Assembly (NCBI GenBank): GCA_964491455.1
Contig: CAZBFM010000001.1
Span: forward strand, 149,388 to 213,387
DNA length: 64,000 nt
Reading direction: 5' to 3'
DNA from: an uncultured Candidatus Saccharibacteria bacterium
GTDB lineage: Bacteria > Patescibacteriota > Minisyncoccia > 2-02-FULL-40-12 > GWA2-44-9
Part shown: positions 1 to 64,000 of the stretch, in pieces
Layout of the letters: each line of letters begins with the position of its first letter
How positions within the stretch are numbered: the first letter of the stretch is position 1
The notes under the pieces: model-generated
The model's database searches: none
What the model saw: the letters and a program-made list of their open reading frames with translations, nothing else
What the model was told of the DNA's origin: nothing
Position numbers and translations under genes: made by a program

Positions 1-1190
1 GCAGTCATCTCGGATTCAGCGGTGCCGACGGTACGGATTTTCGAGGCAGACGCTTCGGCTTCCTTCGCGGCGGCTTTGGCTCCCGCGTCAGCGGCGATGT
101 TTCGAGCTTCGCCCTCAGCATTGGCTTCGATGATCTTTTTGGCTTTGACGCCATCAGCTTCGATTGCCTTTGCCCGTGCGTCGGCTTCGGCCTTCTTGAT
201 CACCGTTGCCTTGAGTTCGGCTTCCGTGAGTTCAGCGACCGAGCCCTGCAGCTTGATGCGCGCCTTGGTTTCCGCTTCTTCCGAGTCGACGACTGCAACC
301 CTCACAGCCTGTGAAGCGACGGCAGTCGCAAGAGGCCCCGCCTGTTCAGCTTTCGCTCGTTCAGTGGCAACCTCACCATCGTAGACGGCTTTGCGCTTGT
401 TGAGTTCACGTTCAGCATCAGCAGTCTGTCCGTCGTTGGCTGCCTTCGTGACCGCAGCTTCTCGCTGGGCGGTCGACGTTTCGACGGTCTGCCGACGAGT
501 TTGCTCTGCGGTACGAATTTCCGCTTCGGCTTTCACTTCGGCGATCTTCGGCTTGCCCTGAGCGATGATGTAGCCGTTGTCGTCGGTGATTTCCTGCAGG
601 TTGAGCATCAGGAGCTTGAAGCCCAAGTGGGCGAGCTCCTTACCGGCTGTCTCCTGAGTCGTTGCATTGAATTTGGAGCGTTCCGATAGGATGGTCTCCA
701 TGTCCGTCTGCGAAATGACCTGGCGGAACTGACCTTCGAGCGTTGCATGAGCGATGCTCTGAATTTCAGCCTGCGTCTTGCGACCGAACTTGCGCGCCGC
801 ATTGGCGAGAAGTTCTTCGTCTTCACCGATACAGACGGTGGCGACGGCTTTGACGTTGATTGGAACGCGGTCCTTGTTGGGCGCGTTCTTCAGCTCCAGG
901 GTGACCTGGAAGGCAGATAGGTCCATTTCGAACCAATCATTGAGCAGGGGAACCAACAACTTGGCTCCGCCCGTGACGATCTGCTGTTTGCCCTTACCGA
1001 ATACCACCAACGCCTTGTTGGGCGGTACCTTGTAGTACAAATTCGCCATCTTCTTTACGAGGAAGAGTCCGGCGAGGACGAGCGCGAGCATCATGAGCGG
1101 GATTGCGATGACAGACAGGAGCTTTTCCAAGCCTCCGGCTGAAGTTTCAACCACGCCATTGGTAGTGGCAGCTAGGAGAATTGATTGCAT
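1..1190 (-). CDS. Flotillin-like SPFH/band-7 domain protein; 5' start in the window, C-terminus continues past the window start. Not in the ORF track because it has no stop inside the window
   Basis: Manual reverse-strand translation from the ATG at 1190 gives MQSILLAATTNGVVETSAGGLEKLLSVIAIPLMMLALVLAGLFLVKKMANLYYKVPPNKALVVFGKGKQQIVTGGAKLLVPLL... Single N-terminal TM then SPFH core, followed by a long Ala/Glu/Lys-rich coiled-coil tail. The +strand ORF 22..384 is its Ala-rich antisense shadow. Confidence 0.75.
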   Translation of the reverse strand, partial: MQSILLAATTNGVVETSAGGLEKLLSVIAIPLMMLALVLAGLFLVKKMANLYYKVPPNKALVVFGKGKQQIVTGGAKLLVPLLNDWFEMDLSAFQVTLELKNAPNKDRVPINVKAVATVCIGEDEELLANAARKFGRKTQAEIQSIAHATLEGQFRQVISQTDMETILSERSKFNATTQETAGKELAHLGFKLLMLNLQEITDDNGYIIAQGKPKIAEVKAEAEIRTAEQTRRQTVETSTAQREAAVTKAANDGQTADAERELNKRKAVYDGEVATERAKAEQAGPLATAVASQAVRVAVVDSEEAETKARIKLQGSVAELTEAELKATVIKKAEADARAKAIEADGVKAKKIIEANAEGEARNIAADAGAKAAAKEAEASASKIRTVGTAESEMT

Positions 1191-1200
1191 GAGAGTTACC

Positions 1201-1833
1201 TTACTGATTGAAGGGTTTGATGGCGTTGCCATCCGGCGCGGTATGCGCCACGACATGAGCGGTGGAACCGTGAATGGAGAATACGGTGATTGCTACTCCC
1301 TCAGGGAGTGCGGTGCGGGTTGCGGATACTGCCAACATGAGCGTCGAGCCGGAGTCGAGTGAGATCGTCACACGTCCGGTACCCGTTGCGCTTATAGCTG
1401 TCTCGACGACGCCGGAACGACCGATGAGTGACGCGTTCCGAATAGTTCCCGAGGATTGACTTCGATAGAACGTATTGATGACGGCATACCCCATGCCGCC
1501 GATAACTGAACCCGCAAATCCTGCGGTAATCATCGAACCTAGGTTGCCTAGGCCGTTGAGAGCGCCGAAGTAGCCACCGACACCGCCACCGACGAGAAAA
1601 CACCACAGAACCTTGATGGAGAGCAGGCTCATGTTGCCATGGCCGCTCGAATCATGGTCGTTGTCGTGATCCGCATCATGATCGGTATCGTGATCTGTGT
1701 CATGGTCGCCGAACAGGAGGGAGAATCCCAATCCTACCAGACCAACCACCACCAGACCGATATACACGAACTCCAGGTAGAGGCGCCCGAGGGCGCTTTC
1801 AGCTACCAACATACTGTACATACAACACCTCAT
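1201..1833 (-). CDS. NfeD-like membrane protein (flotillin partner) with a (D-H) dipeptide repeat; start uncertain
   Basis: N-terminal TM helices, Gly-rich membrane segment and a C-terminal OB-fold-like beta region, typical of short NfeD. It ends 11 nt before the flotillin start. An internal DHDTDHDTDHDADHDNDHDSSGH repeat is present. Confidence 0.65.
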   Translation of the reverse strand: MRCCMYSMLVAESALGRLYLEFVYIGLVVVGLVGLGFSLLFGDHDTDHDTDHDADHDNDHDSSGHGNMSLLSIKVLWCFLVGGGVGGYFGALNGLGNLGSMITAGFAGSVIGGMGYAVINTFYRSQSSGTIRNASLIGRSGVVETAISATGTGRVTISLDSGSTLMLAVSATRTALPEGVAITVFSIHGSTAHVVAHTAPDGNAIKPFNQ

Positions 1834-1883
1834 TTCGAATTGTCAGAGAGCTGACCTGCTGGCGAATGCCCACAGTAGAAACG

Positions 1884-1912
1884 TATATAACAAATAATTG
1901 ACTAGATGTCAA
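1884..1912 (-). promoter_or_regulatory. Sigma70-like promoter for the nfeD-flotillin operon
   Basis: On the minus strand, TTGACA (revcomp of 1907..1912), a 17-nt spacer, then TATATA (1884..1889), about 50 nt upstream of the nfeD start. Confidence 0.45.
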
Positions 1913-1925
1913 TATACCTGCAGTA

Positions 1926-1953
1926 ACAAAAAACCCTACTCTGGAGAGTAGGG
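1926..1953 (-). terminator. Rho-independent terminator downstream of the pspC-domain gene
   Basis: Hairpin ccctactct-ggag-agagtaggg followed on the minus strand by TTTTTTG. Confidence 0.6.
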
Positions 1954-1961
1954 CGTGGAGC

Positions 1962-2192
1962 TTACGGTTCGGTACGAGCAGCGAAGTCATCTGGCAGCTT
2001 ACGCCATTCAGGAACGAATACCCAGAGAAGTAAGTAGATCGGGACTCCGATCCCCCAGGCGAAGGTTAAAAGAAAGTACGCGAGGCGAATAATCCAAGAG
2101 GGAATGCCAAGCATGTACGCGAGACCCGCACAGACACCCCCGGCCCAGCGTGAACCAGACGGAGCACGAAGAAATTTCTTCATACAATGCAC
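1962..2192 (-). CDS. PspC-domain membrane protein
   Basis: GGVCAGLAYMLGIPSWIIRLAYFLL matches the PspC domain signature. Small with one or two TM segments. Confidence 0.6.
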   Translation of the reverse strand: MHCMKKFLRAPSGSRWAGGVCAGLAYMLGIPSWIIRLAYFLLTFAWGIGVPIYLLLWVFVPEWRKLPDDFAARTEP

Positions 2193-2249
2193 CTTTCAAG
2201 AAACGTAAATTAATAATACCGTAGTAATCGTAATTGTCAATAACATTGC

Positions 2250-2744
2250 GTGTCTGAAATACAAGAATATAATAAAGGGATGATTTATCTTGCATCAGAT
2301 CACCGTGGTTTTGAAATGAAGAAAAAGGTGAAGGAGTGGCTTGATGAAATGAAGGCTGAGTATGCTGATTGTGGCCCTGTGACGTACAATGAGAATGATG
2401 ATTATCCAGATTTCATCGGGCTTGCTGCTGCAAAAATTGCCGAGGACCCGACAAATAATCGAGGTATTGTTTTTGGAGCAACGGGACAAGGAGAGGCAAT
2501 GGTTGCCAATCGACGACGAGGCGTGCGTGCCATTGTATTCTATGGCGGACCGATCGAAATTGTTCGACTAGGGAGACTTCATAATGCCGCCAATGTTCTT
2601 GCGTTGGGTGTCTCGCCAGGAAATACTATCGCTGAAGGCGTGGCGATCGATGTTGATATTGTTCGTGAAGCGGTGCAGGTGTTTCTGTCTACGGATTTCT
2701 TGCCGGAAGAGCGCCATGTTCGTCGGTTAGCGAAGCTCGATTAA
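2250..2744 (+). CDS. rpiB: Ribose-5-phosphate isomerase B (RpiB/LacAB family)
   Basis: IYLASDHRGFEMKKKV..., GIVFGATGQGEAMVANRRRGVRAIVFYGG; about 160 aa, typical of RpiB. Confidence 0.85.
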   Translation: MSEIQEYNKGMIYLASDHRGFEMKKKVKEWLDEMKAEYADCGPVTYNENDDYPDFIGLAAAKIAEDPTNNRGIVFGATGQGEAMVANRRRGVRAIVFYGGPIEIVRLGRLHNAANVLALGVSPGNTIAEGVAIDVDIVREAVQVFLSTDFLPEERHVRRLAKLD

Positions 2745-2752
2745 TCGCTGGT

Positions 2753-3394
2753 ATGGTGGAGATTATTCCTGCCATTATGACCGAGTCGGATGAAGAGTTT
2801 GTTCGCCACATTCATCTTTTAGAGCGAAGTGGAATCAAACGCGTACATCTTGATATTTCAGATGGTATTTTTGTTCGCATGAAGACCATCCTGGGTCACG
2901 AACAGCTCCGCCGCATCACCACGAGTCTCCAATTTGATGTGCATCTTATGGTGCAGAAGCCAGAAATACAGTGTTCTCGGTGGTGTGACATATCCAATAT
3001 ATCGCGATTTATTGTTCACGTGGAAACAACACAGCTGTTTCCGCAGTTACGAGAGCAAACACTCCAGCTGCGGAAAGAACTCGTGGCAGCTCTGAATCCC
3101 GAAACGTCATTGAGTCGCCTGGAGAGCGTGCTTCCTCATGTGGATATGGTGCAATTCATGACGATTCATCCTGGCGCGCAAGGTCGCACATTCCTGCCTC
3201 AATCGCTTGATAGAGTAACTGAATTTCATGCACAGCAACCGGAGATACACATTATGGTGGATGGCGGGATTAACCCTCATACTATTTCACAATGCGTGCA
3301 CGCTGGAGCGACGCACGTTGTCTCAGGAAGTTTTGTGATGCGATCTGCCGATCACTTGCGAGCGCTTCGAGAGCTCGAGGAAGCGGTGCGGTGA
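2753..3394 (+). CDS. rpe: Ribulose-phosphate 3-epimerase
   Basis: IIPAIM (IAPSIL-like), HLDISDGIFV, DVHLMV, HVETT, MTIHPGAQGRTF, MVDGGIN. Confidence 0.8.
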   Translation: MVEIIPAIMTESDEEFVRHIHLLERSGIKRVHLDISDGIFVRMKTILGHEQLRRITTSLQFDVHLMVQKPEIQCSRWCDISNISRFIVHVETTQLFPQLREQTLQLRKELVAALNPETSLSRLESVLPHVDMVQFMTIHPGAQGRTFLPQSLDRVTEFHAQQPEIHIMVDGGINPHTISQCVHAGATHVVSGSFVMRSADHLRALRELEEAVR

Positions 3395-3421
3395 TATGAT
3401 ATACTGAAGTCACTTGGAGGG

Positions 3422-4408
3422 ATGAATTACGATATCATTTCAATCGGGTCTGCAACGCACGACGTTTTTTTGAATGCTGAGCACTTTCAGATACTCGATA
3501 GTCATGAGTTTATTGCTGGGAAGGGAATTTGTATTCCTCTGGGCGGAAAAATACGAGTAGAGCGTATTTCGTTCTCGTCGGGTGGTGGAGGCACGAATGC
3601 CGCCGTCACTTTCGCGCGCCAAGGATTGCGAACTGCATGTCTCGGGAGTATCGGCAACGATGCATACGGGGCAATGATTTTGGACGAGCTGCGTCGAGAG
3701 GGCGTGGATGCCAAGTATGTTCAGCTACGTCACGAGGATACGACGGCATATTCTGTTATTTTGGTGACCAGAAGCGGAGAACGAACCGTGTTGGCGTACG
3801 TTGGTGAAGGGGCGCATTGGGACGTCGACGCTATCGCATGGGAAATGCTAGTCGCCCCATGGATGTATGTAAATTCTCTTGGTGGCAACCTGGAATTGTT
3901 GAAGCGAATTGTGCTGGAGGCAAAAAAGACGGGTCGACACCTTGCAACCAATCCCGGCGGGAAAGAGATTGAGATGGGGTTAGACGTGCTGGCACCACTT
4001 TGGAAGTCCTTTGATATCGTGGGGGTCAATCAGGAAGAGGCAGCGCAGCTCACGGGCTTACCCTATGATCGTGAAGAGGCAATCTTTCGAAAAATGGACG
4101 ACGCCGTTGGTGGTATTTTTATTATGACAAAAGGGAGTAAGGGTATTACGGTTTCTGACGGACATTATCTGTATTCAGCTGGCATTCCTAATCGTGATGT
4201 CGTCGAGCGCACCGGGGCGGGGGACGCGTTTCATTCAGCGTTTATCGCAGAATTTATGCGTTCTGGCTCGATTGAGAAAGCAATTCAAATGGGAACGGCA
4301 AATGCGACATCGGTTGTATTGTTCTACGGCGCTAAAAAGGGAATCTTGCGAAAGAATGATATCGGGCCGGCGCCTCTCGTGATGGTGCATAAAAAGAGGT
4401 TGGTATAA
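3422..4408 (+). CDS. PfkB-family carbohydrate kinase (ribokinase/phosphofructokinase-B-like)
   Basis: GGKIRVERISFSSGGGGTNAA (GG motif region) and GAGDAFHSAFIAEF (PfkB signature 2). Confidence 0.8.
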   Translation: MNYDIISIGSATHDVFLNAEHFQILDSHEFIAGKGICIPLGGKIRVERISFSSGGGGTNAAVTFARQGLRTACLGSIGNDAYGAMILDELRREGVDAKYVQLRHEDTTAYSVILVTRSGERTVLAYVGEGAHWDVDAIAWEMLVAPWMYVNSLGGNLELLKRIVLEAKKTGRHLATNPGGKEIEMGLDVLAPLWKSFDIVGVNQEEAAQLTGLPYDREEAIFRKMDDAVGGIFIMTKGSKGITVSDGHYLYSAGIPNRDVVERTGAGDAFHSAFIAEFMRSGSIEKAIQMGTANATSVVLFYGAKKGILRKNDIGPAPLVMVHKKRLV

Positions 4409-4419
4409 ATCAAATCGCC

Positions 4420-5685
4420 ATGGATTCTCCTCACCAAAAACTAGGAAGGCTACTCCGCACAAAGCCTGAAGTTCTCGAAGCGATGGAGCGTAAGATGAAC
4501 CGTATTTCGGGGCAACAGGGCGTTTTGTTCGATATTCAGCGGCAGATCGAGATCACTGTTGAGCGAACGCTTGCTGGGTTGGGTTTGTCATCGAACGATT
4601 CAGCGGAAGATGTGAAGCGTGTGCTTGCGGAGCGAACGACACACCTCGACGGGCACCTCTATCGAATGCTCGGAAAGCCTGACTTATCAAATCCGACCGT
4701 GGCGTGCCAGCAACTCTGTTCCGTTATTTCGAAGGTGTTCACGCCGCCCAAGGGGCTTTTTATAAAACACGAGGTAGCGATGCGAATGCTAGAAAAATAT
4801 CCACCTAAGAATTTATTGGATCACTTTGGCTACTCGAGTATCGCTGAGCTTTTTGAGAAGGAAGGCTTTGCTTCGGTGATGGCGTCGTTGAGATTTTCTC
4901 AAACGCAGGAGTGGATGCACCAATTCTTCGATGTTGCATATGGAGAGCTCACGGCAAGTGATTTTGAGGAGCGTGATGTTGAGCATCTAATCTTGGATGA
5001 AAAATGGGTTCATGTAGCCGAAAAATATATGGCGAAGAAGTATCACAACGTATCTCACCTCAAAGAATTTGGCGTGATATTCATTGTGCCAATTGATATC
5101 ACAAAACCGGGAGCAACCCTACAAGTGTTCACGCTCATTCTGCACTATCTTCATGAGGTGCCGTTTTACGCTAGTCTATTTCGAAGATATCGCGACGAAA
5201 AGGATTTTGCCACGACATTCAAAAGCTTGCTTCGGGGGGATGTACCATCGGGAAGCGCGCCCGACCATGGCAAGATGACGTGGCGCATTGTGCAGCGCTA
5301 TCTTACCAAGGACAATCCGGATGACTTTCGACTATTCGAGCCTCATGTGAATCCGGAGGCCGATCACTGGTGGCGAGCGGAGGAAGATATCGGAAGGCTC
5401 TCGCGAATCCTTGGGACGCATACGGGGGAGCTTGATCTAGGCTGGTGGAGTGGCTTGGATTTTGTTGGCGCGGAAATAATGAGTGTTGCATCGGGGAGGC
5501 CAGAGCTCATCAGTTTTGATCTTATCGACCTTCTTATGACTGTCGTGCATGGGTCTAACTCGCAATTTTTGTATCATCAACAGGAATCACTCTGGAACAA
5601 GATCTTTGTCGAATACATGGGGCGAGAGCGCATGCATTCACTGATCGAAGAGAATTTGGTTACTGGCTTCATAGATCTGTCATGA
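4420..5685 (+). CDS. Hypothetical 421-aa protein with no recognisable family, embedded in the sugar-phosphate cluster
   Basis: Long ORF with balanced composition. It is tightly packed between the PfkB kinase and fba, and its TGA overlaps the fba ATG (ATGA). Confidence 0.55.
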   Translation: MDSPHQKLGRLLRTKPEVLEAMERKMNRISGQQGVLFDIQRQIEITVERTLAGLGLSSNDSAEDVKRVLAERTTHLDGHLYRMLGKPDLSNPTVACQQLCSVISKVFTPPKGLFIKHEVAMRMLEKYPPKNLLDHFGYSSIAELFEKEGFASVMASLRFSQTQEWMHQFFDVAYGELTASDFEERDVEHLILDEKWVHVAEKYMAKKYHNVSHLKEFGVIFIVPIDITKPGATLQVFTLILHYLHEVPFYASLFRRYRDEKDFATTFKSLLRGDVPSGSAPDHGKMTWRIVQRYLTKDNPDDFRLFEPHVNPEADHWWRAEEDIGRLSRILGTHTGELDLGWWSGLDFVGAEIMSVASGRPELISFDLIDLLMTVVHGSNSQFLYHQQESLWNKIFVEYMGRERMHSLIEENLVTGFIDLS

Positions 5686-6545
5686 AAGCACTTCAGGAAT
5701 ATTTTTTGCAAGCGAGACACGAGGGCTGGGCAATCGGCCACTTCAACTTTGCGACAGCAGATGTGTTGCGTGCAATTGTGGAAGGAGCGCAGATTGGCGG
5801 AGCGCCATGCGTGATGGTTGGTACGAGCCCGGGCGAGGCCGAATTTCTTGGCCTTGATACTGCGGTAGCTCTCGTGCGGGCAATCCGAGAAGCTTCGGGT
5901 TTTCCCGTGTTTCTGAATGCTGATCATTTTAAGTCGTTTGATGCCTGCAGAGCCGCTATTGATGCGGGGTACGATACGGTGCTGTTTGACGGCGCCTCGC
6001 TGCCCTATGACGTGAATGTGATCGAGACGCGTCGTTTGTGGCAGTATGCACAGTCAAAGCGAGGGAGCTATATGATAGAAGGCGAGCTCGGCGTAATGCG
6101 AGGTTCAAGTGAAATGCAAAAGAGCATCGCTATTAGCTCGAGTGATTTCACAAAGCCTGAGCAAGCTGAAGATTTTGTGCGTCGCACGGGAGTAGAGCGT
6201 CTAGCTATAGTCTTTGGAAATATTCATGGAATTGTAACGGATCAAAAAGAATCACTTGATCTCGATCACCTCCGCACGGTGCTGAATGCGGTCCCTGATG
6301 TAGCGATCGTGCTGCATGGAGCATCAGGGATTCCTGATGATATGATTGTGGACGCTATACGGGGCGGAATAACTAACGTGCATTTCAACACAGAGCTTCG
6401 CGTGGCGTATCAAAGAGGTATTGCGGAGACGATTGAAGCGCAACCCGACCAAACAACTCCTTACAAGTTACTCGCTCGCGCCGATCAGCACGTGCGCGAT
6501 CTCGTCGCGCAGAAGACTCGTGTTTTTATGCAAAGTAATTCGTAG
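5682..6545 (+). CDS. fba: Class II fructose/tagatose-bisphosphate aldolase
   Basis: GWAIGHFNFATADVLRAIVEGA, LNADHFKS, VFGNIHG, LHGASGIPDD (class II aldolase motifs). Confidence 0.85.
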   Translation: MKALQEYFLQARHEGWAIGHFNFATADVLRAIVEGAQIGGAPCVMVGTSPGEAEFLGLDTAVALVRAIREASGFPVFLNADHFKSFDACRAAIDAGYDTVLFDGASLPYDVNVIETRRLWQYAQSKRGSYMIEGELGVMRGSSEMQKSIAISSSDFTKPEQAEDFVRRTGVERLAIVFGNIHGIVTDQKESLDLDHLRTVLNAVPDVAIVLHGASGIPDDMIVDAIRGGITNVHFNTELRVAYQRGIAETIEAQPDQTTPYKLLARADQHVRDLVAQKTRVFMQSNS

Positions 6546-6673
6546 CTACTCCTGTAAAGTTACCCACAGTTTACACTGCTCTTAGGTCTGATATATTCGT
6601 TCGAACTCTTATGCGATCTAAGCCATCGTTGGCGTCGCATCGATGAGTCTGTATACAAATAAATCTATAATTC

Positions 6674-8419
6674 ATGAGCACGTCGTTTCGTGGTTGGAGA
6701 TCAGTCATAACGGGAACGGTGATAGTTATAACGATTGTCATGCCGTTTTTGCGTGGGATATCTAGCTCCGAAGCAGTTGTTGTTGCGACTACACTGTTTA
6801 CGGATGGTTTCGAATCAAATAATTTAAACAACTGGACATCAGTTGGTAGTGGATGGGGCGTATCTAGTAGTAATCCGCACACTGGCTCTCGAAGAGCGGG
6901 CATAAGCAGTGATACCGGGCAAAATCCGAATGAATTACGCAAGAATGTTTCGACCGTCGGTTACGATGGCATATCATTTGACTATTGGTATTTAGCGAAT
7001 GACTTAGAATCACAAGATTATACATTTGCTCAATGGTCATCCAATAGCGGTAATACATGGAATACCTTATTTTCCATTAATAGCACCGTTGATGACAATA
7101 CGTGGCATCACAACACGCATTCTCTTCCTGTTGATGCGGAGAATCTAGCTGCGTTTCGAATCCGATTCCTGGCAAACTTAAATAGCTCGAATGATTTCGT
7201 CAGAATTGATGACGTCACCGTTTCTGGATACGCGATTGCAACGCCAACGCCGACACCGAGTAATGAGCCAACTCCGACGCCGACACCGAGTGATGAGCCC
7301 ACCCCCACTCCTTCACCGTCCGCAACACCTCTGCCGGGATCGCGTATGGCGTATGGAACGCTTATCATAGAGAAGGTGATACGAGGTGGCACGAAGACCT
7401 TTACGGATTTTGCATTTGTCTTTGGAGGCGGAGAGAATGATCATTTTAATTCCGGAGGCAGAAATGAATACGTGCGTGCAGTTGGAACATACCTTGTTAG
7501 CGAGCCACCAACAGAGGGTTTCACCGCAACGTTTGGTGGAGATTGCGACGAACAAGGCCAAATAAGTGTCCTGGAAGGTCAAGCGGTCACGTGTGTGATT
7601 ACAAACACATATGCAACTTGGCAGGAGGGTGATCCAATCGCAACGCCTGCGCCAGCGTCACCAGTCGCCCCAAGCACGCCTCAATCGCAGGAGGAAGCAT
7701 CTTCCGAGCCAGTAGGGACATTGGTGGTCCAAAAGATCATCGTATTGTCATCCGCAAGCTTTACTGAATTTGGATTCACGGTAGCAAGTCAAACGCAACA
7801 ATTTGAGGCGGATGGGACGAATGCCGTAAGCCTGACTCCCGGTCAGTATACCGTTCAGGAGGTCGTTACTCAGGGATTTGAGGTGACATATTCCGGTTCT
7901 TGTGATGTAGGCGGCGTGGTGACTGTCGAACTGGGGCAGACTTCTACGTGTGTGATTACTAATACGTTAGCAGTCGGCGGTTTTAATCCAGGCGAAATCC
8001 AATCAACGCCGACTCCCAGTCCGACACCATTGGCTACACCAGCTCCACGTGCAGCTACAAGAGAGCGCGTTGATGCGGGGCGAGTGAGTGATGAGTCATC
8101 AGGAGTAACTCTCACACCCACGCCAGAAGCATCAAGATCTGATGAGCCATCGAATGATCAGGCAGCAGCAATCGGTACATTCTTGGGTCTTGATGTGTGC
8201 TCGAGTGCCGGACAGACGATGTGGTGGATTACTATGTTTGGACTCGCTATATTCTTGATGTGGTTTGGACGAACTCGTGGGTCGTATCCATTACTCATTC
8301 TTGCGTATTTTGTCATTTGGGCACTCTGGGCTGTTCAGATATGTTCATTTGGATTTGGCTGGATGCCGGCAATCATGGGAGGTGCAAGCTGGCTTGTCGC
8401 GGTGCCTCGTAAGTCGTAA
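6674..8419 (+). CDS. Secreted/cell-surface protein with an N-terminal beta-rich domain, PT-rich linkers, two tandem Cna-B/prealbumin-like domains and a C-terminal two-helix membrane anchor
   Basis: N-terminal hydrophobic signal/TM. PTPTPSNEPTPTPTPSDEPTPTPSPS linkers, also seen as a DNA direct repeat at about 7240..7320. Two paralogous ~90-aa domains end in ...TCVITNT. The C-terminus MWWITMFGLAIFLMWF...AIMGGASWLVAV is hydrophobic. Confidence 0.75.
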   Translation: MSTSFRGWRSVITGTVIVITIVMPFLRGISSSEAVVVATTLFTDGFESNNLNNWTSVGSGWGVSSSNPHTGSRRAGISSDTGQNPNELRKNVSTVGYDGISFDYWYLANDLESQDYTFAQWSSNSGNTWNTLFSINSTVDDNTWHHNTHSLPVDAENLAAFRIRFLANLNSSNDFVRIDDVTVSGYAIATPTPTPSNEPTPTPTPSDEPTPTPSPSATPLPGSRMAYGTLIIEKVIRGGTKTFTDFAFVFGGGENDHFNSGGRNEYVRAVGTYLVSEPPTEGFTATFGGDCDEQGQISVLEGQAVTCVITNTYATWQEGDPIATPAPASPVAPSTPQSQEEASSEPVGTLVVQKIIVLSSASFTEFGFTVASQTQQFEADGTNAVSLTPGQYTVQEVVTQGFEVTYSGSCDVGGVVTVELGQTSTCVITNTLAVGGFNPGEIQSTPTPSPTPLATPAPRAATRERVDAGRVSDESSGVTLTPTPEASRSDEPSNDQAAAIGTFLGLDVCSSAGQTMWWITMFGLAIFLMWFGRTRGSYPLLILAYFVIWALWAVQICSFGFGWMPAIMGGASWLVAVPRKS

Positions 8420-8428
8420 TCCTAAAAA

Positions 8429-8458
8429 AGACAACCCCCATTACGGGGGTTGTCTTTT
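8429..8458 (+). terminator. Rho-independent terminator
   Basis: agacaaccccc-atta-gggggttgtct followed by TTT. Confidence 0.7.
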
Positions 8459-8551
8459 AGCTGGTTCTCTAGTATAGTATGCGGACTTACTACAGATACC
8501 TTATGGTCTTCACGGCACTTCGGAGCCGCGAAGAAAGTAAAGGATCTTGCA

Positions 8552-9253
8552 ATGATGGCAAAAGCAAAATCTCAGACAAAGTTAGAAATATCCGCGGAGC
8601 CACGTGAAGTTGTCGGGCGTCGCGTGAAGCACATGCGAGCAGAGGGTATCCTCCCAGCTGTACTGTATGGTAAGGGCCAGGAAGCTCTCAATCTTCAGGT
8701 GCCAGTTCGTGATTTTGAGAAGGCATTTCGTCAGGCAGGTGAATCGACACTCATTTACTTGAATGTCGGAAAAGATTCCTACCCCACGATTATCAAGGAT
8801 GTTGCGCGTAACTTCTTGACGGGCGCAATCCTGCACGCTGACTTCTATAAGGTGTCTCTCACGGAGAAGATCAGGGCAATGGTACCTGTTGTGTTTATCG
8901 GAGAGAGTCTTGCGGTTAAGGATCTCAAGGCTATCTTTGTGCGTATTGCAAATGAACTCGAGGTAGAGGCGCTTCCTCAAAACTTGCCACACGAGATTAC
9001 CGTTGATATCAGTTCATTGAAAGCGTTCGGAGACCAGATAACGATTGCTGACCTTGCGGTCGCCGATGTGGCCTTCACTGCAGAAGCAGGTGATGTTGTT
9101 GCAACGGTTCAGGAGCCGAAGTCTGAAGCCGAACTCGAAGCAGAATTGGCCGCTCCAACGACCGACGTAACTGCAGTCGAAGAGATTAAGAAAGAGAAGC
9201 CAGCGGATGAGGGTGAGTCAGCTGATGGCGAAGCCGCAGCACCTCAAGAGTAA
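8552..9253 (+). CDS. rplY: Ribosomal protein L25/general stress protein Ctc with an acidic C-terminal tail
   Basis: ILPAVLYGKGQEALNLQV... is L25-like. The ATG at 8552 is in frame within track ORF 8450..9253. Confidence 0.85.
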   Translation: MMAKAKSQTKLEISAEPREVVGRRVKHMRAEGILPAVLYGKGQEALNLQVPVRDFEKAFRQAGESTLIYLNVGKDSYPTIIKDVARNFLTGAILHADFYKVSLTEKIRAMVPVVFIGESLAVKDLKAIFVRIANELEVEALPQNLPHEITVDISSLKAFGDQITIADLAVADVAFTAEAGDVVATVQEPKSEAELEAELAAPTTDVTAVEEIKKEKPADEGESADGEAAAPQE

Positions 9254-9267
9254 ACACCGCCATGAGT

Positions 9268-9302
9268 ACAACAAAACCCCTGTAACTAGGGGTTTTGTTG
9301 TA
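9268..9302. terminator. Bidirectional rho-independent terminator between rplY(+) and the downstream minus-strand gene
   Basis: acaacaaaacccc-tgtaacta-ggggttttgttgt with A/T runs on both sides. Confidence 0.65.
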
Positions 9303-9315
9303 CTCTCGAGCATTT

Positions 9316-9825
9316 CTATTGTAGGAGCTTTCCCCATGCAGCTCGTTGGCGAGGGGAGAGATGCTGCGCTGACGATATCGCGTCTTGGAGATTGCTTACT
9401 GGAAACGATAGCACATCATTGGGCTCGAGATTGCGACTGCCAATTTCGTTTGCGAGAGCTGAGGCAGCCGCAACGCGCTCAATGCCGTCTAGCTTGATAA
9501 TGGGGTCGCTTGATGCGCAGTACAGGTCAATCGCACGCGACGACAAGGAATAGACCCCGTCACCCGGTAGGGCAAGCACATCGATGGAAGCGGCAACGGG
9601 TGTCTCGCGAGGAGTCTCATACGAGTCAGTCCGTGCGGGGAGCCGGTCCCAAAGAATTGAAGCTGTAAGCGCAATAATAGCAATCAGAATAATTGTTGTT
9701 ATCAACGTGTTGCTATGTGAGCGAAGCCACGTATGCAACTGGCCTCCCCATCCTGGACGAGGCGTGAATAGAGGACCGGGAAGTGAAGCGCCGGTGGGGT
9801 CCTGGCGTGGATGGAGTGAGTTCAT
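9316..9825 (-). CDS. Hypothetical single-pass membrane protein
   Basis: ORF with an internal TM ([19 protein letters not shown]). It overlaps the RF1-like gene stop by 4 nt, which suggests an operon. Confidence 0.45.
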
Positions 9826-10655
9826 GTCGTGGGCGGAGAGTCTTTGAGTCCATCCTGTAGAGCGGTGATGATTCGATCAAGGTCACCATTAAGAATCTTA
9901 GGAATGTTGCTCCAGCTCTCTTTGATGCGGTGGTCGGTTATGCGATCTTGAGGAAAGTTGTAAGTGCGAATCTTTTCGCTACGATCGCCAGTGCCGACTT
10001 GTTTTCTTCGCTCTTCTGAAACATTTCCTGTTTGTTCAAGACGATTCAATTCGGCAAGCTTGGCGCGCAGAAGCACCATCGCCTGTTCTCTGTTGGCAAG
10101 CTGTGAGCGTTCAGCACGCGCGGAGATAACGATACCAGTGGGTTTGTGGTGGACACGTACTGCCGTTTCGACTTTGTTGACATTCTGTCCTCCGGGACCT
10201 CCTGCGCGAGAGAATGTGACTTCGATGTCGCTTGGATTAATAAAGACTTCCTGCTCGGTTGCTTTCTTGAGTACGGCAACGGTAGCGGTGCTGGTGTGTA
10301 CGCGGCCGGACTTTTCTGTTTCAGGAACGCGTTGCACGCGATGGGCGCCGGATTCATTTTTCATCGCGTCATAGGCGCCGGTCCCCGATATTTCGAATGA
10401 TCCATACTTAAGTCCACCGAGTGACGTATCGTTTGATTCGATCGTCGAGAACTTCCATCCTTTTGCAATGGCATATTTCTTGTACATTTGAAACAATTCC
10501 ATCGCAAAGAGGGCGGATTCGTCACCACCCGCTCCTGGTCGGATCTCGACAATAGCTTCATTGCCAGGCGCAGATGAGCCGCCACCCTTTTGTTTCTTGG
10601 CCTGTTCTGCCCAGTATCGCCAGTCCTGTTGAAGATTTGGATCGATGTCCTCCAT
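9822..10655 (-). CDS. prfA: Peptide chain release factor 1-like protein lacking N-terminal domain 1
   Basis: [27 protein letters not shown] (PxT-type decoding motif) and [13 protein letters not shown] (GGQ). The [15 protein letters not shown] block that sits near residue 115 in canonical RF1 is here at residue 42. An in-frame stop lies 9 codons upstream of the start. Confidence 0.8.
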
Positions 10656-10670
10656 GGTGATGCAAAGCAA

Positions 10671-10693
10671 AAACCGCCCAAGGCGGTTGTTTG
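10671..10693 (-). terminator. Terminator hairpin between rpmE and the RF1-like gene
   Basis: aaccgcc-caag-ggcggtt followed on the minus strand by TTTTG. Confidence 0.5.
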
Positions 10694-10697
10694 CCGT

Positions 10698-10922
10698 TTA
10701 CTTCGTACTTGCTGGCGTCGTGCTCTTCGCGAGACGCTTTTTGAAGCGATCGACGCGACCGCGAGTATCTACGATTTTCTCGGTGCCTGTGTAGAACGGA
10801 TGGCAGCTCGAGCAAATGCTTGCATTGAGCTCTGCCTTGGTGCTACCCACGATAAAGGAGTTGCCGCATGCGCAAACCGCCTTTGCTTCGGGATGATAGG
10901 TTGGGTGGATATCAGCTTTCAT
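10698..10922 (-). CDS. rpmE: Ribosomal protein L31
   Basis: [46 protein letters not shown]. Only the last 74 codons of track ORF 10698..11486 are L31. Confidence 0.9.
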
Positions 10923-11343
10923 AGTCTGTACAGTATAGCAGGTCTTCGGCGGTATGTCTAGGACGTGATGCGAGTGCATTGACGCTAAGCCGTCCCGATA
11001 GTATAGTCGTTGAGAGGTACTAAGTATGAAAGAGGGAAATCCGGTTGGGAGTGAGAGCCCGTATTCGCCATGGAAAGAGTTCGTCTTCATTCTGTCGATT
11101 CTTAGTTGCGTGGCTCTGTACGTGAAATGCACAGGGTAGTGGTCTTCCACGCCCCGATTTGTTCGGGGCTTTTCTTTTGGGCGTAGATGTGGTATTCTCA
11201 TCGGGCTTTCAATTGCCCTCGACAGGCGTTGGAAACGTATAAAACTCAATGATTTGTTCGATAGTGTGGTGTGTGGGGCCCCTTGGGACCCAGAGACGCG
11301 CCTACCCCCGCGAGGGAAGCACAGCATCGAGCACGAATTATTC

Positions 11344-12036
11344 ATGGCAGATTCAGAATTGATAGCGTATGAGGAGATGTTGCAGGCAGGTATGCACTTC
11401 GGTCGTAAGCGTACTGTGTTTAACCCAAAAATGGGCAAGTACGTGTATTCCGTTCGCGATGGCATCTGCTTGATTGATTTGCTCAAGACTCAGGAAGCAC
11501 TCGGCGTTTCCATCGCTGCTTTGAGCGAGGTACTTCAGGGCGGCGGCTTGGCGCTGTTTGTGGCGCCTACCAAGCAGGCACAGGAGACAATTCGAGAGCT
11601 TGCTGATGCAACCAATATGCCGTACGTGCTCGACCGCTGGATTGGTGGTACGCTCACGAATTTCAAGAACATTAATAGCCGCGTGAAGCGTCTTATCCAG
11701 CTCGAAGAAGAGAAGGCAGCTGGCGTATGGGAGAAGTTCACCAAAAAGGAGCAGCTCGATCTTGATCGTGAGATGGCGGAAATGAAGCGTAATTTTGAAG
11801 GACTCAAGAAGCTCACACGCATGCCGGATGTTGTATTTGTCGCATCCGTGAAAGAAGGAGCACTCCCAATTCATGAGGCAAAGAAGATGGGCGTGAAAAT
11901 CATCGCAATTGCCAATACAGACGGAAATCCTGCCGGTCTCTTGAATGTCATTCCTGCCAATGATCGTTCGAAGAAGTCAGTTGATTTGATTATTCGTGCT
12001 ATCACAAAGAACGTTGACGTTCAGCCAAAGGCGTAA
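11344..12036 (+). CDS. rpsB: Ribosomal protein S2
   Basis: [19 protein letters not shown]...[12 protein letters not shown]...FVAPTKQAQ...[10 protein letters not shown]. Confidence 0.9.
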
Positions 12037-12069
12037 GCGAGAGAGTGTAGTATACTAATTGATATAATC

Positions 12070-12522
12070 ATGAGTGACGTTGCAATCATCAAGGAGCTTC
12101 GAGACGAGACCGGACTTTCGTTCGACAAGATAAAGTCCGCGTTAACTGAAGCGGGAGGCGACAAGGCGAAAGCACTTGAAGTGCTCAAGAGTCAGGCCGG
12201 TGCTGCTGCGGCAAAGAAATCTGATCGCGCGGTGAAAGACGGAGCGATCGGTTCGTATATTCATAGCACCGGAAAGGTTGGTGCAATGGTGAGCATCGGA
12301 TGCGAAACTGATTTCGTTGCTCGCAATGACGACTTCAAGGCGCTTGCGAAGGATTTGGCGATGCATGCGAGCGCAATGCGACCTGAGTCTGCGGAGGAGA
12401 TGCTCGCACAGCAGTTCGTCAAAGAGCCAGAGATAACCGTTCAGGATGTTATCAACCGTGCGATTGCCAAACTTGGCGAGAATATTCAGCTCGTCGGCGT
12501 TTCGGTGCTCGTAATCGGATAA
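12070..12522 (+). CDS. tsf: Elongation factor Ts, short (150 aa) form
   Basis: N-terminal UBA-like VAIIKELRDETGLSFDKIKSALTEAGGDKAKALEVLK. Sits immediately downstream of rpsB. Confidence 0.85.
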   Translation: MSDVAIIKELRDETGLSFDKIKSALTEAGGDKAKALEVLKSQAGAAAAKKSDRAVKDGAIGSYIHSTGKVGAMVSIGCETDFVARNDDFKALAKDLAMHASAMRPESAEEMLAQQFVKEPEITVQDVINRAIAKLGENIQLVGVSVLVIG

Positions 12523-12525
12523 TCT

Positions 12526-13164
12526 GTGTTTCTTATTCTTCCGTTATTGATTGCGTTGGTCTCACTACTCGCTATGGCGTTTGTGGTGTATCGCAAGATG
12601 CCATATTTGCGCAAGCTTGCTCCCGAGTCCCACCCGGCTGGGCAAACAATCGTGCATGAATACGCACCTGAGGTTGTAGATTGGGCGGTGAGTATTCCGT
12701 GGAGGCAGTACATGCGCAATGCGCTCGTTGAAATTGAGAAATTGCTTCGCAAGGGGCGACTGTTGATGTCTGCAATCGATCGTGCATCCGATACGGTCAT
12801 TCGCAAAGTTCGACGTGTCCACATTGAAACAGCCAAACAGCACGAGGCCATCGTGGCGCATCGCCAAGAGGAGGAAGCCCGACTCGCGGAAGAACCAGAC
12901 GAAATCGATCTGGATGATCCGGACCAGCTTCGCCAAGAAGAGCAGCGGCTGATTGTTGCCATTGCACAGAATCCCAAAGACGTAGAGCAGATTATCCGTC
13001 TTGCGCGAGTGTATATGCGATTACAGGTGTACGCAGACGCTATCGAAGCATTCGAGGCCGCAGCGAAGCTTCTCCCTGACGAGGCGAGTATCCAGAAGCG
13101 ACTCAAGCGTGCTCGTGAGTTGCTACAGCAGCAGTTAAGCGCTCAGTCACCCGAGAGTCTTTGA
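12526..13164 (+). CDS. Hypothetical membrane-anchored protein with a helical/TPR-like C-terminus
   Basis: N-terminal TM (FLILPLLIALVSLLAMAFVVY) and a charged helical remainder. The antisense ORF 12486..13106 is rejected. Confidence 0.5.
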   Translation: MFLILPLLIALVSLLAMAFVVYRKMPYLRKLAPESHPAGQTIVHEYAPEVVDWAVSIPWRQYMRNALVEIEKLLRKGRLLMSAIDRASDTVIRKVRRVHIETAKQHEAIVAHRQEEEARLAEEPDEIDLDDPDQLRQEEQRLIVAIAQNPKDVEQIIRLARVYMRLQVYADAIEAFEAAAKLLPDEASIQKRLKRARELLQQQLSAQSPESL

Positions 13165-13188
13165 TATTTCTCGTTCTTCAGGTATAAT
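13161..13188 (+). promoter_or_regulatory. Sigma70-like promoter upstream of the tRNA-Thr/tRNA-Tyr cluster
   Basis: TTGATA (13161..13166), 16-nt spacer, TATAAT (13183..13188), about 35 nt upstream of the tRNA-Thr 5' end. Confidence 0.45.
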
Positions 13189-13223
13189 CGCGTAGCTATC
13201 CGTGTGATAGCGTTTAGCTTCAC

Positions 13224-13295
13224 GCCGGCGTAGCTCAGTGGTAGAGCAACTGTTTTGTAAACAGTAGGTCGTCAGTTCAATCCTGACCGCCGGCT
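13224..13295 (+). tRNA. tRNA-Thr (anticodon UGU)
   Basis: Cloverleaf with acceptor gccggcg/cgccggc, D-arm gctcagtggtagagc, anticodon loop ttTGTaa, T-arm gtcagttcaatcctgac. Confidence 0.8.
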
Positions 13296-13312
13296 CAGGG
13301 ATTCACAAAACG

Positions 13313-13395
13313 GGGGTGTGGTGGAGTGGTCAATCACAACAGACTGTAAATCTGTCGGCCTTAGGCCTACGTAGGTTCGAATCCTACCGCCCCCA
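13313..13395 (+). tRNA. tRNA-Tyr (anticodon GUA) with long variable arm
   Basis: Anticodon arm cagactGTAaatctg, long variable arm cggccttaggcc, T-arm gtaggttcgaatcctac. Confidence 0.8.
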
Positions 13396-13417
13396 CATGT
13401 TCACGAAGAGAACATCG

Positions 13418-13654
13418 ATGTACTACGTCTATATCTTGCGTTGTAGAGGAGGGAGGCTCTACACGGGTATCGCGAAAGATGTCGAGTCGAGGTTTCTGCA
13501 GCATCAGAGAGGCAAGGGCGCTCGCTTCACGCGTGCGCATCCACCCGAGAGTATTGTCTATTGCGAGCCCGTAGCAACGCGATCCGATGCGCTGAAGCGT
13601 GAATATGCGGTCAAACAGATGAGTCATGAGCAGAAGTTACAGCTTGTTTCATAG
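13418..13654 (+). CDS. GIY-YIG domain nuclease (UPF0213/YhbQ-like), small
   Basis: MYYVYILRCRGGRLYTGIAKDVESRFLQHQRGKGARFT is a GIY-YIG core. Track ORF 13316 reads through tRNA-Tyr, so the real start is the ATG at 13418 (or 13396). Confidence 0.75.
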   Translation: MYYVYILRCRGGRLYTGIAKDVESRFLQHQRGKGARFTRAHPPESIVYCEPVATRSDALKREYAVKQMSHEQKLQLVS

Positions 13655-13656
13655 AT

Positions 13657-13731
13657 GCCGTTGTGGCTCAGTGGTAGAGCAGCTTCTTGGTAAGAAGCAG
13701 GTCGTGAGTTCGATTCTCACCAACGGCTCCA
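13657..13731 (+). tRNA. tRNA-Thr (anticodon GGU), CCA encoded
   Basis: Acceptor gccgttg/caacggc, anticodon loop ttGGTaa, T-arm gtgagttcgattctcac, 3' tcca. Confidence 0.8.
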
Positions 13732-13734
13732 GTA

Positions 13735-13763
13735 TTGTCAGAATCGTAAAGTCGTGCTAGAGT
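13735..13763 (+). promoter_or_regulatory. Sigma70-like promoter for rpmG
   Basis: TTGTCA (13735..13740), 17 nt, TAGAGT (13758..13763), about 20 nt upstream of the rpmG ATG. Confidence 0.4.
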
Positions 13764-13783
13764 GCACAAGCTAAATCAACACC

Positions 13784-13948
13784 ATGTCCCAAGACAATCT
13801 TCTTCGATTGAAATGCCAAAAGTGCAAGAGCGCAAACTACTACACCTCAAAGAACAAAAAGAAGGTGGAGCGCAAGCTGGAATATAAGAAATTTTGCAAA
13901 ATGTGCCGGAAGACAACTCCCCACAAAGAAGCAAAAATGACAGGCTAA
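13784..13948 (+). CDS. rpmG: Ribosomal protein L33 (54 aa; below the ORF-track size cutoff)
   Basis: Manual translation MSQDNLLRLKCQKCKSANYYTSKNKKKVERKLEYKKFCKMCRKTTPHKEAKMTG*, a zinc-ribbon L33. Confidence 0.8.
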   Translation: MSQDNLLRLKCQKCKSANYYTSKNKKKVERKLEYKKFCKMCRKTTPHKEAKMTG

Positions 13949-13953
13949 TCACA

Positions 13954-13976
13954 AAATCCCCGAAAGGGGATTTTTG
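13954..13976 (+). terminator. Rho-independent terminator after rpmG
   Basis: aaatcccc-gaaa-ggggattt followed by TT. Confidence 0.7.
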
Positions 13977-13978
13977 GT

Positions 13979-14009
13979 AAAAAAAGACCGCTGGGCGAGC
14001 CATGCGGTC
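13979..14009 (-). terminator. Rho-independent terminator for the minus-strand gene ending at 14018
   Basis: gaccgc-tgggcgagccat-gcggtc with a T-run on the minus strand (A-run at 13979..13985 on plus). Confidence 0.55.
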
Positions 14010-14017
14010 TCGAATTG

Positions 14018-14557
14018 CTACTTTCTATTTGCGATGGCAACGAACTCGGGGTCATAGCCCATGGATGCGTCAATTTGTCCGTAGGTGCGTCTTCCTTGAA
14101 TTCCGCGAGCTCCGAAGGAGGAGGTAGCGAAGGGTCCACATCCTCGATTCGGATAGAAGCCGCAACTCCGTTCCGCCTCGATATACTGCTCCTGTGTCGC
14201 CTCCTGCCATGGAAGACCGCAGACGGAGAGCCAAAAGCGCTCACGCGGTGCATCAGACTTCCTCCCGGGCGTGAGACTATGTAGCGCTTTGAGTAACCAC
14301 ACGGGGTCGCTTTGAATATTCTTGCGCCAGTGAAAGTAGCGGCGCACGAGGGTGGCTACGGTGTCGCCTTCATTGATAGGGCATGGCGTGTCATTGAACC
14401 AGAACCACGCGGGGTAATTGCGTAGGTTATCCAGAGCATCACGTGCCGCCAGGTCAACCGTACCAGTTCCTTGCATGAAGTGGTAATGCCAGAGTCCAGC
14501 CGCGTCTTGCTGTGATACGCCGACTATCGATTCGCGTACTTTCATGTTACTTGCCAT
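14018..14557 (-). CDS. Hypothetical protein (179 aa), Trp/Cys-containing, no family recognised
   Basis: The ATG for MASNMK is preceded by AAGGAG at 7-nt spacing on the minus strand. The track's 14602 alternative start lacks an RBS. Confidence 0.55.
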   Translation of the reverse strand: MASNMKVRESIVGVSQQDAAGLWHYHFMQGTGTVDLAARDALDNLRNYPAWFWFNDTPCPINEGDTVATLVRRYFHWRKNIQSDPVWLLKALHSLTPGRKSDAPRERFWLSVCGLPWQEATQEQYIEAERSCGFYPNRGCGPFATSSFGARGIQGRRTYGQIDASMGYDPEFVAIANRK

Positions 14558-14723
14558 GCGATCTCCTTTGGTTGTCGAAATACTACTGAAATGATGGCAC
14601 AAATAATAACAAATGTCAAAGTATTAGAATGAACTTTAATACAATGACAAGATTGTGCAACTTGATTCGTGTTGTAGGATATATACTCGGTCGATTCGTA
14701 TAACTAACAAAAAGGAAACCACC

Positions 14724-15734
14724 ATGGAAAAAAAGTCACTTCTCGCGCAGCATTTCACTCCAGAGATAGAAGCGCAGCTAGCGAGCGTTCGCACGGCGAA
14801 TGGATTCACAGTCGCTGATGTCGTCCGTTCAGGGCAGCAAAACCCTGATAGTAGCGTTGGAGTGTATGCCGGCGATGAAGAGTCGTATAAGGCCTTTGCC
14901 CCGCTCCTAGATCCGGTGATCGAGAGCTACCACGGTCATGGTCCTGAGGATACGCACCAGCGAGACCTTTCTGTCGAGAGTCTCGGGGATGTGCACGATT
15001 TGGACCCGAGTGGCGAGCGCATTGTCTCCACTCGTATTCGCGTTGGACGCAATCTCAAGGGCTTTGCTTTTGCCCCTGCGATTACCAAGGAGTCGCGCGA
15101 AGAAGTCGAGCGACAGGTGGTCGCTGCGCTTTCGAGTCTTACCGGTGAGCTTGCGGGTACCTATTACCCATTGAGTGGCATGAGCGAAGAGACCGCATCC
15201 AAGCTTATCGCTGATCACTTCCTCTTTAAGGAGGGCGACCGTTTTCTCGAGAGCGCCGGAGCGAATCGCGATTGGCCGAGTGCCCGTGGTATTTTTCATT
15301 CTGCAAACAAGCAGTTCTTGGTGTGGGTGAATGAAGAAGACCAGCTTCGCATCATCTCCATGCAACCTGGTGGAAATGTGCGCGAGGTGTTCGCGCGGTT
15401 GTCGACTGCAATAGGGGAGCTCGAAAAGAAGCTCACCTTCGCCTACGATGATCGTCATGGATACCTCTCGAGTTGTCCCACGAATCTTGGAACCGCGATG
15501 CGCGCGAGTGTGCACGTGAAACTACCAAAGCTTGGCGCAACTGACGCGCTCAAGGAAGAATGTGCAAAGCTCGGCTTGTCAGTGCGTGGTATCCACGGGG
15601 AGCACTCCGAGAGCGAGGGTGGCGTGTATGACATTTCCAACAAGCGTCGTCTTGGTGTCAGTGAGGCTGAAGCGGTGAAGCTTATGGCTCATGGGGTTCA
15701 GCACCTACTGGAACTCGAGAGTACGCTCGCGTAA
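14724..15734 (+). CDS. ATP:guanido phosphotransferase of the phosphagen/arginine-kinase type, with N-terminal substrate-specificity domain
   Basis: The active-site signature CPTNLGT is present. The N-domain motif VGVYAGDEESYKAFAPLLDPVIESYHG resembles arginine kinases. Flanked by RIRVGRNLKGFAFAP and GGVYDISNKRRLG. The ATG has AAAGGAAACC 7 nt upstream. Confidence 0.85.
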   Translation: MEKKSLLAQHFTPEIEAQLASVRTANGFTVADVVRSGQQNPDSSVGVYAGDEESYKAFAPLLDPVIESYHGHGPEDTHQRDLSVESLGDVHDLDPSGERIVSTRIRVGRNLKGFAFAPAITKESREEVERQVVAALSSLTGELAGTYYPLSGMSEETASKLIADHFLFKEGDRFLESAGANRDWPSARGIFHSANKQFLVWVNEEDQLRIISMQPGGNVREVFARLSTAIGELEKKLTFAYDDRHGYLSSCPTNLGTAMRASVHVKLPKLGATDALKEECAKLGLSVRGIHGEHSESEGGVYDISNKRRLGVSEAEAVKLMAHGVQHLLELESTLA

Positions 15735-15740
15735 ACGATA

Positions 15741-15770
15741 GACCCCGGGAATTTCCCGGGGTCTTTTTTG
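15741..15770 (+). terminator. Rho-independent terminator after the arginine kinase gene
   Basis: agaccccggg-aattt-cccggggtct followed by TTTTTT. Confidence 0.8.
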
Positions 15771-15839
15771 GAAGGTTTACAATGATTGGTATGTGACATA
15801 TTGTACGTGCTGAAGAGAGATCAACAAAGGGAGTGTACG

Positions 15840-16070
15840 ATGGCGCAACCGTATATCGTGTTCGTATTTGATTCGCAATGTCCGCGTGGTGGCTGGCAGG
15901 ACGTGCTACGAAAAACACCGAATGGCGATGTCTGGCGGTTTGAAACGTTTGAAGAAGCGGCGGCAACTGCTCAAGCATATTGCACCGCATATTTTCCGAA
16001 CCGCGGTCGATTCCAGGTGGTCGACATCACGAAGGCAAAGTTTATTGGTTCTGGTGGGTTTTCCGACTAG
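15840..16070 (+). CDS. Hypothetical small protein (76 aa)
   Basis: ORF MAQPYIVFVFDSQCPRGGWQDVLRKTPNGDVWRFETFEEAAATAQAY... has balanced composition. No family recognised. Confidence 0.35.
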   Translation: MAQPYIVFVFDSQCPRGGWQDVLRKTPNGDVWRFETFEEAAATAQAYCTAYFPNRGRFQVVDITKAKFIGSGGFSD

Positions 16071-16082
16071 CAGGAGGTTACG

Positions 16083-16352
16083 ATGAAACGGATTCGTGAC
16101 GTAGTTGCATGGATTGTAAGCCATCTTCCTTTGTCTTCAGAACATCGTCTCGCTGAACGATGGCGACGCGAAGAAGATGAAAGTCGCTCGCGGCACCAGC
16201 ATCGATATACTCAACAACAGCGTGAAAAGTTCAGAAATGAACTTGAAGCGGAGGTGGATGTATTTCTTGAGGAAACGAATGGGCGGCCATCTACTCCGGA
16301 GCAATGGGCGTGGTACGAGAGTATTCGACGACGAGAAGCGATTATCGAGTGA
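16083..16352 (+). CDS. Hypothetical small charged protein (89 aa)
   Basis: Arg/Glu-rich ORF MKRIRDVVAWIVSHLPLSSEHRLAERWRREEDESRSRHQHRY... ending 45 nt from the tRNA-Trp 3' end. Confidence 0.35.
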   Translation: MKRIRDVVAWIVSHLPLSSEHRLAERWRREEDESRSRHQHRYTQQQREKFRNELEAEVDVFLEETNGRPSTPEQWAWYESIRRREAIIE

Positions 16353-16396
16353 GAACCCAAATGACCACTTGCGTGGTCATTTTTCTTTGTGCGTGT

Positions 16397-16467
16397 GCGG
16401 GGGATGAAGGAATCGAACCCTCGTTATCGGTTTTGGAGACCGACGTCCTGCCACTGAACGAATCCCC
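16397..16467 (-). tRNA. tRNA-Trp (anticodon CCA)
   Basis: Reverse complement folds as acceptor GGGGGAT/ATCCCCC, D-arm GTTC-AGTGGCA-GGAC, anticodon arm TCGGT-CTCCAAA-ACCGA, T-arm GAGGG-TTCGATT-CCTTC. Confidence 0.75.
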
Positions 16468-16596
16468 CAATTGTCGCCGAATAATACCACGAATTATGCA
16501 CTCACGCCAGATGTTCGTAACACTCGTTGCTTTCTTGATGTGCGTTCTGTAGAGTACGCCCAAGGTCGTTTACAATTTTCGGATTGGAGGTGCATC

Positions 16597-17715
16597 ATGG
16601 CATCGAAAAAGAAATCGAGCAATGAATCAATTGCATCGCGCAAGAAGTTGAAGGCACTGGACGAGCTCCGTCTTGAGCTCAAACTCGACAAGGTCAGCAA
16701 GGAAGCAAAGCGACTGAAGGCAAAGTACAATGCCGCGCTTGGCCAGCTCATTATTCGCGAACGCGAAATCGACGCGGTTATGGGTCTCCGAGGCCCCATC
16801 GAAACATTTAAGCTGACTGCAAAGACTCCATCTGGCGATAGCGAGGCAACTGCGTTCATGGTTGCTAGCGATTGGCATGTGGAAGAAGAAGTTCGTGCCG
16901 CAATTGTGAATGGGAAGAATCGTTACGATTTGGCCCTTGCAAAGAGCCGTGCTGAGCAATTCTTCGTCAACGGTCTTCGTCTCATCGAGATTAACCGTCA
17001 GGCGACGTCCATCAAGAACCTCGTTCTAGCGCTTCTCGGAGACTTCATCTCCGGTGATATTCACGATGAGCTCGTTGAAGTAAATCAGCTTCTTCCCGTT
17101 CCGGCGACAAAGTACGCCGCTTCTCTCATTGCATCTGGAATCCAATTCCTGCTCGACGAGGGTGGATTCGATGAAATTGTTGTGCCCTGCCATTCAGGGA
17201 ATCACGGTCGTACGACGAAGAAGGTGCACATCTCGACTGAGGCCGGCCATTCTCTCGAGTATTTGTTGTACACCTTGTTGCAGATGACGTTCCGCCATGA
17301 TCCTCGAGTGAAGTTCGTTCTTTCAGACGGTTATCACTCATATCTGCGTGTCTACGATAAGACGGTTCGATTCCATCATGGGCACATGGTGAAGTTTCAG
17401 GGTGGCGTCGGCGGAATTCATATTCCTGTCAATAAGGCCATCAACCAGTGGAATAAAATCACGTGGGCTGATCTCGATGTGTTTGGCCACTTCCATCAGA
17501 TGAAAGATGGGGGCAACTTCATCTCAAATGGCTCACTGATCGGATACAATGGGTTCGCCTTGAGCATTAAGGCAGACTACGAGCCACCGAAGCAGGCTTT
17601 CTTTCTCATCGATCGAAAGAAGGGTCGGACGATTACGGCACCCATTTTGTTCGATGACAGCAAGCGGGCTGGTGTAAAGATGCCTGAAGTGATTCCCACT
17701 GAGCCAGGTAAGTAG
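16597..17715 (+). CDS. Calcineurin-like metallophosphoesterase with Lys-rich N-terminal coiled-coil
   Basis: Metallophosphatase motifs SDWHV (D-x-H), GDFISGDIHDE (GD..D), CHSGNHGR (GNH), HGH...GHFHQ. RBS GGAGG upstream of ATG 16597. N-terminal 70 aa are K/E-rich helical. Confidence 0.7.
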   Translation: MASKKKSSNESIASRKKLKALDELRLELKLDKVSKEAKRLKAKYNAALGQLIIREREIDAVMGLRGPIETFKLTAKTPSGDSEATAFMVASDWHVEEEVRAAIVNGKNRYDLALAKSRAEQFFVNGLRLIEINRQATSIKNLVLALLGDFISGDIHDELVEVNQLLPVPATKYAASLIASGIQFLLDEGGFDEIVVPCHSGNHGRTTKKVHISTEAGHSLEYLLYTLLQMTFRHDPRVKFVLSDGYHSYLRVYDKTVRFHHGHMVKFQGGVGGIHIPVNKAINQWNKITWADLDVFGHFHQMKDGGNFISNGSLIGYNGFALSIKADYEPPKQAFFLIDRKKGRTITAPILFDDSKRAGVKMPEVIPTEPGK

Positions 17716-17720
17716 GCAGA

Positions 17721-17747
17721 GCCCCTCACGAGAGTGAGGGGCATTTC
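17721..17747. terminator. Bidirectional terminator hairpin
   Basis: gcccctcac-gaga-gtgaggggc followed by atttctt. Confidence 0.6.
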
Positions 17748-17966
17748 TTAGTTTGAGATATCAATCTTTTTGGCGCGAGGCTTGTCGCGGGAGAGCTCGA
17801 TTCCGCGCATAAGGACTTCGATATCCTCGGTCTTGTACATGCGATAGTTATTCATTGGGTTGCGATAGGCAACCAGCTTTCCTTTTGCATCCCAATTGCG
17901 CACCGTAAGTGGCGTGACTCCCATGAGACGTGCGACTTCTTGAACCATGAGATACTTCTTTGGCAT
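17748..17966 (-). CDS. MerR/excisionase-family helix-turn-helix DNA-binding protein (72 aa)
   Basis: MPKKYLMVQEVARLMGVTPLTVRNWDAKGKLVAYRNPMNNYRMY is an excisionase/MerR-type HTH. Confidence 0.6.
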   Translation of the reverse strand: MPKKYLMVQEVARLMGVTPLTVRNWDAKGKLVAYRNPMNNYRMYKTEDIEVLMRGIELSRDKPRAKKIDISN

Positions 17967-18072
17967 AGGAGGGTTTTCTAAGGTACCGTTACAGTACCTG
18001 AGCGTCACCCCGTGGTCAACATGTAGTCTATCCACATGGTGGGCAATACGGCTGTGCTAGTATGAATGCACT

Positions 18073-20544
18073 ATGGAAGGCATGTATGCCCAGTCCCCAG
18101 AAGCGATACAGATCGATCAGGGGCAAGCTGAAGCGGCCATTTCCGCACAGCTTACTGCAGTGAAGTTCTCGGAGTGGGGGATTGGTGGGGCAATGTATGA
18201 CAAAATCGTACAGGTCCTGTTGTATGTAGCAGTTGTTCTCATCCCACTATTTTATTTGCCGTGGACGAGTAGCTACATCGAATATAATAAGCAGCTCTTG
18301 CTTATTGGAGTGTCCTCGATTGGTCTCGTGGTGTGGCTTCTTGGAGCGGTTATTAGTGGAAAGTTGACGATACGTACGTCACTTATCGATAAGGGGGTAT
18401 TGGGTTTGTTGGTTTCTGCAGTTATAGCAACTGTATTCTCGTTGACACCGTTGAAGTCTTTATTCGGTGTCGGAACGTCGCTTAGCTCATCACTTCTAAG
18501 TGTTATTGGCTTAGCGCTCTTCTATTTCTTGTGCGTAAACGCGCTCCATGATAGGGGGCGCATGCTTCGCTCCGCTTTAGTGGTGTCACTTTCTATTACG
18601 TTGCTACTCGGGCTCTTCCAGATGATTTCGTTTAATGTACTGCCAGGTGCCTTCACGAATTCGCGCGCATTTAACACTGTCGGATCAATTAACGCGTTAG
18701 GTGTTCTTGCAGCGGTTGCATTATCGTTGTTTGCAAAGACAATCTATAAAAATACGAATCGATACATGTTCGGAGTCGCGATCGCGGGCGTTACGTTTGC
18801 GATTATGATTCTTGGTATTCTCAACTGGTGGGTCCTCTGGGTGATCGCACTCGGTGGGATGCTTGCAATGATCGCCTTCGATAGCTTGAATGCGACGCAG
18901 CTTTCGAATGACTATGGATCAAAAAAGAATCGATTCGCAATGTCACGATTTGTGGTGCCTATGCTCGTTGTCGTGTTGGGCGCGTTCTTGCTTCTAGTTA
19001 AATTCGACCTGAAATCCGTAAAAGGGCAGTTCCCCGTCGAGGTGGCTCCTTCATATGGGCTTTCTCTAGATGTTGCCTCAGAGACGCTCTTGCATAAGCC
19101 GCTTTTTGGATGGGGACCGGAGAACTTCTCGCTAGCTTTCGATAGATATGGAGCGGGGAGTCTTGCGAACACGCAATTTGCCAATGCGCAATTTTTTGAT
19201 GGCGCAAACGAAATCGTAAATGTGCTTACTCAGCAAGGTCTGGTTGGTCTGCTCGCATTCGGATTTTTGTTGTGGTGTTTAGTGCAGGTATTCATGCGAT
19301 TCGGGACCGCCATTTCTGATTCAGTGGCTCGTGGCGAGGGTGCATCGCTCGCCATCCAGTCGACCGGTACGTTGGCGGCGCTCATTGCCATGATTGTCAC
19401 ACTGTTCATATATCCGATGAACATAACATTGTGGTTCGTGTTCTTCGTGTTGATGGCGTTGGCTTCTCTTGTTATTTCCGGTGATGAATCGCGAACGGTT
19501 GATATCGAGGAGCGCCCCATGTATTCCCTGGCGGCATCGCTTGGATTCATCGTTGCGTTGATACTCGTGTTGAGTGGATTGTATTTCACATCGGTGCGCT
19601 ATTTCGGTGATGTAAAGTTTGCACTTGCGAAAAGTCAGGAAACGCCGGCGAAATCCATGGAGATGCTTTCGGCTGCTATTAATCTCAATGCTTCCAGCGA
19701 CAGATATGTGCGCGAGGCGTCTCAAGTTGCGCTCTCCTTACTTCGGGAAGAGGTCGCCAAGAAAGAAGGTGGCGATGAGCAGTCTCAGCGCATTCAGAAT
19801 CTGATGGGATCCAGTATACAGCTGGCCCAGAAGGCTGCCGCAATAAATCCAGAGGAATCGCTGAACTGGAGCAACCTCGGCCAGGTGTATCAATCAATGA
19901 CGGGAATCGTTGATGACGTTGAGAAGCTCTCTGAGGATGCCTTTAAGAAGGCTAGTGAATTGCGTCCCGGGGATCCTTCATTTGACAATGCTATTGGTCA
20001 AATGTGGTTAGCCCGTTCTGATTTGATTCGGCAGGTGGTTAGCAAGGCGACCGGCGCGAATGCTGAAACGTTGAAGCAGCAGCAGAAGGATTCATTGGTG
20101 AATGCTGAGGCAGCTTTTGATCGAGCAATTGAAAAGTCACCACAGTACGGATTGGCGATCTACAATAGAGCTGCTGTAAAAGATCGACAGAACAATGTGA
20201 AGGGTGCGATTGAGGACTTAGAGAAGATTGCTCCCTCAAATTCGAATCAACCAACATTGATGTTCGAAATCGGCTTGCTCTATATCCGTGATGGTCAAAA
20301 AGACAAAGCGATTGCAGCGCTACAGCGAGCCGTCTTGCTTGCGCCACAATATGCAAATGCGCGATGGTATCTCGCATTACTACTTGAAGAGAAAAATGAC
20401 ATTGCGGGAGCATTGGCTCAGCTCCGTGAGGTCGCGAAAGGTAATTCTGACAATGCGGAGCTTCAGGCAAAGATCACGAGTCTCGAGGCTGGACAACGAC
20501 AAATCCCTCCAAACAAGGTGATTGAAACGAAACCACTTCAGTAG
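18073..20544 (+). CDS. O-antigen ligase/polymerase (Wzy_C)-like polytopic membrane protein fused to C-terminal TPR repeats
   Basis: At least 10 predicted TM helices, a Wzy_C-like loop region, and a C-terminal TPR region (AIEKSPQYGLAIYNRAAV...AIAALQRAVLLAPQYANARWYLALLLEE). Start uncertain. Confidence 0.7.
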   Translation: MEGMYAQSPEAIQIDQGQAEAAISAQLTAVKFSEWGIGGAMYDKIVQVLLYVAVVLIPLFYLPWTSSYIEYNKQLLLIGVSSIGLVVWLLGAVISGKLTIRTSLIDKGVLGLLVSAVIATVFSLTPLKSLFGVGTSLSSSLLSVIGLALFYFLCVNALHDRGRMLRSALVVSLSITLLLGLFQMISFNVLPGAFTNSRAFNTVGSINALGVLAAVALSLFAKTIYKNTNRYMFGVAIAGVTFAIMILGILNWWVLWVIALGGMLAMIAFDSLNATQLSNDYGSKKNRFAMSRFVVPMLVVVLGAFLLLVKFDLKSVKGQFPVEVAPSYGLSLDVASETLLHKPLFGWGPENFSLAFDRYGAGSLANTQFANAQFFDGANEIVNVLTQQGLVGLLAFGFLLWCLVQVFMRFGTAISDSVARGEGASLAIQSTGTLAALIAMIVTLFIYPMNITLWFVFFVLMALASLVISGDESRTVDIEERPMYSLAASLGFIVALILVLSGLYFTSVRYFGDVKFALAKSQETPAKSMEMLSAAINLNASSDRYVREASQVALSLLREEVAKKEGGDEQSQRIQNLMGSSIQLAQKAAAINPEESLNWSNLGQVYQSMTGIVDDVEKLSEDAFKKASELRPGDPSFDNAIGQMWLARSDLIRQVVSKATGANAETLKQQQKDSLVNAEAAFDRAIEKSPQYGLAIYNRAAVKDRQNNVKGAIEDLEKIAPSNSNQPTLMFEIGLLYIRDGQKDKAIAALQRAVLLAPQYANARWYLALLLEEKNDIAGALAQLREVAKGNSDNAELQAKITSLEAGQRQIPPNKVIETKPLQ

Positions 20545-20556
20545 TATAGTGATGAG

Positions 20557-21567
20557 GTGAAGTACCTGGAGCGCACTCTCTCGAGTCAGATGACAATGGC
20601 CGCCATACTCATGGCGGCCATTGTTACAACGGCGTTTTTTTGGTTGTACGTCCAAGTACTACCCCGTAGCGTTCAAGCGCCTCGATCACATTTCTTAATT
20701 GAAAGTGGTTGGGGTGTCTCGCGTGTCGCACTTGAGCTCGATCGTGGCGGCATTATCCGCTCACGAATGGCAATGATGCTAGTTATGGGACTGCGCTATC
20801 GAGGGCAAACCTTGAAGGCGGGCACCTATGAGCTTTCGTCGGCTGACTCTACTATAGCAATTTTGGATCGCATCATTGCGGGCAGCTCTCTATCGAATGA
20901 TATTGAAGTTACTATTCCGGAGGGCATGAATGTCTGGCAGGTTGACGCTATGCTTGCCGGGCGCTCGTTGATTCCACGCGGTGCGTTTGCTCGCGTAGCC
21001 CTTACTGATGAGGGTTATCTATTTCCGGATACATATCGTTTTGATGCGCGGGTGGCTAGTAAGAGCGGTACTGATGAATTTGTAAGGACGTATCATGACA
21101 CTTTGAAGGAGGCATTTACTGACAAGGCGAGCGGGTTTACGCGTGAGCAGATTGTCATAGCATCGATGCTTGAAAAGGAAGCAAAATCGACGGAAGACAT
21201 GCGGTTAGTTGCTGGTATTATTGCTCATCGACGAGAGCTTGGGATGCCACTACAACTTGATGCTACAGTTGCCTATGGTTGGTGCATGAGGCAGTGGCAG
21301 GGAGTCGACCGGGCAGCGGGTTGCGATGTGACCGATGCCCCGATTGCAAGAGAAATACTACGAGATGGTCCCTATAATACCTATACGAGGTTGGGACTGC
21401 CCATAGGGCCGATATCAAGTCCCGGCATTGCATCGCTCGAAGCGGCCGCGAATCCTCAAGAGAGCGAGTATCTCTATTATCTTTCCACACGCGACGGCTC
21501 TCGGATTATTTACTCAACAACGCTTGCTGAGCACAACAGAAACAGGACGATATATTTGGGGCTCTAG
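20557..21567 (+). CDS. mltG: Endolytic murein transglycosylase MltG (YceG-like)
   Basis: N-terminal TM and YceG family features (LIPRGAFARVAL..., EGYLFPDTYRF, SMLEKEAK). Confidence 0.8.
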   Translation: MKYLERTLSSQMTMAAILMAAIVTTAFFWLYVQVLPRSVQAPRSHFLIESGWGVSRVALELDRGGIIRSRMAMMLVMGLRYRGQTLKAGTYELSSADSTIAILDRIIAGSSLSNDIEVTIPEGMNVWQVDAMLAGRSLIPRGAFARVALTDEGYLFPDTYRFDARVASKSGTDEFVRTYHDTLKEAFTDKASGFTREQIVIASMLEKEAKSTEDMRLVAGIIAHRRELGMPLQLDATVAYGWCMRQWQGVDRAAGCDVTDAPIAREILRDGPYNTYTRLGLPIGPISSPGIASLEAAANPQESEYLYYLSTRDGSRIIYSTTLAEHNRNRTIYLGL

Positions 21568-21734
21568 TGCTTTACAGTTGAAAGGGAACCTGATATAGTA
21601 TACCTATAACCGTAGACAGCAGGTGGGGTTCAACCCCGTAATTCCTGCCGAGGTGGATGCCTTTTTATAAGGCGCACTCTGGTCGATCTGCGGTGAATAC
21701 GCAGTTTTTTATTATAAAATTGCGAAAACCAACT
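21568..21734 (+). promoter_or_regulatory. Putative rplJ leader/autoregulatory region
   Basis: A 167-nt untranslated region upstream of rplJ containing hairpin gcagg-tggggttcaaccccgtaattc-ctgc. Assignment is by position only. Confidence 0.25.
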
Positions 21735-22349
21735 ATGAAAACAAAAGAACAAAAGAAAGTTGCGATCGATGCGCTTGCCAAGGCGCTTCCTAGCTCTACG
21801 ATGACAGTTTTTACGACCTTTGCTCGCGCAGGGGAGTCGGGGCTTTCCGTTGGGCAAATGGAAGTATTGAAGCGAGCGCTTCTGAAGGTAGATGGAGAGT
21901 ATGTTGTAGCGAAGAAGACGCTGGTGCAAAAGGCGCTTACTGATCTCAACTACGATGGTGTCGACGTGTTTGGCATGGATGGCTCCATGGGGCTCGTATT
22001 GGGTCATGGTGACGCGTTTGCCGTCGCTAAGGTCCTTTACAGCTTTGCAAAGGAGAACCCTGCTCTAAAGCTGTATGCAGCGTGGATGGATGGACATGCC
22101 GTGTCGCATACCGAGCTGATTGATATCGCAACACTTCCTAGCCGTGATGAGCTTCTTGCTCGATTGCTCGGAATGTTGAAATACCCACTCTCTTCATTGG
22201 CGGTGGTGCTGAATCAGGTTGCGTTAGCGAAGGGAGCGGATGCGGCGACTCCAGCAGTGGAGGTTGCTCCGGTCGCTGAGGCAGAAGCACCTGCGACAGT
22301 CGTCGAAGAGCCAGTTGCAGCAACCGCAGAAGACGTAGTAACACAATAA
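21735..22349 (+). CDS. rplJ: Ribosomal protein L10 with Ala/Val/Glu-rich C-terminal extension
   Basis: [18 protein letters not shown]..., located immediately upstream of rplL. Confidence 0.85.
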
Positions 22350-22351
22350 TA

Positions 22352-22723
22352 TTGAATATGGACTCAACAACATTTATCGAAGCAGTCGAGAAAATGACAG
22401 CTTCCGAGCTCAATGCACTCGTGAAGGCATTGGAAGAGAAGTTTGGTGTTTCAGCCGCGGCGTTCGCAGCAGCGGCTCCAGCAGCCGGTGGTGCCGCTGC
22501 CGCAGAAGAGAAGGATGCGTTTACCGTTGTCCTCGCAAAGGCCGGTGAGCAGAAGATTCAGGTTATTAAAGTGCTTCGTGAGCTTACCGGGCTTGGTCTC
22601 AAGGAGGTTAAGGACATGACGGACAAAGAGGGCTCAGTTGTGAAGGAGGGCGTTAAAACAGCCGATGCTCAGGATTGGAAGAAGAAGATTGAAGCGGCAG
22701 GTGGAGTTGTGGAGCTCAAGTAA
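22352..22723 (+). CDS. rplL: Ribosomal protein L7/L12
   Basis: [30 protein letters not shown]...[22 protein letters not shown]... Confidence 0.9.
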
Positions 22724-22734
22724 TAGCAGCTCAA

Positions 22735-22764
22735 CAAAAAACACCCCATACGGGGTGTTTTTTG
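22735..22764. terminator. Bidirectional rho-independent terminator
   Basis: aaaaaa-caccccatacggggtg-tttttt. Confidence 0.8.
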
Positions 22765-24846
22765 TTATCGCAGCTCCCAGAGCTTTCCTTCACTTGTTAC
22801 AAAGAGAATGGCATCCTCTTGACCCTGTGCAATTGAACTAAAGGGAATGGTTGAGTCGACTTTTTCTACGTGCGACAGACTGCCATCGTGCGCATTGAGA
22901 TGGTAGACGCGACGAGTATCGCCAACGACGACGGCGAGCTCATTATGAGTGGTGGGAAGCAATCGCCACACACCGGCTGGAGTGACGGGGGTGGTCACCA
23001 CAGAGCTGCGCTTGCCTTTGTAGTATGTCGTAAGTACGCCATCATCGGTCATCGTGTATACTGATCCATCAACGACAATGCGCGTGGCATTGGGTGTGAG
23101 TTGATCATCTGTCTCGAGCCATCGCTTCATAACAACTTTTTCCGTATCTAAATCTGAAATCTTCAAGATAGATGTTGTCGTGAGAACATAGACATTATCT
23201 CCAAATACTGCAACATCTCTTATTTCGTCCTGTATGGGAATTACATACGATACTAACTTCGAATCGAGCATGCGAGTGATGCTATGCGATTGAAAATGTA
23301 CGATGATGGTGCTGGAGCCCCACGATAGTATGCGATCGGGAAGTGGTCCTTGGATTACTGAGCGGTTCTGAATCACCGTGTCATGAACGATGCCTTGCCA
23401 GGCGATGTTTTGCGTATCGAGACCGATGGCAACGATCTCGTGCGAGCTGGAAGACCATGTTGCCATGGAGATTTGTCCGGATACGTCATCTGATGTCGCG
23501 ATGAGTTTTGGTTCAACAGGCTGAGCGTCATCGATAGTATCCAGTGCGCTTAGCATCGCTGAGCTTAATGCAGTGGCGTCATCGGTGTGAGGGGCGATGA
23601 CTGCGACGGAAGAAATGGCCTTGGTTAGGACCGATCGCGCGACCGTGGTATTGCCATTCTTTGCTTGCGATAATGCCTCGTCGAGCGCGTGGCGCAGTTC
23701 GACGACTGTTGCTTTGGCGCTTTGTTCTTGGGGGCTCGATACAAACACGCTCTTTGCGAACAATAAGCTGCCCGTAATAATGGCAACCACAGCAACGAGC
23801 ATGAACGCTTTCCCTCTTCCATCAAGGCGAATAAAGCTGAGTCGTGCGAGAACGCGCGAGATATGAGTACGACGAGTACCGAGAGAAAACTCAGATGAAA
23901 TAATGCGCGGCATTTCAGCTGCGTGATGATCTGAGTTCTGAGAGGCGGAGAGCGCTGCGATTTCGGCGGGTGGATGTTGGGGAGCGAATGACTGTTGACG
24001 AGGCGCCCAGGCGAGCGATGAGATTGGATTCGAATTCGACTCTGAAGTGGCAAGCTGAGGGGCTTGTAGCGGCTCTACTTGCTGCGCCAACTCATGGGGC
24101 TGCGTGGAGGGCATCAGAGCCGGTTCGGATATCTGATCGATGGCGACGTGAAGCATCGCTGTAGCGAAGGTCGCGTGCTGTTGGCCTATGCGTGAAATGC
24201 GTTGTGCAAAATCATGCTGTGGTAATTGTAAAAACCAATTCTTCACACTTTTTTCACGAGACGTAACTCCGCGTGTCGGAACGAACGCAAGAATGCGGTC
24301 TCCGGCTTGTATCGAACCATGAATGATGTTCGAAAACCGTTGCCGGTCGGAATGCTCCTTCGTAAATAACATGACATTGCTCATGATATCGATAACCTGA
24401 TCCTCGCGAGCCAAAAAGATCTTGAACTTATCAAGTTTCGAAACCATGATTTGGCCACCAGTTATCGCTAGGATACCGACTGAGAGCTTGATGTCGCCTG
24501 ATCGAAAAAATTCCTCGACCACTTCATTCGCTTTTCGAAGCGTTCGATTGAATGCCTCCTTGGGTTGCGATCCAGGCTGTGCGTAGTATTCTCGACGAGC
24601 GAGCGCTGCAATCAAGCTGACCATATACCCCATGTTGCTTGATTCGTTTATGCGGTGACCAACTACATAGAGCGATCCCAGATGGCGAGACACGGACTCC
24701 TCGGGTCGATAGCAAAACAAATCAACGGCACCTTCAGTGGCGCCGTTGTTGACGATAATTTCGTTTTCATGAGATGTAAGCGTGAGTTTTTCCATGGGTG
24801 AGTGTGACTTGCAAACAGCGTCGGTGTGCGGTAGGGTTTGTCGCAC
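22765..24846 (-). CDS. Large multi-domain membrane protein: cytoplasmic N-terminal globular domain, low-complexity Q/S/P linker, single TM, extracellular beta-propeller-like repeat domain
   Basis: 693-aa ORF with TM AFMLVAVVAIITGSLLFAKSV near residue 340. The C-terminal half has repeated beta-strand blocks (VYVLTTTSILKI, VYTMTDDGVLTTY, ILFVTSEGKLWEL) typical of PQQ/WD-like propellers. Confidence 0.6.
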   Translation of the reverse strand: MRQTLPHTDAVCKSHSPMEKLTLTSHENEIIVNNGATEGAVDLFCYRPEESVSRHLGSLYVVGHRINESSNMGYMVSLIAALARREYYAQPGSQPKEAFNRTLRKANEVVEEFFRSGDIKLSVGILAITGGQIMVSKLDKFKIFLAREDQVIDIMSNVMLFTKEHSDRQRFSNIIHGSIQAGDRILAFVPTRGVTSREKSVKNWFLQLPQHDFAQRISRIGQQHATFATAMLHVAIDQISEPALMPSTQPHELAQQVEPLQAPQLATSESNSNPISSLAWAPRQQSFAPQHPPAEIAALSASQNSDHHAAEMPRIISSEFSLGTRRTHISRVLARLSFIRLDGRGKAFMLVAVVAIITGSLLFAKSVFVSSPQEQSAKATVVELRHALDEALSQAKNGNTTVARSVLTKAISSVAVIAPHTDDATALSSAMLSALDTIDDAQPVEPKLIATSDDVSGQISMATWSSSSHEIVAIGLDTQNIAWQGIVHDTVIQNRSVIQGPLPDRILSWGSSTIIVHFQSHSITRMLDSKLVSYVIPIQDEIRDVAVFGDNVYVLTTTSILKISDLDTEKVVMKRWLETDDQLTPNATRIVVDGSVYTMTDDGVLTTYYKGKRSSVVTTPVTPAGVWRLLPTTHNELAVVVGDTRRVYHLNAHDGSLSHVEKVDSTIPFSSIAQGQEDAILFVTSEGKLWELR

Positions 24847-24888
24847 GAGATGTAACTTCTCTTACAGTGTACGCGAGTTACTCCATCA

Positions 24889-25485
24889 ATGTCAAAATCA
24901 ATACTGGACAATTTGCTTGGTTCACGAGTCCGCGTTAAATTGCTGAAGTTTTTTTATCGCCAGCATCCGGCGCTCGTTGCAATGAGTGATTTAGTTGTGC
25001 GCGTGCAAGAGCCGGCATTCATCGTCCGGCGTGAAATTGTGACACTTCAGCAGATTGGACTGATTGCCAAGCAGCGAGCTTCAAAGCTTATTCCTGAACG
25101 GTTTGGTCTGCGGGAGGAGTTCGATTATTTTGAAGAACTGAAGAGTCTCATTCTCAAGCCATCGCCCGTTGAGACTGACATGCTCACTAAAAGAATCAAC
25201 ACATTGGGGAAGATTAAGCTTGCGGTGGTTGCGGGTATCTTTGTGAGTCAAAATGATGACACGACGTATGAGACACCGGCTGATCTGTTTCTCGTGGGGG
25301 ACGATATTGATCGCGCTAAGCTAGCAAAATTCCTTAAATCGTTGGAAGCCGACATGGGTACAGAAATTCGCTTTGGCATCATGGAAAAAGACGAATTCAA
25401 ATACCGCTTTGAAATGTTTGATCGATTCCTGCGGGTACTCTTGGAGGGACCGCATCGCAAGCTCATCAATAAGCTCGACATGTAG
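24889..25485 (+). CDS. Hypothetical protein (198 aa)
   Basis: ORF with balanced composition. No family recognised. Confidence 0.5.
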   Translation: MSKSILDNLLGSRVRVKLLKFFYRQHPALVAMSDLVVRVQEPAFIVRREIVTLQQIGLIAKQRASKLIPERFGLREEFDYFEELKSLILKPSPVETDMLTKRINTLGKIKLAVVAGIFVSQNDDTTYETPADLFLVGDDIDRAKLAKFLKSLEADMGTEIRFGIMEKDEFKYRFEMFDRFLRVLLEGPHRKLINKLDM

Positions 25486-25541
25486 CCATTGCGCACGTCT
25501 AGTCTATCGCGTTCTTTTGTGATACAAATGAGCGGCGCTTT

Positions 25542-25615
25542 GGGTGATTAGCTCAGCTGGTTAGAGCGTTGCATTCACATTGCAAAGGTCACTGGTTCGA
25601 ATCCAGTATCACCCA
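25542..25615 (+). tRNA. tRNA-Val (anticodon CAC)
   Basis: Acceptor gggtgat/atcaccc, D-arm gctcagctggttagagc, anticodon arm ttgca-ttCACat-tgcaa, T-arm actggttcgaatccagt. Confidence 0.8.
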
Positions 25616-25647
25616 CTTTCACATTTACAAAAAAGGGGAACAGAAGT

Positions 25648-26334
25648 ATGGCATGGAGTGAGCATGGACCTATCAAGCTGGTGGTCTTTGATAATAATGG
25701 CACCGCCCTAGATGATCTGTATGTTGCGTACAGCAGTGTCTGCGAAATCTTTCGAGCGTATGGCGTTGAGCCGCCAAGCTTGTATTCGTATCGCAATGAA
25801 ATCACTGCCGATTTCATGCAATTCTACTGGGAGCATGGAATTCCGCGCTCTGTGTCGGGTGATGAGCTCAACGTAATTCGTCGAAAATACTACGTGGACA
25901 ATATGAGCGCTCCGAGTAATCGTCAGGCACGATATCGACGCGATTTCCTGCCACTACTGCGGAGCTTGCGGGGCGAGCTTGTCCAGCTTGCTATGTGTTC
26001 AGCTGAGCAGCATGTAACGTTGGTAGACTTTCTGGTTGGAGCGAACCTCCATCGTTTCTTCGCTCCGTCGATGATCACGGGGTCTGCATGGCCGAAGAAG
26101 GCACCCTTCCTGCTGGAGCTTGCTGGCAAGGCAAAGATTTCACCTCAGCGCGCGATGTACGTGGGTGATACTGCAGATGATATTGAAGCGGCTAACGAAG
26201 CTGGCTTCATCGCTGTCGGATTTGCTCACGAAACTGGATACAACACCGAACGACGTCTGGTAAGGGCGCGGCCAGCTTTTCTGGTGGATAGTTTTGCGGA
26301 GCTCCAGGACTTACTGTTGGGGTCTCTGCTTTAG
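25648..26334 (+). CDS. HAD-superfamily hydrolase (phosphoglycolate phosphatase-like)
   Basis: Motif I-like KLVVFDNNGTAL (the second Asp is Asn) and motif IV YVGDTADDIEAANEAG. Confidence 0.7.
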   Translation: MAWSEHGPIKLVVFDNNGTALDDLYVAYSSVCEIFRAYGVEPPSLYSYRNEITADFMQFYWEHGIPRSVSGDELNVIRRKYYVDNMSAPSNRQARYRRDFLPLLRSLRGELVQLAMCSAEQHVTLVDFLVGANLHRFFAPSMITGSAWPKKAPFLLELAGKAKISPQRAMYVGDTADDIEAANEAGFIAVGFAHETGYNTERRLVRARPAFLVDSFAELQDLLLGSLL

Positions 26335-26340
26335 ATTTGA

Positions 26341-26372
26341 ACGGCTAAGACGACCACCTTAGCCGTTTTTTT
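26341..26372 (+). terminator. Rho-independent terminator after the HAD hydrolase gene
   Basis: acggctaag-acgaccacc-ttagccgt followed by TTTTTTT. Confidence 0.75.
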
Positions 26373-26390
26373 GCGCCGTAATTATCCACT

Positions 26391-26419
26391 TTGCGAGTTG
26401 GCAGTGGTGGGATATAATA
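26391..26419 (+). promoter_or_regulatory. Sigma70-like promoter of the mraZ-rsmH-ftsL-ftsI-murF cluster, with GTGGG repeats that could be MraZ boxes
   Basis: TTGCGA (26391..26396), 17 nt, TATAAT (26414..26419). GTGGTGGG (26404..) and GTGGGGG (26438..) flank it. Confidence 0.45.
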
Positions 26420-26452
26420 CATACAGAGTGTTATGGAGTGGGGGAAAGTGTA

Positions 26453-26908
26453 ATGCTTCAGAACCTCGTGCGGATGCTAATAGGCGAGTATTCACACAAT
26501 CTAGATCCAAAGAAACGCCTATCCATTCCCGCAAAGCTTCGAAAGGAGCTCGGAGATGGGGCGGTGCTAACACGCGGGTTGGATGGCTGTCTCTGGCTCT
26601 TTCCGATATCGCAGTGGACGCAACTTGCAGAACGTATCGCGAGCTTACCTATGGCGCAGGCCGATAGTCGATCGTTTGCGAGGTTGTTACTTTCAGGGGC
26701 GGTTGAGGTGCAATTTGATTCGCTTGGCCGCATCCTCATTCCTGACTACCTGAAGCAATATGCAAAATTGACTCGTGAGGTAGTTGTTGCGGGTGTCCAT
26801 AGTCGTTTGGAAATCTGGGATAAGCAAGCATGGAGCGATTATTCGAAGGTGTTAGAAAAAAATAGTGACGCAATTGCTCAGAAGTTGGGGGATCTGGGCA
26901 CTATATAG
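26453..26908 (+). CDS. mraZ: Division/cell wall cluster transcriptional regulator MraZ
   Basis: MLQNLVRMLIGEYSHNLDPKKRLSIPAKLRKELG... is a duplicated MraZ fold. First gene of the dcw-type cluster. Confidence 0.85.
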   Translation: MLQNLVRMLIGEYSHNLDPKKRLSIPAKLRKELGDGAVLTRGLDGCLWLFPISQWTQLAERIASLPMAQADSRSFARLLLSGAVEVQFDSLGRILIPDYLKQYAKLTREVVVAGVHSRLEIWDKQAWSDYSKVLEKNSDAIAQKLGDLGTI

Positions 26909-27793
26909 ATGATCAACGAACGACATACCCCGGTTCTTTTAGATGAAGTTATTACGTATCTCCAGCCTAAGGAGGGCTCGATGATTCTTGATTGCACGCT
27001 CAATGGTGGTGGTCATGCCGCCGCTGTTGTAGGACGTGGGGCGCGTGTTCTAGGAATTGAATGGGATCCCGTGATTGCTGGTTCGTTCTTTGACCACCAC
27101 CCCGAGCTACGCGATGCGGTTACCGTCATCAATGACAGCTACGTCAATCTTGAGAGAATTTGCCAAGAGCATGATATGCATCCAGATGGCATCCTATTTG
27201 ATTTAGGACTTTCATCGCTCCACTATAGCTCGAGTGGTAGAGGATTTTCATTTCAGAGAGACGAACCGCTCGATATGCGATTCAATCCTGAAACCAATCC
27301 ACGCACGGCGGGTCGCATACTTGCCGAGTACGATCAAGAAGAGCTGGAGAGAGTGTTGTCCGTGTACGGTGAGGAGCAGTTCGCCGGCCAGATCGCCGCG
27401 GCGGTCGTTCTGTCCCGACGAGCTGCCCCTCTTCGTACAACAACTGAACTGGTGAGTCTTATTGAGTCGGTGGTTCCGCCATGGTATCGACATCGCAAGA
27501 TCCACTGCGCTACAAAGACATTTCAAGCACTGCGCATCGAAGTAAACGAAGAGCTTGATAATGTGACGAAGGGCGTTTCAGCAGCAATTCGTGTACTGAA
27601 GTCAGGTGGTCGACTGCTCGTCATTTCATTTCAAGGAGCAGAGGACAAAATTGTTCGAGAACTATTTAAAACAGCAGCGAAAGAGGGTGTCATTGAGTGG
27701 GTGACTCGCAGTACGATTCGCCCAACATGGGCACAGACAAAGGTGAACCCGAGAGCACGAAGCGCAAAACTGAAAATAATTCAAAAAATATGA
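26909..27793 (+). CDS. rsmH: 16S rRNA m4C1402 methyltransferase RsmH (MraW)
   Basis: HTPVLLDEVITYLQPKEGSMILDCTLNGGGHAAAV, FDLGLSSLHY. Confidence 0.9.
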   Translation: MINERHTPVLLDEVITYLQPKEGSMILDCTLNGGGHAAAVVGRGARVLGIEWDPVIAGSFFDHHPELRDAVTVINDSYVNLERICQEHDMHPDGILFDLGLSSLHYSSSGRGFSFQRDEPLDMRFNPETNPRTAGRILAEYDQEELERVLSVYGEEQFAGQIAAAVVLSRRAAPLRTTTELVSLIESVVPPWYRHRKIHCATKTFQALRIEVNEELDNVTKGVSAAIRVLKSGGRLLVISFQGAEDKIVRELFKTAAKEGVIEWVTRSTIRPTWAQTKVNPRARSAKLKIIQKI

Positions 27794-28107
27794 ACACACT
27801 ACAAGCATCGGCAGTGACGAGTGAGAACTCATATGTCGCTGCGTTTAATATCATGTGTAGCTTGGTTATTGTGGCGGCGTTTGCATTCTATTTGATTACT
27901 GCGAACAGTCTCGCCTCTCACGCATGGAAGGCAGCCCAGACGCAGGGTCAATTATCGCAAGGACTTAATGAGCGTAATGCACTTATCGATCAGCAGGCAG
28001 CTCTCGAGGACCGTACTCGACTAGAATCGTTTGCGCTTGCATCAGGCATGATTGTAGATAGTGGATTAGTGTATCTCGTAGAGGCAACATCCGTGGCAGC
28101 GCGATAG
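27790..28107 (+). CDS. ftsL: FtsL-like cell division protein
   Basis: ATG overlaps the rsmH TGA (ATGA). One TM (FNIMCSLVIVAAFAFYLI) followed by a coiled coil. Position is between rsmH and ftsI. Confidence 0.6.
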   Translation: MNTLQASAVTSENSYVAAFNIMCSLVIVAAFAFYLITANSLASHAWKAAQTQGQLSQGLNERNALIDQQAALEDRTRLESFALASGMIVDSGLVYLVEATSVAAR

Positions 28108-28138
28108 CATCTCTGCAGTATTTTGGTATTGTTGAGTT

Positions 28139-29854
28139 GTGCCCAATACGATACCCAAACAACGAATTGTATTCGTGCTGAGTGGTATGGTGCTTGCGCT
28201 CGCAATCGTTGCGTGGCGCATTGTTGTGTTGAGTTGGTTTCAACACGCCACGTATGCGGAAATTGCGCGATCGCAATCTGAAGGAGTGAGAAACGTATTG
28301 CTGCGAGGAAATATTTATCTCTCCGACAGTAATGGACGCGAGCGACTCGTGGCAACTAATAAGAAGTTTCCCGTGCTGCTGATTGCACCTTTGGAATTCA
28401 GTTCAGAGGATTCACGCATCACGATCGCGGAACTCGCATCCGTATCGGGTGCTAGCGTTGAAGCTATTTCTGCTGCGGTGACATCCGGTGCTTCGGGTGT
28501 GCGCGTCGTACAAAAAAAGCTGACCGATCAACAGGTGAAGACAATAGAGATGCTCCGTATCCCTGGTGTGAGTATTGGCTACGAGACTGATCGCTCGTAT
28601 CCCTCGGGGTTGCTTGCCGCTGACGCAATTGGCTTTCTCGGTTACAGCTCGACGGGCAGGTCTGGTCAGTATGGCGTGGAGTCTTCCTATGAGGAGCAGC
28701 TGACGGGGCATGCGCCGCAGGCATCTCGAGTGAGGTGGAAGATTTGGGAGCAGCTGTTCTCGTATTTTGGATTTCATAATGACGGTACGGTGATCGAGGA
28801 TAGCCCGAATGATCTTATCCTTTCGCTGGATTCGAATATTCAGGAATATGCTCAAGCGGTATTAACGAATGTTCTTAAGAAGTATCAAGCAGCTTCAGGC
28901 ACACTCATAGTGCAGGATCCGCAAACGGGAAAGATTCTCGCTCTAGCGGATAATCCGACCTATAATCCAAATGCATACGGTGGTGCAACAACGGAGTCGT
29001 TCCGCATTGGAGCGCTTTCTCCGTTTGAGCCCGGCTCTTCTATGAAGCCATTTACCATAGCTATGGGACTTGAGCGACAACTCATCACTCCTGAGACTAC
29101 GTTTCTTGATAGTGGCGACGTGGTCGTGGATGGATACAATATAAAAAACTACAACGAAGGTCACTTCGGATTAGTGACGATGACGCGCATACTTGAAAAG
29201 AGTATTAACACGGGCGTGATGTGGGTTCAGCAAAAGGTTGGCAATGAATCGTTTCGAGATTTTACGGTGAACTTTGGCTTTGGCCAGCAGACCGGCGTCG
29301 ATTTGCCAGGGGAGTCGAGTGGCGATATTAGTAATCTCTACAGGGAGAATCGAATATACTTTATGACAGCCTCGTTTGGACAGGGTATTACCGTAACTCC
29401 GTTGCAATTGATTTCGGGCTATAGCGCTATCGCAAATGGCGGCTCACTAATGCGCCCCTATATTGTCGATGCTATTCGTGACGCACATGGCGTCGTCACA
29501 AAAACGCAACCAAAAGTAATGGGTACTCCCATATCTCCACGAACTGCAGCGCAACTTCGAGCGATGCTCACGTCAGTGGTGGATAATGGCTTCGACAAAG
29601 CACGTATCCCGCGCTACGATGTCGCTGGTAAGACCGGTACTGCACAAATCGCAAGCCCCACAGGTGGCTATCTTGAGAATCAGTACAATCATAGCTTCGT
29701 GGGGTTTGCACCGGCGAGCAATCCGCGATTCGTTATTCTCATTCGCATGGAAAAACCAAAAGGGATCACGTTTGCTGCAGACAGCTTGAGTCCCGCATTT
29801 CGTGACATGGCAAAATATCTCCTCGACTACATGAATATACCTCCTACCCGATGA
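28139..29854 (+). CDS. ftsI: Penicillin-binding protein 2/FtsI-type transpeptidase
   Basis: N-terminal TM, SSMKPFT (SxxK), KSINTG (SxN-like), KTGTAQ (KTG). Confidence 0.85.
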   Translation: MPNTIPKQRIVFVLSGMVLALAIVAWRIVVLSWFQHATYAEIARSQSEGVRNVLLRGNIYLSDSNGRERLVATNKKFPVLLIAPLEFSSEDSRITIAELASVSGASVEAISAAVTSGASGVRVVQKKLTDQQVKTIEMLRIPGVSIGYETDRSYPSGLLAADAIGFLGYSSTGRSGQYGVESSYEEQLTGHAPQASRVRWKIWEQLFSYFGFHNDGTVIEDSPNDLILSLDSNIQEYAQAVLTNVLKKYQAASGTLIVQDPQTGKILALADNPTYNPNAYGGATTESFRIGALSPFEPGSSMKPFTIAMGLERQLITPETTFLDSGDVVVDGYNIKNYNEGHFGLVTMTRILEKSINTGVMWVQQKVGNESFRDFTVNFGFGQQTGVDLPGESSGDISNLYRENRIYFMTASFGQGITVTPLQLISGYSAIANGGSLMRPYIVDAIRDAHGVVTKTQPKVMGTPISPRTAAQLRAMLTSVVDNGFDKARIPRYDVAGKTGTAQIASPTGGYLENQYNHSFVGFAPASNPRFVILIRMEKPKGITFAADSLSPAFRDMAKYLLDYMNIPPTR

Positions 29855-31140
29855 GAAAAACGCTGCTTCAATTTATAGTGCGCAAGATTGCACGTGCAAT
29901 CATTGCTCGAAAAAAGCCGATCATTATAGCCATCACAGGGAATGTTGGTAAAACAACGACGAAGGATGCAGTATATTCTGTTCTTCGCTCGAGGTTTTTC
30001 GTTCGTGCTACGGGGGGGAATCTTAACAATGAATTGGGAGTCCCGCTGACGATCATTGGTGACTTTACTGAATCGTACTATCGCGCCACGAGTCCATTCT
30101 GGTTTTGGCTGAGCGTCGTGTGGATGGGACTGGGCGCTCTTGTGCGAGATGACAGCTATCCTGATGTGCTCGTACTGGAGTATGGAGCCGATCGACCAGG
30201 CGATATTGAGCGTTTGGTCTCTGCGTACCCGCCGCATATAGCCGTGGTTACTCATGTGGGTGAGGTGCCTGTTCACGTAGAGAATTTTGCATCGGTCCGA
30301 CAATTGGCTAATGAAAAAGCGAAGCTCATTTCTCGATTATTGCCTACGGGTGTTGCGGTGCTCAGTTATGATGACCCCGTTGTGCTCGAAATGAGATCGC
30401 ACACGCGAGGACGCGTGGTGACGTTTGGATCCGGCGAGGGCTCAGATGTACGATTGGCAAATCTTCGCCCCAGGCTCGATGGCGTCAGGCCAGTGGGTAC
30501 GAGTTTTGATATCACCACGCATCAGCATAGTATGCCAGTAATGATTTCTGGTGTTCTCGGTGTGGGCATTGCGAAGGCAAGTGCAGCAGCGGTCGCGGTC
30601 GCGTTGGCTATGGACATGACGCTCACTGAGGCAACTGAAGCGCTATCACAGATGACCACGCCTGCTGGGCGTATGCGTATTCTCGATGGTATACGAGGGA
30701 CCACAATTATTGACGATACCTATAATGCATCTCCAGCGGCGATGCAATCGGCCATTGATACCGTACGTGCTATACCTGCCTCACGACACGTGTTTGTACT
30801 TGGTGATATGCGGGAGCTAGGGGTGCATAGTGCGCACGCCCATCAGGCAATCGGTCGACTGGTTGCCGATTACGCGGGAGTATTAGTCTGCGTAGGCACA
30901 CAAGGAGCTCTTATTGCTGACGCGGCAGCAGCGAGTATGCCCCATGAGCACATCCATCGAGCGTCGGATTCTCGTGAGGCAGCGAATCTTGTCCAGCAGC
31001 TATTGCGAACAGGCGATTTGGTGCTCGTGAAGGGTTCGCAAGGAGTGCGAATGGAGTTCATCGTGCAAGAGGTGATGGCGCGACCTGAGCAGTCCTCGCG
31101 ACTGTTGGTGCGGCAGTCAGCATCCTGGTTGCAAAAATAA
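29851..31140 (+). CDS. murF: UDP-MurNAc-pentapeptide synthetase MurF
   Basis: IAITGNVGKTTTKDAV (P-loop), GTTIIDDTYNASPAAMQSAI, VFVLGDMRELG. Confidence 0.85.
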   Translation: MRKTLLQFIVRKIARAIIARKKPIIIAITGNVGKTTTKDAVYSVLRSRFFVRATGGNLNNELGVPLTIIGDFTESYYRATSPFWFWLSVVWMGLGALVRDDSYPDVLVLEYGADRPGDIERLVSAYPPHIAVVTHVGEVPVHVENFASVRQLANEKAKLISRLLPTGVAVLSYDDPVVLEMRSHTRGRVVTFGSGEGSDVRLANLRPRLDGVRPVGTSFDITTHQHSMPVMISGVLGVGIAKASAAAVAVALAMDMTLTEATEALSQMTTPAGRMRILDGIRGTTIIDDTYNASPAAMQSAIDTVRAIPASRHVFVLGDMRELGVHSAHAHQAIGRLVADYAGVLVCVGTQGALIADAAAASMPHEHIHRASDSREAANLVQQLLRTGDLVLVKGSQGVRMEFIVQEVMARPEQSSRLLVRQSASWLQK

Positions 31141-31160
31141 CGCCACCATTTCTGGTGGCG
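31133..31160. terminator. Bidirectional terminator between murF(+) and the HAD-like gene(-)
   Basis: aaaaataa-cgccacca-tttc-tggtggcg. Confidence 0.6.
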
Positions 31161-31166
31161 TGTTGG

Positions 31167-31598
31167 CTATTCGCTGAGCATCGAAATCGCTTGCTGTGCT
31201 TCTCGCGCGGTCATGCCAGTTCGCCAATTTGTGCGGACAAGTCGATGGCCATACGGGGTAAGGTGCGCGCCGATTGCATCGTCAAGAATGACGAAATTCG
31301 TAACGGGTGCTATTTGCTCATTGAGCCATTCGGTGATCGCATCACCGCGAGGCTCGCGATAGCGAGTAACTCCGATTACGGAAGCGTCTGCGATGCCACG
31401 ATTGCGGAACAAGACTCGTAGCTCATGCTCCGAAATTGTTCTCCCAAGCGCTCCAGTCACGACAATCTTGGCACCCGTTGTTTCAACGATACGACGTAGG
31501 CTTTGGGAGGGGATTTCATCGAATCCATCAAATCGCGTGCGCGCAGCTGATTGCTGGCAATTCATAACGCCATCGATGTCGAGAAATATAATTTTCAT
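31167..31598 (-). CDS. HAD-like domain protein (phosphatase-like, small)
   Basis: MKIIFLDIDGVMN is a HAD motif I. 143 aa. Confidence 0.6.
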   Translation of the reverse strand: MKIIFLDIDGVMNCQQSAARTRFDGFDEIPSQSLRRIVETTGAKIVVTGALGRTISEHELRVLFRNRGIADASVIGVTRYREPRGDAITEWLNEQIAPVTNFVILDDAIGAHLTPYGHRLVRTNWRTGMTAREAQQAISMLSE

Positions 31599-31678
31599 AG
31601 TGCTCCTGGCTTGCGAAAGTGCGAATCTGCTGTATTATAGTACAGCTCGTTTCAGAATTGTCGAGCATCGGAGGTAGT

Positions 31679-31948
31679 ATGAGTCCAGAAGAGACCGGCA
31701 GAATGCGAACTGCTATTGAGGCACAACAGGATCAATACGCAGATGAATTCGAGGAAATGCTTGAGCGCTTAGGCGATGTTCCGATGGGAGAGTTCACACT
31801 CGCCGAAGCACTCGTTATCAATCGATTTGCATTGGCCGACCAATTCCAGTTCAGGCCACACTTCGAAGTGGAAGACCTTGAGCTATTGCGCCAGGCAGAG
31901 ATTCGAATCCAGCGTCAACGCGCACTGCGAGAAAAAAGCGAGGAGTAG
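31679..31948 (+). CDS. Hypothetical small acidic protein (89 aa)
   Basis: GGAGG RBS 5 nt upstream of the ATG. Glu/Asp-rich. Confidence 0.4.
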   Translation: MSPEETGRMRTAIEAQQDQYADEFEEMLERLGDVPMGEFTLAEALVINRFALADQFQFRPHFEVEDLELLRQAEIRIQRQRALREKSEE

Positions 31949-31951
31949 CCC

Positions 31952-32236
31952 ATGGGTTGCAATGATGGTTTCGATGACGCGCACATTGAGCGAATGCGTC
32001 GACAGGGTGAAATTCGAAGAATTCGCGAAAGATTCGGTCCGGTGAAGATAGGCGAGATGACATTTGCTGAATCTCGAGTTCTGCACAGCACGAGCGAAGA
32101 CTTGAGCGATGCAGACTTGGCTACGCTGAAAGCGGCTGAACGACGGATCTTCTGGGCGAAGGAACGCAAGGGCGATCCGTACAATGCGGGCAAGGCCCGT
32201 GGTTCCTACTGGACCCCGGGAAGAAATCACATTTAG
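31952..32236 (+). CDS. Hypothetical small basic protein (94 aa)
   Basis: Starts 3 nt after the previous stop. Arg/Lys-rich. Confidence 0.4.
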   Translation: MGCNDGFDDAHIERMRRQGEIRRIRERFGPVKIGEMTFAESRVLHSTSEDLSDADLATLKAAERRIFWAKERKGDPYNAGKARGSYWTPGRNHI

Positions 32237-32242
32237 TCGCGC

Positions 32243-32267
32243 GCCCCACCTGTGTGGGGCTTTTTCT
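32243..32267 (+). terminator. Rho-independent terminator
   Basis: gccccac-ctgt-gtggggc followed by TTTTT. Confidence 0.75.
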
Positions 32268-32307
32268 TGCCTCCTGCCCTTTCATGGGTTATACTACATT
32301 ACCGTAT

Positions 32308-32385
32308 GGCCTTGTCGTCTAGCCCGGTCTAGGACACTAGATTCTCATTCTAGTAACACGGGTTCGAATCCCGTCGAGGCTACCA
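32308..32385 (+). tRNA. tRNA-Glu (anticodon CUC), CCA encoded
   Basis: Architecture parallels canonical tRNA-Glu: acceptor ggccttg/cgaggct, D-arm gtctagcccggtctaggac, anticodon arm ctaga-ttCTCat-tctag, T-arm acgggttcgaatcccgt, 3' acca. Confidence 0.8.
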
Positions 32386-32430
32386 AGTTGACAGAATTAC
32401 CGGTATTTGCTAGTATTTCAAGACTTTCGT

Positions 32431-32745
32431 ATGCAATTCGCTGTAATCAAAACTGGTGGCAAGCAATATATCGTCCGCAAGGGCGATGTTGTGACCATTG
32501 AAAAGCTCGTCCACGACGGTAAATCAGTTACCTTTGATCAGGTGCTTTTGATTGCCGATGAAAAAAAGGCAACCATTGGGCAGCCTGTTATCAAGGGTGC
32601 TACCGTTGATGCTTCCGTGATCGAAGATGGTAAGGGCGAAAAGAAGATGGTATTTCGCTACAAAGCGAAGACTCGCTCAAAGAAGAAGAAGGGTCATCGC
32701 CAGCCATTCACCAAAGTTAAAATCGAAGCTATCTCTGCAAAATAG
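32431..32745 (+). CDS. rplU: Ribosomal protein L21
   Basis: MQFAVIKTGGKQYIVRKGDVVTIEKL... Confidence 0.9.
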   Translation: MQFAVIKTGGKQYIVRKGDVVTIEKLVHDGKSVTFDQVLLIADEKKATIGQPVIKGATVDASVIEDGKGEKKMVFRYKAKTRSKKKKGHRQPFTKVKIEAISAK

Positions 32746-32746
32746 A

Positions 32747-32770
32747 ACACCCGCTTGGGTGTTTTATTTA
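32747..32770. terminator. Terminator hairpin after rplU, overlapping the recR stop
   Basis: aacaccc-gctt-gggtgtt followed by ttattta. Confidence 0.6.
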
Positions 32771-33363
32771 CGACTCTCAAGTGCGTGACGGAGGGTTATT
32801 TCGTCGGCATATTCAAGATGCGTACCTGTCGAAAGACCGCGTGCAAGTCTGGTTGTGCGTACCACTGGGATGGAGCGGAAGAGGTCGCGAAGGTACATCG
32901 CCGTCATCTCGCCGCTTGAGGTCGGATTTGTTGCTAGTACTAATTCAACGGTGCCGGCTTCTCGTGCAATGCGATCGACGCGTTCGGCTAGCTCACGGAT
33001 GCGGAGGTGTTCAGGCCCAATGTTGTTTACGGGCGCTATTGAGCCGCCAAGGACATGATAGAGGCCTTTCCAGAGGCCTGAACGCTCGACCGACTGCAGA
33101 TCCGTAATCATTTCAACCACCATGATAGCCTTTGCATCGCGATGATTGTCTCGGCACACTGAGCAGAGATCGCCGTCGGAGACATTAAAGCATTCGGGGC
33201 ATTTCTTAATGCGCGTCTTTAATTCACGGATCGCGTCACCGAGTTCATCGAGTTCCGATTGATGCCGGTCCAAAAGTGCAAGCACCATACGTGAAGCGGC
33301 CCGAGGTCCTATGCCAGGAAGTTTTTGAAAGAGTTTTGCGACCGATGAAAAGAGAGGATCCAT
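32764..33363 (-). CDS. recR: Recombination protein RecR
   Basis: LPGIGPRAASRM (HhH), CPECFNVSDGDLCSVC (C4 zinc finger), Toprim region. Confidence 0.9.
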   Translation of the reverse strand: MDPLFSSVAKLFQKLPGIGPRAASRMVLALLDRHQSELDELGDAIRELKTRIKKCPECFNVSDGDLCSVCRDNHRDAKAIMVVEMITDLQSVERSGLWKGLYHVLGGSIAPVNNIGPEHLRIRELAERVDRIAREAGTVELVLATNPTSSGEMTAMYLRDLFRSIPVVRTTRLARGLSTGTHLEYADEITLRHALESRK

Positions 33364-34733
33364 TAGAGGAAGTCAGAATCAGCGTGTACTGTATCAATTT
33401 CCGAGAACTCAAGGTTTTCAGGATTGATGTGAAAATCAATATCACCGGTTGGACCATTGCGGTGTTTGGCTATCATGAGCGTTGCCATGTTCGCCTTGCC
33501 TTCTTCTTGAGCGCGCTGGAAATTCACCTTGTCATCGCGATGAATGAACATAACGACGTCTGCGTCTTGCTCGATGGAACCCGAATCGCGCAAATCTGAA
33601 AGTCGAGGGCGTGCCCCAACTTCGCGGTTTTCCACGGCACGCGATAGCTGAGACAGGGCAACGACTGGAATATTGAGCTCCTTGGCAAGACCCTTGAGCC
33701 CGCGAGATATTTCAGTGACTTGTTGAACGGCGGAGTCGTAGTTGCGTCGCGCGCTCATGAGCTGTAAGTAATCGATGAACAGAATACCGAGTCCATGCTC
33801 GGCTTTGAGCCGTCGTGCCATTGCTCGCATTTGCATAATGTTGAGGCCTGGGGTGTCGTCGATGAAGATTGGCATATCGCGTAGCGATGATATGGCGTTC
33901 GTAATTTTAAGAAAATCATTGTACTCACCGTCATGACTCAACTTGCCTGTGCGCAATTTCCACAACGACGCTTTGGCTTTCGAAGATATAAGACGGTCGA
34001 CGACCTGGTCGACGCTCATTTCTAAGCTAAAAATACCAACAGGCGTTTGCTGCTCCGCGATGCGACGCGCTAAATCGATGGTGAATGCCGTTTTACCAAC
34101 TGACGGTCGAGCAGCAAGAATGATGAGGTCCGATTTCTGGAAGCCGCCCAGTGTCTGGTCGAGCTTGATGTGATTGGTGCCAACGCCGCGCAGGCGCCCG
34201 TCATCTTGCGTCTGGATGCGGTCCATCGCGCGATCGAGCTCGCTGGAGAGTGCATCAAACTTATTTGAAAGTGTTTTCTGGGTGACTGCGAAGAGTTGCT
34301 GTTCAGCTTCACCCAGAATTGCGTCAATGTCCTCGTCTTCACGGTGCGCAAGCGACTGCAACCGATTGGATACGTCGAGGAGGTCGCGAAGACTCTTCTT
34401 ACGTTGAACGATGCGCGCATATGTTTGCACGTGTGCAGATGTTGGCACTTCGCTCGCAAGTGACGTGAGGAACGCAGACCCTCCGATAGCGTCGAGCTGG
34501 CCCTTATCTTTCAAGCGAGTGCTCACTGACAGGATGTCTATGTTTTCACGGCCCTCCCAGAGATCGGTCAACGCGGCCCAAATGAGCTGGTGACTGCGTT
34601 GGTAGAAGTGGTCCGCAGAGACCATGTCAACCACGCGATTGATCGCCTCGCGATCTGTGAGGAGTGATCCTATGAGTGATTTCTCAGCTTCTAGGTTTTG
34701 TGGAGGACCTTTGTCGGGCAGCGATGTTGGCAT
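33363..34733 (-). CDS. dnaB: Replicative DNA helicase DnaB
   Basis: LIILAARPSVGKTAFTIDLA (Walker A), LGILFIDYLQLM, and SQLSRAVENR; an N-terminal DnaB domain precedes them. Confidence 0.9.
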   Translation of the reverse strand: MPTSLPDKGPPQNLEAEKSLIGSLLTDREAINRVVDMVSADHFYQRSHQLIWAALTDLWEGRENIDILSVSTRLKDKGQLDAIGGSAFLTSLASEVPTSAHVQTYARIVQRKKSLRDLLDVSNRLQSLAHREDEDIDAILGEAEQQLFAVTQKTLSNKFDALSSELDRAMDRIQTQDDGRLRGVGTNHIKLDQTLGGFQKSDLIILAARPSVGKTAFTIDLARRIAEQQTPVGIFSLEMSVDQVVDRLISSKAKASLWKLRTGKLSHDGEYNDFLKITNAISSLRDMPIFIDDTPGLNIMQMRAMARRLKAEHGLGILFIDYLQLMSARRNYDSAVQQVTEISRGLKGLAKELNIPVVALSQLSRAVENREVGARPRLSDLRDSGSIEQDADVVMFIHRDDKVNFQRAQEEGKANMATLMIAKHRNGPTGDIDFHINPENLEFSEIDTVHADSDFL

Positions 34734-34820
34734 GGGTGGTTGAGTGCATGTAGTATCCTCAAAAAAAGAAACCTCCGCAAATGAATTGTGGACGGATTGT
34801 GCAGAACTTAGCTCACACTA

Positions 34821-36152
34821 CTAGATGTTCTTCACGAGGGGTCCGTATGGGGTGTCGTCGACGCTATAGCCAAGTGCCAAAAGTTCGCTGCGAATACGAT
34901 CAGACGTCGAAAAATCTCTTGCATCACGAGCCTGCTGTCGGGCATCAATTTTTGATTGTATATCAGCCGGAATAGTCGTGTGGGTATTAGGTACTATTCC
35001 AAATATAGATGAGAGAAACTCAAAAAATGCGGGCGCTGGCACGACATTCCGGGAATTAGCATCACGAATGATAGTAAAAATTGCCGCGAATGCCTCCGCT
35101 GTATTGAAGTCATTATCCATTGCAGCCTCTACAGAATCGAGCGAGAAGTTTTCTATGGTGCCAGATTTGCGTGCCAATTCACCAATACGACCAACTGCCG
35201 CGTGTGCCGCATTGAGTGATGTGTCGTTGAACTCGAGCGGAGATCGATAGTGATTGCTCAAAAAATAAAATCGCAAAACTGCTGGGTCAACAGTTTGGAG
35301 TGTTTCATGCAATGTAGAAAAGTTGCCGATGGACTTAGACATCTTCTCGCTGTTTGCTTCTAAAAAGCCAGCGTGCATCCAATATCGGACGAAGGGGATG
35401 AGACCAGAGGATGCCTCTTGCTGGGCGATTTCAGCTTCGTGGTGAGGGAACTTCAGATCCATACCACCACCATGAATGTCATACTGAGGTCCAAAGACGC
35501 TTTCGGTTATTGCCGTGTCTTCAATATGCCAGCCGGGTCGTCCTGCACCGAGTTCCGCATCTGACCACGTAGGCTCGCCTGGTTTTGAGAGTTTCCAAAG
35601 ACAGAAATCTCCTGATGTTCGCTTCTTGTCGGAATCATCAATGCGCGAGACCGCGTCATTCGCATTGACGCCAGTGCGACCAGAGAGCTTGCCGTAGTCA
35701 GGGAATGACGAGATGTCAAAATACCATCCGTCGTTTTCTATGAGATAAGCGTTGCCCCTATCTCGAAGTGATTTAACCTGCGTGATGACCTGGGGTATAT
35801 GGTCAGTCGCTCGGAGGTATTCCGTGACAGCAGTGTTGCCAAGCGACAGCATGTCGGCGCGAAAATACTCATCATATGTTCGGGCATATTCGAGGGGTTC
35901 CACGCCAGCTTCGGCTGCACGCTTGATAATCTTATCGTCGATATCGGTGACATTTTGGATGTACCGCACATCGTAGCCTCGATGTCGGAGCCATTTTGCC
36001 ACAACATCGAAGATCGTGAATGTGCGTGCATTGCCCAGATGGACACGATCATAGACCGTGGGGCCACAGACGAACATATCAAGGTGCCCGGGGTTACGCG
36101 GAGTTAATTCGTCAACTTTGCGCGTACGTGAATTGTAGAGACGAATAGTCAT
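34821..36152 (-). CDS. cysS: Cysteinyl-tRNA synthetase
   Basis: FVCGPTVYDRVHLGNART (HIGH-type) and KMSKSIGN (KMSKS). Confidence 0.9.
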   Translation of the reverse strand: MTIRLYNSRTRKVDELTPRNPGHLDMFVCGPTVYDRVHLGNARTFTIFDVVAKWLRHRGYDVRYIQNVTDIDDKIIKRAAEAGVEPLEYARTYDEYFRADMLSLGNTAVTEYLRATDHIPQVITQVKSLRDRGNAYLIENDGWYFDISSFPDYGKLSGRTGVNANDAVSRIDDSDKKRTSGDFCLWKLSKPGEPTWSDAELGAGRPGWHIEDTAITESVFGPQYDIHGGGMDLKFPHHEAEIAQQEASSGLIPFVRYWMHAGFLEANSEKMSKSIGNFSTLHETLQTVDPAVLRFYFLSNHYRSPLEFNDTSLNAAHAAVGRIGELARKSGTIENFSLDSVEAAMDNDFNTAEAFAAIFTIIRDANSRNVVPAPAFFEFLSSIFGIVPNTHTTIPADIQSKIDARQQARDARDFSTSDRIRSELLALGYSVDDTPYGPLVKNI

Positions 36153-36156
36153 GGAG

Positions 36157-37416
36157 CTATGAAAGTAACACGAAGAACGAGCCGGTCAATAAGAGAAAAA
36201 GCATGATCACGCCAAGAATCTGGATTATAGGCCTACTGGTGTGAGGACCAACGATAGCAGGATTACGGGCCATATGAACGATGAGCATGATAAGGAGCGG
36301 AGCGACCAGGCCATTGAGAATGGCCGACCAATAGAGTGCCGTAATGGGGGAGATGCCTAAAAATGGCAGGAGCATGCCACACGCTACCGCGGCTACCATC
36401 ACCAAATAGAATTGGCGAGCACGGTTGAATGGTTTATCGAGCGAAGCCGGCCATCCCATTAATTCGGACACAACATACGCTGCTGAGCCGGCTAGAACTG
36501 GAATTGCTAGTAATCCAGAGCCCACTAATCCGACGGCAAACAGGATGAATGCATAGTGACCTGCGAGCGGCTCAAGTGCGAGCGCGGCGTCTCGAAGCGT
36601 TACGATGTCAGCTCCACCAGCTCGAAAGATAGTAGATGCAGTTAGTGAGATGATAAAGAACGAGATGATGTTCGATGTAACCATCCCAATGCGATTGTCC
36701 AGCGTAATAGTAGAAAGTACGCCAGGATGTACTGTGCGGTATTTGCAGATCTTAATGTGAGGTCGTTCCTGGCGAATATCCTCTGCTTCTTGGGATGCCT
36801 CCCAAAAAAAGAGGTACGGTGAAATAGTCGTACCCATGATCGCAAAAAGTGTAATAAAGAATGCACGATCAATATGTAGCGTCGGTACGATGGCATGCCA
36901 CGCGATCGTGCTCCAGTCGGGTCGAATCATGACAAGCGCAATGCCATATACAAACAGTGAAAGGGCGAGCCACTTGAAGATTCTCTCAATCTGCCGATAG
37001 CGAAGAAAGATAACAATGCCGATGATGACCGCGGAGGTAACGATAGCAAGCATGTGAATAGAGGCAGGGATGAGCAGGTTTAGTGCACCTGCCATACCAT
37101 AGATATCAGCACCAATATTGAACACATTTGCACCGATCAGAGAGATGGCCACAATTGCCAAAAGCCATGCGGGATAGTGACGCTTCATGTTGCCAGCGAG
37201 TCCGCATCCCGAGAGCGCTCCAATGCGAGCGCACATATTCTGAATGGCCACCATGAAGGGCAGTATCCAAATGAGAATCCAGAGTGTCGCAAATCCGTAT
37301 CGCGCTCCGGCAATCGAATATGCAAGAATGCCCGACGGATCATCATCTGCGGTGCCGGTAATGAGTCCTGGGCCAAGTTTTTTCCAGAAGCCGGCGATGC
37401 GTCGCGTGAGTGACAT
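36157..37416 (-). CDS. mntH: Nramp-family divalent metal (Mn2+/Fe2+) transporter
   Basis: GPGLITGTADDDPSGILAYSIAGARYGF... with about 11 TM segments. The ATG at 37416 is used because the track's longer ORF overlaps the upstream small gene. Confidence 0.8.
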   Translation of the reverse strand: MSLTRRIAGFWKKLGPGLITGTADDDPSGILAYSIAGARYGFATLWILIWILPFMVAIQNMCARIGALSGCGLAGNMKRHYPAWLLAIVAISLIGANVFNIGADIYGMAGALNLLIPASIHMLAIVTSAVIIGIVIFLRYRQIERIFKWLALSLFVYGIALVMIRPDWSTIAWHAIVPTLHIDRAFFITLFAIMGTTISPYLFFWEASQEAEDIRQERPHIKICKYRTVHPGVLSTITLDNRIGMVTSNIISFFIISLTASTIFRAGGADIVTLRDAALALEPLAGHYAFILFAVGLVGSGLLAIPVLAGSAAYVVSELMGWPASLDKPFNRARQFYLVMVAAVACGMLLPFLGISPITALYWSAILNGLVAPLLIMLIVHMARNPAIVGPHTSRPIIQILGVIMLFLLLTGSFFVLLS

Positions 37417-37486
37417 GTTGTGTATAAGTATACCATGCGCAAATAAAAACGCCCCCGTTGATTCGGGAGCGTTCAGGCCAGCGTGA

Positions 37487-37736
37487 TCAGAGAAAGTGGA
37501 TCTCCGGACCAGCGAGCCCATCCGCGATAAAGGCCGTTTCGAACTTCGTCTTCATCATCGTGAGAAGCTCATCGCGGCCATCACCGCGTTGAAGCGTGAA
37601 GGGGACGGGATGGCGCAACCACTGGCGGTGTCGTCTGCGCAGAGCGACTAGCTCCGCTGGCAGATCCTTCAGCTGGGCGCTTGCGTATGCGACCATCGAT
37701 CGCGTGAACTCCGCAACAAGCGGATCGGTTTCCATG
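37487..37736 (-). CDS. Hypothetical small protein (83 aa)
   Basis: METDPLVAEFTRSMVAYASAQLKDL.... A hairpin with T-run lies just downstream on the minus strand (37441..37470). Confidence 0.3.
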
Positions 37737-37814
37737 GGCACCTCCTGTAAAAGATAATTAATAATATCATGAAATGAGCAAAAAGTCAACATGCACGTTG
37801 GTGTCTGTGGACAA

Positions 37815-37841
37815 TTGGCACTCTTGACGCACGAGTGCCAA
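37815..37841 (+). promoter_or_regulatory. CIRCE operator (HrcA binding site) upstream of hrcA
   Basis: TTGGCACTC-ttgacgcac-GAGTGCCAA is a perfect 9-bp inverted repeat with a 9-nt spacer (consensus TTAGCACTC-N9-GAGTGCTAA), 22 nt upstream of the hrcA ATG. Confidence 0.8.
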
Positions 37842-37862
37842 TTTTGATAGACTAGCACTGTC

Positions 37863-38621
37863 ATGACACGACTGCTGACCCCGCGACAGCTCCAGCTCGT
37901 TGCAAAGGTCATTGAAGAATTTATCGAGACAGCAGAGCCAGTATCGAGTAAGACCATTGCCGCCAGCGGTACCTTTGAAGTACGATCAGCGACGATACGC
38001 AACGAAATGTGTGATCTTGAAGATATGGGATATCTCGAGCAGCTCCACACGTCGGGAGGCCGTATTCCTACGGCGAGTGCATATCGTCTCTATGTGAACA
38101 ACTTGCTTGCAAGTGAGGGGGTTGTCATCCGTACTGCACATCGTCTTCGCATCGACCAAGCCCTTGCCGATAGCGACACGCGCGATCCAGAGGAGCTCAA
38201 TAAGGTGTTGGCTCGTATGGTGGGACAGTTGTCGGGTGCGCTCGTTATGGCAAACGTCAGCAAAAGTCCGGATTCATTCAAAATTGGCCTTTCCCAGCTC
38301 ATGAGTGCTCCGGAATTTCGGGAATACGACCGAATCTTGGGTCTCACAGAGTTTTTCGACCAATTTGATCAGATGGTGGAGCATTTGCATCGTGATATGT
38401 GGGATCGTGGCGACACGCATGATGTGAAGATATTCATCGGTACCGAAAACGATGACGAGCGAATCAAGGATGAAACGATGATCGTGAGTCGCTATCGACT
38501 CCCGCGCGGCGCAGAAGGGACACTCACATTAGTTGGACCGATGCGTATGGATTACCGAAAGAACATTGGACTGATGATGTATGTAGCCCAAGTAGCAAAT
38601 CAATTATCACGAACTTCATGA
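37863..38621 (+). CDS. hrcA: Heat-inducible transcription repressor HrcA (short form)
   Basis: N-terminal wHTH LLTPRQLQLVAKVIEEFIETAEPVSSKTIA... The stop overlaps the grpE start. Confidence 0.85.
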   Translation: MTRLLTPRQLQLVAKVIEEFIETAEPVSSKTIAASGTFEVRSATIRNEMCDLEDMGYLEQLHTSGGRIPTASAYRLYVNNLLASEGVVIRTAHRLRIDQALADSDTRDPEELNKVLARMVGQLSGALVMANVSKSPDSFKIGLSQLMSAPEFREYDRILGLTEFFDQFDQMVEHLHRDMWDRGDTHDVKIFIGTENDDERIKDETMIVSRYRLPRGAEGTLTLVGPMRMDYRKNIGLMMYVAQVANQLSRTS

Positions 38622-39091
38622 GCGACGAATTACCACAATCACCGGCGGAGCCAACTGCTCAGCAATCAGACGCCGTACCCAAGGAGCAGTATTATCGCCT
38701 TGCTGCGGACTTTGAGAACTACCGAAAAGCCATGGACCAGCAGTTGATTGAAATGAGCAAGTTCGGTATTCAACGCGTGGTGCTCAAGATGGTTGATGTT
38801 ATTGATTTGATGGATCATGCTATGGCGCATGCCACTGAAGCGGTGCGGCAGGAATCCGAATGGTTCCATGGTCTTGAAAAGATTGATGAGCAATTTCATG
38901 AAACGATGAAGGAGTATGGTGTGGTTCGCATTGACTGTGTGGGCAAGCTCTTTGACCCAGCGACAATGGAGGCGATTTCGCAAGTGCCTGGTGGAGAGCC
39001 AGACACTGTGCAATCAGAACTGCGAGCTGGCTACATGCTGCACGATCGAGTGATTCGACCGGCTCGCGTCATATTATTTACTTCTCAATAA
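38618..39091 (+). CDS. grpE: Nucleotide exchange factor GrpE
   Basis: YYRLAADFENYRKAMDQQ is the GrpE signature. Confidence 0.85.
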   Translation: MSDELPQSPAEPTAQQSDAVPKEQYYRLAADFENYRKAMDQQLIEMSKFGIQRVVLKMVDVIDLMDHAMAHATEAVRQESEWFHGLEKIDEQFHETMKEYGVVRIDCVGKLFDPATMEAISQVPGGEPDTVQSELRAGYMLHDRVIRPARVILFTSQ

Positions 39092-39164
39092 CGTAGCATT
39101 GATCCATCGATCGTTAGCGTTGCCCACGGGGAAACGACGACGAGCGAGCGATCTTGTATCAATT

Positions 39165-39581
39165 ATGCCGATTATCAAATACGATCCATTCCGAGACTTC
39201 GGAAAACTTATGGATGATGATTTCTTCGGATTCGTTCCGGCGGTGCGTCGCTCCATTGAGCCATCAATGGATGTGTATCAGACAGAACACGATCTCGTCG
39301 TTGAAATGCAGGTGCCAAAGATCGCTCCAAAAGATTTGAAGGTAACCGTCGAAGATGGCGTCCTGAAAGTCGAAGGGGGCACAGCTGAGCAGCAGGAAGA
39401 GAAGGGAAAAGAGTACTTCCGTCGCGAGATCTATCGTGGTCACTTTTCTCGCATGTTGTCTTTGCCAATAACGGTCGACGAGGGCGCCACAAAAGCTTCC
39501 TTTGAGCATGGCGTGTTGAAGATCACCATGCCGAAAGCCGAATCAGCGAAACCGAAGACAATTGAAGTAGAGGTAAAGTAA
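39165..39581 (+). CDS. Hsp20/alpha-crystallin family small heat shock protein
   Basis: Alpha-crystallin domain [37 protein letters not shown]...[13 protein letters not shown]. Confidence 0.85.
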
Positions 39582-39654
39582 TCATTGGCGCCTCGGCCCC
39601 TGGTGTCGACAAGTTCGCCACCAGCGCCGAGGAACGAATAACATTCAACAACAT

Positions 39655-41535
39655 ATGAGCAACATACTAGGAATCGATTTAGGAACAACGAATTCAGCAA
39701 TGGCAGTTGTGGAGGGCGGACAGCCGCGCATTCTCGAAAATATCGAGGGCATGCGCACGACTCCGTCAGTTATCGCCACCGGTAAGACCGGGGATCGCTA
39801 TGTCGGCGTGACCGCAAAGCGCCAAGCGGTTACCAATCCAACGAACACGCTCTATTCCGTAAAACGTCTCATTGGTCGCAGATGGCAGGATGACGAGGTT
39901 CAGCGCGATCTCAAGCTACTTCCCTACGAAATCCGAAAGGGTGCCGGTGATTCCGTTGAGGTGAAAATGGGGGACAAGTGGTATAAGCCCGCGGAAATTT
40001 CCGCGATGGTGCTTTCGAAACTCAAAGCAGATGCAGAGGCAAAGCTTGGATCAAAAATTACTGAGGCAATCATTACGGTGCCAGCGTACTTCGATGATTC
40101 GCAGCGGCAGGCAACAAAAGACGCTGGTGAAATCGCTGGGCTATCAGTGAAGCGGGTTATCAATGAGCCAACCGCCGCTGCGCTCGCGTACGGATTCAAC
40201 AAGAAGAAAGACGAGAAAATCGTTGTGTATGATTTTGGTGGTGGAACGTTTGATATCTCGGTCCTTGAAGTCTCCGCCGATACGATAGAGGTGAAAGCAA
40301 CGGGAGGAGATACGCACTTGGGTGGAGATGATATCGATCAGCGCATTATTGATTTCTTGGTTTCCGAATTCAAGAAATCGCAGGGCGTTGATATCTCGAA
40401 AGATCAGCTTGCGCTCCAGCGCTTGAAGGACGCAGCGGAAAAAGCGAAGCACGAGCTCTCAACCACAACGCAGACAGAAATCAATATTCCATTCTTAACC
40501 GCCGACGCCTCGGGTCCCAAGCACTTCGGCATGACCTTCACGCGCTCGCAGCTTGAATCACTCACGAAGGAGTTGATTGATCGTTCCATTGAGCTGACCA
40601 AGAAAGCCGTAGCTGATGCGGGACTTTCATTTGGCGATATCAACGAGGTTGTCATGGTTGGAGGGCAGACGCGCATGCCCGCAATCATCGAGGCGGTGAA
40701 GGCGGTGTTTGGAAAGGAGCCACATCGCGATATCAATCCAGATGAAGTCGTTGCTATGGGTGCTGCGCTCCAGGGAGCTATCATGCAGGGCGATGTACAC
40801 GATGTATTACTCCTGGATGTTACGCCACTATCGTTGTCCATTGAGACTATGGGAAATGTGGCGACAGCAATGATTGAAAAGAATACAACCGTTCCAACCA
40901 GTAAGACACAAACATTCAGCACCGCTGCTGACAACCAACCCTCAGTGACGATCCGTATTGCGCAGGGTGAGCGTCCCATGTTTGCTGACAACAAGCTACT
41001 TGGAGAATTCAACCTCGATGGCATACCGCCAGCACCACGTGGTGTCCCGCAGATTGAAGTGAGTTTTGATATCGACGCCAATGGTATCTTGCACGTGAAA
41101 GCGCGCGATAAGGGCACCAACAAGGAGCACTCCATCCGCATTGAGGGATCATCGGGCCTTTCAAAGGAAGATAAAGAGCGCATGATTCGCGAAGCTGCAG
41201 AGCACGCAGCGGAAGACGCCCAAAAGAAAGAAGTTGCCGAAGTGCGCAATGCAACCGAGACACTCGTGTGGACCACGGAGAAAATGATTGCCGATAACAA
41301 GGCAAAGCTCAAAGAGGAAGACGTAAAAGATCTTGAAGTAAAAATTAGTGAAGTTAAAACTGCGCTTCAAGCAAATGATAAAGAGAAGATGAAATCTGCC
41401 GCTGAAGTGTTGAGTAAGAAGGCGCAAGATGTTGGCGCTGCATTGTACAAGGAACAAGCTGCAGCTGCACCAGCTGACGGACAGCCTGCAGCACAAGAGG
41501 CAACTGAAGCAAAGTCGGAGGAGAAAAAGCAGTAA
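39655..41535 (+). CDS. dnaK: Chaperone DnaK (Hsp70)
   Basis: [35 protein letters not shown]; 626 aa. Confidence 0.95.
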
Positions 41536-41542
41536 TGGGTAC

Positions 41543-41571
41543 AAAAAATCCTCGGCAGTGATGCCGAGGAT
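41543..41571. terminator. Terminator hairpin shared by dnaK(+) and the minus-strand gene 41591..41926
   Basis: aaaaa-atcctcggca-gtga-tgccgaggat. The T-run is on the minus strand. Confidence 0.55.
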
Positions 41572-41590
41572 GAGGAGTGCGTCTTGGTCG

Positions 41591-41926
41591 CTATGCAGTA
41601 AAGCTAATGAGCTGTCCGTTAGGCCGAACCGAGGGAGTTAGTGCTATGTTCCTGCTCTTAAAGAATTGGTCCACAAGCTTTACAATGCGAGCCGTGCGGT
41701 CAATGACCTCGCCGACCGTCTCATGAGGCATGCCCTCCACCTCGTAAAGAGCAATTCGAGGGGCATTTGGGGTTTCGAATTGAAAGAAGCGCATCACCGT
41801 CATCGAGATGTATAGGGCCTCGACGAGTTCTTGGGTCTCGCTGATATTCGCTTCGTTCACTCGGTGCGGGAGCGCTGGCAGTTCAATGCCCTCTCCGAGG
41901 CGTGTTGCGAATGTGCTTTCAGACAT
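41591..41926 (-). CDS. Hypothetical protein (111 aa)
   Basis: ORF with balanced composition, MSESTFATRLGEGIELPALPHRVNEANISETQELVEALY.... No family recognised. Confidence 0.4.
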   Translation of the reverse strand: MSESTFATRLGEGIELPALPHRVNEANISETQELVEALYISMTVMRFFQFETPNAPRIALYEVEGMPHETVGEVIDRTARIVKLVDQFFKSRNIALTPSVRPNGQLISFTA

Positions 41927-41987
41927 CGGATACCTCCTTCGGTAACGAGTGCTACTATTGCATTAATCAGGAGAGGCGTCAATTTCT

Positions 41988-42818
41988 GTGTCTGTTATTC
42001 CGTGCTACACTACCTCTATGGAAGCAATCCCACTCAAAAGAATATCTCTCATTTGTGCCGTTGCACTTTCCTCCGCATTGCTTTGGGCGACAGCGAAGCC
42101 ATGGCTTGAAAGCCCCATGCGGTTTGCCAGTTATACGGTAATCATCTGGCCATCGATTGCGCTAATTCTCTCCTCGGCGATTACTGCAATAACGTGGATG
42201 CTGTTAGAGCGTCCCATTGAGCGAGTCTCCGCAATTGTTGCTTCATGGGCTTCATTTATCCTTTTTTGGAGTCCTGACCTTTGGTATATCAGTATGCTTC
42301 CGCTCTTTGCTGGCCTGTGGTATCTGGCATCACAAAGAATCCGCTCCGATATGAGCGATCGCCACTCGCTTCGCGTGTCGACGTCTCTGGGTGCAGGCTT
42401 AACTCCGCTCATGTTGGGCACGTTCCTTATGATCTCATTAGGTTTCTATTTACTTCCATCCAACCACACGGTTGGCGTAAAAGAAGTGAGCGTTGGCGTG
42501 CAGGGCTACCTCAAGGATGCATACACCAATCCCGTGCTTGCGGCTCAGCTCAATCAACTGCCTGCATCGATGCGTGCGCAGGTGAAGTCCGATATCGCAA
42601 AAAATGTGGAGATGTATATTCAGAAGTACCTGGGTCCACTAGGATCGTTTCTTCCACCGCTCCTTGCCTTCGGTTTGTTTTTAGTTCTCTGGTCAGTGTT
42701 ATTCATTTATCGTGAAGGCGCGATTTGGTGTGGAGTAGGTATCTTTGCAATACTCAAGGCGGTTGGATTCTTGAAGGTTGCCACTCGTAGCGTCCAGGCG
42801 GAAGTAATCGAGCTCTGA
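41988..42818 (+). CDS. Hypothetical polytopic membrane protein
   Basis: About 6 predicted TM helices. Start uncertain. Confidence 0.5.
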
Positions 42819-42825
42819 ATTCACT

Positions 42826-43584
42826 ATGAATGACCCCTATAAAACTCTCGGCGTACAGCCAAGCGCTTCTGCTGACGACATTAAGAAGGCGTATCGGAAG
42901 CTGGCACATCAACATCACCCTGATAAAAAGGGGGGCAATGAGGCGCGCTTCAAAGAGGTGAACGAGGCATATCAGGTGCTTTCAGATCCCGACAAAAAAG
43001 CGCGATTTGATCGGTATGGCGATGCTGGTCAGCAGACCGGCGGATTCGGTGGAGGTGGGGGTTTCCAAGATGTTCATTTTGATTTCGGAGGTATGGGTGG
43101 TTCGGGATTCGAATCCATGTTTGATATGTTCTCTGGTGCCCAACAGCGAGGTCGTCCGGAAAAGGGTGAGGATTTACATTTGAATATTACCGTTGATACG
43201 AAGGATGTTGGCAAGCGCAAGGTGTATGAGTTTGAGGCGTTTCAACCCTGTACGACCTGCGAGAGTACAGGTGCGAAGAACGCAAAGTTTTCTGTCTGTA
43301 GTGAATGCAAGGGTCAAGGCCGACTGCAGCGAGCGGTGAGAACGCCGTTCGGAACGTTCGCGCAGGCCGTTGTCTGTCCCCAGTGTAGCGGTGATGGTAG
43401 GGTCCCAGAGTCGATGTGTACGAGCTGTTCGGGAGCGGGGCGCATGAAAGGAAAGCGGACCATCGAAGTGCATATACCAAAGGATATTCCCGATCGGTAT
43501 CTCATGGCATTTCCCATGGAGGGCAACGCGGGTCTGGAGGGAGTGCCAGCGGGGGATTTGCTTGTCACTATACGGCGCAAATAA
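42826..43584 (+). CDS. dnaJ: DnaJ-like co-chaperone, short form (J domain, G/F region, four CxxCxGxG zinc-finger repeats, truncated C-terminal domain)
   Basis: [32 protein letters not shown] (HPD), and the zinc-finger repeats [32 protein letters not shown]. Confidence 0.8.
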
Positions 43585-43616
43585 AAACCACGACACGTTG
43601 TCGTGGTAATGCGTGA

Positions 43617-43964
43617 CTACTGAAGTTCTTCCCACATGTGCGCGAGGCGCCAGATTGCCAACTGCTCGGATCCGAGCTGATAATAGAGCGCCCAGACCTC
43701 TCGAGGTGAGTCGCAGAGGTGATACCAATTTGCAACTACCGATGGGTCACTCACGGAAATTGGTAGTCGCGACTCGCCGGTTGGTGTCATGCCGATGCGT
43801 GCCAGTGCGATCTCTTGTCGAGATGTAAACCAATGCGTCTGATCAAAGGTTGGCTCCGGGGAAGAAAGATAGAGTACCACTTTCTCGGCGGATACTTGTG
43901 GAAGGCGTGTTGTGATGAACAGCACCTGTTCAGCTATAAACGTACGCCGACGTCCAACGGGCAT
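43617..43964 (-). CDS. Hypothetical protein (115 aa)
   Basis: ORF with a Trp-rich C-terminus. No family recognised. Confidence 0.35.
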   Translation of the reverse strand: MPVGRRRTFIAEQVLFITTRLPQVSAEKVVLYLSSPEPTFDQTHWFTSRQEIALARIGMTPTGESRLPISVSDPSVVANWYHLCDSPREVWALYYQLGSEQLAIWRLAHMWEELQ

Positions 43965-43983
43965 ATACTTTCCTTACTGCGTC

Positions 43984-44550
43984 TTATTTGACACGTTCAA
44001 CGTACTGACCGGTTTCGGTGTTGACGATAATTTCATCGCCCTCGTTGACGAATAGCGGAACGTTGAGCGTTGCGCCGGTGTCGATCTTCACCTGCTTTGT
44101 GCCACCCGTTGCAGTGTCGCCACGGATACCAGGAGGTGCTTCTACAATCTTAAACTGCATCTTAATCGGCAGCGAGATATTTATAACATCGCCATTCCAA
44201 TTGAGTGATTCAAGAATCGTGTTTGGTTTGAGAAATTGCGCACTTTCACCCACAAGTTCGTTGCTCAATTCAAAGCGATCCGATGGATCTTTGGGATTGA
44301 CGAACATAAACTTGTCGCGATGTGCGTACAAAAACTTGACCTCTTTACGCTCGACGTCGGCTTCTTCAAAAAAATCAGATTGTGCGAGGTTACGCTCAAG
44401 AACCTTCCCGTTTAGGAGGTTGCGCATGCGCGTCTGAACGACGGGACGTCGCTGCTGCATCTTGAGGTGGTGGGTTTCCAACACGATATACGGCGCGTCT
44501 TCGTAGATGAAATATGTTTTTGGCTTGAGGTCGTTGACTCCGAGTGACAT
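43984..44550 (-). CDS. efp: Elongation factor P
   Basis: MSLGVNDLKPKTYFIYEDAPYIVLETHHLKMQQRRPVVQTRMRNLLNGKV... Confidence 0.9.
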   Translation of the reverse strand: MSLGVNDLKPKTYFIYEDAPYIVLETHHLKMQQRRPVVQTRMRNLLNGKVLERNLAQSDFFEEADVERKEVKFLYAHRDKFMFVNPKDPSDRFELSNELVGESAQFLKPNTILESLNWNGDVINISLPIKMQFKIVEAPPGIRGDTATGGTKQVKIDTGATLNVPLFVNEGDEIIVNTETGQYVERVK

Positions 44551-44622
44551 AGGGTTGAAGTTAATTGAACGGAACGATTCTACCAGAAAAGGGTTGCCTC
44601 GTAAAGCATCTCACACGTCACC

Positions 44623-45549
44623 TTAGACCATACACGCCCCATCAATTGCCGAGCGTCCTCGCAAGAAATCGGCAGCGTTTTGCCGAGTAGAGCCTTCGAG
44701 TTGTAGCTCATCAATGGCAATGTGCGTATCAGCGCAGGAAATCCTTAACTCTGGTCCACGTGCATCAACGTTGCCGGGCGTCGTTGCCGGTTTCTGTGAT
44801 ACGTGTGCGCGCACGACGTTGAGCGTCTTTCCATCCCACGTTGTCCAGGTTCCAGGATTGTAGCCTAGTGCGCGAATGTGATTCAGTATGTCCTGCGCCG
44901 GAAGATTCCAGTTGATGCGACCATCTTCTCGCGTAAACTTTTTCGTGAACGTCGCTTCCGTGTCGTTTTGAGGTCGCGGAGTAATTTCACTGGTCAGGTA
45001 TCGAGGTAGTACGTCTAGAAGAAGCTGCGCTCCCAATTCAGAGACTTCACGCTCTGCTTCGGGTGTTGCAAGGGTGGGAGCAATGGTCCAGGCTCGTTGG
45101 GCGAGGATCGGTCCGTGGTCTTGCTGGTCATCAAGCAACATAATACTGACACCTGAGTCGGAGATGCCTCGCTGGATCGCTGTTGCCACGGGTGATGGGC
45201 CGCGAAGCTTGGGAAGTAGCGATGGGTGGATATTAAGCCACCCATGACGTGTAGAGGCGAGGTATTTCTGGGGAATAAGCTTCCCGTAGGCTACAACAAT
45301 GCATACATCAGCCTTGAGAGCCTCAAATTGGGCCCAGGAAGCATCATCTTTAAGGGTTGGGAGCTTGAGCACTGGAATGCCCAACAGCTCCGCCTCGAGG
45401 GCAATGGGGCTTGGCGTGAGCGTCTTTTTGCGCCCGAGAGGCTTGTCGGGGGTTGTAACCACGGCGATTGGCCGATAGGGCGAATTTACCAAGGCACGTA
45501 GCGCGGGTAGAGCAAAGGACGGTGTCCCGAAGAAAACGATGTTTGACAT
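44623..45549 (-). CDS. fmt: Methionyl-tRNA formyltransferase
   Basis: IVFFGTPSFALPAL, WLNIHPSLLPKLRGPSP (SLLP motif), and a C-terminal beta-barrel. Confidence 0.9.
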   Translation of the reverse strand: MSNIVFFGTPSFALPALRALVNSPYRPIAVVTTPDKPLGRKKTLTPSPIALEAELLGIPVLKLPTLKDDASWAQFEALKADVCIVVAYGKLIPQKYLASTRHGWLNIHPSLLPKLRGPSPVATAIQRGISDSGVSIMLLDDQQDHGPILAQRAWTIAPTLATPEAEREVSELGAQLLLDVLPRYLTSEITPRPQNDTEATFTKKFTREDGRINWNLPAQDILNHIRALGYNPGTWTTWDGKTLNVVRAHVSQKPATTPGNVDARGPELRISCADTHIAIDELQLEGSTRQNAADFLRGRSAIDGACMV

Positions 45550-45616
45550 TATTAGAAAAATATGCTATAATTGATTCACGAAGCTATGAGGCTTCACCTA
45601 CGAGCTTGGAGGCTCC

Positions 45617-45808
45617 ATGGACAAGTTCTTTTCGTTTTTGTGGCAGCCGCGCATCTTCGTTCGGATGTGCATCGCGGGAGTAGTTTGCATTGTCATCGCT
45701 GATCTGTTGTATTCGGTGACATTCCTTGCGATCGGGTTCGGGCTTATGGCCCTCGCGGCGATCACGTTCATATGGGAGGATAGCAAGCAGTATCCCGAGA
45801 TTCTGTAG
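45617..45808 (+). CDS. Hypothetical small membrane protein (63 aa)
   Basis: Two hydrophobic helices, followed by the terminator at 45827..45853. It sits on the opposite strand between def and fmt. Confidence 0.3.
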   Translation: MDKFFSFLWQPRIFVRMCIAGVVCIVIADLLYSVTFLAIGFGLMALAAITFIWEDSKQYPEIL

Positions 45809-45826
45809 CTAGCGAGTCGCTCCCTC

Positions 45827-45853
45827 AAGAGGCCTTCTGGCCTCTTTTATTTT
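45827..45853 (+). terminator. Rho-independent terminator
   Basis: aagaggcc-ttct-ggcctctt followed by ttatttt. Confidence 0.6.
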
Positions 45854-46314
45854 GCCATTTTACTGCGCTCTCGAATAGTGGTGCCGCGGAGGTGATCGGT
45901 TTCGTGTTGCAACACCCGAGCAAGCATGCCACGCGCTCTGAATTTTACACGTTCGCCATTGTTACCATCGATGGCTTTGAACATAATTTTTTTGGGGCGA
46001 CCAACATTCACCCAAAAGCCAGGAATCGAAAGGCATCCTTCCTCGAGCTCGTCGCGCTCAATGCCGTATTCAGTTATCTCGGGATTTACATACGCGGAAG
46101 GCACGCCATGTTCCGTGGCGAGCTTCTCGTCGATGATAAAGAGGGCCTCCGGACGACCAACCTGATTGGCGGCGAGGCCGATGCCGTTGTTGGCGAGCAT
46201 AGCAACCTTCATGTCGGATATGAGTTCCGTAAATACGCCAGCCTTAATGTCAGTCACAGAAATCTTCTTAGCTATTTTTGAGAGAATAGGATGAGGGACG
46301 TGCGTGAGCTCCAT
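45847..46314 (-). CDS. def: Peptide deformylase
   Basis: GIGLAANQVG, EGCLSIPG, QHETDHLRG (HExxH). Confidence 0.9.
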   Translation of the reverse strand: MELTHVPHPILSKIAKKISVTDIKAGVFTELISDMKVAMLANNGIGLAANQVGRPEALFIIDEKLATEHGVPSAYVNPEITEYGIERDELEEGCLSIPGFWVNVGRPKKIMFKAIDGNNGERVKFRARGMLARVLQHETDHLRGTTIRERSKMAK

Positions 46315-46326
46315 ACGAATATTATC

Positions 46327-48252
46327 TCACGAGATGCTTCGCGGGTCAATATCCACCAACCATCCATCGGGCAGGTGAGCTAAGAGCTCAGACAAACGAG
46401 CGGAGGGGAGTGTACTCTTGATGATGATTGTGTTTGACCATTTGCCGGCACTTTTTTCGACAAGCGTCGGAGCGGGTCCTAGCAGCTGAGTGCCGCGAGC
46501 TTTTAGATGCGCGATCGCGCGGGTAAGTCGGTCAGCTCCCACTGCTGCGGCACGACTTGATGCGGAGCGGTCACGGTGGCTAAACGTCAGCTTGATGATT
46601 CTTGAGTATGGGGGCCAACGAAGTTGCTTGCGGATAGAGAGTTCATCGGTAAAGTAGTCGCTCCATCGTCGTTGCTCGATATAGGGCGTGAGGCCGTCAT
46701 CCTGGTATGTTTGCAAAATGAGTCGCTCAGGATGAAAATCAGCAAGCTTTTCGAGGGTGAGTACGAGTCGGTCCTGTGCGCGATAGTCAGGATTGGATGT
46801 AAGTAAATCAAGATTAGGAACAATGACCGTTGAGAAATTTCGTACGTAGCGGTAGCTGAGCACCATACTCGTGGCAACCAGAATTGGTTGTAGTAAGGAG
46901 TCCAGCTCGGTGAACGTACGGCTCGCATCATCTGATTCAAGAATGAGATCAGAATCTAGGATGGGGATTTTCGGTTTCGGATATCCATACCGATCAAGGA
47001 GCGTCTGTATCGCCTCTACAAGCTTTTGACTCCCCGGCGAGCCCATCGGTGCCACTGCACCCGCTTTGCAGGTCGGACACTGAGGTGGCACGGATTGGTA
47101 CGCGGCGCATCGATAGCACACCAGCATATTCTCGCTGGTACGATGCCATCGCATGGGAGAAGAGCAGTTTTGGCACTCCACGCTGTGGTGGCATCGACGA
47201 CAACGCGCTGTCATAGCATACCCACGACGAGCAGAGTAGATGAGCAAAGGCTCTGCGCGCTCATAGGCATCGAGAATGGCATGCTCTGCCTGTCGGCTAA
47301 AAAGACCATGATGCCCCGCAGTTTCTTCTTCTTGCGCGCTTGAAATAGTAATCGCAGGCCACGCTGGTTTATCGAGTGTCACGGGTAGCGCCTTGGCTTG
47401 TTGAAGATGAAATTGCACGGTGCTCAGCGCTGATGTGAGCCATGAAATCGTAGCTCCATGCAAGAGGGCAAGATGGCGTGCAGTGTCGGATGCATTCAGT
47501 CGAGGCGTCATGTCGCTTTTGTAGAGTTCATTGAGCGGATCTTCGACAATCACATGACGCAATGATGACCACGGTAAAAATAGGGCATTCCTTGTCCCGA
47601 TCACATTGGTGATGGTTCCATCGAGAACGCCACGATAGATGCGCTTTAATTCAGTCGCTGGAAGTCCGGAGCGCACTAGGGTTGTAGTGGCGGTGATCTT
47701 CCGCTGGAGTGATTCGGCAATGATGCGGTCAGGAACAAGGATGAGAGTTTGACCCGACGATGATGCGTGAATTGCATTGATTCGACGAATGACTCCATCG
47801 GGATTCGTAACCGCGAGGTCGCTTTTCGGAGGTGCGGTACACGCTGGATTTGTATTGAGCGGACTGTGATCGATGGAGGCGCCGCGTTTGCCAATGGAGA
47901 GTGGAGCTATCGTAGTAAGCGCCGTTGCGAGTGAGCACGCATAGTGATTCGATAGCCATCTGGCCAGCTCAATCTGATGATGAGAAAGCTGCGGTGATAG
48001 CGCGACAATCGTCACGATCCGTTTCAATGAGAAGTCGGACTTCTTCACTGACATCTTCGCGCTTCGAATATCACGTGTCTCATGTACGAGTGCGGTGACG
48101 GCTCTGCGACCTATGGACACCCGCACGAGGCTACCTCGGGGAAGCTCATCGTTGCAGAAATAATCAAGCACGCTCGGTGCGTTGGCGGGCAGCTTGATGA
48201 GGGGAGTGACGCTGACGATATACATAACCTCATTGAAGCATATTGTCGTCAA
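46327..48252 (-). CDS. priA: Primosomal protein N' (PriA)-like, with zinc-binding Cys cluster but degenerate Walker A and DExH motifs
   Basis: N-terminal 3'BD-like region. CRRCHHSVECQNCSSPMRWH...CYRCAAYQSVPPQCPTCK is a PriA Cys-rich zinc region. Aligned to E. coli PriA, the GSGKT position reads AVTNPDG and DEEH reads EDPL. Sits in a priA-def-fmt arrangement. Confidence 0.75.
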   Translation of the reverse strand: MTTICFNEVMYIVSVTPLIKLPANAPSVLDYFCNDELPRGSLVRVSIGRRAVTALVHETRDIRSAKMSVKKSDFSLKRIVTIVALSPQLSHHQIELARWLSNHYACSLATALTTIAPLSIGKRGASIDHSPLNTNPACTAPPKSDLAVTNPDGVIRRINAIHASSSGQTLILVPDRIIAESLQRKITATTTLVRSGLPATELKRIYRGVLDGTITNVIGTRNALFLPWSSLRHVIVEDPLNELYKSDMTPRLNASDTARHLALLHGATISWLTSALSTVQFHLQQAKALPVTLDKPAWPAITISSAQEEETAGHHGLFSRQAEHAILDAYERAEPLLIYSARRGYAMTARCRRCHHSVECQNCSSPMRWHRTSENMLVCYRCAAYQSVPPQCPTCKAGAVAPMGSPGSQKLVEAIQTLLDRYGYPKPKIPILDSDLILESDDASRTFTELDSLLQPILVATSMVLSYRYVRNFSTVIVPNLDLLTSNPDYRAQDRLVLTLEKLADFHPERLILQTYQDDGLTPYIEQRRWSDYFTDELSIRKQLRWPPYSRIIKLTFSHRDRSASSRAAAVGADRLTRAIAHLKARGTQLLGPAPTLVEKSAGKWSNTIIIKSTLPSARLSELLAHLPDGWLVDIDPRSIS

Positions 48253-48329
48253 AATGCATCTGCGCGCGGATTGACGAAAACAATGAATTGCGTTATAAGA
48301 TGTTGTTATTTCACAACGAAGGAGTCGCC

Positions 48330-49145
48330 ATGAGTCTGAAAACGTTCATCGAAAAAACGCGAAAACTATCGACGTCAAAGCCAGTTGTCGATAGCCCCAC
48401 GGATCGTGCCGCGAGAGTCCTCGCTCAATTCTTTAGTGGGTACCTCGCACGGTTTGAGGCGGACCCTGCCCTCTTGTGTGAGGGAAGTACGGATTGCCGT
48501 TTTACCGAAAACCTTCTCCCCGCGATTCTGTACGACGGAATCGAGGAGTTGGCGGCATCCGAAGACAAGGAATGTGAACGCCTGAGGTATCTCTATTCAC
48601 TACACCAGCGACTGCCTATTGTGTCATTGGAGGGTCTTGAGGCTACCCATCCAAAGTCCACGAGTCTCGCTCGTTCAAACCTCATTCGAATTATCGAGAG
48701 ATTCGTGGAGGACACTGCAGGGCAAAGCGCTGCAGTGCGCGTTGAGCGCTATATTAATACGCCTCTGTATGCTTTGAGGCACAGTTTCGATGGCTTTCTT
48801 CGAACGGTGTACCGAAAGGGACTCTATGCGCTTGTGCGACAACACGCGCGTGTGTCACGAGAGTCGCGCGGTACATTTGGCCGAACAGCGATTACCACGT
48901 ACGTCGCTGACGGAGAGGTTCGCATTACATTTTCACGCACACCAAATGGACGCAAGGCAAGCGAGCTGCGACTTCTGCGATTTTGCGTATCCGATACTAC
49001 CCGTGGAACGAATACGGAATTCTATGGCTGTGATGTTGATCTGAAAACCGCACTCGCGATGATCGAAGATGTGAGAACGCATTGGCCGTCGGAGGTGCAG
49101 AGGCAGCGTAAGGCCTTCAGGGCACACATCGCCCGATGCGATTGA
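48330..49145 (+). CDS. Hypothetical protein (271 aa)
   Basis: AAGGAG RBS 6 nt upstream of ATG 48330. No family recognised. Confidence 0.5.
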   Translation: MSLKTFIEKTRKLSTSKPVVDSPTDRAARVLAQFFSGYLARFEADPALLCEGSTDCRFTENLLPAILYDGIEELAASEDKECERLRYLYSLHQRLPIVSLEGLEATHPKSTSLARSNLIRIIERFVEDTAGQSAAVRVERYINTPLYALRHSFDGFLRTVYRKGLYALVRQHARVSRESRGTFGRTAITTYVADGEVRITFSRTPNGRKASELRLLRFCVSDTTRGTNTEFYGCDVDLKTALAMIEDVRTHWPSEVQRQRKAFRAHIARCD

Positions 49146-49159
49146 CGCGAAGTAAACAC

Positions 49160-49188
49160 AAGGCTCACTCATGCGGTGAGCCTTTTTT
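49160..49188 (+). terminator. Rho-independent terminator
   Basis: aaggctcac-tcatgcg-gtgagcctt followed by TTTTTT. Confidence 0.8.
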
Positions 49189-49206
49189 CATCCCCGAATA
49201 CCTGAT

Positions 49207-50514
49207 ATGCTTTACTCTATGAACGTAAAAGTACGAATTGCCCCGTCACCAACGGGACATCTGCATATTGGCACTGCTAGAACGGCGCTATTTAATTGGC
49301 TGTTTGCGCGTCATCACGGTGGTGAGTTTATTGTTCGAATCGAAGACACAGATGTCGAGCGCTCAAAGAAGGAATTTGAGCATAATATAGTAAGTGGTTT
49401 GCGCTGGCTCGGTATCGATTGGGATAACACTGAGCTCATTCGTCAATCAGAGCGCTTGCCTGCGTATCGCGCTCGACTCGAAGCGATGCTTGCTAGCGGC
49501 GCTGCAGCATGGCGTACATATTCGGAAGCAGAACAACTCGAGATGACGCAAGCGGGACGAGCTGCGCGCGATAAGGTAATTGTTCTTGTCGATGGGAATG
49601 ATCCCGAGCGTGAGATTGTATTTGACGATATCATCCGTGGCAATGTTTCCGTTCGCTGTAAGCATATCGGCCAAATTGTCCTCGCCAAAGATCTCGACAC
49701 GCCATTGTATAACTTTGCCGTAGTAGTCGATGATATCGATATGGAGATTACGCACGTAATTCGTGGTGAAGATCACATTTCCAATACTCCCAAGCAGCTG
49801 CTGATCTACGAGGCATTGGGTGCGACGGCACCGCATTTCGCGCACCTGCCCCTTATTTTGGGGTCAGATCGAAGTAAGATGTCAAAGCGTGACGGCGCGA
49901 CCAATATGGATGATTATCAAAAGGACTACCTACCCGACGCCCTCGTGTCGTTTATGGGTCAACTTGGGTATACATATGATCAGGAATTGCTGGATAAGGA
50001 TGAAATGGCGATGCAATTTGATCTCTCGAAAGTTCACTCATCAGGTGCAATCTTTGACATCCGAAAATTGCGCTGGACGAATTCGCAGTACATCAAACGG
50101 ATGGCTCCCGATGCCTTTCGTGCTCGTATTGGCATGCCTGAGCTTTCCGATGCTGCCGTTGCTATCATGACGGAACGATTAGAGCAGTTGTCTGATATCG
50201 AACAGTTCTCATATCTTTGGAAGCGACCTGAGTATGAGCCGGAAGTCCTTCTCTGGAAGGAAGATACCCGTCAGACCGCAGTGAGAGCTCTTCAGGCATG
50301 CCTTGAGCTCGCACTGAATAATGAGCTACATCTTGAGCAGCTCGATGCACTTGCTGTGCAATCCTTCGACGCAAAGAAAGGGAGTGTCTATTGGCCTCTT
50401 CGAACATCGCTCTCCGGGCTGCGAAATAGCGCTGCTCCTCTTGATATCGCAAATGCACTTGGACGAGATGAAACTATCAAGCGAATTGAGTTTGCGATTG
50501 CCATGCTCTCATGA
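49207..50514 (+). CDS. gltX: Glutamyl-tRNA synthetase
   Basis: RIAPSPTGHLHIGTARTALFNWLFAR (HIGH) and KMSKRDG (KMSKS). The start may be the ATG at 49219. Confidence 0.9.
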   Translation: MLYSMNVKVRIAPSPTGHLHIGTARTALFNWLFARHHGGEFIVRIEDTDVERSKKEFEHNIVSGLRWLGIDWDNTELIRQSERLPAYRARLEAMLASGAAAWRTYSEAEQLEMTQAGRAARDKVIVLVDGNDPEREIVFDDIIRGNVSVRCKHIGQIVLAKDLDTPLYNFAVVVDDIDMEITHVIRGEDHISNTPKQLLIYEALGATAPHFAHLPLILGSDRSKMSKRDGATNMDDYQKDYLPDALVSFMGQLGYTYDQELLDKDEMAMQFDLSKVHSSGAIFDIRKLRWTNSQYIKRMAPDAFRARIGMPELSDAAVAIMTERLEQLSDIEQFSYLWKRPEYEPEVLLWKEDTRQTAVRALQACLELALNNELHLEQLDALAVQSFDAKKGSVYWPLRTSLSGLRNSAAPLDIANALGRDETIKRIEFAIAMLS

Positions 50515-51767
50515 AACGTTTCGCATTTCTTTTAACGTTCCTAACGGTTGTTTGTTTGATTGGTGAAAGTGTCATTCACGCGCAAACGACCGATGAGTTG
50601 CGCATGGCGGAGTTGCAATTTCAAATCGATACGCTCGAGCGTGAGGCATCAGCGAAGCGCGCGATTATTGCCACCACTCATGAACAGCAAGACTCGCTCA
50701 AGAAAGCTATTGCATTGATACAGAATCAAATTGCCGCGGTGCAGTCCGAACTTTCAGCGACTGCTGCGAAAATCGATAAGACAAAAATCCAGATATCATC
50801 GGTTGAGCAAGCAATCATTGATAAGCGCGCTGAAATGACTCGCAAGCGTGAGACCATTGGGAGGATGGTGTTCTACTTGGATAGGACGGATCAGGATAGC
50901 GTTATTGCAAATCTCTTTAAATACGAAAATCTTTCTGAGTTCGTTGCGCAGGTGCATGATCTTGGTCGCGTGCAAAATGAAATCATGAATGCTATCAAGG
51001 ATATCAAAGACGCGAAGGAATCGCTTCAGCAAGATAAAAGCGATCTCGAGGCGCAACAAAACAAGTTACAACAATTAAGTGATGAAGCATACCAACGAGC
51101 CAATCAACTCGCTGGTGCGAAGGGCGAAAAAGCTCGTGTGCTTACCGTCACGAAAGGCCAAGAAGCAACATACCAAAAGCAGTTAGCGCAAATTGAAGAG
51201 CAAAAATCTGCGTACTTTATGCAGCTACGCGAGCTTGAATTAAAGGTGGTTTCCGGCGGGCTCTACATCGTGCATATTACGGCTAGCTCCGTCCCCGCCA
51301 AGGGTACAAAACTATTTACGGCACCAGAGGACCGTGCATATATCACGCAGGGTTATGGCTGTACGAAGTATGCTCGTTGCAATAACAAGCGAGGGCCGTA
51401 CGGTGGCGCCCCGCATAATGGCGTCGATTATGCCGCTGGCTATGGAAGTCCCATCAAAGCAATTGGCGCAGGAAAGATTGTGGCCAATGGACTCAACAAT
51501 AGTGGCTGGGGCAATTGGATTGCGATTCAACACACGAATAATATGGTTTCATTGTACGGGCACATGAGCTCGTTTGCGGGGCTGTCTGTTGGGGCAACTG
51601 TTGAGGGAGGTCAAGTCATTGGCTATGAAGGACGCACTGGCGCAGCAACCGGATCGCATCTGCATCTTTCGTTGTACAAGGACTTCTTTACGTATATTAA
51701 AGATGCCAATGGTCAGCTCAACTTCAATTACTTCGATGGCACGCTCAATCCTCTCAACTACATGTAG
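50511..51767 (+). CDS. M23-family peptidoglycan metalloendopeptidase with N-terminal signal/TM and long coiled-coil (EnvC-like)
   Basis: HNGVDYAAGYGSPIKAIGAGKIV and GSHLHLSLY are M23 motifs (HxxxD, HxH). The N-terminal 250 aa are coiled coil. Confidence 0.8.
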   Translation: MKRFAFLLTFLTVVCLIGESVIHAQTTDELRMAELQFQIDTLEREASAKRAIIATTHEQQDSLKKAIALIQNQIAAVQSELSATAAKIDKTKIQISSVEQAIIDKRAEMTRKRETIGRMVFYLDRTDQDSVIANLFKYENLSEFVAQVHDLGRVQNEIMNAIKDIKDAKESLQQDKSDLEAQQNKLQQLSDEAYQRANQLAGAKGEKARVLTVTKGQEATYQKQLAQIEEQKSAYFMQLRELELKVVSGGLYIVHITASSVPAKGTKLFTAPEDRAYITQGYGCTKYARCNNKRGPYGGAPHNGVDYAAGYGSPIKAIGAGKIVANGLNNSGWGNWIAIQHTNNMVSLYGHMSSFAGLSVGATVEGGQVIGYEGRTGAATGSHLHLSLYKDFFTYIKDANGQLNFNYFDGTLNPLNYM

Positions 51768-51785
51768 CAATTGAGATTTGTGTAA

Positions 51786-51812
51786 GAAAAAAGGGGAGCG
51801 ATGCTCCCCTTT
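51786..51812. terminator. Bidirectional terminator hairpin
   Basis: aaaaaa-ggggagc-gatg-ctcccct followed by ttgtg. Confidence 0.6.
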
Positions 51813-51821
51813 GTGCACGCA

Positions 51822-52085
51822 TCAGTCTACTTGGTCCTGCGGTACAGGTTGCGGCAAGATCAGAAACGACTGCTGAAGCTGCGCTCTGCCATTAATGTCA
51901 CGCATCTCGTCGTTGACGCCAGCAATCGTGCAAGCAACTGTGATTTCAACTTTGGCACTGAGTTGATGTTCGGCGAGCTGCTCAACGATTCGTGTAGCCA
52001 TGGTGCGGACAATATGATCCAACTCCTTCGCCGCCACGCTTACAGACTGGAGCGCGATTCCGTTACTATCAACATTTTGTTTCAT
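51822..52085 (-). CDS. Hypothetical small protein (87 aa)
   Basis: ORF with balanced composition, MKQNVDSNGIALQSVSVAAKELDHIVRTMATRIVEQL.... A terminator lies downstream on the minus strand. Confidence 0.35.
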   Translation of the reverse strand: MKQNVDSNGIALQSVSVAAKELDHIVRTMATRIVEQLAEHQLSAKVEITVACTIAGVNDEMRDINGRAQLQQSFLILPQPVPQDQVD

Positions 52086-52434
52086 ACATACCCCAAGCTT
52101 GATTTACCAGCGAATGCCGTCAGAGTCAAGAATAGGGGAGGCGCACACTAAAAACACGATACGTGAATTAATGACAAGCACGCGACAAAAAACGTTCCGC
52201 GAGTTGTTTCAAAAATGGCTGAACGTTTCGATGAATATTCAAAAAAGCTGAAAATAGTAATTGATAAAAACTTGTATTCGAATTTGCTTCGTTGCGTCGA
52301 TCTCGAAGAGTGACGGACAATCCTTGAGTGACACGAGAGAGGACGTGGATCGCTACGTGATTCATGTATGAGCGCGTGAGATTACGCGTATAAATATAAA
52401 AACCGATAAGATGGCAACCGCTCATTTTTGAGCA

Positions 52435-52462
52435 TTAACAGGGGATTTGTCGTGGTTATAAT
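52435..52462 (+). promoter_or_regulatory. Sigma70-like promoter upstream of the nuclease pair
   Basis: TTAACA (52435..52440), 16 nt, TATAAT (52457..52462). Confidence 0.4.
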
Positions 52463-52609
52463 GACGCATAATCCACATTGTACGACAGATCAAATCAGTT
52501 CGACATGGCAGTCCCCTGTAGCGCAAGGGCCGCATGGACACAGATGCATCCCATGCATAAAGTCCCCACGCGTCTTGCCCTTCTAGTATGGTATGGGTAC
52601 ACTTCCCTC

Positions 52610-53281
52610 ATGTCGCGCGTCGTTATAGATATTGAAACTGTCGGCGTTGAGTTTACATCGCTCGACGCGCAAGCCCAAGAATACTTGCTCAAGCACGCTT
52701 TAACACCAGAACAAAAAGATGCGGTTCCGGAGACACTGAGCTTCTCTCCATTGACTGGTCAGATTGTAGCGATCGCCATTCTCAATCCTGACACAAAGAA
52801 GGGCGCTGTGTATTATCAGGCGCCTAATAGCGCGCCTAGTGAATTCGAAGAAGACGGTATTCTGTATGCATCGGGCTCTGAGGCAGATATCCTTGAGAAG
52901 TTTTGGCGTGCCATAGGATTTTACGAACAGGTCGTTACGTTTAATGGCCGCTCATTCGATGGGCCATATCTCATGGTACGATCTGCGGTTAACAAAGTGA
53001 GACCAACGAAGAATCTTGTCCCGTATCGCTATGGTGATGATCATATCGATCTATTCGATAGACTGGGCTTCTTTGGTGCAGTGCGGCGGACGATGAGTTT
53101 GCATATGTGGTGTCAGGCGTTCGGAATTCGATCCAGTAAATCGGGCGCCATTAATGGATACGAGGTTCCACGATACTTCAAGGAAGGTAAATATATCGAT
53201 ATTGCGCGCTACTGTTTTGATGATATACGTGCCACTGCGGAGTTGTTTGAGTATTGGAATACCTATATCAATATTCGTTAG
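52610..53281 (+). CDS. DEDDy-type 3'-5' exonuclease (RNase H-like fold, PolB-exonuclease-related/YprB-like); may start earlier at ATG 52505
   Basis: Exo I VVIDIETVGV (D-x-E), Exo II VVTFNGRSFDGPYL, Exo III YCFDDIRATAEL (Y-x3-D). Confidence 0.7.
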   Translation: MSRVVIDIETVGVEFTSLDAQAQEYLLKHALTPEQKDAVPETLSFSPLTGQIVAIAILNPDTKKGAVYYQAPNSAPSEFEEDGILYASGSEADILEKFWRAIGFYEQVVTFNGRSFDGPYLMVRSAVNKVRPTKNLVPYRYGDDHIDLFDRLGFFGAVRRTMSLHMWCQAFGIRSSKSGAINGYEVPRYFKEGKYIDIARYCFDDIRATAELFEYWNTYINIR

Positions 53282-53282
53282 C

Positions 53283-54038
53283 ATGGAGTACGACTCCGTC
53301 GAGACATTTCGGGAGCGTGCTGGGTATACGATTCAGGGTGTCTGGTATCCTCGAGTCACCGCGATCTTGTCAATTAAAGCCAAGCCCGCACTTTTACGCT
53401 ATTACGGGGGCATGAGAAGCTTTAAGGCTGCTGATGATGCAAAGGAAGCGAGCGCTCGCGAAGGTACGATGGTTCATGAAGCAGTTGCGGCTATTGCGGC
53501 TGGACGGCATGATGTGATCGTTGACCCGCTCGTGCGACCATCAGTCGATGCATTTCATGAATTCTTGCGAAATAACAATGTCGAACCGATTCTCATCGAA
53601 GAGCGCGTTATTCACCAGCAGTATGGATATGCAGGTACTGTAGATATGGTCGCAAGAATCAATGGAACCGTCGGTGTGCTTGATATCAAAACAGGAAAAC
53701 GGATGTACCGCGATTACGGCATTCAAACTGCCGCCTACGTACAGGCCGTTGCGCAAAGGTCAGATGTGCCTACTCCTACAACGAGTTGGGTGTTACGGTT
53801 GGACCAGTGCCGAACCTGTGTCCTTTGTGGGGTCACGCTACGCACAAAGGGTGGTATGTTCCGGGTCAGTGCAGGAGGCAAGGGCTGCACGCATAGCTGG
53901 CTTCCTATGCAAGGCATTTTTGAATTTGAAGAGATGCATGATGCTGCAAATAACTTTAAAGCCTTTCTCGCTTCAAAGGAATTATGGCAGTGGGAGCATC
54001 AAGCGTATATCCGTCAGCTCACTGCGGAGCTACGGTAG
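53283..54038 (+). CDS. PD-(D/E)XK nuclease of the Cas4/RecB-like family with a C-terminal Cys cluster
   Basis: GTVDMVARINGTVGVLDIKTGK (D...D/ExK), IQTAAY (QxxxY), then CRTCVLCG...GC (C-x2-C-x2-C-x24-C). The ATG at 53283 directly follows the TAG of the upstream exonuclease. Confidence 0.7.
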   Translation: MEYDSVETFRERAGYTIQGVWYPRVTAILSIKAKPALLRYYGGMRSFKAADDAKEASAREGTMVHEAVAAIAAGRHDVIVDPLVRPSVDAFHEFLRNNNVEPILIEERVIHQQYGYAGTVDMVARINGTVGVLDIKTGKRMYRDYGIQTAAYVQAVAQRSDVPTPTTSWVLRLDQCRTCVLCGVTLRTKGGMFRVSAGGKGCTHSWLPMQGIFEFEEMHDAANNFKAFLASKELWQWEHQAYIRQLTAELR

Positions 54039-54413
54039 GCAGTTGCCTGCAAGTGTATAGCCAGCACGAAGTGCGTCTTGTTCTGAGGGAAGCCATACGC
54101 GGTTAGTCTCCTTTATACGCTTGCCACTGGCACACCAGCTATAGTGATACTTTTTACTCGAAGAGTTTCTTGAAGTCACTACGCGCGTATCGCTCTTATT
54201 AACCGTGGTTCGCTCCCCTATTGTCGGCGTCTGCGAAACAATTGATTCACGCGTATGAAGAAGCGCAGAGGACTGCGCGGGTTGTACACCCCGCCGCGCC
54301 TCAATAAGTCCAATATTGTACGCTGACCAGCCAATACAGAGCATAATAAAAGCCCGCCAAAGCAGCTCTTTGTGGTGTTTGACGAAGTCCCCTATTCTTG
54401 CTATGATAGCCAT
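54030..54413 (-). CDS. Membrane-anchored protein with Ada-like zinc-binding (Ada_Zn_binding-type) C-terminal domain
   Basis: N-terminal TM (LWRAFIMLCIGWSAYNIGLI). The C-terminus KKYHYSWCASGKRIKETNRVWLPSEQDALRAGYTLAGNC resembles the Ada N-terminal metal-binding fold (YH..C....I....RVWF.S.EEA...GY..C). Confidence 0.5.
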   Translation of the reverse strand: MAIIARIGDFVKHHKELLWRAFIMLCIGWSAYNIGLIEARRGVQPAQSSALLHTRESIVSQTPTIGERTTVNKSDTRVVTSRNSSSKKYHYSWCASGKRIKETNRVWLPSEQDALRAGYTLAGNCLP

Positions 54414-54477
54414 ACGTGTAAGTGCGACATCCCCGTGATTACACTGTTTTACCAGAATAATTTAACTACGCCAATCC

Positions 54478-54753
54478 ATGGCACATACCAAAGCTATAGG
54501 CTCTACGCAGCTAGGACGAGATAGTCGCCCTCAGTATCGTGGAGTCAAAATTCATGATGGTCAGAAGGTCATAATCGGGAATATCATCGTGCGCCAAACC
54601 GGAAGTTCAATGGTTGCTGGTGATGGCGTCCGAACGGGATCTGATTATACGCTCTACGCAATTCGAGATGGTGTCGTGCGTTTTTCGACGAAGAACAAAC
54701 AGTCATTTAATGGCTCTCGAAGAGTTATTAAGGAAGTATCAGTCGAAGCATAA
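54478..54753 (+). CDS. rpmA: Ribosomal protein L27
   Basis: MAHTKAIGSTQLGRDSRPQYRGVK...GNIIVRQTGSSMVAG. Confidence 0.9.
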   Translation: MAHTKAIGSTQLGRDSRPQYRGVKIHDGQKVIIGNIIVRQTGSSMVAGDGVRTGSDYTLYAIRDGVVRFSTKNKQSFNGSRRVIKEVSVEA

Positions 54754-54782
54754 AAAACGCCCCACATGGGGCGTTTTTTTTA
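54752..54782. terminator. Bidirectional rho-independent terminator (rpmA/rplI)
   Basis: aaaaaa-cgccccacatggggcg-tttttttt. Confidence 0.8.
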
Positions 54783-55229
54783 TTCTGCTGCAGTGATTTC
54801 GAGCATGATGTGCGCAACCAGATGCTCGCCGAGTCTCACATTAATTGTGTGCAAGCCGATCTTTTTTAGCTGATCATCAGCTTCGATGGAGGAAGCTGAG
54901 ATACGCGCACCTGCTACAATACTGATTCGTTGCGCTAATTCGTCTTTCGAAATACTAGAAAATAAAGTTCCCTTCGCACTTGCTTTGGCGGGAATTGATA
55001 TTGTAACTGAAGAAAGTTTTGTGAGGAGCTGTTGTGCTTCAGCTTCGGCCAGTTGCGATGCTTGAAGCTTTTGAGTCCTTATGAGCTCGGATTCCTTTAG
55101 CGAATGAGTCGTCGCCGGCTTCCCTAGTTTTCGTGGGATCAGATAGTTCCTCGCGTATCCGTCATTGACGTCTTTAATATCCCCTACCCGTCCGATGCCT
55201 TTGATGTTGGTTAGGAGTACGACTTTCAT
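54780..55229 (-). CDS. rplI: Ribosomal protein L9
   Basis: MKVVLLTNIKGIGRVGDIKDVNDGYARNYLIPRKLG. Confidence 0.9.
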   Translation of the reverse strand: MKVVLLTNIKGIGRVGDIKDVNDGYARNYLIPRKLGKPATTHSLKESELIRTQKLQASQLAEAEAQQLLTKLSSVTISIPAKASAKGTLFSSISKDELAQRISIVAGARISASSIEADDQLKKIGLHTINVRLGEHLVAHIMLEITAAE

Positions 55230-55240
55230 AGTGCGATATC

Positions 55241-56481
55241 CTACCGCGTTTTGTTTACGACTTCAATGGCCTTGTCGAGCTGAGGGTCCTTGCCAACCAT
55301 GCCGAACTGCCAGCCCTTCTCTTTGTATTCTGCGGGTGTCATAGGTACGACCACCGTCGGCTCAATCCCCATTTTTGATATATTTACACCATTCGGAGTG
55401 TACCATTTCGCAATCGTGACTTTGAGGGATGAGCCATTATAGAATTCCTCGACTTGCTGAACGGACCCTTTCCCAAATGATTTTTCGCCAACTAAATCTA
55501 TCTTACGAACATCGTGAAGCGCACCGGCTAATATTTCAGCCGCGGAGGCGGAGCCGCCATTCATAAGTAGCACAGTCGGCATCGTGGCTAGCTTGCTATT
55601 ACCGCTGGTGCGCATCTCGTCTATGGTGCCATTACTGAAGTGCTCACTTACTACAACGCTGCCACTCTTGAGGAGCCAGCCCGCAATATTAACAGCAGAA
55701 TCCAAAAGGCCACCTGGATTATTGCGAACATCTATAATCAAGCGCTCCGCTCCGGCCTCACTTAGTTCTTTTGCGGCACGAACGAATTCTTCATCAACAT
55801 TGGCATTGAATGAAGTGATCTGCATGTACGCTATTTTGTTGTCTAGCATTCGCCACTCGACGGCATGTATCTTGATGGTGTCTCGGATAATATCGAATGT
55901 TAACTTATCGTCTGCTCCCTCACGAAGTATCGTCAGGACAACATGCGTTCCCTGCTTTCCACGAATAAGATTAACGGCTTCCTCAACGGTAAGATGCTCT
56001 GTGTCAGTAGCATCCACTTTGATGACTACGTCACCCGACACAATGCCTGCCTTCATTGCTGGGGAGTCCTTCAATGGTGATATAACGGTGATCAGATTGT
56101 CTCTCATGCCAATTTCCATTCCGACACCTGAAAAAGCACCAGAAACTTGTTCTTGAAATTTTTTGCTCGTTACCGGCTCAAAGAACACCGTATACGGATC
56201 CCCAGCGGATTGAACCATCCCCGAAATCGCTCCGTATACCAACTTTTGCGTTTCTAAGGAGTCTTTATCGACAAAGCGAGCATGCAACTTGTCCCAGACC
56301 TGCCAAAAAAGATTGAAGTCAACCGCGTCGCTTTTTCCTTGATCCTTATTGATAACCTGCTTGATAATAGCGTCTACTGAAGCGGTATTCTGTTTCTGAA
56401 AGTATGCATACCCAGCTCCATAACCAATCCCTAGAGCAATGAGTATCGAAAAAATAAAGATGAATCTATTTGGGGTTTTCA
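55241..56481 (-). CDS. ctpA: Carboxyl-terminal processing protease (S41, PDZ-containing)
   Basis: N-terminal TM, a PDZ region (GIVSGDVVIKVD) and an S41 core (LIIDVRNNPGGLLDSAV...). Start taken at MKTPNRF. Confidence 0.85.
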
Positions 56482-56499
56482 TGATGGATTTAGTTTCTG

Positions 56500-57327
56500 C
56501 TACATCGTTGCGCTCTGACCCGGGCGTAACCCCGAGGTTCCGTGTTTCCGAAAATAATGAAGTGCGTCTTTCAGGTGCCATCTCGTTTGTTGTCTAAAAA
56601 GAATATCAAGAATGCCAAACCGTCCCTTTGATTCACGCTGATGATAATGATACATCTTTGCCGAAGGGAGATATGTGACGGACAGACCATTTTCCCAGAA
56701 GCGATGTGCCCAGTCAACTTCGCTCAAATACAAAAAGAATGATTCGTCCATCATGCCAACGCGTTCGAGAGATGTGCGACTAACCATTAACGCGGAGCCC
56801 ATAACCCAATCGACGTCACACGTTTCGGTTAAATCGCGTGAGCGGAGCAAAAAAGCATCAAGTAATCGTGACGAGCCTGGTAGTGGCAGTCTCCGAGAGA
56901 TCATGATCGCGGGCGTATAAAATGAGAAGCATGAATCTTGGCGCGTGGAGTCAATATTGAGAAGCCCGGGCCCGAGCAGACCAGTAGACGGATGCTCTGA
57001 TAGAAACTGGATCATGGTGGCAAGGGACCCAGGGAGAATAATTACATCTGGATTCAGAATGAGGAGAAATTCTCCCGACGCACGGCGGAGGCCCTCATTG
57101 ACACCCCGTGTATACCCGATATTTTCAGCGAATGGAGCACACGTTAGCGCATCAAAGGTTGCTCGAAAGTCATGTGTTGCAATAGTACGCGTTTCAGGGG
57201 TTGACTCTGAATCAATAATAATTACTTCATGTCGTAGCTGAGCAGGTAGTGCGCGTCGAAGTGAGGTGAGCGATAGTCGAAGAAGCGCTGGGTTCCGGAA
57301 ATTTACAATAATTACCGACAGCTTCAT
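56500..57327 (-). CDS. Family 2 glycosyltransferase
   Basis: MKLSVIIVNFRNPALLRLSL...EVIIIDSES...ILNPDVII is GT-A with a DxD-like motif. Confidence 0.8.
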   Translation of the reverse strand: MKLSVIIVNFRNPALLRLSLTSLRRALPAQLRHEVIIIDSESTPETRTIATHDFRATFDALTCAPFAENIGYTRGVNEGLRRASGEFLLILNPDVIILPGSLATMIQFLSEHPSTGLLGPGLLNIDSTRQDSCFSFYTPAIMISRRLPLPGSSRLLDAFLLRSRDLTETCDVDWVMGSALMVSRTSLERVGMMDESFFLYLSEVDWAHRFWENGLSVTYLPSAKMYHYHQRESKGRFGILDILFRQQTRWHLKDALHYFRKHGTSGLRPGQSATM

Positions 57328-58418
57328 GGCATTGTTGTGGGGAGTAGCGTAGCTGCTGATGGAGATGCAGGCAGGATGTCCGGCGTTGGAAGAAGCGGCT
57401 GCGCGCCCGTAATGGACACTATAAAATCCTTAATGTGCTTGAGTGTGGCATCGCGTGGTAGTAACTCGTACACTCCATTCACTTTCGTTTCATAGAGCAC
57501 ATTTTCAGTAGTTAACTGATAGCGTCGAATGGTAGCTAATTTCTTCTGCTGCAACAAAATGTCCTTGATTGTGCCAAGATCAAATATATTTAAATCCGTG
57601 TTGATGTGTTTTCTAATTTCTGTAATCAACGAAAGCGCTTTGATTGGTTCATCAAGAAGCGATAGCGAGGTGGCTTTATCCTTGATTGCCATAAGAACTT
57701 GCATCTGCCGACGGGACCGATCAAAATCGCTAGAGGAATAGCGACTTCGACTATAATACAATGCTTGCTGACCATTTAAATTATTCTTACCAGCAGGAAG
57801 TGAGAATGGGAATCCCCATTGCTGTGACTCCTGAAACGGCTTATCCAACGTTACCGTGATGCCACCCAGCGTATCGACAACAGATACAAACGCGTCAAAA
57901 TCGGCAACGACAATGTTGTCTATTCCAACGCCGAGTATTCGACTATACATCTTCTTTGTCTCGGAGACACCGTAGTGGGCGTACAGCGTATTAATCTTTC
58001 CGACACGATCATCTGTAATGCGTATGGTAAGATCGCGTGGTATAGATACGAGCGATGCACGACCGGAGGATTTATCGATAGACAGTAGTAGAACTGTGTC
58101 CGTTAAGAGTCCCCCATTTTCGACATCTTCCTTGCCTCGGATACCTAGAATGAGCACATCCAATCTGTCATTCGAATTTGTCGGCAGTGCATACTCGGGG
58201 TCATCCGCAATAGAGAGTTGCTTACCCGATTTGTCGTCATTCGAAATTGTATCTGAGATACGATTCACGATGAGCAGCGTCGCGTTGCCAAGCCTACTCA
58301 ATGCGGCGCGTCCAGCAAGCATGACCAATAAAAATAATACGAGCCAAAGGATTCGTTTTGACCAAGGAGTGCGCGATGGCGTGGTTGATGCGTAATCGAT
58401 CATCATGTATGAAACCAA
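57324..58418 (-). CDS. LytR-CpsA-Psr (LCP) family cell-wall glycopolymer transferase
   Basis: N-terminal TM. LCP core LDVLILGIRGKE...TDTVLLLSIDKSSGRASLVSIPRDL...INTLYA. Confidence 0.8.
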   Translation of the reverse strand: MVSYMMIDYASTTPSRTPWSKRILWLVLFLLVMLAGRAALSRLGNATLLIVNRISDTISNDDKSGKQLSIADDPEYALPTNSNDRLDVLILGIRGKEDVENGGLLTDTVLLLSIDKSSGRASLVSIPRDLTIRITDDRVGKINTLYAHYGVSETKKMYSRILGVGIDNIVVADFDAFVSVVDTLGGITVTLDKPFQESQQWGFPFSLPAGKNNLNGQQALYYSRSRYSSSDFDRSRRQMQVLMAIKDKATSLSLLDEPIKALSLITEIRKHINTDLNIFDLGTIKDILLQQKKLATIRRYQLTTENVLYETKVNGVYELLPRDATLKHIKDFIVSITGAQPLLPTPDILPASPSAATLLPTTMP

Positions 58419-59443
58419 GAGTATAAGGCGTCCGCGCTCACTGTCGCACGGCCCTGTACTTCTTTCCGTTGCGAAATCATTCTCGGCAGAAGTCGAATGA
58501 ACCTCGGTAATTCGAGTAACACCGCTGGTTCGAAGAGGATGGTGTACAGCAACACCCCCATTTCGCGTAGTAGGATGTACGGCGCATCTCGCAGAAAGTT
58601 TATAATATACTCATTTTTAATGATTGTAAACCTCGTATTTGACCAATCAAGCCGCCGCTTCTGAAGAGGAATGCGAGAACGAATCGATCTACGGCGAACA
58701 TGATCTATGATTGGTACTTTGGCAGCTCCCTTCGTCGTTGATCTATCGTGCCAGGCAATGGCGGTAGGTTCAAATACTTGCCGAAATCCAAATAGTGTCA
58801 TGCGCCAGGCTAGATCGAGATCGTCGCCGTACCAAAAGTAATCAATATCCCAAATCCGCTTTCCTACGCGACACGATTGAAGGGCGGATCTGCGGAAAAA
58901 TGGCACAGCACCTTCGACCCCAAAGATATCACACGCGTGTTGAAGTGCCTGCGAATCAGATTGTCCATGTCCAATATTCACCACAGTGCGAGCTCGTGAG
59001 AGTGAAAACCCACACGTATCAATGACGAGCTTTGGCAGAGCTCCCCGTGTGCTATTCAGCAAGTCATCTACGGTATACTGGAAGAGCTTTCCTTGGATTG
59101 CTCCGATGGAAGGGTCTTGCATGCTACTACGGACGCACTGTGCCACGAAATCGTCGGCGATGATAACATCCACAGACAGTGCGCATACAAACTCACTGGA
59201 TGTGAGTGATAAGAGAAGTTCCTGCCCAGGCCACATTCCGTGGTTGGTATTGCTTTGTATGAGGTGTGCGCCAGGATACTCATGCGCTACGATCGCTGCA
59301 GTTGTGTCCGTTGAAGCATTGTCGAGAACGTAAAGTTCAATGGGGCGGTGCGTTTGGCGAAGCACAGCATCAAGACATCGGCGAATGTATCGCTCACCAT
59401 TTCGAACGACGACTTGTATAACCACGGAATTAGGCGTGCTCAT
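58403..59443 (-). CDS. Family 2 glycosyltransferase
   Basis: VVIQVVVRNGERYIRRCLDAVLRQTHRPIELYVLDNASTD is a GT2 N-terminal signature. Confidence 0.8.
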   Translation of the reverse strand: MSTPNSVVIQVVVRNGERYIRRCLDAVLRQTHRPIELYVLDNASTDTTAAIVAHEYPGAHLIQSNTNHGMWPGQELLLSLTSSEFVCALSVDVIIADDFVAQCVRSSMQDPSIGAIQGKLFQYTVDDLLNSTRGALPKLVIDTCGFSLSRARTVVNIGHGQSDSQALQHACDIFGVEGAVPFFRRSALQSCRVGKRIWDIDYFWYGDDLDLAWRMTLFGFRQVFEPTAIAWHDRSTTKGAAKVPIIDHVRRRSIRSRIPLQKRRLDWSNTRFTIIKNEYIINFLRDAPYILLREMGVLLYTILFEPAVLLELPRFIRLLPRMISQRKEVQGRATVSADALYSWFHT

Positions 59444-61016
59444 TGAGTGATTGCGACCAAATAATCGCTAGTGTTGAAGCGAAGAGAAGATACACTCGCT
59501 CGTCGAATAATATAGGATCTGTAAGGACGTATGCATAGATCCATGGCAGATACAGGAGTAAGCTGCCGGAGTATAGTATCGATATGCCGCTCGATACCCG
59601 AAACCAACGCCATGCCGCGTAGAGTGAATTGCCAAAGAGCGCGATAGTAATAAGGGCAGCAGCGATTCCCATCTCAGCGGCGACATGTAAATACAGGTTA
59701 TGAGCCGTAGAGCCGGCTTTTGCAAGGGTTATATTTTGATGCAATATAACCGGAAAATTTCCGATTCCTATACCCAGGAGAGGGTGGCTGTATATTGATT
59801 CGAGTGTCGATTTCCAGATGACGATTCGAAGCGCGTTGGATGTTTCACCAAAATCAAGCGTGCTACTGAGACGTCGGCCAAATAGATTGAGATCGCTTTT
59901 GCCGACAAGAAATTGTGGTGATGTAAAAATGGGCCACGCCACAAAAAACAATAAAAAGAACGTAGCAAGAAATGACGCGCCATATGCGAACATCCTTCGT
60001 CGTAGGACGTCGATGCGATGAATTGCGAATGCGTAACGATACAATGGCAACAAGGCGACGACGCCAACCGCTGATAACCATATGCCACGAGTACCTGATG
60101 CAATAACTGCAAGAAACGATATCGGCACAGCGACAATCCACAGCGATGCATAGGTTCGATAGAGCTGGAGCAATCGTGACCGCTGAGCGGCGATGAGAAT
60201 TGGTCGAGCACCAACAGCGAGAAGCGCTGGCATACCAAGGAGGACAAATGTTGGGAACGAGTGTGAGTCTGGAAACAACGAAAACATCCGGAGAGAGAGT
60301 TGGTCACCGTAATATGCAAGCCATGTGTTGCCGATGTGAACAGCAATGTAGGACCATTGGGCTCCAAAGAGTCGAGCCTCGATCCCTTCGCCCCAGAATC
60401 TCATGAATGCATAGACGTCGATAAGGTATGTAGAAAGTAACTGTGCGAATCCGACTATAACAACGAGGATGACTGGTTTGATGATTGACCAAATCACGCG
60501 TTCGTTCGTAATCCGCTCTTGACGCAGCAGAGCGTAGAGCACATACGGAACTATGGTTAGGTTGCTAAAGTAGATTATGCGCTTTATCCCCTCAATGGGG
60601 TGACTTGAAACCGTCAATGAAAGCAGCGCGAGACAGAGGAGTGCGAACATCATGCATCCGATTGGTCGCTCCTTCGCCCAGCGAAGCGGTGTGGCAAGTA
60701 GTGAACGTAGGGATGCGAGGATATGCTCGTGCTGATCTCGCACAAGGAAGAAGCGGGCTCCAATAATAATGGCGAGTGGACGCCACATGGTGAGATTGTC
60801 ATATGAGGTAGTAAGCGGCAATGCAATGAGGAGCGGAATTGATTCGACGAAAAAGAGTACGCCATCCTCGATGGGACGAGTTACACACCAGAGCGCAGCA
60901 ATTGCAAACATCATAAGTATGAAAAAACGAGGCAACGCACCTGCTACAACTAAGAGAGAAATAACAGTATAGAATGCGTAGAACTCACGAGCGTCGGGAA
61001 GTCGTAGAAATTTCAT
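59430..61016 (-). CDS. Polytopic membrane protein, Wzy/O-antigen-polymerase-like
   Basis: 528 aa, at least 12 TM helices, inside the glycosyltransferase cluster. Confidence 0.55.
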   Translation of the reverse strand: MKFLRLPDAREFYAFYTVISLLVVAGALPRFFILMMFAIAALWCVTRPIEDGVLFFVESIPLLIALPLTTSYDNLTMWRPLAIIIGARFFLVRDQHEHILASLRSLLATPLRWAKERPIGCMMFALLCLALLSLTVSSHPIEGIKRIIYFSNLTIVPYVLYALLRQERITNERVIWSIIKPVILVVIVGFAQLLSTYLIDVYAFMRFWGEGIEARLFGAQWSYIAVHIGNTWLAYYGDQLSLRMFSLFPDSHSFPTFVLLGMPALLAVGARPILIAAQRSRLLQLYRTYASLWIVAVPISFLAVIASGTRGIWLSAVGVVALLPLYRYAFAIHRIDVLRRRMFAYGASFLATFFLLFFVAWPIFTSPQFLVGKSDLNLFGRRLSSTLDFGETSNALRIVIWKSTLESIYSHPLLGIGIGNFPVILHQNITLAKAGSTAHNLYLHVAAEMGIAAALITIALFGNSLYAAWRWFRVSSGISILYSGSLLLYLPWIYAYVLTDPILFDERVYLLFASTLAIIWSQSLNEHA

Positions 61017-61022
61017 GTTGAT

Positions 61023-62996
61023 TTACGATATAATTGATTCGATTCCAGCAAGCATTCGCTTGGCATGCCGGTTCCAGGTATAGCGAGAAGTGATGCGCTC
61101 CGCATGGTGCCGAATATAGTCTCGGTGAGCGGCATCAGTAAGTCCTCTTTGGATTGCATTTGTAATGTCGTGAAGAGATGTGCTAGAGGTGTAAAACGCT
61201 GCATCGTTAAAGATTTCCCGATGCACCGGAGCATCAAGGAGCACCGAGGGCACTCCATAGGTTAGAGCCTCTAGTGGGGGCAAGCCAAATGCCTCCATGT
61301 CAGAAACGTAAATCAATAATCTCGCTCCGGCAAATTCCCTTCTCAACTCAACATCGTTGACGCGCTCAACCCAATGAACGGCCTCTCGACGTAAGGTTGT
61401 ATTGATTTTATCTACAAGATTAGCAACTATGTGCGGTTGGTACTTATCGGGGCCCACGATACGCAAAGAGAGGCCAGGATGCAATTGCGCTAGGTACTCA
61501 AATGCAAGTAATGTTTCTCGTAGATGGCGCCGTGGTAATCCTTGTCCAATATAAGCTATGTAGTTACTGGCTATTGGCTCAGTGACGATGGGTTCCGATA
61601 CCGCGAGTTCATTGACAAATATGCGATCGGGATCAATTGCAAAAAGCTCGCGAATGCGATGCGCGGATGCGTGCGTGATCGCCATGAGTTTTGATGCATG
61701 TCGAGCTGCCCATGTAGAAAATATTCTATACGCAATTCGATAGCGAAATGGCAAAAATGATCCCTTCATTTCGTACCAGACGTCTTCCGTTAACATAACT
61801 ATGCTCTTTCCAATAAAAATGACAGGTAACATGTAGTTTGCGATATAGGTCACCTGCGGCCTATCAAACCAGCACCGAATTGGAAACATGACGTAGAAAT
61901 ATATTGAAAAAGATGAGGATAGCCATCGAGCTGGCGGAACCACAATCCCACGAACGTGGGTATGCTTGAGCCAGGGTTCATCAGGTACGCTGCGCTTAAA
62001 GTATGCACGTACTTCATATTTTGCTCGAACCTCCGGTAGCTCTACGAACTCCGTGAGAAGACCGCGGAGCTGCCGTGCGGTGCCCCATGAGGTATCTTCA
62101 AGGGACTCACACTCGAATGCAATGATCGGGCGGTACGAAATCATGCCCGTTCTAGAAAGTAATCCGTCGACAATACCCTTGAGAAGCGAAGTTGTCTCCA
62201 ATGGTGACTTGTTAATCAGAAGTTTGCCCAGTTGTTTGCAGGCAAATATCGCAAGTACAATGCTTGAACGAAGTAATTGCAGTATCGGTGCGTACGCTCG
62301 ATGAAAGCGAATCGCATTTCGTATATGGTATCGCAGTAATAGTGCGCGCCCCATAGTGGAGGTTGAAGTCTGGGGTTCATGGAATACGATTGGCGACGAT
62401 ACGAAAGATATTGGAATAGCATGTGATCGAGCGCGCATCGAGAATTCTACATCTTCGAAATAGAGAAAATAGGATTCATCAAGGAGCCCGATTCGTGAAA
62501 AGACATCACGATGCACGACAAGCGCGGCTCCAATCGCATACGCCTGCTTGGGAGTTGGCGATGGAGCGTATACGTGAGGTAATGTAAACGCGCTCCATAT
62601 AACCTGTCCACAACGCGCAATGCGCTCACGCTCTTGAACGGGCAATCCAACAATACCGGGATCACTGGGAAGCTGTTCACGAAGACATTTTATAAAATCG
62701 CGCGATACAACTGCGTCGTTATTGAGTAAGACGATCCATTGCGCACCGTTATCCATTGCGCGACGAATGCCGAGATTATTCCCCGCCGAAAAACCGCCGT
62801 TGATATCAGATTCTATCAGCTCAATAGCGATGGGACAGTCACTGATCGCCTTATGAAGTGCTTTTCGGTCAGAACCTTCGCTGTCATTATCTATTACGTA
62901 CAACTGAAAATCTAAATCGCTTTGCATACTCAGCGAACGTATGAGCCTCAGAGTGACGTTCGCGGCATTGAAGTTGATTGTAACAATGGAAATCAT
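61023..62996 (-). CDS. Bifunctional glycosyltransferase (N-terminal GT2, C-terminal GT4/group 1)
   Basis: N-terminus MISIVTINFNAANVTLRLIRSLS...VIDNDSEG...LNNDAVV is GT2. C-terminus LRIVGPDKY...EAFGLPPLEALTYGVPSV is GT4 (E-x7-E region). Confidence 0.75.
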   Translation of the reverse strand: MISIVTINFNAANVTLRLIRSLSMQSDLDFQLYVIDNDSEGSDRKALHKAISDCPIAIELIESDINGGFSAGNNLGIRRAMDNGAQWIVLLNNDAVVSRDFIKCLREQLPSDPGIVGLPVQERERIARCGQVIWSAFTLPHVYAPSPTPKQAYAIGAALVVHRDVFSRIGLLDESYFLYFEDVEFSMRARSHAIPISFVSSPIVFHEPQTSTSTMGRALLLRYHIRNAIRFHRAYAPILQLLRSSIVLAIFACKQLGKLLINKSPLETTSLLKGIVDGLLSRTGMISYRPIIAFECESLEDTSWGTARQLRGLLTEFVELPEVRAKYEVRAYFKRSVPDEPWLKHTHVRGIVVPPARWLSSSFSIYFYVMFPIRCWFDRPQVTYIANYMLPVIFIGKSIVMLTEDVWYEMKGSFLPFRYRIAYRIFSTWAARHASKLMAITHASAHRIRELFAIDPDRIFVNELAVSEPIVTEPIASNYIAYIGQGLPRRHLRETLLAFEYLAQLHPGLSLRIVGPDKYQPHIVANLVDKINTTLRREAVHWVERVNDVELRREFAGARLLIYVSDMEAFGLPPLEALTYGVPSVLLDAPVHREIFNDAAFYTSSTSLHDITNAIQRGLTDAAHRDYIRHHAERITSRYTWNRHAKRMLAGIESIIS

Positions 62997-63874
62997 GCTT
63001 GCGACGTTACGAGCGACACCATACGGCGCTGAAAGTGATTGATATCATACTGCTTTGCATGAGATTGTATCGTTTCTCTATGATAGCCTCCGTACGACCT
63101 CGTTAAGCGGTGTACGCCGTCGGCGATCGCTTCAGGAATTGTATCATCGAAAAACTCTCCGGTGACTCCTTCGAGTACGGATTCTACAACGCCACCCCTC
63201 CGAAGTGCGAGGACTGGTTTACCACGAAGCATCGCTTCAACTGCAGTTAGTCCCCAATCTTCATCGTTGGCTATGAGCACAGCAATGCAGCCCTCGTAGA
63301 GCGCATCAAGCTGAGCGTCGCTAATCCAACCCGTACAGGTAACAATATCAGGTGCATTGCGGCGAAGCTTCGCCAACAGTGGGCCCACGCCAACGATCAC
63401 GAGTCGCTCTCGCAACTTAGCAAAAACATCGATCATAATCTGAAGCTGCTTGTGCGGAACAGCTCGCGCCACAATCAGATAGTATGGAACGTTCGGGACA
63501 AGCGAATGATCGAGCGGACCCGCTGCCCTCGTTGGTGGCGGAATCACGGTCGATGATCGGCGGTAATATTTTGTGATTCGGCTGGAAACGGTGGAGGAGA
63601 TCGCAATCATGTGATCCGGTCTTTGCGCAGCTTCGAAATCCCATATTCGAAAACCATGTCGTAATATTTGCGATACCATTCCGGACCGTTCATAGGAAGC
63701 ATGCCGATCCCAGAGCAATCGTGATGGACTGTAGCAATAGCAAAAATGGCGTGTTGAAGGTCGAGTAACAATCCCTTTCGAAAAAAGAACGGAAGAGGAA
63801 AGTACCACGTCGTAGCCAGAGAGATCGAATGACTCCATAGCAGTGGGCATAAGAGGACCAAGCAGTGCTGGCAT
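62993..63874 (-). CDS. Group 1 (GT4) glycosyltransferase, C-terminal catalytic half. The N-terminal half lies upstream near the window end and may be frameshifted
   Basis: LVIVGVGPL...DALYEGCIAVLIANDEDWGLTAVEAMLRGKPVLALRRGGVVESV is the GT4 C-domain. The ORF begins mid-domain. Confidence 0.6.
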   Translation of the reverse strand: MPALLGPLMPTAMESFDLSGYDVVLSSSVLFSKGIVTRPSTRHFCYCYSPSRLLWDRHASYERSGMVSQILRHGFRIWDFEAAQRPDHMIAISSTVSSRITKYYRRSSTVIPPPTRAAGPLDHSLVPNVPYYLIVARAVPHKQLQIMIDVFAKLRERLVIVGVGPLLAKLRRNAPDIVTCTGWISDAQLDALYEGCIAVLIANDEDWGLTAVEAMLRGKPVLALRRGGVVESVLEGVTGEFFDDTIPEAIADGVHRLTRSYGGYHRETIQSHAKQYDINHFQRRMVSLVTSQA

Positions 63875-64000
63875 CGACGATGCTCTCGGCAGCGATTGTA
63901 GATACGACGCACGTATATCTGCCGAGGGCAGTAATGCCGCTGAAATAGTTGGCGAGTGCAGTAGTGTATAAATGGGTGCCGATGGCCAAATAGCGTGCAG

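Follow-up and report, generated by a model that had tools for sequence, protein, structure and literature searches.

A sugar-phosphate operon with an unannotated member

The window, i.e., the whole 64-kb stretch of DNA that was analyzed, contains five genes on the plus strand that form one tight unit. The first two encode a protein of the ribose-5-phosphate isomerase B family (rpiB, 2250..2744; Pfam LacAB_rpiB, 2.5e-30; NCBIfam TIGR00689, 113.9 bits, above the cutoff) and one of the ribulose-phosphate 3-epimerase family (rpe, 2753..3394; Pfam Ribul_P_3_epim, 1.2e-35; NCBIfam rpe subfamily, 144 bits). The ATG at position 2280 is probably the true start of rpiB, since the Pfam match begins at residue 12. 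They are followed by the genes of a PfkB/ribokinase-family sugar(-phosphate) kinase (3422..4408; Pfam PfkB [PF00294], 6.1e-39), of a 421-aa protein designated UNK (4420..5685), and of a class II ketose-bisphosphate (FBP/SBP-type) aldolase (fba, 5682..6545; Pfam F_bP_aldolase [PF01116], 5e-63). All five open reading frames lie exactly where an earlier note on this DNA had placed them. The same note had described overlaps of 4 nt or less, which is loosely correct, but a true overlap exists in one pair only: the intergenic distances are 8, 27, and 11 nt, and the last 4 nt of UNK are then shared with the start of fba. Neither internal promoter or terminator signals above shuffle expectation nor Rfam elements were found in the operon.

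The kinase belongs to the PfkB family, and its translation contains both the NxxE motif (VNQEE) and the TGAGD anion-hole/catalytic Asp motif (TGAGDAF). The best NCBIfam model is ribokinase, with 114.6 bits versus a cutoff of 299.65, all equivalog models are far under their cutoffs, and the top PDB matches are ribokinases at just 5e-17. The kinase is of type A/W, as distinguished from a paralogue of type B. It would act as a 1-kinase of fructose-6-phosphate/sedoheptulose-7-phosphate (F6P/S7P). The PF01116 match of the fba product spans profile positions 3 to 276 of 277 and identifies a class II aldolase. Its scores are below the NCBIfam cutoffs, with 209.3 bits versus 343.05 for the class II FBA equivalog and 189.9 versus 215.6 for the cbbA subfamily model, and FBP and SBP are therefore candidate substrates.

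No recognizable motif had been seen in the 421-aa protein, and the database searches bear this out. Neither UNK nor 90 family members matched any Pfam or NCBIfam model, including, in the case of UNK and at E <= 0.1, FBPase, GlpX, FBPase_2, IMPase-type, and FBP aldolase/phosphatase models, and there was no match to PDB sequences, either with the single sequence or with profiles of 46 and 90 sequences. The sole PHROGs match had an E value of 0.44, which does not assign UNK to the phage proteins, three family members had no match to the anti-phage defense models of PADLOC, and a LOG domain with the PGGxGTxxE motif is absent from UNK itself. With 2,443 clusters at 90% identity, 675 clusters at 50% identity, and members in 495 species genomes, all of them Patescibacteria (CPR), UNK represents a real, widespread, and wholly unannotated protein family of this group.

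Architecture, predicted fold, and conserved residues of UNK

The AF2 model (pLDDT, 89.6; pTM, 0.89) divides UNK into two parts. Domain 1 is helical and discontinuous, composed of an N-terminal segment (residues about 1 to 79; 4420..4656, plus strand) and a C-terminal segment (residues about 341 to 421; 5440..5685, plus strand). Between these is inserted an alpha+beta domain 2 of ~260 residues with a predicted, remotely zincin-like topology (residues about 80 to 340; 4657..5439, plus strand), which folds alone in structure prediction. Domain 2 carries D181-F-E-x-R185, H209/H213, K215-E216, H242-x3-E246, and P308-H309...E313; the C-terminal segment carries W343, D370, which is invariant across 90 representatives, and Y385-H386..E389..W392-N393. 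The conserved polar set comprises D181/E183/R185, E216, H242, E246, H309, E313, and D370. About 20 polar residues, including 6 to 8 histidines, are strictly kept in the whole main clade, to which the window belongs, and in the LOG-fused P0187 group (27 to 100% identity). H209, H213, H242, or H386 has been lost in several SLOG-adjacent subgroups.

The earlier note had proposed HHpred or structure prediction as a check, with a reliable match to a non-metabolic fold as refutation; no such match was obtained. Domain 2 matches only proteins of the zincin fold, weakly and remotely, and among them are two that are not proteases, the RNase YbeY and ArdC. The features that it would have in common with gluzincin-like metallohydrolases (YbeY, ArdC, and the pseudo-zincin N-domain of anthrax LF) are a mixed beta-sheet followed by a long "active-site" helix, H242 and an acidic residue four positions on in this helix, and a later helix with an acidic residue. 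The HExxH motif is absent: the helix reads H242-Y243-L-H245-E246, and among 99 representatives H242 is present in 88, Tyr243 in 80, and E246 in 94, position 245 being N, H, Y, or F. E313 (91/99), the candidate for the third metal ligand (Glu) that gluzincins have on a downstream helix, and H309 (87/99) are found 67 positions further along the sequence, where helix 312-331 begins. The zincin-fold metallopeptidases are the sole structural resemblance of UNK, which might suggest an ordinary zincin-type peptidase that resides in the operon by chance. With a tyrosine at the position of the catalytic glutamate, a second histidine that is not conserved, no match to a peptidase family in Pfam or NCBIfam, and a synteny and fusions (see below) that tie UNK, even among distant relatives, to enzymes of sugar phosphates and nucleotides, this is the least probable of all explanations considered here.

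The helical domain also occurs without its insertion. In a 494-aa kinase fusion (L150) and in P0179, where the mini-module is duplicated, the N-segment is joined directly to a C-segment that matches UNK profile positions 334 to 404. The module of L150/L151 is fused to a PfkB kinase of type B directly before LOG, and therefore a kinase that could make nucleoside monophosphates (NMP) takes the place of domain 2 on the same scaffold. A loss of UNK with persistence of the flanking genes, a scenario raised in the earlier note, is thus seen in this lineage only, where the operon was kept and the central domain lost, but even here the helical module has been retained.

Gene neighborhood in the main clade

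The synteny of the main clade was sampled in 80 related genome loci, with denominators that vary per gene. UNK is directly preceded by pfkB in 72/73 loci and directly followed by fba in 65/66 (median gap, 15 nt), and rpe and rpiB are present in 55/55 and 53/55 loci, respectively. This arrangement is far beyond chance. It supports the placement, in the earlier note, of an unannotated protein in a sugar-phosphate operon, and this placement is conserved. No LOG gene lies within 8 kb of UNK in 79 of the 80 loci or anywhere in the window, and neither transketolase (tkt) nor transaldolase (tal) was found within 8 kb in the 80 loci or in the window. Apart from UNK as a candidate, the main-clade operon has no entry enzyme, all other members having an assigned step. 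Between rpiB and rpe, a glyoxylate/hydroxypyruvate-reductase-like 2-Hacid_dh gene is inserted in 33 loci and the gene of a GlcD-like FAD oxidase in 20.

The order rpiB-rpe-PfkB-UNK-fba would be colinear with a transketolase-independent route of the "pentose bisphosphate" type, i.e., a bacterial analogue of the non-carboxylating pathway that has a precedent in haloarchaea (PMC9700705). Ribose-5-P would be converted via Ru5P and Xu5P to xylulose-1,5-P2 and, after an isomerase or 5-phosphatase reaction, to DHAP and a C2 unit, the latter being handled by the neighboring glyoxylate-reductase-like or GlcD-like enzyme, and UNK would catalyze one of these steps. The lack of tkt and tal within 8 kb and in the window, the two inserted redox genes, and locus L087, in which UNK is tied to the same reductase-like enzyme, a phosphatase, and a glycerate 2-kinase, are consistent with this route. 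It would, however, be wasteful of ATP, the inserted redox genes may encode nothing more than D-lactate dehydrogenases, and orthologues of the other branch reside in transketolase operons, for which the ordinary pathway is enough, so that we regard it as very unlikely. The haloarchaeal pathway (PMC9700705) and the PsuK-PsuG pseudouridine pair likewise channel nucleoside ribose into central metabolism through a ribokinase/PfkB-family kinase, whose partners are another enzyme plus an aldolase, or a nucleotide glycosidase; this is a likeness of logic only, as the enzyme families are others (e2b2 isomerase, HAD phosphatase, and FucA aldolase; PsuG).

LOG, transketolase, and transaldolase in a divergent branch

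In a divergent, Saccharibacteria-type branch, all 59 loci show the operon order gapdh-rpiB-rpe-tktN-tktC-fba-pfkB-UNK-LOG, to the extent that their contigs cover it. LOG/SLOG proteins are nucleotide 5'-monophosphate phosphoribohydrolases, which cleave NMP into the base and ribose-5-P. UNK and LOG are fused in frame in 41/56 loci, and the remaining 15/56 have a separate LOG/SLOG gene closely downstream. A LOG-type nucleotide phosphoribohydrolase, fused or tightly adjacent in 56/56 loci, is hence the strongest functional link of UNK. The fusion partner (e.g., P0184) is located C-terminal to UNK and exhibits the PGGxGTxxE motif (PF03641, 1.4e-32).

The canonical split transketolase is present in the same operon in every divergent-branch locus that reaches that far, and a canonical transaldolase (PF00923, 4.7e-78) lies between fba and pfkB in 12 loci, all with an intact UNK. 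These co-occurrences, together with the unrelated predicted fold, contradict the idea of the earlier note that UNK could take a transketolase- or transaldolase-type step. Transaldolase is lacking in most UNK-carrying operons and has been reported missing from most Saccharibacteria (PMC6031116) and from a Microgenomates genome (PMC7143001), which would accommodate an analogue, but PfkB plus FBA already constitute a known transaldolase bypass (PMC7029132), the predicted structure resembles neither TPP enzymes nor TIM-barrel aldolases, and the LOG fusion would be left unexplained. An analogue of either enzyme is accordingly highly improbable. In the profile searches, a transketolase was rejected by the absence of matches to its TPP-binding N-terminal (PF00456), pyrimidine-binding (PF02779), and C-terminal (PF02780) domains from UNK and 90 family members, and a transaldolase/F6P aldolase by the absence of a PF00923 match and by a predicted zincin-like alpha+beta fold instead of a TIM barrel with a Schiff-base lysine. 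The wider idea of the same note, a novel enzyme or a regulator of a kinase/aldolase shunt, was of the right class, given that the linkage to PfkB is the most constant one and part of UNK is fused to PfkB.

Bisphosphatase, regulator, or entry enzyme?

An ATP-dependent PfkB would make the SBP/FBP route irreversible, and a phosphatase placed between kinase and aldolase would therefore restore bidirectionality. UNK could thus be a non-homologous fructose-1,6-/sedoheptulose-1,7-bisphosphatase of a transaldolase-free pentose-phosphate pathway, which we consider unlikely. Its position between the two genes, kept in 65/66 loci, fits such a role, as do a hydrolase-type fold, a conserved set rich in carboxylates and histidines, and an operon with rpi, rpe, (tkt), kinase, aldolase, and gapdh yet no bisphosphatase. 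In locus L089, a UNK with decayed residues occurs together with an inserted His_Phos_1 phosphatase. FBPase has been reported missing from a closed CPR genome (PMC7143001), and in clostridia it is solely the use of PPi by PFK that keeps the SBP pathway reversible (PMC7029132). On the other hand, UNK contains no known phosphatase motif, its central domain was lost in L150/L151, the fusions of UNK to LOG and of the helical module to the kinase would remain without explanation, and seven divergent-branch loci already have an IMPase/FBPase-family gene in the vicinity of the operon, and in L087 such a gene adjoins UNK. Moreover, there is little need for the synthesis of ribose-5-P, because Saccharibacteria cannot make PRPP (PMC6031116). 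The Calvin-cycle (cbbF) and RuMP (glpX) FBPase/SBPase operons share rpe, tkt, kinase, class II aldolase, and gapdh with the one described here, including a gene beside the aldolase, and in them the bisphosphatase role is filled by CbbF or GlpX. UNK is unlike any FBPase class (I to V), and FBPases are not known to be fused to LOG or to kinases.

A rather unlikely possibility is a non-catalytic regulatory or scaffold subunit (pseudo-zincin) that responds to a metabolite or alarmone and thereby controls the two irreversible steps, LOG and PfkB, by analogy with the regulatory flanking domains of the LOG-family enzyme PpnN. It would agree with the fusion of UNK to LOG and of its helical part to a PfkB kinase, with the existence of the helical module on its own, with the absence of HExxH, and with the degeneration of the supposed catalytic residues in several subgroups. 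The loss of H209, H213, H242, or H386 in SLOG-adjacent subgroups is indeed a pattern more characteristic of proteins with binding or regulatory roles. LOG would need tight control because nucleotide synthesis is impossible in these organisms (PMC6031116). relA/spoT is the divergent neighbor of the operon in three lineages; E. coli PpnN is regulated by (p)ppGpp, and it has been named a stringent-response nucleosidase. PpnN and plant "Lonely Guy" share the LOG fold and the PGGxGTxxE motif with the partner or fusion domain of UNK, and PpnN also carries extra flanking domains that control the enzyme; UNK, however, is not akin in sequence to these domains (no Pfam match), and in the clade of the window it exists without LOG. 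Against a regulator, the ~20 strictly conserved polar residues with 6 to 8 histidines are a pattern typical of a metal-dependent active site, a signature of a ligand-binding family is absent, and 420 aa would be large for a sensor.

Our preferred explanation, itself tentative, is that UNK is a putative metal-dependent hydrolase at the entry step from nucleotides to ribose-5-P, working with LOG and PfkB. The helical domain would be a docking module that holds the catalytic unit beside LOG, and the inserted domain would act on the nucleotide side of the pathway. UNK might supply the substrate of LOG, i.e., 5'-NMP, starting from NDP/NTP, from 3'- or cyclic nucleotides, or from short oligonucleotides; alternatively, it might act alongside LOG and liberate ribose-5-P or ribose itself. 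Ribose-5-P would then enter the reactions of RpiB, Rpe, and transketolase, and the PfkB kinase and the class II aldolase could stand in for the missing PFK via the sedoheptulose-1,7-bisphosphate route, which in most lineages would also cover the missing transaldolase. In this sense UNK may, with some reservation, be described as a Patescibacteria-specific accessory protein of an operon through which ribose from scavenged nucleotides would become triose phosphate. Saccharibacteria depend on scavenged nucleic acids and have no PFK, no PRPP synthesis, and in most cases no transaldolase (PMC6031116), a closed CPR (Microgenomates) genome is devoid of PFK, FBPase, and transaldolase (PMC7143001), and in clostridia transaldolase is replaced by PFK plus FBA (PMC7029132).

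Observations that speak for an entry step are the size of the family and its restriction to Patescibacteria, the synteny in both branches, the fusion or adjacency of LOG, the PfkB-fused mini-module, the zincin-only fold matches, the conserved His/Glu/Asp set, and a main-clade operon that otherwise has no entry enzyme. Others speak against it: in the clade of the window the UNK gene stands between those of kinase and aldolase, with translational coupling to fba, several SLOG-adjacent subgroups lack one or another of the conserved histidines, and in one lineage the central domain was lost from a retained operon. Owing to this coupling and to the absence of LOG within 8 kb (79/80 loci), a sugar-bisphosphate role fits better in the window clade.

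Implications for the metabolism of Patescibacteria

As in the clostridial PFK/FBA bypass, the operons bring rpi, rpe, and tkt together with the genes of a phosphosugar-type kinase and a class II aldolase, usually without transaldolase and canonical PFK. The kinase found here is, however, a member of the PfkB/ribokinase family, presumably ATP-dependent and with F6P/S7P as candidate substrates, instead of a PPi-PFK, and UNK as well as, in one branch, LOG have no counterpart in the clostridial pathway. UNK might, although this is doubtful, be a new enzyme family with a zincin-derived carboxylate/His metal center in a docking domain, which performs an unassigned step of patescibacterial central metabolism in a "ribose-harvesting" complex with PfkB and LOG. 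This step could, for instance, be that of a phosphohydrolase of a new type acting on nucleotides or sugar bisphosphates.

In Saccharibacteria, the LOG gene was earlier interpreted as that of a plant-hormone enzyme (PMC6031116). The constant location of LOG as the last gene of a ribose-phosphate operon argues for nucleotide catabolism rather than a plant hormone, and the "Lonely Guy" gene is hence reassigned from plant-hormone signaling to this function. The relevant genes constitute one deeply conserved operon with a PfkB kinase that is usually dismissed as "ribokinase" and a large unannotated family. If UNK were only a lineage-specific regulator, the finding would be of specialist interest only; if it is a new enzyme, it would close long-noted gaps in CPR bacteria, i.e., the lack of PFK, FBPase, and transaldolase. 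The fusions with LOG and PfkB provide concrete hypotheses on how episymbionts may obtain carbon and energy from scavenged nucleotides.

RESULTS AND DISCUSSION

The sugar-phosphate gene cluster and its surroundings

The five co-directional genes of the earlier note were recovered with exactly matching coordinates, all on the forward strand, in a six-frame ORF list, and four of them were named by Pfam and NCBIfam, i.e., an RpiB/LacAB isomerase gene (2250-2744), a ribulose-phosphate 3-epimerase gene (rpe; 2753-3394), a PfkB/ribokinase-family kinase gene (3422-4408), and a class II ketose-bisphosphate aldolase gene (fba; 5682-6545). Between the kinase and the aldolase lies the gene of an unannotated 421-aa protein (4420-5685), here called UNK. 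The intergenic gaps are, in order, 8, 27, and 11 nt, and UNK overlaps fba by 4 nt. The four named enzymes all score below the NCBIfam equivalog cutoffs, so their names denote families rather than exact substrates. The GTG start of rpiB (2250) is probably too far upstream, since the Pfam and NCBIfam matches begin only at residue 12; an ATG (MIYLASDHRG) is located at 2280. Within the cluster, no promoter or terminator signals above shuffle expectation and no Rfam elements were detected, and control by a riboswitch or attenuator was rejected on the basis of the latter search. Genes for tkt, tal, pgi, and fbp are absent among the 20 larger ORFs in the rest of the window, and tblastn of the window with tkt, tal, LOG ("Lonely Guy"), IMPase, and glycerate kinase gave no match. 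FsaA was likewise not matched in the window, a negative of little weight.

Several neighboring genes deserve mention in their own right. A gene at 6674-8419 (+) separates fba from the gene of ribosomal protein L25 and is an insertion in comparison with the related locus L002. It encodes a 581-aa Thr/Pro-rich protein with prealbumin-like repeats and a hydrophobic C-terminal region, which had no significant match in Pfam and is probably a surface protein. Upstream of the cluster, an NfeD-like membrane protein (1201-1833, reverse strand; weak PF01957 match, 9.1e-04) carries the striking His/Asp repeat DHDTDHDTDHDADHDNDHD, possibly a metal-binding tract. The 359-aa product of 14655-15734 (+) contains both the N-terminal (PF02807, 3.1e-25) and the catalytic domain (PF00217, 1.7e-76) of ATP:guanido phosphotransferases and is therefore predicted to be a complete phosphagen kinase of the arginine/creatine type and not a single-domain enzyme of the McsB type. 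A full phosphagen kinase is unusual in a bacterium, and here it occurs in a tiny-genome Patescibacterium.

A large, unannotated family

The impression that UNK has no recognizable motif held across Pfam, NCBIfam, PHROGs, PADLOC, and PDB sequences. Neither the single sequence nor profiles of 46 and 90 sequences matched a PDB sequence, and individual comparison of 90 family members with Pfam (E <= 5) gave no family that was shared by two or more of them. A search of the accessible literature retrieved no described function and no Tn-seq data for UNK, which falls into no described family. The family comprises 2,443 clusters at 90% identity, an exhaustive HMMER scan yielded 675 clusters at 50% identity, and the two best motifs, HN[VI]SHLKE and LHYLHEVP, are carried by 495 GTDB species genomes. 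All named relatives belong to the Patescibacteria (Paceibacteria/Yanofskybacteria type), like the window itself. UNK accordingly represents a large, conserved, and lineage-restricted family that is locked into a sugar-phosphate cluster. Its representatives split into the cluster of the window protein, which retains the complete signature of about 20 polar residues, and a divergent cluster (21 to 29% identity to the window protein), in which mainly D181/E183/R185, E216, E246, H309, E313, W343, and D370 are preserved.

In the main clade, synteny was assessed for the 80 closest genome loci (44 to 98% identity). The pfkB gene is located directly upstream of UNK in 72 of 73 loci and fba directly downstream in 65 of 66, with a median gap of 15 nt, while rpe (55/55) and rpiB (53/55) are nearly invariant. 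A nonhomologous FBP/SBP phosphatase would fit the coupling of UNK to fba, the order kinase-UNK-aldolase, and the lack of FBPase in CPR genomes; the nearby IMPase-family genes and the UNK-LOG fusion described below speak against it, and we regard this reading as rather unlikely. The sole recurrent insert of these operons, between rpiB and rpe, is a 2-hydroxyacid dehydrogenase in 33 loci and a GlcD-like FAD oxidase in 20 (e.g., L002 5339-6307 and L018 4625-6262); the corresponding interval of the window contains neither. It looks as if a single redox step on a 2-hydroxy acid were served by two unrelated enzymes. The dehydrogenase scores 349 bits as a glyoxylate/hydroxypyruvate reductase versus 119 bits as D-LDH, which disfavors a plain D-lactate dehydrogenase, with the reservation that specificity in this family cannot be fixed by sequence. 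A third small clade, seen on one contig only (L087 164-5476), has UNK among another set of overlapping genes in the order IMPase/HisN-like phosphatase, UNK, glyoxylate-reductase-like dehydrogenase, ClpA/B-like AAA fragment, and glycerate 2-kinase.

Transketolase and transaldolase in the divergent branch

Look-ups and one metagenome scan with three query sequences provided 59 or more divergent loci, many of them on contigs of 0.5 to 1.2 Mb labeled Saccharibacteria or Saccharimonadaceae. All that extend far enough share the operon gapdh-rpiB-rpe-tktN-tktC-fba-pfkB-UNK-LOG/SLOG, followed by uvrB. The earlier note had proposed that UNK might perform a transketolase- or transaldolase-type step. This operon includes a canonical, split transketolase (tktN-tktC), so UNK is no replacement for that enzyme. 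Moreover, a canonical transaldolase (PF00923, 4.7e-78) is encoded between fba and pfkB on the opposite strand in 12 loci (L104, 6900-7979 on the reverse strand, and L109, L113, L116, L118, L126, L127, L128, L135, L137, L142, and L145); UNK is full-length in all of them and hence no transaldolase substitute either. An analogue of either enzyme is now very improbable. The transaldolase gene of this subset looks like a secondary acquisition, in agreement with the report that, among the Saccharibacteria genomes analyzed, tal occurs only in a rhizosphere genome (PMC6031116). According to the literature, most Saccharibacteria lack transaldolase and PFK (PMC6031116), and a closed Microgenomates genome lacks both of these as well as FBPase (PMC7143001).

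In three lineages (L084 1-1459; L114 1402-2940 and L150 1-1370, both on the reverse strand), the gapdh...LOG operon has as its conserved divergent neighbor a RelA/SpoT gene (HD_4, RelA_SpoT, and TGS domains), which in L114 is adjoined by a YfiH/FAMIN-type (PF02578) and an IMPase-family gene. This neighborhood may tie the operon to the stringent response.

Fusion to LOG

An in-frame fusion of UNK with a LOG domain, a nucleotide 5'-monophosphate phosphoribohydrolase (PF03641, 1.4e-32; motif PGGFGTLDE), was found in 41 of 56 divergent loci (ORFs in L091-L149 and L084, e.g., L114 8992-10935). The remaining 15 have a separate gene closely downstream of UNK, namely SLOG in 13 loci (-1 to 31 nt) and LOG in two (88 to 91 nt). 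This arrangement is Rosetta-stone evidence of the classical kind that UNK and LOG act in one pathway or complex; the matches listed in a LOG-domain search for alternative fusion partners were all stand-alone LOG proteins. The LOG gene of Saccharibacteria has been read as a plant cytokinin-activating enzyme (PMC6031116). Its terminal position in the gapdh-rpiB-rpe-tkt-fba-pfkB operon and the frequency of the UNK fusion point to nucleotide catabolism rather than hormone signaling.

Domain anatomy and fold of UNK

The slot between PfkB and LOG is occupied in L150/L151 by a 494-aa fusion protein (7514-8998, +). Its residues 1-75 match the N terminus of UNK (profile 3-76), residues 83-149 the C terminus (profile 338-404), and residues 165-488 a PfkB kinase of a second type (B). 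In the family protein P0179, the same N-plus-C mini-module is duplicated ahead of a full UNK copy. Since both segments thus occur joined without the central domain, UNK is composed of a discontinuous helical domain (ca. 1-79 and 341-421) into which a central domain (ca. 80-340) is inserted. Two further candidate fusions, P0246 (1,799 aa) and P0260 (a TsaD fragment with the UNK C terminus), were rejected as apparent run-through or chimeric gene calls.

The structure model of UNK is confident (pLDDT 89.6, pTM 0.89), also for the central domain modeled by itself (pLDDT 85.2, pTM 0.84), and a Foldseek search of the PDB returned nothing significant. The long helix 232-256 of UNK bears H242-Y-L-H-E246. 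Across the family, only H242 and E246 of this motif are conserved, the position of the "catalytic Glu" is a Tyr, and the second His varies, for which reason a true zincin peptidase was rejected and a plain peptidase is the least probable of all readings. UNK may at most be a remote zincin derivative with a different, carboxylate-rich metal site, putatively formed by E216, E246, H309, E313, and D370 and, in most members, also H209, H213, and H386.

The PfkB kinases

Typing by tblastn distinguished two kinase types, of which type A of the divergent branch is closer to the window kinase than type B. In almost all loci, the kinase gene that immediately precedes UNK is of type A; type B takes its place in L084 and L085/86/88, occurs together with it in L091/L124 (order A-B-UNK::LOG), and forms the fusion with the mini-module in L150/151. 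Sequence assigns a substrate to neither type: ribokinase, IolC, and R1P kinase score best but stay far below cutoff, and PDB ribokinases match at only 5e-17. The PfkB kinase, usually annotated as "ribokinase," would be the obvious enzyme to supply the missing F6P/S7P kinase activity, and a kinase combined with FBA is already known to bypass transaldolase (PMC7029132).

A possible role at nucleotide entry

We infer the functions of UNK and the PfkB kinases from their context. LOG would cleave NMP to ribose-5-P and base, RpiB/Rpe and transketolase would convert ribose-5-P to S7P/F6P, the PfkB kinase would phosphorylate these to SBP/FBP, and the class II aldolase would release DHAP and E4P/GAP, followed by GAPDH. 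All operon genes but UNK find a place in this inferred ribose pathway. In L150, a kinase stands where the helical scaffold otherwise has its central domain, immediately before LOG, and elsewhere this scaffold is fused to LOG. The helical domain might dock a catalytic unit to LOG, and the central domain could be a metal-dependent hydrolase that feeds LOG or works in parallel with it at nucleotide entry. We put this combination forward tentatively as the best of the readings. It is also conceivable, if somewhat doubtful, that UNK regulates or scaffolds LOG and PfkB without catalysis of its own; residue degeneracy in some UNK subgroups and, by analogy, the PpnN precedent would fit it, but six to eight histidines are strictly conserved in other members. 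This explanation and the FBP/SBP phosphatase are nearly as good as the docked hydrolase. Participation of UNK in a transketolase-independent, pentose-bisphosphate-type route is improbable, though conceivable for the clade of the window.

The operon represents a variant of the transaldolase-free SBP pathway that is linked with a nucleotide nucleosidase of the LOG type. Pathway and nucleosidase are both of a known kind, and UNK could, without this being likely, be an enzyme of a truly new type. The observations nevertheless place a very widespread unannotated protein and an overlooked kinase at a long-standing hole in the metabolic maps of the CPR, and the fusions of UNK make the question of its role directly testable.

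Follow-up and report, generated by a model that had tools for sequence, protein, structure and literature searches.

A candidate membrane-anchored modular adhesin at a putative cassette-exchange locus beside rplY in a Patescibacterium

The MSCRAMM/Cna-type adhesins and pilins of Gram-positive bacteria follow a common plan, in which a signal peptide and a distal head are combined with tandem CnaB Ig domains and a Pro-rich segment ahead of the anchor. The 581-aa surface protein described here shares this plan, and the Lys, Glu and Asn residues of its two CnaB/SpaA-type domains (D1 and D2) match the isopeptide triad of these systems. It differs from them in that its host is a Patescibacterium, its head is a CBM/MAM-like jelly-roll rather than the DEv-IgG N2N3 or vWA head of the MSCRAMMs, it has neither an LPXTG nor a pilin motif, it is anchored by a membrane module of three helices, D1 and D2 each contain an additional conserved pair of Cys residues predicted to form a disulfide, and its Pfam scores for the CnaB families are sub-threshold. 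Its locus also resembles known variable loci, such as the capsule/O-antigen loci and the hypervariable Ig-domain module of the Thermococcales (PMC8416519), in that conserved flanks, here the housekeeping genes fba and rplY, enclose a segment without homology between close relatives. The breakpoints at our locus are sharp, with divergence climbing toward the left one; the putative recombination arm on the right falls within the gene, in its anchor-coding end, so that exchange would create new fusion proteins on a fixed anchor.

We are fairly, though by no means fully, confident that the gene product is a modular surface protein or adhesin, Sec-exported and membrane-anchored, at a cassette-exchange locus, a reading in which ligand binding and the isopeptide bonds are inferred and an episymbiotic life of the lineage is our assumption. 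The signal peptide would direct export, and the three-helix C-terminal module would stay in the cytoplasmic membrane with its N-terminus out and its C-terminus in, its K/R-rich loop and tail turned toward the cytoplasm and C509 and C557 outward. A 64-residue low-complexity stalk with GGFNP at its start would span the wall layer, D1 and D2 would act as stiff Ig-like spacers, and the PT linkers would give reach to the distal CBM/MAM-like jelly-roll that would contact the ligand. The anchor-coding end, together with fba and rplY, would form a conserved frame inside which the ectodomain cassette is exchanged by recombination, so that different binding modules would come to stand at one locus in related lineages.

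Patescibacteria have tiny genomes and many surface proteins, and to our knowledge almost nothing is known about the contact-mediating molecules of groundwater Parcubacteria/Paceibacterota. Life on a host requires predicted adhesins in cultivated Saccharibacteria (PMC11665869). The locus described here provides a concrete and testable contact-molecule candidate, with a single-copy gene fixed in position beside rplY, where the anchor is kept and the outward modules are swapped among close relatives. Among the swapped modules are a CBM-like head carried on pilin-type stalks, a cohesin that has a dockerin partner, and TSP/DUF642 giants. Should the head recognise a glycan of a host or substrate, partner specificity could be read directly from metagenomes, with the cassette as its marker. 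If the predicted self-crosslinking of the Lys-Glu-Asn domains is true, they would bring isopeptide-stabilised stalks to the phylum, the first such case that we know of, and the three-helix Cys-pair anchor would be an addition to the known C-terminal anchoring modules.

The window, by which we mean the whole 64-kb stretch of DNA that was analysed, holds the surface-protein gene in one copy. Judged by the closest genomes, the DNA comes from the Paceibacterota (Parcubacteria-type Patescibacteria), here a groundwater bacterium with a tiny genome. The original prediction of a 581-aa ORF at positions 6674..8419 of the plus strand (stop codon counted in) agrees with our ORF scan, which found an upstream stop and then an ATG as the first codon. 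A 652,729-bp NCBI contig encodes an identical protein (P0001), and homologues were found with a best E-value of 4e-135. The signal or transmembrane segment claimed for the N-terminus is also present: residues 1-34 (6674..6775, + strand) have the shape of a signal peptide, with R6 and R9 in the n-region, a hydrophobic segment at residues 8-31 and a plausible signal-peptidase site at SEA34|V (predicted cleavage SEA|VVV), where orthologues have AXA sites at the aligned position. The conserved signal-peptide shape ATVxMP[YF]A..VP.A.A could mark a signal class of its own, but orthology is the simpler explanation. Because the signal peptide is combined with a positive-inside pattern (RTRG loop, PRKS tail), hydropathy and charge place the bulk of the protein outside rather than in the cytoplasm, with the C-terminal module predicted to lie in the membrane; this hydropathy and charge pattern is common to 19 members of the anchor family.

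The head (residues 35-186; 6776..7231, + strand) had been described as a beta-rich module, and AlphaFold2 (AF2) models it as an all-beta fold with a pLDDT of 92.7. It has the beta-jelly-roll, of the galactose-binding-like type, of CBM4_9, CBM16, CBM22 and CBM61, and its Foldseek matches (E 7e-8) are to CBM22, CBM61 and CBM16 and to the cleaved-adhesin domains of Kgp. Sequence identity to CBM61, CBM16, CBM22, CBM4_9, Reelin subrepeat B and MAM is only 11-21%, and no threshold of these families is reached: the Pfam search gave no CBM match for the query and a score of 14.5 bits for Reelin_subrepeat-B (gathering threshold 27), and its relatives have sub-threshold matches to Reelin_subrepeat-B, MAM and CBM_4_9, the last at 19-22 bits in P0006 and P0012 (threshold 25.9). 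A profile search with the head alignment added only four proteins, and a single-protein scan of metagenome contigs recovered only two relatives, both distant and in the head domain. CBMs sit on enzymes, whereas this head sits on a membrane-anchored stalk, and no ligand-site residues could be assigned in it; it would be the ligand-binding part, with another cell's glycan or a polymer as the likeliest target.

CBM-like jelly-rolls have many non-adhesive roles, and the protein could instead serve in substrate capture or as a structural component of the envelope rather than as a host adhesin, its head binding environmental polysaccharide for nutrients or biofilm and its locus being a general site of surface display. 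The folds nearest to the head are true carbohydrate-binding modules of glycoside hydrolases, the orthologue at locus L030 adjoins glycoside-hydrolase-like genes, and the allele of locus L035, in which a cohesin stands on the common anchor beside a dockerin protein, points to a scaffold for display and not to a specific adhesin. We nevertheless think this account rather unlikely, since neither the protein nor its neighbours in the window have a catalytic domain and the fold class of the head also includes genuine domains of adhesins and receptors (gingipain adhesin, MAM, Eph LBD). It differs from the adhesin reading solely in the identity of the ligand.

Following the head and linker 1 (residues 187-226), D1 (residues 227-314; 7352..7615) and D2 (residues 347-433; 7712..7972), both on the + strand, form two beta-sandwiches in the AF2 model (pLDDT 84-94). 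The original prediction had seen here two paralogous domains of about 90 aa with a Cna-B/prealbumin-like fold, and both points find support: D1 and D2 are paralogous (phmmer i-E 1.6e-17), they have the seven-to-nine-strand beta-sandwich of the prealbumin-like/CnaB fold, and their Foldseek matches are to pilins and adhesins (PitA, TIE, GBS52, T-antigens, SpaA, SpaC and BcpA, with E down to 2e-8). The TCVITNT end is found in both domains; the L.PGQYTV.E motif that was also claimed is present in D2 but not in D1, which has VGTYLVSE. At the sequence level, the query matches SpaA_2 (PF19403) over residues 369-428 of D2 with 17.9 bits (E 0.0049), below the gathering threshold of 25 bits (23.1 for SpaA, PF17802), and D1 searched alone gave no match. 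Two relatives exceed the SpaA_2 threshold (P0002 with 25.1 bits and P0007 with 26.6), and among 19 related domain copies there are 11 with SpaA_2 matches at E<0.01, the best at 1.3e-10.

These 19 copies are 28-52% identical, and their invariant columns are only K, G, E, C, C and N. In the AF2 models of D1 and D2 the Lys lies in the first strand, the Asn in the last and the Glu directly after the fifth strand in a Y-x-V-x-E motif, so that K234/E277/N311 of D1 and K354/E396/N430 of D2 are conserved and stand on the strands expected of a CnaB isopeptide triad. The domain profile also aligns weakly to the C-domains of S. pyogenes pilins, for which a Lys179-Asn303 isopeptide bond is described (PMC11231552). 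Residue conservation and strand positions suggest that D1 and D2 each probably contain a Lys-Asn isopeptide bond, formed with catalysis by the Glu, and the conserved Cys pairs (C291 and C307 in D1, C410 and C426 in D2) probably form disulfides.

D2 is followed by the stalk (residues 434-497; 7973..8164, + strand; pLDDT <50), which begins with GGFNP (residues 435-439, nt 7976-7990) and continues as low-complexity sequence rich in P, T, S and acidic residues. VGGFNP is invariant in the alignment of the query with its homologues (A1), and GGFNP occurs in 12 of 20 anchor-family proteins. The conserved anchor itself (residues 498-581; 8165..8416, + strand), delimited by alignments, profile search, AF2 and hydropathy, consists of AAIG...C509, helix 1, an RTRG loop, helix 2, C557, helix 3 and a PRKS tail. 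The C-terminus had been described as two-helix; AF2 instead gives three helices (511-535, 538-554 and 564-576; pLDDT 54-72, which is moderate confidence), and three hydropathy segments are seen in nearly all of the 19 family members, the third being weak in the query. The columns A498, G501, C509, W518, R535, W552, C557, W563 and P565 are invariant, and the query has every mark of the family: the C-terminal position, A-x-x-G, a Cys before helix 1 and a W within it, the R-G loop, W and Cys after helix 2, W-x-P at helix 3 and the basic tail. An anchor-only search by a word-indexed homology method returned no candidates and was replaced by an exhaustive profile search of 1.84 billion (1.84e9) representatives, which gave 20 matches, 19 of them real clusters, namely the query (E 1.1e-24) and 18 others; the remaining one, P0041, is a repetitive, unrelated protein. 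The anchor is always C-terminal, on carrier proteins of 119-1505 aa whose ectodomains include cohesin, TSP1/TSP3, DUF642, SpaA_4 and others. Judged by these searches, the three-helix Cys-pair anchor is a new and very rare C-terminal anchoring module.

Known C-terminal sorting signals (LPXTG/sortase, PEP-CTERM/exosortase, GlyGly-CTERM/rhombosortase, MYXO-CTERM, NF058595) are likewise portable among unrelated ectodomains as a 'choice of anchor', and they share with the anchor described here the succession of a short motif, a TM helix and a basic cluster; the three helices and the conserved Cys pair set it apart, and no model of these signals reaches threshold, the best being NF058595 (lipo-invert) with 15.6 bits against 37 in the anchor of one relative (P0005). 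The query has no match to NF058595, and a second family member found at E<=10 is lost at E<=1; this model, MYXO-CTERM, SLATT and other weak matches to the anchor lie far below their cut-offs and reflect hydrophobic stretches only. As the original prediction had proposed, a membrane anchor appears to take the place of an LPXTG sortase signal: no LP.T[GAS], [LIV]P.[TS]G or L[AS].TG motif occurs in the query, and its sole NPx[TS]x match, NPHTG at residue 67, lies in the head, far from the C-terminus.

A more speculative view, and one that we consider quite unlikely, is that an undescribed system of surface display or sorting, specific to the Paceibacterota lineage, is made up of the signal peptide, the stalk with GGFNP and the three-helix AAIG-Cys tail, with fba-rplY as a single 'expression slot', cassettes that set partner or host specificity and a tail that may be read by a dedicated processing or assembly factor. 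It is very unlikely that the C-terminal module is itself a sorting signal, in which a sortase-like, rhomboid-like or lipid-/wall-transferase enzyme would read GGFNP or AAIG...C, remove the helices and link the ectodomain covalently to wall or lipid. The module does resemble tripartite signals in its order of A-x-I/A-G ... C, TM helix and basic cluster, GGFNP is conserved even where no Ig domain precedes it (P0030, P0032), the signal-peptide shape is also conserved in many members, one family member weakly matches NF058595, and a sortase gene lies two genes upstream at the orthologous locus L032. Known sorting signals, however, end at the basic tail, whereas here two more conserved helices with an invariant W, C and W-x-P follow the basic cluster; over 60 residues separate GGFNP from the first helix, a distance far outside sortase geometry; and the protein has no LPXTG-type motif, no NCBIfam sorting-signal model at threshold and no sortase homologue in the 64-kb window, which covers a minor part of the genome.

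Support for an exchangeable ectodomain on a conserved anchor comes from the comparison with a related MAG, GCA_017992005.1 (locus L035), whose flanks are 92-95% identical to those of the window. Identity is 95% up to about position 6300, 76-84% over 6300-6539, about 45% over 6540-8159 and 91% from 8160, which delimits a replaceable cassette at 6540..8164 that has no homology to the related MAG, with fba to its left and the anchor to its right. In GCA_017992005.1, 7 kb of other sequence stand in its place, with genes for a giant Fn3/PKD protein, a dockerin protein and a cohesin protein, the last of which (P0029) has the common anchor; the anchors of the query and of P0029 are 92% identical, and their ectodomains are unrelated. 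This allele recalls the anchoring scaffoldins of cellulosomes in having a cohesin (Pfam 30.9 bits) on a cell-surface anchor and a dockerin protein (29.1 bits) encoded directly upstream, but its anchor is not of the SLH or sortase-signal type, and the GCA_017992005.1 locus showed no glycoside hydrolases. Cohesin and dockerin are both lacking from the protein of the window itself. The anchor gene lies directly upstream of rplY at every locus for which context was recovered (n=7), and among more distant relatives, proteins with other anchors are found at this position. The breakpoints and the comparison with GCA_017992005.1 thus argue that variation at this locus arises by swapping the entire ectodomain cassette while the anchor is conserved, rather than by repeat slippage, as seen in one close genome pair and in looser comparisons; recombination would be the mechanism. 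Misassembly of a MAG at a variable locus is a possible source of the cassette difference, but the window sequence recurs in two independent assemblies, and the NCBI contig that bears the alternative cassette has been recorded in 2 samples.

The linkers were the basis of the slippage proposal. Linker 1 (7232..7351, + strand) is rich in Pro and Thr (68% P+T+S), and linker 2 (residues 315-346; 7616..7711, + strand) is rich in P, S, A and E and predicted to be disordered (pLDDT <50 for model residues 109-123). A PMT-family glycosyltransferase is encoded about 9 kb upstream and may O-glycosylate the PT linkers. Near-perfect DNA repeats had been claimed for the PT-coding region, and a tandem repeat is indeed present at 7239..7298 (+ strand; TRF score 101), but as two 30-nt copies (7239-7268 and 7269-7298) that are 27/30 identical and encode TPTPTPSNEP and TPTPTPSDEP, not as a multi-copy array. 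The repeat is unchanged in L001, which is identical, and in L002, an independent strain that is 99.76% identical to the window, with 11 SNPs in 4,617 bp and no indel. Population variation was judged from these two loci; a family search of JGI metagenome contigs and a protein scan of metagenome contigs found no further strains with the gene, and a family search in GTDB species genomes gave no matches. A contingency locus at which slipped-strand mispairing of the PT-coding repeats varies protein length is extremely improbable, because the one other strain shows no length change: the 30-nt unit is duplicated in tandem and the linkers of distant homologues range from none (P0002) to >100 residues (P0006), but there are just two copies, 90% identical, and the variation seen at the locus is of the whole cassette. 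The PT sequence also accounts for several rejected candidates: the whole protein, searched against PDB sequences, matched only low-complexity PT stretches (e.g. Internalin K), none of them accepted as homology, the NCBIfam matches InlK and SslE are artefacts of the same kind, and the minus-strand ORFs across the gene (e.g. 7108..7392, with a GVGVG translation) are mirrored PT codons for which there is no support.

A search with Rfam found no RNA elements at the locus. A sigma-70-like promoter candidate (TTTACA-16-TATATT with TG; 6570..6597, + strand) lies 77 nt 5' of the ATG, as a consensus match only (10/12) that is weak evidence for a promoter. Downstream of the gene, a terminator-type hairpin at 8426..8458 (+ strand) has a perfect 14-bp stem and a 5-nt loop (-28.3 kcal/mol, z -6.9), with a T-run in its 3' arm and beyond; it is absent from the output of the pattern scan that gave the promoter candidate. 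With this hairpin, the surface-protein gene reads as a transcription unit of its own.

Our analysis showed that the gene for the 581-aa surface protein (6674..8419, + strand) occupies a fixed locus flanked by housekeeping genes, and what makes this locus noteworthy is that ectodomains appear to be exchanged there while the C-terminal anchor (residues 498-581) is preserved. In every locus with recovered context (the window and L001, which encodes the identical protein P0001; L030/P0007, L031/P0004, L032/P0005, L035/P0029, L036 and L037/P0032), the anchor-bearing gene is immediately upstream of rplY, with a hypothetical gene (162-171 aa), prfB and rpmE downstream on the other strand and, in most loci, fba upstream. 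More distant relatives have a surface-protein gene with another tail at the same position: in L014, fba is followed by the N-terminal head domain, cadherin-like repeats and a single TM helix, then rplY, and in L008 two prealbumin domains with a short tail precede rplY. Profiles of the anchor, head and stalk match no other gene in the 64-kb window.

The exchange is best seen against L035, the corresponding locus of the related MAG GCA_017992005.1. By blastn, the two are 95.1% identical over 4532-6539 and 91.9% identical from 8165 on, with nothing matching over 6540-8164; nt 8165 begins the codon of A498, the first residue of the anchor. Binned at 80 nt, identity stays at 95-99% as far as ~6300, falls to 76-84% in the final 240 nt of fba (6300-6539) and to ~45%, the random level, across 6540-8159, and is back at 91% from 8160. 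This pattern points to fba and the anchor-coding end as conserved arms between which the ectodomain cassette has been exchanged, probably by homologous recombination in the arms themselves. Of the 11 SNPs that separate the window from the independent strain L002, nine cluster at 6158-6488, in the 3' part of fba, which, like the raised divergence from L035 at this end of the gene, fits the suggestion that recombination tracts may extend into fba. The replacement segment in L035 (7,058 bp) encodes a 1,971-aa Fn3/PKD/Big protein and a secreted 145-aa dockerin protein (Dockerin_1, 29.1 bits) that includes a poly-Gly tract; its third product, a cohesin protein of 283 aa (Cohesin, 30.9 bits), shares the anchor of the window protein. 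L035 2099-9322 (= L004 25-4185) has the look of a minimal set for cohesin-dockerin surface display in a Patescibacterium; our literature search found no paper on this anchor, or on cohesin-dockerin pairs on it, in Patescibacteria.

Several neighbouring genes were also noted. A 421-aa ORF without a Pfam match (4420-5685, +), whose stop overlaps the fba start, is kept between pfkB and fba in L014, L031 and L036, and its product may be an uncharacterised partner of this sugar-phosphate gene cluster. The 169-aa ORF adjoining prfB (9316-9825, -; one predicted TM helix, no Pfam match) is kept by sequence in L004 and L008, and by position and size (162-171 aa) in L030, L032 and L036. In L032, one of the orthologous loci, the anchor-bearing gene is directly preceded by genes for a sortase and a CAP-domain protein (161-1908). 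L035 also has a 908-aa major-vault-protein-like ORF between rpmE and rpsB (11989-14715; MVP_shoulder 75.9 bits, Vault_3 40.7 bits), unusual for a Patescibacterium with so small a genome and absent from the window (matching junction ~10978-10984).

The predicted surface-protein ORF holds, with 581 codons and an ATG as the first codon after an in-frame stop. The gene is no artefact, since an NCBI contig of 652,729 bp and a Logan assembly both encode the identical protein, a one-residue variant occurs in a second sample, and there are non-identical homologues, the best being P0002 (E 4e-135, 49% identity). The DNA repeat in the PT linker is real but not large: it is a single 30-nt unit in two copies (7239-7268 and 7269-7298; TRF score 101, 27/30 identical). 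Another apparent repeat (7589-7615 vs 7946-7972) was discarded, being merely the common TCVITNT ends of the two paralogous domains D1 and D2. Slippage at the PT repeats, which the original prediction had raised, is possible in principle but gained no support from two imperfect copies and from L002, which comes from a different sequencing run and has 11 SNPs in 4,617 bp relative to the window, two of them inside the gene, and shows no insertion or deletion in the PT region. Over 13,259 bp, L001 and the window do not differ, and no other close strain was retrieved from GTDB species genomes and metagenome contigs. Among distant homologues, linkers vary from none to >100 residues.

The protein begins with a signal peptide (residues 1-34), in which R6 and R9 precede a 24-residue hydrophobic stretch (hydropathy) and the sequence SEA/VVV, the likely cleavage site; orthologues have AXA sites at the aligned position. 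The head (residues 35-186) is all beta in an AF2 model built with a 10-sequence alignment (pLDDT 92.7, pTM 0.88). Its Foldseek matches in the PDB are CBM22, CBM61, CBM16, Lys-gingipain cleaved-adhesin domains, Reelin subrepeat B, Eph ligand-binding domains and MAM (E down to 7e-8; TM-scores 0.56-0.73 for single-domain targets). The proposed lectin-like character therefore stands at the level of a jelly-roll-type fold but not of CBM family membership, as Pfam matches stayed sub-threshold (Reelin_subrepeat-B in the query; MAM and CBM_4_9 in relatives). The head domain is also found in proteins with other anchors, among them a single TM helix (P0006, P0012, L014) and a peptidoglycan-binding domain (P0008).

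Linker 1 (residues 187-226; 68% P+T+S) leads to D1 (227-314) and D2 (347-433), whose paralogy was confirmed (i-E 1.6e-17); the duplication is old, because each is closer to its counterpart in orthologues than to the other. Both are beta-sandwiches (AF2, pLDDT 84-94) with Foldseek matches among Gram-positive pilins and adhesins (PitA, PitB, TIE protein, GBS52, S. pyogenes T-antigens, SpaA, SpaC, BcpA), bearing out the Cna-B/prealbumin-like reading by fold. As with the CBM families, the protein stays below the sequence threshold of Pfam SpaA_2 (17.9 bits vs 25), a model with matches in 11 of the 19 related domain copies (best E 1.3e-10); the domain profile also gives a weak alignment to the beginning of the T-antigen C-domain. 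Across these 19 copies (28-52% identity), only six columns never vary: Lys, Gly, Glu, Cys, Cys and Asn (K234/E277/N311 and C291/C307 in D1; K354/E396/N430 and C410/C426 in D2). In the AF2 model, the Lys is on the first strand, the Asn on the last, and the Glu directly after the fifth, in a Y-x-V-x-E motif. Residues are placed in this way in CnaB-type intramolecular isopeptide bonds, for example Lys179-Asn303 in Spy0128 and Lys363-Asn482/Glu446 in SpaA (PMC11231552), and a Lys-Asn bond probably forms in D1 and D2 as well. The stalk that follows (residues 434-497) is low-complexity, disordered, and opens with an invariant VGGFNP; GGFNP (window 7976-7990, residues 435-439) is a short linear motif shared by 12 of the 20 anchor-family proteins, where it precedes the anchor by 60-140 residues, and is found even within plain PT linkers with no Ig domain ahead of it (P0030, P0032). 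PT-rich linkers are typical targets of PMT-family enzymes in Actinobacteria. A PMT-family protein O-mannosyltransferase gene lies ~9 kb 5' of the adhesin gene, immediately beyond the start of the window, and is kept nearby (L001 1-823, L031 58-1314); by analogy, this neighbouring enzyme may O-glycosylate the linkers.

The most likely reading is that of a modular binding protein which is anchored in the membrane and spans the wall. A three-helix anchor in the membrane would carry the disordered stalk, two stiff Ig-like spacers, probably self-crosslinked, with PT linkers between them, and a distal head of glycan-binding type; fully extended, we estimate a reach of some tens of nanometres from ~136 linker residues and three 4-nm domains. 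Head, CnaB stalks and Pro-rich wall spanner recall Gram-positive MSCRAMM or pilin-type adhesins, which the protein differs from in having no sortase signal. A surface-exposed binding role has good support. Attachment to a host or partner is plausible by analogy with cultivated Saccharibacteria, where surface proteins predicted as adhesins are essential (PMC11665869); the fold would suit binding to an environmental polymer just as well. The bacterium's episymbiosis is an assumption drawn from its small genome and phylum. Judging by ribosomal protein S2, 100% identical to that of GCA_017992005.1 (Candidatus Paceibacterota bacterium Gw_Eff_bin_126) and 56-59% identical to Yanofskybacteria S2, and by a GC content of ~50%, the genome is that of a small Parcubacteria-type Patescibacterium.

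The anchor has three helices (AF2, hydropathy) instead of the two predicted, at 511-535, 538-554 and 564-576 (pLDDT 54-72); nearly all family members show three hydropathy segments, the third weak in the query. A498, G501, C509, W518, R535, W552, C557, W563 and P565 are invariant. Helix 1 is followed by a basic loop (RTRG; RRRG or RGxxxxK in other members), the tail is basic (PRKS; RGRK), and the neutral loop between helices 2 and 3 bears the second conserved Cys. By the positive-inside rule, the basic loop and tail would place the ectodomain outside, with both cysteines facing outward and able to pair. The module is always at the extreme C-terminus and, as predicted, no LPXTG-like motif was found in the protein; that the tail is a cleaved sorting signal is a minority possibility. 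The anchor is covered by no NCBIfam or Pfam model; the nearest, NF058595 ('lipo-invert putative C-terminal anchoring domain'), reaches 15.6 bits (cut-off 37), and this in a single relative. Run against 1.84 billion representative proteins, a profile built from six anchors retrieved 20 (E<=1e-3), 19 of them convincing; P0041 was rejected as an unrelated repeat protein. Bearers range from 119 to 1,505 aa, with widely different ectodomains: cohesin (P0029), TSP1 + SpaA_4 (P0030), five TSP3 with TSP1 and DUF642 (P0032), DUF642 + fn3 + Golvesin_C (P0037), a choice-of-anchor-C-like domain (P0040), prealbumin pairs (P0035, P0036, P0038), or almost nothing besides linker (P0034). The anchors of P0001 and P0029 are 92% identical on unrelated ectodomains (Smith-Waterman score 36), and those of P0002 and P0030 74% identical on largely unrelated ones. 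On these comparisons, anchor similarity does not follow ectodomain similarity, and the anchor is a rare module that is portable. The protein has an ordinary architecture, with an anchor module that is new but of narrow distribution.

The gene has a terminator-type hairpin of its own directly 3' of the stop (8426-8458; perfect 14-bp stem, -28.3 kcal/mol, z -6.9), and a promoter-like site, a consensus match only, lies at 6570-6597. Rfam found no RNA element at the locus; elsewhere in the window, an L10 leader (21592-21719, +; 56.6 bits) and six tRNAs are ordinary housekeeping features, unrelated to the surface-protein gene.

Follow-up and report, generated by a model that had tools for sequence, protein, structure and literature searches.

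The rpmE–prfA locus

The 64,000-nucleotide stretch of DNA analysed here (the window) carries on the minus strand, at 9822..10655, a prfA gene that starts with ATG at 10655, ends with TGA at 9824..9822 and encodes a release factor 1 (RF1) of 277 residues without domain 1, as seen in Pfam and NCBIfam matches, alignments to PDB structures and an AF2 model. Residues 1–31 (10563..10655, minus strand) form an N-terminal stub, delimited by homologue alignment, profile–profile comparison and AF2, in which an aromatic motif is followed by a Gly/Ser-rich linker. The domain 2 part of the decoding superdomain comes next (residues ~32–162, 10170..10562, minus strand, from alignment to the T. maritima and T. 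thermophilus RF1s) and carries GAGGDE at the tip of alpha-5, the PET tripeptide (residues 111–113) and the RVHTS block. The catalytic GGQ motif, located by sequence and alignment, is found at residues 155–157 (10185..10193, minus strand). Downstream, a 169-residue ORF without a Pfam match (9316..9825, minus strand) overlaps the prfA stop codon with its own start (ATGA) and is probably co-translated with prfA; it contains one hydrophobic segment, in line with the small membrane protein noted there in the preliminary description of this DNA.

Upstream on the same strand lies rpmE (10698..10922), which encodes the 74-residue ribosomal protein L31 (Pfam PF01197, profile positions 1–64 of 65, E 3.5e-28). 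It is separated from prfA by a spacer of 42 nt (10656..10697, minus strand), in which a sequence scan revealed a terminator-like hairpin (10688..10672, AACCGCC-TTG-GGCGGTT and a T-run) ending 16 nt before the prfA ATG. Since no promoter-like site is seen between this hairpin and the ATG, prfA is probably transcribed by read-through from the rpmE promoter, for which a promoter-like site is present 5' of rpmE at 10960/10932. The rpmE stop codon, TAA at 10700..10698, is in frame with prfA and stands 14 codons ahead of its ATG, and the sole earlier start-like codon, a TTG at 10670, would add at most five residues. The preliminary description was right about an in-frame stop but counted nine codons, which is the distance to the TTG and not to the ATG; the difference is of no consequence. 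Its further point, that there is no room upstream for a longer N-terminus, holds, because the L31 gene ends 42 nt away with its TAA in frame, and no other frame offers a domain 1 either.

The two genes share a reading frame, with only the TAA and 14 codons between them, and in two relatives (L082 and L083) the spacer has disappeared altogether (TAAATG), which suggests that RF1 is expressed from the L31 transcript, by read-through or by coupling. We rejected an L31–RF1 read-through fusion: the frame is common to both, but the hairpin and the stop codon intervene and the stop is kept in relatives. The prfA start lacks a Shine-Dalgarno sequence, which we do not count against it, because SD-like sequence (GGAG, GAGG or AGGA within 20 nt upstream) precedes only 6 of the 62 ORFs of at least 100 residues; on these start calls, which are crude, the organism appears to use Shine-Dalgarno pairing rarely. 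Another shortened translation factor, EF-Ts, is encoded in the neighbourhood of prfA (12070..12522, plus strand); it has only 150 residues, matching Pfam EF_TS positions 1–70 of 204 together with a UBA-like N-terminus, and is of the same length in the relatives L081, L082 and L083.

Domain architecture

The match to the Pfam PCRF profile covers positions 100–194 of 194 only (residues 32–126), and the RF-1 domain PF00472 is complete (residues 135–243, profile positions 3–116 of 116, E 5e-38). The protein scores 351.1 bits against the NCBIfam prfA model NF001859 (profile positions 104–340 of 347 aligned; equivalog cut-off 400) and 339.6 bits against TIGR00019 (positions 113–349 of 361; cut-off 423.25), so neither cut-off is reached, because profile positions 1–103 and 1–112, respectively, are unmatched. 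These are nevertheless by far the best-scoring families, followed by RF2 (221 bits), PrfH (77 bits) and ArfB (51 bits), and the alignment to RF1 and RF2 profiles proposed in the preliminary description therefore comes down on the side of RF1. An assignment to RF2 is contradicted by PET in place of SPF and by the TIGR00020 score of 221 bits against a cut-off of 370. PrfH is contradicted by the TIGR03072 score (cut-off 166.65), by the canonical RF1 decoding residues and by the absence of an adjacent rtcB. ArfB/ICT1, defined by a stand-alone GGQ domain with a basic C-terminal tail, matches residues 134–169 only, with a cut-off of 100 bits, and the window protein keeps the decoding domains 2/4.

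The best PDB matches are RF1s: residues 31–266 align to T. maritima RF1 85–320 (E 1.7e-80), residues 32–267 to T. thermophilus RF1 105–340 and residues 33–265 to E. coli RF1 110–343. The alignments to these solved structures place the conserved core 73–77 residues closer to the N-terminus, in good agreement with the shift of about 73 residues noted from the motifs beforehand. In an alignment of 24 sequences the relatives share without variation the PET tripeptide, the RVHTS block, GGQ and the switch-loop block of the window protein, together with E46, Q108, P111, T113, H120 and T121, so that the complete set of RF1 decoding elements (PxT, the GxxE of the alpha-5 tip, the glutamine before PxT and the H-T of RxHTS) is found together with a GGQ-bearing RF-1 domain and its switch loop. 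We dismissed the idea that PET is an unusual 'anticodon', since full-length RF1s often carry PET or PDT. Domain 1, the helical part at the N-terminus, is absent, with PCRF profile positions 1–99 unmatched. The AF2 model, built with 24 relatives and of moderate confidence (pLDDT 70.7 overall), shows one short helix, a low-confidence linker, the usual domain 2/4 sheet and domain 3, and superposes best on RF1 structures in the compact form (1RQ0, TM 0.71; 6ORL, 0.71/0.79). The ORF is thus a naturally minimised class-I RF1, as first described, with the motifs of domains 2–4 intact and domain 1 unmatched.

Could domain 1 be provided in trans, from the other half of a split gene or through an unrelated partner, for instance the co-translated membrane protein? 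The 169-residue ORF does overlap the prfA stop in a position that is kept in close relatives, and domain 1 is so poorly conserved that a search could miss a diverged copy. A domain-1 HMM derived from 60 RF1s and run against the six-frame translation of the window, however, returned as its best match a segment of a DnaB-like ORF at E 0.0014, which is at the level of chance, and the hydrophobic segment of the 169-residue ORF is of the membrane type. This ORF is kept only in the close relatives L081–L083, where its identity of ~42% compares with 84% for RF1, marking it as fast-evolving and lineage-specific, and it is missing beside the other short RF1s, including a sister clade that has neither an N-terminal stub nor this neighbour. 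We therefore consider a partner in trans very improbable.

Conservation across the clade

The preliminary description asked whether related genomes share the truncation, and they do. The best 120 database homologues, 65–93% identical to the window protein, all have 249–296 residues (median 269), with 17–64 residues before the GxGGxE block and a methionine start in 118 of the 120. With all 120 in this range, the truncation goes far beyond what chance or error could produce. Where the source is named, the homologues come from Parcubacteria/Paceibacterota MAGs, for example Candidatus Yanofskybacteria, and NCBI labels them only as 'PCRF domain-containing protein'. Judging from these sequences, the short RF1 is a clade-wide trait of one branch of the Parcubacteria/Paceibacteria, beyond one genome.

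The gene order, with tsf-rpsB diverging from rpmE-prfA-unknown ORF-L25, is common to three independent assemblies (L081–L083: the NCBI assembly GCA_020852375.1, a 270-kb JGI contig and a Logan assembly), in all of which the start codon of prfA is identical. The rpmE–prfA spacer of L081 holds a similar hairpin, and in L082 and L083 the DNA reads ...AAG TAA ATG GAA GAC..., so that the prfA start abuts the rpmE stop. In the window, as in most CPR loci, L31 is encoded upstream of prfA, and since rpmE precedes prfA in CPR loci of every length class, the short gene is by its position the orthologue of ordinary prfA.

It might still be argued that a real domain 1 has been lost through faulty assembly or sequencing, a frameshift or a miscalled start, an assembly error having been named beforehand as something that would undo the finding. 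Such errors do occur in MAG assemblies, and several of the 'short' matches in a library of representatives at 50% identity are fragments or fusions created by gene calling. Here the upstream DNA is occupied by a complete L31 gene, the start and the length are identical in independent NCBI, JGI, ENA and Logan assemblies with the same gene order, the rpmE TAA is followed directly by the prfA ATG in L082 and L083, and the stub itself is conserved at the protein level. We regard the artefact as effectively refuted, its remaining probability being negligible. The search of the 50%-identity library was not used as evidence, since short representatives are indistinguishable from fragments there; most of its 150 representatives are full length, and those with the core at the N-terminus that are nevertheless long are fragments or gene-calling fusions with PrmC or ABC-type sequence.

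A length series of RF1 N-termini

Measured as the number of residues before GxGGxE in 80 species-representative genome loci, the N-terminal part of RF1 forms a graded series. It amounts to about 115–122 residues in bacteria outside the CPR, about 84–92 in a large CPR clade, 17–64 in the clade of the window (the window, L001 and all database matches) and 10–28 in a second short clade (L002, L004, L005, L006, L019 and L023). Coverage of the PCRF profile shrinks in the same manner, from positions 1–194 through 37–194 (L011), 69–194 (L015) and 96–194 (L014) to 100–194 in the window and 101–194 in L004. A rough neighbour-joining tree of the shared core, which carries no support values, places the two short clades as sisters, and on this tree the window protein groups with the other CPR RF1s and not as a separate family. 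In the sister clade, whose records are named Liptonbacteria, Jorgensenbacteria or 'Patescibacteria group', RF1 has the first strand of domain 2 at its very start, as in the 239-residue protein of L004, which begins MIQRIIIEIRAG. The genes of L002, L004, L006 and L023, found at ~10001 in each locus (893..1573 in L004), encode proteins of 239–250 residues without any stub.

An aromatic stub in place of domain 1

In the clade of the window the N-terminus preceding the core is short but patterned. A WxxW motif occurs in 85 of the 120 best homologues and an aromatic-xx-aromatic motif in 104, usually in the form YDWKQW or DWRYW (also WKQW), followed by a basic, Pro- or Gly-rich linker. AF2 predicts a helix over residues 12–23, with a pLDDT of ~66. 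A profile–profile alignment (hhalign) against full-length RF1 covers residues 27–273 only, and so detects no homology between the stub and domain 1.

A stub of the same kind is present outside this clade. The RF1 of L014 (MFVH01000015.1, a Nomurabacteria MAG; gene at ~6297..7076) has 31 N-terminal residues that begin with MDWQEWKK, with a DWxxW motif like that of the window's clade. Its core is close to those of L013 and L011, which keep ~85 N-terminal residues (84 in L013), and since a 31-residue stub is attached to such a core, this comparison of sequences indicates that domain 1 was probably lost more than once. The stub of L014 could reflect an independent loss with convergence or recombination of the 5' end. 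At the other extreme, P0100, a 296-residue member of the window's clade, has 64 residues before GxGGxE, beginning MSIEDLQQELKSIEQQL; by its sequence this N-terminus resembles the opening helices of a normal domain 1, and P0100 may represent an intermediate or a form with an internal deletion.

Other termination genes

No second release factor paralogue was found by tblastn of RF1 against the window and the 80 genome loci, and the 64-kb window contains no RF3-like GTPase and no prmC-like (NPPY) ORF. The preliminary description had remarked that no prmC follows prfA, which is true but not specific to the short form: prmC is adjacent to prfA in almost no CPR locus, those with longer RF1s included, and a search of 10 kb on either side of prfA revealed no PrmC homologue in any CPR locus; its absence is therefore uninformative. 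The same can be said of the absence of RF2 from the window, which tblastn and the ORF scan bear out. Stop codon usage among 61 ORFs of the window is 26 TAA, 21 TAG and 14 TGA (prfA itself ends in TGA), and conserved genes are uninterrupted under table 11; with this standard code, RF2 must be encoded outside the window.

As a baseline for RF2 we ran one metagenome scan with a degenerate SPFDxxxRRHTSF pattern, without a CPR RF2 seed, which returned 120 RF2 loci. None of them is recognisably a CPR locus by ORF comparison, and every RF2 gene in this non-CPR baseline that is not cut by a contig end has at least 111 open codons before GxGGxE. One candidate for a CPR RF2, L110, was dismissed, as it encodes leucine-biosynthesis-type enzymes. 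The window also contains rplJ-rplL (20557..22723, plus strand, with an Rfam L10 leader at 21592..21719), preceded by a gene for a YceG/MltG-like protein; since rplK-rplA is not in front of rplJ-rplL, L11 must be encoded elsewhere.

The survey bears on whether the short protein is the RF1 of its organism at all. A specialised extra paralogue, acting in rescue or quality control with a full-length RF1 encoded elsewhere in the genome, would have precedents in PrfH and ArfB, which are release factor homologues without domain 1 that are active in rescue, and our view was limited to 64 kb here and to 10 kb on either side of prfA in relatives. The short gene, however, sits behind rpmE in the same position as the full-length CPR RF1 genes, its product falls among other CPR RF1s on the core tree, its decoding residues are those of canonical RF1 and not altered as in PrfH, its scores against the PrfH and ArfB models are 77 and 51 bits against cut-offs of 167 and 100, and rtcB is not nearby. 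In addition, no second RF1 locus from the same assemblies is present among the 80 genome loci, with the complete chromosome OY970354.1 as one of them. An extra paralogue therefore seems to us a very unlikely explanation.

Comparison with known release factors

Compared with canonical RF1 (TIGR00019/NF001859; T. maritima 1RQ0, T. thermophilus 4V63, E. coli 2B3T), the window protein is 45–60% identical over domains 2, 3 and 4 and shares PxT, the GxxE tip of alpha-5, RVHTS, GGQ, the switch loop and, as in many CPR loci, the upstream rpmE. It differs in lacking the helical domain 1 of ~75–100 residues, in place of which it has the 31-residue aromatic stub and linker. Other CPR and Thermotoga RF1s, with ~85–95 residues before GxGGxE, follow the same trend of N-terminal reduction but keep most of the helical domain, of which the window's clade has none that is detectable. 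PrfH (RF-H; TIGR03072; 7SA4, 9MOR) is likewise a natural release factor homologue that has kept GGQ without domain 1, but its decoding loops are altered, it is paired with RtcB, and it works on damaged ribosomes instead of at stop codons. In ArfB (YaeJ), ICT1 and C12orf65 a GGQ domain also works without domain 1; these proteins, however, lack the decoding domains 2/4 as well and have a C-terminal tail that serves as a sensor of the mRNA channel.

By analogy, the closest functional counterpart of the window RF1 is the engineered truncated RF1 of E. coli, made alongside a truncated RF2, which has the same layout of domains 2–4 (Mora, Zavialov, Ehrenberg & Buckingham 2003, Mol Microbiol 50:1467, as summarised within PMC1586002). 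According to that summary, the E. coli factors without their N-terminal domain retain codon specificity and release activity in vitro, the truncated RF1 works in vivo, and the stimulation by RF3 is lost. Those factors are laboratory deletions in a host that has RF3, whereas the truncation described here is natural, lineage-wide and accompanied by a conserved stub. In a search of full-text literature of incomplete coverage we found no published natural housekeeping RF1 without domain 1 in the CPR.

Proposed mechanism

We propose, with good though not full confidence, that the protein is the housekeeping RF1 of a Parcubacteria lineage (Paceibacteria, Yanofskybacteria-like) in which domain 1 has been lost, and that it carries out ordinary termination without the contacts to L11 and RF3. 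Domains 2 and 4 would read UAA and UAG in the decoding centre via the PxT loop, the alpha-5 tip and the RVHTS block, and domain 3 would place GGQ in the peptidyl-transferase centre, leading to peptidyl-tRNA hydrolysis as in any RF1. We infer this stop-codon-dependent activity from the intact motifs and from the behaviour of the truncated E. coli RF1. Domain 1 was said in the preliminary description to mediate the interaction with RF3, and PMC3677378 indeed reports contacts of this domain with both the N-terminal domain of L11 and RF3. Most likely, then, the short factor would bind and leave the ribosome with neither the L11 contact nor recycling driven by RF3, its exit occurring by spontaneous and probably faster dissociation, with an affinity for the ribosome that may be altered. 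The aromatic and basic stub (DWRYW...KK), held on a flexible Gly/Ser linker, would replace domain 1 and may provide a small substitute contact.

RF3 is missing from 72 of 191 genomes, according to PMC1780047, among them Bacillus, Mycobacterium and Mycoplasma, and weaker binding of the release factor is proposed there to compensate for its absence. However, since many such bacteria keep domain 1, the absence of RF3 is not enough to account for the missing domain. A reviewer comment included in PMC1586002, according to which E. coli RF1 shows no activity on ribosomes without L11, suggests that the contact with L11 matters elsewhere.

The truncation could also be a mechanistically meaningless result of neutral genome streamlining, with the stub as a leftover linker. 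CPR genomes are reduced, the EF-Ts encoded in the window is short as well (150 residues), domain 1 shrinks stepwise across the CPR and the sister clade has no stub. On the other hand, the aromatic motif is kept in 104 of 120 homologues, and a similar DWQEW stub is found in L014, with a core from a clade that otherwise keeps ~85 residues, suggesting selection. We think it improbable that streamlining is all there is to it, and this reading overlaps with our explanation rather than excluding it.

A more far-reaching version of our proposal is that termination in these organisms has been rebuilt without domain 1 of class-I factors altogether: RF2 would be truncated too, RF3 would be absent, the L11 contact would be dispensable and the WxxW stub would be a new minimal anchor on the ribosome that arose more than once, since it is present both in the window's clade and in L014. 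We consider this possible but rather doubtful. If true, these natural release factors would represent a defined minimal termination system and a probe of the role of domain 1 in other bacteria.

Implications

Loss of domain 1 is confined to this branch among the RF1 and RF2 genes that we sampled: the domain is kept in all ~35 RF1 loci from outside the CPR and in all ~105 complete metagenomic RF2 genes, RF3-less lineages included. The window RF1 is real, conserved and mechanistically interpretable, and should be moderately surprising to a termination specialist. That the only detectable RF1 of a large natural lineage has no domain 1 agrees with the dispensability of this domain for decoding and catalysis in the laboratory. 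There is also a practical consequence: because these proteins fall below the NCBI prfA cut-offs and are labelled only by their PCRF domain, automated surveys could wrongly score their genomes as lacking RF1.

For the biology of the CPR bacteria, the finding adds translation factors to the known list of their reduced ribosome components. A related organism, Minisyncoccus archaeiphilus, is now available in co-culture, as mentioned in PMC12281837. With N-termini of ~118, 85, 60, 30 and 10 residues before the core, nature has provided a series for dissecting how much the contacts with L11 and RF3 contribute to the speed, accuracy and recycling of termination.
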